NCBI GenBank assembly: GCA_965644295.1
Contig: CBFFRP010000274.1
Coordinates: 1 to 16,196 of the forward strand
Reading direction: 5' to 3'
Source of the DNA: Paraphysomonas bandaiensis
Taxonomy: Eukaryota; Protista; Chrysophyceae
DNA length: 16,196 bases
Below, one piece after another: positions 1-16,196 of this stretch; position 1 is the first letter of the stretch; each line of letters opens with the position of its first letter. The position numbers and the translations under genes were made by a program. The notes beneath the pieces were generated by a model. It ran no database searches. It saw only the letters and a list, made by a program, of their open reading frames with translations, and was not told the origin of the DNA.

Positions 1-1210
1 CAGGAGTACACCTCCCGCGCAAACTCGCTCAAGCGGATGGCAGTGCATCCAAAGACAAACTCAGCTCAAATCTACGCCAAAGAATACTCAACACGGCACT
101 GACATGGGACAAATCTTTCTGCATAGGGAGGAACCGGGCCAAAACCAAACAGGGGCTTGACCTGACCAAAGCCGCATGCTCTGACTGCGGGTTTCGACTA
201 GATTCCCTAAAACATATGTGCCTCGACTGCACACATGAATCCATCACCCAAATAAGGGAAACTGCATTTCAATCGCATAAAAATGTGCTCCACGAAATAC
301 AGAGAACTCAGACCTTACCCAACTGGATCACATCTGCACTACGGAGACTCTCCAGCAGAGCCTGGAATCCCTCCATCCCACAGGTCGAGAGATACTGGAC
401 TGGAACCATCACAGCAGCCCAACTGGAAACGGTCTTCGGAGATGCCATACACAACCACCTGACGGCACACAGTCTACGGAACCTAGAAACAGCGGTTATT
501 AATCTCCTGCAACCGCTTTACACTGCAGCGAAGCTTATGTTTCAGGATCGCGGTTGTCGCTATATCACCATGTCCAAAAGGCCGCCCAGGCTACTCCCGA
601 GACCCCGTCCGAAACGCAGTCAGTCAAGACAACGCCCGAGAGTCCTTCGCTTACTAGGGGTCCAACGACGACCCCCCACAGCGTATCCGACTCCAGACAC
701 ACGTGCACACCTCACAGGTCCTACCCGACAGAGCACTGGACTGCCCAGACCTCCACAACGCCGACGGCTTCGACAACTCTATATACACCCGCGGCCCCAC
801 AGGAGCACAGTAACACAGACTACAAACCCTACCCCTCCTCCCAACAATCCCCACCACCCTCAACCCACACATCTGGAACTAGGTGCACTCAAGACCCTAA
901 TTCAGAACGCTGAGCCCCCTCCAAAACCAATGGAGACCCATCCCAAAGGGAGACCCCCAGATCAATAGCGCCGGTGAGTCCCAGGACACACGATCATGGC
1001 GAGCCTCATAACACACACTAAGAACGGAAGTGGTTGCACCTTGGTGCTTGCGGCGACGCACAAGCAGCTTCTGTAGCGTTAAATAGTAGGATAAAAGAGT
1101 TTGTATTGATTAGTTACGGGTAGTGGTCTAACTAGTATGACTAGCATTCTTCTAGCCACTAATTGATGCAAGGTCTCAACGCCTATTGCTAAATAATCAG
1201 ACATTCACTA
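1..1210 (+). mobile_element. 3' end of a non-LTR retrotransposon (LINE): ORF2 C-terminus plus ~240-nt 3' UTR; 5' part lies outside the window
   Basis: Frame is open from position 3 to the stop at 968 and contains a CX2CX8HX4C knuckle. The region is C/A-rich and intronless. The 3' UTR block 1021-1210 recurs at 8491, 9331 and 13201. Confidence 0.8.
3..968 (+). CDS. Non-LTR retrotransposon ORF2 C-terminal fragment (zf-RVT-type CCHC knuckle followed by a Pro/Arg/Thr-rich tail), 5'-partial
   Basis: Extending ORF 216..968 upstream in frame gives no stop to the window edge. 177-230 encodes CSDCGFRLDSLKHMCLDC, the cysteine motif typical downstream of RT in APE-type LINE ORF2 proteins. The protein ends GRPPDQ*. 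Confidence 0.75.
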   Translation, partial: GVHLPRKLAQADGSASKDKLSSNLRQRILNTALTWDKSFCIGRNRAKTKQGLDLTKAACSDCGFRLDSLKHMCLDCTHESITQIRETAFQSHKNVLHEIQRTQTLPNWITSALRRLSSRAWNPSIPQVERYWTGTITAAQLETVFGDAIHNHLTAHSLRNLETAVINLLQPLYTAAKLMFQDRGCRYITMSKRPPRLLPRPRPKRSQSRQRPRVLRLLGVQRRPPTAYPTPDTRAHLTGPTRQSTGLPRPPQRRRLRQLYIHPRPHRSTVTQTTNPTPPPNNPHHPQPTHLELGALKTLIQNAEPPPKPMETHPKGRPPDQ

Positions 1211-2019
1211 TACCTCTATCCATATATCAGTCTGGTCACAACTGACTCAGTATTAAAGTGTAAAAGAAGATACATTCAGCATTTCATTGCATATCTAGTT
1301 CAAATGCAACATACTCACACAAATGCGTATGTATGTATTATGTATGATCAAACTGGATTCGATATAATACATTATACATTCTATATACGATATACGATGA
1401 TAAGAATAATGTAGAAAACGTAATGTACAACTGCATGCCTAGGTAATTCGGCAACATACATCTATTAGCATGGATATAAACCCCGGAATTCTCCAGCCTT
1501 ACTCATCTTAAAGTTCCATTAATATTGTTAATATTTGTCTCCAAAATTACTCCTTTTTCTCTTTGTTTTTGTTCAAATTGATTCTTTATCAGTAGCATGC
1601 GGCAAGCGCATCTTATATCACTGCCATAATATTCAGTAGATTTATAAGTTCAATAATTATAATTGTACCATTGTAAATATAATATGTACAAGTATTAGCA
1701 TATACAATAGATAGATCATAGGAATAAATAACCAGATAGCTGGTTATTACAAAATCAATCGCCAAACGACCAAAAATTCTTATTGAATTCAGATTTATAT
1801 GCGCCTTACTGCAAATAATGGAGTATGAACTGGTAACACTCAAACTATTTCACTTATACATGTAGAAGAACCGATAACACCCTATGTCAATCACTCAACG
1901 ATGCGAACTTTACTGTCGTAGAACAACAGTTGCAACGAAGTCATATTTACACAGTCCACTTTCGCCAATTAGCTGGGCCTTTTAGTTTTTTTTTCGACGA
2001 GCTCCGTATAAGGCGCCCC

Positions 2020-2514
2020 TTAGTTGCTTTCTTTTTGCAATGCTTTACTCTTGTCTTCTTGCGCTATTATATACCGTCGGACTTCACTCTCGATCCCAGA
2101 GTGTCTATAGTAGTCGTCCGCCCGTTGCAGCAGGCGGATGATTTTTCCATCAATGAGATGGAAACTAGCGAGAACTTTTAAACCACATTTCTCGCCTGAA
2201 ATCGGGATAATACCCCCCCACTTTGCACCCTCCTGACAAATGTAATCAGTTTCCCACTCAGCGAGCACCACGGACTTCCCGTCCAATTTTTCTGAACATA
2301 AAGCAATTGACACTATCCGGAGTCTGCTCGTAGACACCAGGGACTCCCAGGCAGGCAAAAAAGCATATAGATATGAAGGCTTATTGTGTTGCCCATTGTC
2401 GTCGTCGAAAACGAAATCATCGTGGAGAAGGCTATCCACAGACGAATAATCAACATTCGACAGCCTCGAGTAGCAGCCTTCCAGGAACGATGTTACTGTA
2501 CTAATCTCAGACAT
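2020..2514 (-). CDS. NTF2-like / SnoaL-like (ester cyclase-type) protein, 164 aa, intronless
   Basis: Motifs 'VDSLLHDDFVF', 'GIIPISGEK' and 'FHLIDGKII' follow the SnoaL/NTF2 pattern (L..D.v; G.p.tG+; F.l.DGKI). Recognised by eye only. Confidence 0.65.
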   Translation of the reverse strand: MSEISTVTSFLEGCYSRLSNVDYSSVDSLLHDDFVFDDDNGQHNKPSYLYAFLPAWESLVSTSRLRIVSIALCSEKLDGKSVVLAEWETDYICQEGAKWGGIIPISGEKCGLKVLASFHLIDGKIIRLLQRADDYYRHSGIESEVRRYIIAQEDKSKALQKESN

Positions 2515-3029
2515 AATAGTGCGCTAATACCACAAGTACTTATGTATGCTAAGGAAATCCACAACCACAATGAAAGTCCTCGATTCTAGAGCATATTATA
2601 TTTCTCACCTAGAAAGAAACCGAGAGGCGATTGATGTTAGTGCTTCGAACGGAATGGGTGGGATTTGTGCGCCTCTCATAGATATGGAGTATACTCTGAC
2701 GATCATAATATATGACGCAGCAATACAGGAATACGGTAGAAATTTGGATCCAATAGAAATGTCATGTTTTTATAGATAGCCATGTTTATTATTGCACAGA
2801 AATCTAGAAATTAGGAGAAGGACATCAAAATGTTAGGGAAGACAGAACAAATATACATACAAAAAACTAGTAGGAATTCCTAGATCATGATTTTAGCTCA
2901 TTCAGGATTAGATTTTATGTGAACACTGGAAATGAACTACACATCTTTCCTGAGTGCCACAAGCCTTCGCCTTCGCCATAAGCAATGTGCTGATATTAAC
3001 GTATAAAGTTTATCTTTCCATCGAAAACT

Positions 3030-6000
3030 ATGTCGTTAAAGAAATATAAGAAGGTGAAGTATCTCGGCAAAGGATCATACGGTGCAGCTATATTGGTGTG
3101 CCTCAAATCAGACCCCAAAGAAAACTTTGTCATCAAGGAAATTGTTATCGGTCATCTGAAGGACTCAGAGCAACAATCAGCGAAGAATGAAGTTGAAGTA
3201 CTTCGCCAAATGCATCATTCCAATATCGCCATGTATGTGGAAAGTTTTGTGGAGAATTCTAAGTTATATATTGTCATGGAATACGCGAACGGAGGGGACT
3301 TGACTAGAGCAGTGCAAAGACGAAAGAAAAGTGGCCGACGATGGAATGAGGATGAAGTCATGAGAATATTTGTGCAGATTTGTTTAGCCCTGAAACATGT
3401 GCACGATCAAAACATATTACACCGTGATCTGAAGTCGCAAAATATTTTCCTTACAAATAGAGGTATAGTGAAATTGGGCGATTTTGGCATTGCTAAAATA
3501 CTGGATGCCTCTGGCGATGAAGCACGCACCCAGATCGGCACGCCATATTATTTGTCTCCTGAGATTTGTGAATCGAAACCCTATGGACGAAGTTCAGACA
3601 TGTGGTCGTTAGGTGTGTCTTACCCGATATGATAGTTGATTGATGGATTTGTTTGTATTTCTATTTATTGTTCGATTTTATTGCCACACTTTTACCTTGT
3701 TTTATTGCATCAGCTCATGGTATTGTTTCATTCTCGAGTTCTAACTCATTTCGTGCTAGGGGTGGTGTTCTACGAGCTGTTGGTGCTGGACCTTCCATTC
3801 ACTGCACATAGCTTACCAGCCTTAGTTGTCAAGATTTGTTCTGCAGAGCCTAGTTGGAATGTTATTGAGGACAACTACAGCCCCGAGATATTGACCCTGG
3901 TAGAATACTTACACTCCTAATGTGTCATTGTACAATCCACTTAACCACCGCGTTGTACTTCTGTGTGTTGCAGGCTCGACAGATGATTATGAAAAACCCT
4001 TTTAAACGACCAACAGTAAAAGACATTGTACGGACAGAGTTTGTAACTGGTCACATCAGCCGGCTTCTGTCTCACACGATTCGCAAGGGTACCGGTGGGG
4101 CTGAGAGCGCTGTGACAAGCACATGTCCTACTGACTCCGAAGAGCGACAGCTCATGGAACAGCTGGATAAAGAGAAACCACATCCAGTAGGTCAGGTGCG
4201 AGAATCATATACATGCATGTGTCAGAATGACAATATTTATGGCTAGATGCACCGTGAGCGTCAAGCCAAGCGAGAAGAGGAAAGGGAAAAGCTCAGGAAG
4301 TTTCGGTGAGTGGCAGTACTGCAACTGCGTTATGAGTAGCTGAGAAATAGGTGTACCAGTGAGCATAGACACAAGGAAAGGGAGGAGTCCGAAGTTGAGG
4401 GAAACAACATAAAAATGGACGATAAGGGGGACGTACGTCAACGAATGAAACACCATAAGGAACATCATCAAACCGACGACGCACAGAAAATATATATAGT
4501 GAGTGGATATAAACCCAGCGTGACGTCATCTCATGACCTACTTATCTACGGCCCAATGAATTAGTCCTTGTTTACAGGCAAATCAGGTCAGAGCTAGAGA
4601 AAGCAGACTGAATGCTGAGCGCGATATACCTAACAAGCATAGCAAGCGTTGTCATACCAATAACCCTTCTGGTCGTGACGTAGCTCAAAGAGTAAACGAT
4701 TTTTCGCAGTTTGAGGGTGCTGCTAGAAGGTCTGTTGTTCCAGTATTACGTTACCCTCCCAGTTTATGTGTACCATTGTTATATTATACAGGGAATTTTT
4801 TGCTAATCGAGCCGCCGCACAGCTAATTAAGGCACGGGTTGAGCAATATGAAAGAGTGGGAGGAAGTTATGCCGAAGGTGGACACATTGGGGGACAGCAG
4901 GAAGTGCGGAGAAATATGATTACGCGCCCAGATACCTCTGTTACCGGTATGTTGCTGTCCTTGAGAATTATTTGAACTAGTGTTGATTTAGTGTTTGGTA
5001 GGTGAGGATAGAATCGCTCAAGTTAAAGCACAACGAGAAAGAGCACGCGAACAAGAGAACTCCGAGAGACAGAGACAAGTAAAGTCCTATGTGCTAATAG
5101 TGCTAATTTTTAAATAGTGTGCATGTAATCTATATCTAGCTCCAAGTTGCGTATGAAGAAACAAGGTCTGCAAAGGCCAGGCTGACAGAGCAGCGGAAGA
5201 AGCAAGAAGAGCGCACGAAGCTACAAGACGATGCTATTGGCGATCGGTTGCGATATGACGATATCTCCGGCAGGTATGAACTAGAGTTTGTAAATATTCG
5301 TTTGACTATTTTATAGGTCACCGAGATTGGGAGATGATTCCGATCAAGGTGGGAGTCACTACGAGCGTCAGCGTCGCAGAGAAAAACAGAGAGAAGAAGA
5401 AACTCGGCAGCGGGAAGAGGTCAGTTGACGATAGCAATATCCAGTGGTTACTGTACTGTTGATTTAGGCATTCCGTGTGGTGGCTGCTGAAAACCGTGCT
5501 CAGCGTAGGGCGATGCGAAAAGAAGGACGAGTTGAGGCAGTAGCCTTTAGTATAGATTTAAATGAAGTAAACAGCGTACCCGCTGACAGTGCTTCTTTGT
5601 TTGAAAAGGTTCCAGTTCCCAAAATTTCCCGAGCGTCAGTAGATACGAATGACAGGGACATATCAGATAAAAAAGATGGCACCAATATCAACAATGTGAA
5701 TTCGGCGAGAGCTCAGAGAACTGTAAGCGATGGTTGCTCTGCCCTTGATGGTGATGGTATTGCTGTGAACTGGTGTGAAGACGAACCAGAAGTCAGAAAG
5801 CAGCACTCCAAGGACTCTGGTGGTCGAAAGCCTCGTAAAGGGTGGGGAGCGCCAATAGATCCCTTTCACTTTCCTGCACCAGACCCAACAATTGAAGCCG
5901 ACGATTCTTATATATGGAAGGGTAACTATGGTGCGCCTCAGAAAGTACAAGAAAGCTCTACGCTTATAAGAGCATATGGTGGTGAGAATCAGCTTGCGAT

Positions 6001-6884
6001 TGCATATCCTTTCTGAGGTCGTTTCTGTGAAGAGTCATTGGCTCGAGAGGTTGCTGAAGATGAAGAGATTGTGCTGAATGCCATTGAAGCTAAACATGGG
6101 AGAGAGCACGAAGCAAGGACACAGGCGAAAAAGGTCAAATACTTGTGTACATTGTGATTTTGTATTTATTGTGTACTCCTTAAAGAAATTTCGAGTATTG
6201 AGGGCGCAGCAGCAAGAGTGTATAAAGAGTTTTAAAAGAGGTTTGTGAAAGTACAATCCATAGTTTTAAGCGACTATCCCTGACGTGTATACAGTGGCCT
6301 CACCATCCACTGCACAAGATGTAAAAGGCGATATCCTACAGGTAGAGGCTGTAGAGAACAAACTGGGTTCAGTCGGTTACATGGAGCCTCGTGTGGTTTC
6401 CTCCTCTCGACCAAACTTGAATGAAATTCTCAGTAAGGTTGCTGCGGCCAACGAGGAGGTAAAGAAAGCGGTCGGAGTTAGCCGTAGCAAGATTGTTAGT
6501 ACGAAGGATGAAACGGATAGAGAGTCTGCACAGGTTACGAATTCTGACAAAGTGGGCGATAGTGAGATACTTTTTTACTCGGATAATGACGACGACGGCA
6601 GCAAAGACAAGGCCGATGATTTAGTAAAAACATTGGACACGTGGTTTACTCGCCACGAAAATAGGAAAAGTGTGGATGAATGCCTTTCTGAGTCGAAGCT
6701 ATCTCGTGAACGACGTGAGGCCGCAAGAAATGCTCTAAGAGAGGAAAGCAGCTGGCTTTTTAACGGCTACGATGATAACTGTGAGGATGAGGCAGGGGTT
6801 GAGAATTCAGAAGATGGAGAAATGGCCGATTTGCAGTGTATGCTAGCTGATGTGTTGATACTAAACGATGACTATAAGATGTAA
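3030..6884 (+). CDS. NEK: NIMA-related Ser/Thr kinase (NEK1-like), 14 exons, ~1010 aa, N-terminal kinase domain and charged coiled-coil tail
   Basis: Kinase motifs LGKGSYG, VIKEI, YIVMEYANGGDL, HRDLKSQNIFL, KLGDFGIAK and IGTPYYLSPEIC are NEK-family typical. Manual GT-AG splicing gives exons 3030-3612, 3760-3899, 3974-4195, 4247-4305, 4351-4498, 4578-4729, 4792-4946, 5002-5078, 5140-5273, 5317-5419, 5468-5981, 6033-6133, 6186-6240, 6295-6884. These total 3033 nt in one open frame ending TAA. Junctions after exon 3 are less certain. Confidence 0.9.
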
Positions 6885-7695
6885 TTTAGTCCAGTATTTG
6901 TATTGTACATGTATGTGATAATTGTAGTTGTAATATGGTATCGGTGCTAGATTCCTACGTTGTAGGCGATACATTTATTCTCTGATTGTGCATTTTATTA
7001 AAATATCACGGCTTTTCCTTATCCAGTGAAGATTTATTCGTTTCTCTATAGTCAATATCACATGGAAGTGAAACCCGAGATATTGCAAGTTGCGACAGTG
7101 TGTGCAGATTCCTTGGGCAACACTCAGAAATGAAAGGTAACGCCACATGATCTAACTAGGCCATATTAGCTATTACACTTTGCCTTTCAGTCTTATATGT
7201 ACTGTGGTGCTTTGTGACAGATCAAGGCCAGATTTGCCTTCTTATTAACCATAATGTGGTCCATCCCAAGTGGTTATTGTCTTAATAATTACAAAAGAAG
7301 CAGAATATTTCTAAATCTTCAGAACATCTTTCGTGCAGCTATCTTACAAATAATTTATACCATCATAAAGGTACAAATCCATATTACTCTACTTGAAGAA
7401 CAGCTAGCATGAGAAAACAAAAATAAGTATAAATTCAAAATATCTGATTATTAGCAGTAAATAAACATGACGATATCAAACGTAGTAGTATTTAAGACAC
7501 ACAACTAAAGTATTTCTTCACTATTTAGGGCTTTGTAAGATATATGTTGCCATGTATCCACGAGAAAAATACGTGCAAAGTCTTGAGAAGGGGACTTTTG
7601 CTTCAAGTCATTTACTTCATCTCTTTATACCTGGCAACACATGTCTACTTTCATTAATTGCTTATAGTGGAACTCCCGTGTGGGGCTTATCAACA

Positions 7696-7781
7696 CCCTC
7701 AACAAAGTCGAATTTGCATTTTTTCGTGGTGTTCTGGGGGATAAGTACTGGATATACTTTTCCGGGAATCTAACGTGGGCC
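7696..7781 (+). ncRNA. Decayed copy of the candidate HDV-like ribozyme
   Basis: Homologous to 9036-9122. It keeps TTTTCGT-GGT-GTTCTGGGGG, a P4 stem (CTGGA/TCCGG) and CTAAC-GTGGG, but the P2/P3 5' strands carry C>T changes. Confidence 0.35.
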
Positions 7782-8640
7782 ACATATTCTGCCCACTAAT
7801 AGCCTAATGCTTGCGTGATACAAAGGAAACCAATTCAAGTGTTACTTGTGTAGAGATCTTTGGGCCCTGACAAATAAACAGGAATTCGGGAATGGGCCCA
7901 CCTCAACAAAGGCATCCGCGGTATTGGGCTGCCTACAGAAGTCGAGGTAATACCAAAACCTGGTTTTTGATGTAAAACCTGATGAAATATTTGATGATGG
8001 TCGGAAAAGGGGTTAAATATGCACAATAACTAACTATGAAGATATTAACAGTGTGAAAAGTATTGTTTATAATATTTTTGACTACTTTCTTGCATATTAC
8101 TTCAGTTTTACAGCAATAAAAGTCACCGACTACACACATATGTTATACAGTTCAAGCTATTCCGTCAAGCATAATATAAAGCTATTCTTTGTACGATACC
8201 CCACTACGATATTCTGAAGTCAATCATCCGGGCTGTTCACCTTTAGGACTCGTCAGCAGATGTCAGATATATATAAACATTCTGCTTGTTGCTCAGAGCG
8301 ACATTTGCTTTGGGTGATAAAGAAAAAATAATTAAGAAACAGCAATAGTGGCAGAGCCTAGAACAGAGTAGGTGGATCAAGGCGCGCTCTCATCTGAGAA
8401 TGTTTTGACTGGAAAACGTCGACGCGTAGTAGTGGGGTGTCGGTCAAAAAACGCTTTGTATGCTTATGACTGAAAATGCTTAAACAGTATAGAGCAGAAG
8501 TGGCAGCACCTTGGTGTTTGTGGTGACATACAAGAAGTTTCCCTAGGGTTAAATAGTAGGAATATTATTAGTATTAAGTACCAGATAGATTTCTGTTTAG
8601 TTTTAACACTTGCATGCCCATATTGCTGAACAATAATCAG
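7696..8640 (+). mobile_element. Non-autonomous LINE-related element, copy B (diverged, with two extra internal segments)
   Basis: 7696-7943 aligns to 9036-9300, 8214-8251 aligns to 9293-9330, and 8491-8560 matches 9331-9400 at 59/70. It ends TATTGCTGAACAATAATCAG, like the other copies. No TSD found. Confidence 0.8.
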
Positions 8641-9024
8641 CGTGTTAAGTTTTGCTGTTTGAGAGCTATTATAAGCTGTAGTTCTAAGGTATTTGAAGTA
8701 TGACCGTTACTTGAAGAATACAGTATTGATTAACAGTATTACATACATGAACTATGGATATTAAAGGAATAATAGCAGTGGTACTGAAATAGTATATATT
8801 CACTGTATAAGATCGAGTCTATATATCCAAGATCGTATGAAAATGCTTAGTTGTTGAGATAACACGAATTTGACAAACATAACAATTAATAATAAAAGTG
8901 AGATTGATCATAAATTGAGTGTATATTACGTTCAGTTAATTAAGTTTAAACCATCCAAACATCAAAATTTGATAGAGCGAACCTCTTTGAAGAGAGAATT
9001 TACTTACAACTCGATAAGAAACAG

Positions 9025-9035
9025 AGGATTTCTTT
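9025..9035 (+). repeat. Target-site duplication, left copy (AGGATTTCTTT)
   Basis: Identical 11-mer at 9513-9523. It directly abuts the position where homology with copy B begins (9036 vs 7696). Confidence 0.85.
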
Positions 9036-9122
9036 CCCTCAACAAAGTCGGACTCGCACCTTTTCGTGGTGTTCTGGGGGATAAGTAACGGAGAGATTCT
9101 TTCTGGGAAACTAACGTGAGCC
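9036..9122 (+). ncRNA. Candidate HDV-like (delta) self-cleaving ribozyme at the element 5' end
   Basis: Elements occur in nested double-pseudoknot order: P1 CCCTCAAC (9036-43)/GTTCTGGG (9071-78, 6 of 8 pairs); P2 CTCGC (9053-57)/GTGAG (9116-20); P3 ACC/GGT around a 7-nt L3 TTTTCGT (9061-67); GG (9079-80); P4 CGGAGAG/CTTTCTG (9089-9105); J4/2 CTAAC with putative catalytic C9111. Atypical points: no G at +1, and L3 lacks the usual CC. Confidence 0.5.
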
Positions 9123-9512
9123 GCAAACATAATAGTCAGCAGATATTCTTCTGTCCACTCATAACCGAATGCTTGTGTGGTACAAGGGACACAAATAAGT
9201 GTCACTTGTGTAGACGTCTTTGGGCCCTGACGAATAAACAGGCATCCGGGACAGGGCCCACCTGAAGGGTAACCGGGGTATTGGGCTGCCTGCTGAAGTC
9301 AAGCATCCGGGATGTTCACCCTAAGAACTCAGAGCGGAAGTGGTCGCACCTTGGTGCTTGCGGCGACACACAAGCAGCTTCCGTAGCGTTAAATAGTAGG
9401 ATAAAGAAAGTGTGTACTGATTAGTCACAGGTAGAGGTCTAACTAGTTTGTCTAGCTACTAAGTTGGTGCAGGTTTTTAACGCCTATTGCTAATAATAAG
9501 ACTTTCAATGTA
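9036..9512 (+). mobile_element. Non-autonomous LINE-related element (SINE-like/bipartite), copy C, 477 bp, apparently full-length
   Basis: Flanked by an 11-bp TSD. The 3' block 9331-9400 matches LINE 3' UTR 1021-1090 at 66/70, and similarity continues to the terminus. The 5' block is shared with copies at 7696 and 13048. No coding capacity, TIR or LTR seen. Confidence 0.9.
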
Positions 9513-9523
9513 AGGATTTCTTT
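9513..9523 (+). repeat. Target-site duplication, right copy (AGGATTTCTTT)
   Basis: Identical to 9025-9035 and follows the conserved 3' terminus (...AATAAGACTTTCAATGTA). Confidence 0.85.
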
Positions 9524-10149
9524 GAATGCTGGATGTACATGCTTTCTAGTCAAATGTAAGAGATAGTTCTATTTTCTAATGAGTTAGGAGATGTTTGGTG
9601 TTTGTAGATGACCCCTTATTTTGATAACCATCATGCTTCGGGCAATAAAGGTGAGAGTTTGTTACTATACAGATCTGCAAAAAGACTTTGGTGGATGAGC
9701 GATTTCTTAGGTGGACTTAGAATAGCCAACCCAATATACTTTTTCCTTTATTAATTTTTTTAAAAACATAGTTGTGGTTAGTGTATGTTTAGCTACCGAT
9801 AGATATATGATATATCTAAACGGTATATGAACATACGATAAATGATAAACAAATGTAAATTGAGAAATGTGTGATATTTAATAGTCACAGCTTTATCTCA
9901 AAATACCTTTTGCTGTATCACAACTTACAACTGGAGAGTATTCATTTACAGCAATACATAATATAGCACGTCATCGACTTTCAACTATGTAAAAGATTAG
10001 AAATATAAGCAAATCAAAGGTATAAATGGTGGAAAGTATTGACACCAAACTATGCTCAAAAGAATATGCAATGCGACACAAAAATCAAACGCTATAGCAT
10101 CCAGATCAGAATCAGTCCAGGTTCTATCCTGTGCGCATTTAAAATACAG

Positions 10150-11491
10150 TAAAAATTAGGCTACAGTCTAAGGGCATCGCGATGTACCAAAGAAATAAAG
10201 ATATCCTTTTGGGGTGTAGATTCATTCAATATTTCAGCAAGTACATCTGCATCTTCAAAGCATAGGCTGTAATCCACTTCCGGAGTTCGTATGAGTACAT
10301 CCTTCTATGACCAGAAGCTCTTCAGGGGGATTAATATCCTATAGAAAAAAGTATAATGTGTGACTAGTAGAAAAAAAGTGACCAGTACGCAGAAAAGGCT
10401 AATAGGTCTCGCAGTTCTATCCATTAAGATTGGAGGTGCCTGAATACGGCGGTACTAAATCATTTCTCGTATTCACCAGGATTCGCCATTGTTGCGCTAA
10501 ACTATCATTGTTGATACATAAGCCGCCGCGTACTCATCAGATAGAAATGTTTTACATGCAGTAGAATCAGAACTGTCTAGCTGTGTTGTCAATCAGCTCG
10601 GATGATATTCGCTATCCATTTTCATCATATGAGCCTAAATCCATTGTGAATTTTATTCCACGATTTTCAAAAGTCGAGGCATATCGCTGCATACCAACTC
10701 GCTTCAGTCCTTCGTGTATTGTTACAACTGTAACTTGCCGAGAACGAGCAGACTTTGCCCCACTTTAAGAAAATAACCCTGAAGGGTTGTCAGTGAAGTT
10801 CATTCGATAGAAGCTTACCTTCGAATTCGGAGGCTAACCCTTCTTCTCCAGGATAAAACTGCAAAAACAACTATAGCGTCCACATCCTGTTGAGTGGAGC
10901 ATCCCTCAAATACTCTGCTTAGGAGTTAGCTATAGTCATTATTAAATCCTTCATACTCCAATAGGCTATAGAAAAGCGTAAACATGTCACAACATACGTA
11001 GAGAAAGAGGTGTATATTATTGTTCCAGAGACAAACTTCGTGCGTTAAATCAGCATAGATATATCGAGGATGTGCGAGCCTTTCACACCACATAACAGCA
11101 TTACAATTGAGGTTCGTAATATGAGTAGTAATGGTTGACGATACACAGAGAAAGACCGCGAACTGAACGAAACAACTTGACAAACTCATTATCTTGATCA
11201 AGTCTTGAATACAAGGGTTGCTATATTGCGCAATGAGCCCAGTGATCTCACATCTATAAATAACAGAACATATACGTGGAAATCTAACGAGGCAGGAGAC
11301 AAAGACATTTTGAATCCTGAAAATACAAAATACTGAATCTGTGTGGCTGTTTCAAGATACTAAAACCTGGACTTTTCCAATAAATACTGGGTTTTGTTCT
11401 ACAAGACTATCGGTGTAGGAAACTTGATTTGTTGCTTGCCAGCTGCTGGATGTACTCTCTTATACTCTGTATCTGCCATCATCAACACGAC
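10150..11491 (-). pseudogene. Decayed, intron-containing BCS1-like AAA+ ATPase gene with a SAM-like segment (boundaries approximate)
   Basis: Minus-strand fragments lie between GT-AG sites: (G)RVD at 11481-11491, 'SLSPASL', 'YLRDAPLN' with 'DVDAI' in a shifted frame, 'LFLQFYPGEEGLASEF' (10823-10870, resembling the BCS1 lid MF.rFYPG), and 'LKRVGMQRYASTFENRGIKFTMDL' (10636-10707, SAM-like). They are interrupted by in-frame TAG/TAA, frameshifts and deletions. Confidence 0.5.
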
Positions 11492-11549
11492 CTACACATA
11501 TCATTCATAATTCATATACATATAGACATCACCACCCAGTGGTGATATC

Positions 11550-12767
11550 ATGATATCCAGCCAGTATTTTGCAGGAAATCAATTGAATAGATCCATCGGT
11601 GATCGTAAGAATGAATCCTTTCTACTTGATGTACTCAGCGAATCCTCCACAAGAGTCCTGGTGGTAACCTCTGATAAACGTGGAGTTAAAACAGTACTGT
11701 GTGAATGCTCGAATACATACTGTCTTCACTTCATGCCCGCCTCATATGCCGTGAAGTTGACGAACTTCACAAACCTCACGTGTGTAGTTGATTTATATCA
11801 GGTCGTTTTGCTTGGATTTAACGAGGAGCACTCCTGCTGGAATGTTGCTATCGACATACCTGATGCAAGTGACAAATTGAAACTACTTTATCAAGATTTT
11901 GTGTCTAATTACAGCTTTGAAAGTGGGCGCTCTTTGCTAACAAAAATAAAAGGTTCTGATCTGGCCGTCGCTGGTCAAGCGGTTTCCATGTGCACATGGC
12001 ACGATTCCAACTTGTATAGCGGCAGAAATGGCCTTCCCACTATGTCTATCGAATGCGGAATGAAAAGAAAAGTTGCCGGAAGTGATTTGACCGGTCATAG
12101 TGCACAGAAGCTGTATCCTCGCATTGACCCAGTTGCTATTGTGGCTGTACTGTCTCCAGACTTGCAGCACATACTTCTTGGTCACATGAACAGAAGCCCC
12201 ACCAACTTCTACTCCTGTTTGTCAGGGTTCGTAGAACCCTGTGAGTCTGTTCAAGAAGCTGTATGTAGGGAAGTATTCGAAGAATCAGGTGTCTTTGTCG
12301 ACCAATCATCCGTGCGTATTGTTGATTCTCAGCCGTGGCCCATTGGTCGCGGGGGTGGTTGTGAGCTGATGATTGGATGCATTGCCATTGCCTCAACCAC
12401 TGAAATTAATATTGGGGATTGTGAAGTTTGTAGCGTGAAATGGTTTTCCGTTGCTGAAGCTTACGGTATGTTAGTACAATCTCGGAGCACTGGTGAAATT
12501 ATCACTAACAAAGTAACCCCCTCACATCCTTACATACCGGGAGTGTATGCTATTGCGCACCATTTGGTGGGACTTTTTGTATCCATCCACTCGCGTGAAG
12601 TCGTTGCAACAAGTCCATATGGGGATATTATTTCTGACCTACGGAGGATAAATGACACTGTTTGTGCTGACAATGAAAACACGTTATCTTTTCCGCGAAA
12701 ACTGCCTACTTTGCTGTTTGCAATTCCCGCATTGATGTTTTTTGCATGCCGTTTATTTTGTCAATAG
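11550..12767 (+). CDS. Nudix hydrolase of the NADH pyrophosphatase family (NudC/NPY1/NUDT12-13/plant NUDX19-like), 405 aa, intronless
   Basis: Nudix box GFVEPCESVQEAVCREVFEESGV fits GX5EX7REUXEEXGU. Also present: the family-diagnostic SQPWP, 'YPRIDPVAI', N-terminal 'YFAGNQLNR' and a hydrophobic C-terminal tail. Confidence 0.9.
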   Translation: MISSQYFAGNQLNRSIGDRKNESFLLDVLSESSTRVLVVTSDKRGVKTVLCECSNTYCLHFMPASYAVKLTNFTNLTCVVDLYQVVLLGFNEEHSCWNVAIDIPDASDKLKLLYQDFVSNYSFESGRSLLTKIKGSDLAVAGQAVSMCTWHDSNLYSGRNGLPTMSIECGMKRKVAGSDLTGHSAQKLYPRIDPVAIVAVLSPDLQHILLGHMNRSPTNFYSCLSGFVEPCESVQEAVCREVFEESGVFVDQSSVRIVDSQPWPIGRGGGCELMIGCIAIASTTEINIGDCEVCSVKWFSVAEAYGMLVQSRSTGEIITNKVTPSHPYIPGVYAIAHHLVGLFVSIHSREVVATSPYGDIISDLRRINDTVCADNENTLSFPRKLPTLLFAIPALMFFACRLFCQ

Positions 12768-13047
12768 TTCGAAATCACACTCTATTTTCTTTTTAATTAT
12801 ATCGAGCTTGATTTATGGTCTGTATATATTCTTTATTTCCTATCCTCTTAGTATACATGTGTTTGCAGAGGTAACCATGTCTAGCAGTCAGCTATCAGGG
12901 CTGCGTAGTAATTAATTGTCAATTATAATTGCAATTATTACTTTCTGTTCCACTTAATTGATACCAAACTGCATATACTCAAGTAGCTATACATTAGCTA
13001 CCAACATAGCTTGCTCGCCGGTAATTTCGTTCCAGAGGCGACGATTC

Positions 13048-13363
13048 ATGCTTGTGCGATACAAGGGGCACAAATAAAAAGTGTCACTTGCGTAGACGTA
13101 TTTTTGGGCCTTGACTAATAAACAGGCATCCGGGAATGAGCCCACCTAATTGCAAGGGTATCAGGGGTATTGGGCTGCCTACTGAAGCATCCTGGTACAG
13201 AGAGCAAAAGTGGTTGCACCTTGGTGCTTGCGGTGATGCACATGCAGCTTTCGTAGCATTAAATAGTAGGATATCAGAGTTAAGCACTAGTTAGTTAAAC
13301 TGTTTTGCTAGATTAGTTTTGACTCTAAACGCCTATTGCTACGTAGTAATCAGACTTTCACTA
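13048..13363 (+). mobile_element. Non-autonomous LINE-related element, copy D (5'-truncated, lacks the ribozyme-like head)
   Basis: 13048-13192 aligns to 9169-9308, and 13201-13270 matches 9331-9400 at 61/70. It ends AACGCCTATTGCTA...TAATCAGACTTTCACTA, as the LINE does at 1178-1210. Confidence 0.85.
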
Positions 13364-13819
13364 CCATAATTTTTTTTTCGTAAATATTGGATTTCCTCAA
13401 CTCAAAAATTGGTGGTATTATTTACTCTATGTAGCCTCTTGCTACTCGTAGCAATAATTCAACGTGGTATTCTAATTATATTATACATGACACAGAGGAG
13501 AGATAGTAAATATAGTTATATTGAACTCAGTTATAAAGAGGCTACATCGTCCTGAGGTTAAATTTACAAGGAACGATACTTTTTATCCATAGGCTAAATG
13601 GCTAAATTGTAGGTTATCCTGATGATGTTGAAACCTATTATTTATTAGTATACGTATAATATGTTCGTATCTTGCTGGTAGAAGAAATATCTACCCCCTG
13701 ATTAATATTAAGAAAACAAATGAAAAATTCAAGCATACCAGGTATTATATGCCAAGTACGATAATTCTGAGGGATACGGGTGAAAATACAGTTCAACAAA
13801 AAGTTACACCTTCTTAGCT

Positions 13820-14698
13820 CGCACCAAGCTCAATGTCTCAGTTGAGACCGTGGTTGTGTTACATCAGCGGGTCCAGGCTCAGATTGTCTTCTCCTCCCCA
13901 CGCAGGGCTGTATTTTGTATCACACCACACTGCCGACAAACACCTTGTCTTACCATGTTGTACATGCTTCCCGTTCGATAACGTGGCTTTGCAACCATTC
14001 TCTTCACTAACGCCGTCAGTTAAACTAAGTGCCTGCACCACTGCAGCGCTGTCAGTTCCTATTGGACATCTCCCTTGTAGACGTATCTGTCTCACACACC
14101 GTTCTCTACGGTTACACCACTCATCGCATGGCTCGTGCGGGTAGGCACTCGAAAACGGTTCACTTGTTCATTCGCTAACACCCATGTTTTCCATCGGCCC
14201 CGCTACCTTGGAAGACAGGACCATTTCTTGACGACCGCACAAACCAACCCAGCATGGTTAGTCTGTGCGTCTATGCACCAAGCAGAGCACCCCCTCACCC
14301 TGTTTGCCTATCATCCCCACAGCCCATACATCTCATTGGATGGACACAGTATTCCGCATACGGTATACCCGACTACTGTACTACTGTGTCCGTAGAGAAA
14401 GTATGCGGTACTCGGTCTGGTTGTTAACGGACGTTGCTAATCGTATACGGACGGAATACCCCCGTTGCCTTTTTTGCACAGTCTACGCTACAGGTAGTCG
14501 AAAGCAAGGTTCTCTTTGTAGTTGCTACAGAACTCCTTTTAGTAAGAGGAAATTATGCTTCTAGTCTACAGCCGTACACAAATTACTGCATACTATAACA
14601 CCATACACTCCTATGTGCTCTATGCGTATCTTATACAGTCACTTCAAGTACTAAACTGAAAAGAACATTTCCTATCTACTGCGCTGTATTCTTCTTCG
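13820..14698 (-). repeat. Possible 3' LTR / non-coding tail of the copia element (limits uncertain)
   Basis: It follows a purine-rich ACAGGGGCG just after the RNase H end on the minus strand and is visibly more GC-rich than the AT-rich flank below ~13820. No second LTR is in the window, and no clear TG...CA ends were seen. Confidence 0.3.
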
Positions 14699-16196
14699 CG
14701 CCCCTGTGGCATGTGTATCCGCTTCCTGCGATACAACATGTCAGATTCACCCTGAAGGGGCTTCGTTAACACATCGGCCAACATCTTCCCAGTTGGTAAG
14801 TACTCCAGCTTGATGTAACCATTATCATGCTGTTCTTTGACCAAAGCTTGTCTCACGCGCAGGTATTTAGACCTGTATTTGCCTCCTCCCTTCGTCACGA
14901 GGCTGATGTTCGAAATATTGTCCTGGAACACTACAGGTGGGTCCAGTTTGTAACCCTGCGCACATATGAACTCATGTATCTTCATCGCACAGGAAAACAT
15001 ATCCGATAGGCCAACCAACTCTGATTCGGTGGAGTCCTTAGTCACGATACGCTGCTTCGTGGACCTACATAACACAGTTGCTTCCCCGACCTGAACCACC
15101 ACACCGGTATGACCTTTTCCGTCTGTGTGCAAAGCAAATGACGCATCAATGAAAACTCTTACACTCATTTCTTCCCCTATTCTTGGGTGCAGGACTTTGT
15201 CACTGGTCTGTGCGACGTACTTCAACACACGCTCCACCTTCTGTTGATCCTCGCGCGTCGGACTCTTCACTTTGGTGGCAAGGTAAGCCACGCTCAACAG
15301 AATATCAGGTCTCACTCTTGTCGCCAGATATAGTAGCTTGGCCACCACGGAATGAAAACTAGCTGTCTCCTTTCTGCTCAATCTCTGAGTTTCGCTCTGG
15401 GAGAACAATGAGGATGTCGCCGGAGACGCTGCTCTCTGCCTGCGGCCGCTGCCTCTTCCAGTACCCCGTCTAGGTAGGCCTTCATCGATATCACTGCCTT
15501 TCCGTCGGCTACACTCACATGCATACCTATGTACGACATGTCGCTGTCATCGCAGTACTTTACCTCACCATACTGTTTTTTTAACTGTTCCACCAGCCAC
15601 ACTGTGTCACTCTTGTCCTGCGACATTACTAACAAGTCGTCCACGTGTAGGGTTACCGTGCACTGGTTGCCATTGACCGTTCTGTTGAACACGCATTGGT
15701 CCACTGTGTTAGCCACAAATCCGATTGACTCCAGGTAAGCTCTTATAGTGTTGTACCAGAGCTTTGCGCTTTGAACACATCCATACAATGCCTTATCCAG
15801 GCGTACTAGGAGTCTCCCCCGCTCATCAATGTAAGGTTGAATTGAGGGGTCAAGCTTCTTCATAATCGTCGCCAGCATGGGCTCCAGCTCCATGGTCACT
15901 TCCTCGCCGGTCATCTCCGCATTCAGGTACGCGCCGCCAATGTCCACAGTTGATATGTGTCTCCCTTCTTTCGCCGCTATATAGCTAAACAAGTGAATAC
16001 TGATTGCAATGCTACCGTAGGTGATGACGTGTCGGTGAAAGTTTTCGATCTTGCTCGTACACCCCTTTGTCACTCCCTCCATCATCGTCATCATCATCGT
16101 GATCGTCAACCAGTTCTGGAATTTCTGTTGTGTCTTCCAGCTCATTTTTATCGGGCTCTCTCGGTGCTTCGGTCATTTCGTTCTCGCCAGTCTCGG
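14644..16196 (-). mobile_element. Ty1/copia LTR retrotransposon pol remnant (RT + RNase H), inactivated; continues beyond the window
   Basis: RT motifs DIGGAYLNA, LDKALYG, DQCVF, LHVDDL and RPDI. RNase H motifs DASFALH, STESELVG, QDN and ADVLTKPLQG. Frameshifts occur near 16038, 15980 and 15435, and the RT N-terminus is missing. Confidence 0.95.

Follow-up and report, generated by a model that had tools for sequence, protein, structure and literature searches.

Among other sequence, the window (the whole 16,196-nucleotide stretch analysed here) contains a young APE-type LINE, represented by its 3' end, and three members of a family of non-coding retroposons ~480 nt in length. Copy C is intact, copy B is interrupted and copy D is 5'-truncated. 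As judged from sequence comparison, the short element is chimeric, with a front of ~295 nt that is foreign to the LINE and a LINE 3' tail over the last ~180 nt. We consider this explanation as a whole, a LINE and a chimeric partner sharing its tail, to be highly probable. It corrects the origin proposed in an earlier note on this DNA, which had the short element built from the 5' and 3' ends of the LINE: the element has a foreign head and a LINE tail and is not a cut-down LINE.

Organization of the window

1..968 (+): C-terminal 322 codons of LINE ORF2; open frame, the contig beginning inside the element
969..1016 (+): LINE 3' UTR stretch without counterpart in the short elements; BLAST similarity starts only at 1017/1021
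1017..1210 (+): LINE 3' tail common to the short elements (repeat search, BLAST, 3' ends of LINE copies, junction covariation)
7696..7946 (+): copy B, head and body, older sister subfamily; 76% identity to positions 1-268 of copy C
7940..8154 (+): unrelated repeat interrupting copy B; 92% identity to L057:2890-3106
8214..8330 (+): copy B, body stretch preceding the tail; 72-74% identity to the pre-tail regions of L006, L013, L053 and L058
8487..8642 (+): copy B, decayed tail without the terminal ~10 nt (repeat family, direct reading)
8643..8870 (+; end coordinate approximate): different short repeat, "X", outside the family, 5' end TGTTGAGTTTTGCTG, directly adjoining the copy B tail at 8643
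9025..9035 (+): copy C, 5' target-site duplication (TSD) AGGATTTCTTT (direct reading)
9036..9124 (+): copy C, conserved ~89-nt head module; start common to 31/31 copies, conserved between subfamilies
9125..9330 (+): copy C, body with no recognised source (no match to the LINE, Rfam or tRNA)
9331..9512 (+): copy C, LINE-derived tail ending in ...GACTTTCAATGTA; 82% identity to window positions 1017-1207
9513..9523 (+): copy C, 3' TSD (direct reading)
13048..13363 (+): copy D, 5'-truncated, sister subfamily; begins at about element position 134

The earlier note had described a ~190-nt block that ends the LINE 3' UTR and recurs in the three short elements. Both the repeat search and BLAST bore this out: a 79-nt repeat family was found in the window at 1017, 8487, 9327 and 13197, with 73-94% identity to the LINE copy, and LINE positions 1017-1207 were aligned with positions 292-472 of copy C (82%). 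The LINE tail terminates in ...CAGACATTCACTA without poly(A), and such 3' ends were seen in more than 30 LINE copies. In copy D, the tail covers 13197-13363 and ends in ...CAGACTTTCACTA. The same note had seen a separate 5' block in the short elements that is absent from the visible part of the LINE. This block (~295 nt) is indeed common to the three copies, since 7696-7946 matches 9036-9303 with 76% identity (83% for the first 95 nt of copy B against copy C) and 13048-13187 matches 9169-9308; it was not found in positions 1-1016 of the window.

The partner LINE

The translation of 1..968 is stop-free. Copies on C182 and C320 match this part of ORF2 with 100% identity, and more than 35 other copies do so with 97-99%. 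The full LINE was recovered from public metagenome contigs. It is 9.3-12.3 kb long. Its ORF2, a 3,114-aa protein with SET, APE and RT domains, contains PF03372 at aa 1355-1592 and PF00078 at aa 2049-2342 (in P0015), and the translation of 1..968 aligns with the last part of this ORF2 on L077 and L078. An apurinic-type endonuclease and a reverse transcriptase encoded in one ORF, together with 5'-truncated copies (L061-L064, truncated at differing points), identify the element as an APE-type LINE. More than 30 genomic copies place its 5' end at L077:419/420, among them at least 11 identical copies and at least 20 copies of the 9.3-kb subfamily. The LINE is autonomous and recently active, its copies being 97-100% identical (K2P 0.015).

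An abundant family of short elements

At least 40 full-length copies of the short element, with 90-94% identity, were found in the genome, and a 31-nt core of the head gave 1,066 genome matches with up to 3 mismatches compared to 0 for the reversed control. The family is thus far beyond chance, and it amounts to about a thousand copies or more. For annotation purposes, this represents ~0.5 Mb or more of the 62.5-Mb genome. The only ORF of the element is a spurious antisense frame of 89 aa. Sampled copies of the short element are ~3.5 times more divergent than those of the LINE (K2P 0.052 versus 0.015). No paper on the family was found in a literature search. Together, the LINE and the short element make up a LINE/non-autonomous pair that is abundant and was recently active, in a marine stramenopile that has received little study.

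All full copies that were read (31/31) start at CCCTCAAC, and 23 of the 31 are flanked by TSDs of 10-15 bp. The 11-bp TSD previously noticed around copy C is exact (AGGATTTCTTT, 9025-9035 and 9513-9523). Copy D had been described as 5'-truncated, which holds, as its own subfamily has a full-length member at L028:2231-2699; no clean TSD was found for this copy. Truncation at the 5' end was also observed in other copies of the short element. Variable TSDs, 5' truncation and the lack of poly(A) are hallmarks of target-primed reverse transcription; the note had pointed to a TSD in copy C and to truncation in copy D, and the counts of copies and TSDs that it had called for extend these to the family.

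The head module resembles Pr77

Between subfamilies, conservation of the 5' block is highest in a head module that starts with CCCTCA and contains GCACC-N4-CGTGGTG; this conservation ends at about nt 89-90. This module could be an active HDV-like self-cleaving ribozyme of the Pr77/L1TcRz type, which would free the RNA of the element from read-through transcripts at +1. We hold this as a serious, if tentative, possibility. The exact 5' end of the 31/31 copies falls at the predicted cut site, which is consistent with such an activity and short of proof. A consensus fold can be drawn with P1 of 6 bp, P2 of 7 bp plus one bulge, P3 of 4 bp, P4 of 7 bp and a 7-nt L3 (UUUUCGU), and the point where conservation between subfamilies stops is the one where P2 would end. 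In this fold, 93% of the cells are paired versus 34-57% when the partners are slid, a control that is biased because the fold was drawn from the same consensus. The RNAfold centroid of the head recovers P1, P3 and P4.

Other observations argue against the ribozyme. In 41 sequences, no pair shows a double-sided change, and the covariation score (0.067) does not exceed that of shuffled alignments (0.078). P2 requires a bulge and P1.1 would consist of one pair. Folding energies do not help either, neither the head nor the tail being more stable than shuffled sequence (z ~0). No HDV-type model of Rfam matches the 120 nt submitted, even at E <= 10; to our knowledge, Rfam holds no L1Tc-specific model. 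More divergent heads were sought in 314 kb and none was found. The head shares a signature with L1Tc Pr77: it begins with CCCT and has (C/G)CACC-N4-CGTGGTG with the 3' strand of P1 coming next. The Pr77 sequence used for comparison was assembled from the primers and coordinates that PMC3185411 and PMC4748587 report.

With or without a ribozyme, the head might serve as an internal promoter, either for pol II and of the Pr77/DPE type or of some other kind, with transcription starting at +1. It has a CGTG motif at +30 to +33, and positions G31, T32, G34 and T35 do not vary among 41 copies. The essential CGTG of the DPE lies at +25 to +28 in L1Tc Pr77 and at +28 to +32 in insect LINE promoters (PMC4748587). 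The resemblance is however one of motif, and a motif taken from trypanosome and insect LINEs may not belong to the grammar of this protist; we therefore rate a promoter function as rather unlikely. Promoter-finding tools built on sigma-70 or pol III consensus sequences have no bearing here.

The tail carries a conserved RNA junction

The tail opens with a three-way-junction RNA (at ~1024-1074 in the LINE of the window) that shows covariation. Within the genome, 94.6% of the cells are paired and 10 cells carry double-sided changes versus 4.1 +/- 1.7 in shuffles (1/500). When L080, a LINE relative with 45% protein identity, was added, 6 double-sided pairs were counted versus 1.2 +/- 1.0 (0/500), while slid controls that included L080 gave at most 2. 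The fold is thus kept, with compensatory changes, across LINE relatives that are only 45% identical in protein, and the recognition signal of the LINE clade is thereby open to direct testing. Since it also follows the stop codon in L080, the tail is ancestrally a LINE feature.

These data suggest how the short element may be mobilised. The reverse transcriptase of the LINE would recognise its own RNA through the tail, the likely signals being the conserved junction just after the stop codon and the terminal motif AGAC(A/T)TTCA(C/A)TA, and the RNA would then be copied into the nicked target by target-primed reverse transcription. RNA of the short element, bearing the same tail, would be copied in trans by the LINE proteins. 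Its invariant 5' end, CCCTCAAC, would be set by the ~89-nt head module, either through self-cleavage as an HDV-like, Pr77-type ribozyme or through its use as a Pr77-like internal promoter.

The earlier note had named the ORF2 at the left edge of the window as the driver of the family. The pairing of a LINE with a non-autonomous family through a common 3' tail stands, and the choice of driver is weakened. Over ~180 nt, the tail of the short element is 82-86% identical to LINE tails of the window type and 92% identical to that of L077. The current LINE may therefore not have driven the burst, the tail of the short element being closer to a variant (92%) than to the dominant tail (86%). This 92%-matching variant was seen on one metagenome contig (L077), and its marker is rare in the genome, with 7 matches for the short-element type versus 200 for the window type.

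It could be argued from the same data that the transfer was reversed or mixed, some LINE lineages (such as the L077 type) having acquired through template switching the tail body of the short element. L077 and L078 share 99% identity over 10.2 kb and yet differ in their tail bodies, that of L077 being near the short element, and the scarcity of LINE junctions with the short-element marker would also fit. But the variant comes from a single metagenome contig, and the position of the junction fold in the distant L080 speaks for a tail that belongs to the LINE. We consider such a transfer improbable and retain that of a LINE tail to the short element.

The head does not come from the LINE

The 295-nt head was compared with the 5' end of the LINE and with its entire 12.3 kb. 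Smith-Waterman scores were not significant (z = 0-3), and the first 100 nt gave z = 0.01 with a best local match of 16/18 nt. In BLAST searches of the short element against the LINE, the tail alone matched, and at E <= 1 a covariance model of the head found nothing in L075-L078.

A classical pol III SINE, with a head from a small RNA gene that has diverged beyond recognition, would agree with the ~480-nt size, the copy number and the LINE-derived tail. Strictly defined, a SINE has a head derived from tRNA, 7SL or 5S RNA and an internal pol III promoter. ARAGORN detected no tRNA, Rfam gave no match to tRNA, 5S, 7SL or snRNA at E <= 10, and A and B boxes were not seen by eye. There is in our opinion little to recommend this origin.

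The proposal of the earlier note, an internally deleted LINE derivative of the RIME/ingi, NARTc/L1Tc or R2-SIDE kind, accounts for a bipartite element with a fixed 5' end and for a head that resembles Pr77, which in trypanosomes is common to the LINE and its derivatives (PMC4748587, PMC4035085), but it is hardly tenable here, as the LINE 5' end set by more than 30 genomic copies bears no likeness to the head and the rest of the 12.3 kb has no match to it by any of the three methods. The 3' end of the short element is that of its LINE and the 5' end is not. The note itself had named a LINE 5' end unrelated to the 5' block as the first of two joint signs against its proposal, and extension of the LINE to its 5' end revealed no match to 9036-9330. 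For this LINE family, the RIME/NARTc/SIDE model is hence refuted by the lack of similarity between the head and the LINE 5' end. Because the short element does not owe its front end to that LINE, it is best described as a member of a LINE/SINE-type partnership that is ordinary except for its unusual head.

Comparison with known systems

LINE/SINE pairs of the stringent type with a common 3' tail include eel UnaL2/UnaSINE1, tortoise CR1 and its pol III SINE, L2/MIR and RTE/Bov-tA. As in these pairs, the short element bears the 3' UTR of its partner, the tail is structured and devoid of poly(A), TSDs and 5' truncations are found, and short copies outnumber LINE copies. In contrast, the head does not stem from tRNA, 5S or 7SL RNA and pol III boxes are not recognisable in it, the partner LINE is of unusual size (9.3-12.3 kb) and has a SET domain in its ORF2, and the host is a stramenopile protist.

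The R2-derived SIDEs of Drosophila are internal deletions of R2 that insert site-specifically in rDNA. They have in common with the present family a short non-coding body, a LINE 3' end used for target-primed reverse transcription and a ribozyme-type 5' end (putative here), but the head of our element is foreign to its LINE and its insertions are dispersed with variable TSDs. The Sm-alpha SINEs of schistosomes carry hammerhead ribozymes, and retrozymes are alike. They too are non-autonomous retroelements with a small module of the self-cleaving ribozyme type (putative here), and they differ in the class of the ribozyme and in its position in the element.

Pr77 is a part of the LINE itself in trypanosomes, where the short elements derive from the LINE by truncation (PMC3185411, PMC4035085, PMC4748587). 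Unlike these pairs, the LINE described here has no match to the head, and the head fold is predicted only and shows no covariation. As in NARTc/L1Tc and RIME/ingi, the non-coding partner has a fixed 5' end (PMC3185411, PMC4035085, PMC4748587), and the likeness to the Pr77 of NARTc/L1Tc extends to the CCCT start, the CACC-N4-CGTGGTG core, a CGTG near +25 to +33 and an HDV-like fold that can be drawn. It is conceivable, with some doubt on our part, that the ~89-nt head is a working Pr77-type module (ribozyme, promoter or both) outside trypanosomatids, on a retroposon whose LINE does not have it. If so, a design regarded as specific to trypanosomatids would extend to another group, and would be either much older or convergent. 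A Pr77-type module could then be acquired independently of the LINE and joined to a borrowed LINE tail.

Short elements in the window and in the genome

Repeat finding within the window retrieved two shared blocks:

1017, 8487, 9327 and 13197 (starts): tail-type shared block
7696/7837, 9036/9197 and 13081: second shared block (5' block)

BLAST of the intact short element (copy C, 9036–9512) matched its positions 292–472 to the LINE 3' UTR at 1017–1207 (82% identity), while positions 1–268 aligned with 7696–7946 (copy B) and positions 134–368 with 13048–13273 (copy D). An exact 11-bp duplication, AGGATTTCTTT, lies on both sides of copy C (9025–9035 and 9513–9523). Copy B is an older copy from a sister subfamily, into which an unrelated repeat was inserted at ~7940–8154; the tail of copy B is missing its final ~10 nt and runs directly into another repeat, here called X (start at 8643). 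Copy D has lost its 5' part and belongs to a sister subfamily that is represented at full length at L028:2231–2699. These results bear out the coordinates and description of the shared blocks in the earlier note and refine the details of copies B and D. The insert in copy B is 92% identical to L057:2890–3106 and is another dispersed repeat.

The window covers the first 16,196 bases of contig C274 in a 62.5-Mb eukaryotic assembly (669 contigs). This assembly contains at least 40 full-length copies with 90–94% identity to copy C. With up to 3 mismatches allowed, a 31-nt head core gave 1,066 matches (545 forward, 521 reverse) versus 0 for the reversed control. All 31 full copies that were read begin at one common base, CCCTCAAC, and end in ...GACTTTCAATATA without poly(A); target-site duplications of ~10–15 bp were recognisable in 23 of them. 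A fixed start, a poly(A)-less end and target-site duplications are hallmarks of target-primed reverse transcription.

Neighbouring genes and repeat X

Three other coding features were identified in the window:

3030–4246, + strand: protein-kinase gene in several ORF pieces (Pkinase, 3e-53)
11550–12767, + strand: intact NUDIX/NADH pyrophosphatase gene (99% identity to an MMETSP transcript)
14644–16145, − strand: Copia-type reverse transcriptase at the right edge (RVT_2, 1e-20)

The next relatives of the NUDIX gene are from ochrophyte algae (40–53% identity). Together with the Paraphysomonas transcript that clusters with a 45%-identical LINE relative (see below), this identifies the host as a marine ochrophyte stramenopile. 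Repeat X is abundant (681 first-look candidates) and has a fixed 5' end, TGTTGAGTTTTGCTG. It was found at 8643–~8870 in the window, at L077:5–~418, L061 (reverse strand) 4557–4663 and L047:2709–2927, and in L066–L074. Copy B and one LINE copy (L047) each have X directly at their 3' end; on L077, X closely precedes the LINE, and on L061 it hosts a truncated LINE insertion. That X belongs to either the LINE or the short element was rejected, because X has a fixed 5' end of its own next to unrelated flanks and because LINE copies begin at L077:419 and not inside X. A microsatellite of ~1.1 kb with the unit TGTATGTA was also observed near a LINE copy (L061, reverse strand, 1881–2991).

Structure and extent of the LINE

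The ORF at the left edge of the window is open over 322 codons and is 97–100% identical to dozens of genomic copies. As the window begins where contig C274 begins, the LINE cannot be followed further to the left there. LINE copies are 5'-truncated at differing break points and terminate in ...CAGACATTCACTA(CT). The full LINE sequence was taken from public metagenome contigs, and the later genome data on the LINE consist of coordinates and counts. A word search with the LINE ORF led to a protein cluster that includes members of 3,114 and 3,111 aa, encoded on contigs L077 (13,017 nt) and L078 (10,346 nt). Pfam assigned three domains to ORF2:

aa 1185–1289: SET domain
aa 1355–1592: APE endonuclease
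aa 2049–2342: reverse transcriptase

An 846-aa ORF upstream of ORF2 had no Pfam match, and no RNase H domain was found by Pfam in the LINE proteins.

In a genome search with L077:1–3400, from which only coordinates were used, at least 11 copies with ~100% identity started exactly at L077:419, and a second size class, with at least 20 copies, started at the same point, with 81% identity over 420–1053. This gives the LINE a well-defined 5' end. The coordinates put the two size classes at 12.33 kb (C152:220244–232576) and 9.34 kb (C440:3947–13288); the classes have in common their 5' start and this 634-nt 5' region. Missing from the 9.34-kb class are ~3 kb, which include the beginning of ORF2 and the greater part of the 846-aa ORF upstream of it.

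The SET/PR-type methyltransferase-like domain (PF00856, 1.3e-8) lies just upstream of the APE domain in ORF2 (L077:3176–12520, protein P0015). No paper on LINEs with a SET domain turned up in a literature search. When the SET-APE-RT part was looked up in the ESM Atlas, the matches were all generic APE plus RT clusters at 0.83 (0.9 is needed for more than a lead), and in a PDB sequence search only the RT had matches, weak ones to LINE-1 ORF2p. With the APE-containing fragment as query, no related loci were found in genome, viral or metagenome contigs, and a word search found only a 41%-identical relative. In a LINE relative of this identity, L076:2433–3836, a separate SET gene lies directly upstream of the APE-RT gene. 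L076 (GCA_002726235.1, PBSN01000010.1) is filed as a 'Nitrospiraceae bacterium' MAG and encodes this eukaryotic-type SET plus APE-RT LINE; it is probably a mis-binned eukaryotic contig.

Comparison of the head with the LINE 5' end

The earlier note inferred that the short element was built from the LINE's own 5' and 3' ends. When the short element was compared with L077 and L078 by BLAST, only its tail matched. In Smith-Waterman comparisons, the first 100 nt of the head scored at the shuffle mean against the LINE 5' end (z = 0.01), and the best match of the 296-nt head to L077:419–1100 was 16/18 nt, equalled in score by 4 of 300 shuffles. A head covariance model, which recovered every known head in 314 kb of sequence, found nothing in L075–L078 at E ≤ 1. 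The LINE 5' end fixed at L077:419 thus has no similarity to the head, and the proposed origin, with its analogy to RIME, NARTc and SIDE, is refuted for this LINE family. The head is unusual and foreign to this LINE.

A three-way junction in the shared tail

At the start of the tail that LINE and short element have in common, ~55 nt fold into a three-way junction, in which an outer stem encloses two hairpins, one of them GCAC-CUUG-GUGC and the other capped by a GNRA loop. Among 45 distinct tails within the genome, 94.6% of cells pair in the junction, and 10 cells are changed on both sides versus 4.1 ± 1.7 in shuffles (1/500). Tail folding energy was no better than that of shuffles. The same junction directly follows the stop codon in a LINE relative with 45% protein identity (TARA marine metagenome contigs, L079:3703–3763 and L080:3315–3380), starting ~10 nt past it versus ~55 nt in the window-type LINE. 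A Paraphysomonas transcript falls in the same cluster as this relative. In the junction of the relative, both partners have changed in four pairs of the outer stem and in the pair that closes the GNRA hairpin, and the loop is still GNRA (GCGA to GCAA). In the 8-sequence alignment, 6 pairs are changed on both sides versus 1.2 ± 1.0 in shuffles (0/500), and slid controls gave at most 2. The covariation support from the 45%-identical relative is decisive. These paired changes show that the junction is an old, selected feature of the LINE clade. The putative recognition handle for the LINE reverse transcriptase is most likely this three-way junction.

Candidate LINE partners of the short element

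The ORF2 at the left edge of the window, which the earlier note took as the driver, is plausible in that role but is not the best-matched partner, as indicated by tail identity, marker counts and divergence. Short-element tails match the L077 tail at 92%, versus only 86% for the window-type/L078-type tail. In the genome, the LINE-type junction is followed by the window-type marker 200 times and by the short-element/L077-type marker 7 times; no L077-type tail occurs among the 40 best LINE 3' ends. K2P divergence was 0.052 among sampled short-element copies versus 0.015 among sampled LINE copies. The tail variant behind the short-element burst was therefore probably an older one or one that is now rare.

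Over 10.2 kb, L077 and L078 share 99% identity, yet their tail bodies differ (L077:12564–12772 versus L078:10034–10226), so tails appear to be exchangeable modules. This suggests a tail swap between LINE lineages, or between LINE and short element. The L077 tail also carries a short internal duplication near its end.

The head module and comparison with known systems

Between subfamilies, conservation of the 5' block is highest in its first ~89 nt: for copies B and C, for instance, identity is 83% across nt 1–95 and 76% for the whole, and conservation falls right after ...GAGCCGC. This head was compared with Pr77 of L1Tc; the features of Pr77 were assembled from primer sequences and positions that are given in PMC3185411 and PMC4748587. 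Pr77 starts with CCCTGG and has CCACC at 16–20 and an essential CGTG at +25 to +28, followed by GTGCCAGGG (PMC3185411, PMC4748587). The short-element head starts with CCCTCA and has GCACC at 21–25 and CGTG at 30–33, followed by GTGTTCTGGGGG. The CCCT start, CACC and CGTG are present in both.

That the head is an active HDV-like ribozyme is a genuine possibility, somewhat short of an even chance. Its consensus can be drawn with P1, P2, P3 and P4 of the HDV-like fold, with 93% of cells paired, and the RNAfold centroid recovered P1, P3 and P4; but P2 requires a bulge, P1.1 would be a single pair, and the head has no compensatory changes, its covariation score falling below shuffles. This score could not be improved, as the head covariance model found no further divergent heads in the 314 kb. 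Neither Rfam, even at E ≤ 10 on 120 nt, nor ARAGORN found anything in the head. A role as internal promoter, also prompted by sequence resemblance, is a more doubtful candidate. Neither role excludes the other: Pr77 is reported to have both.

RIME, NARTc and the SIDEs are made of the 5' and 3' ends of a LINE, whereas only the 3' tail of the short element described here is LINE-like. The short element and the LINE, linked by a structured tail that both carry, make up a LINE/non-autonomous partnership of an ordinary type; it is the host that is new.
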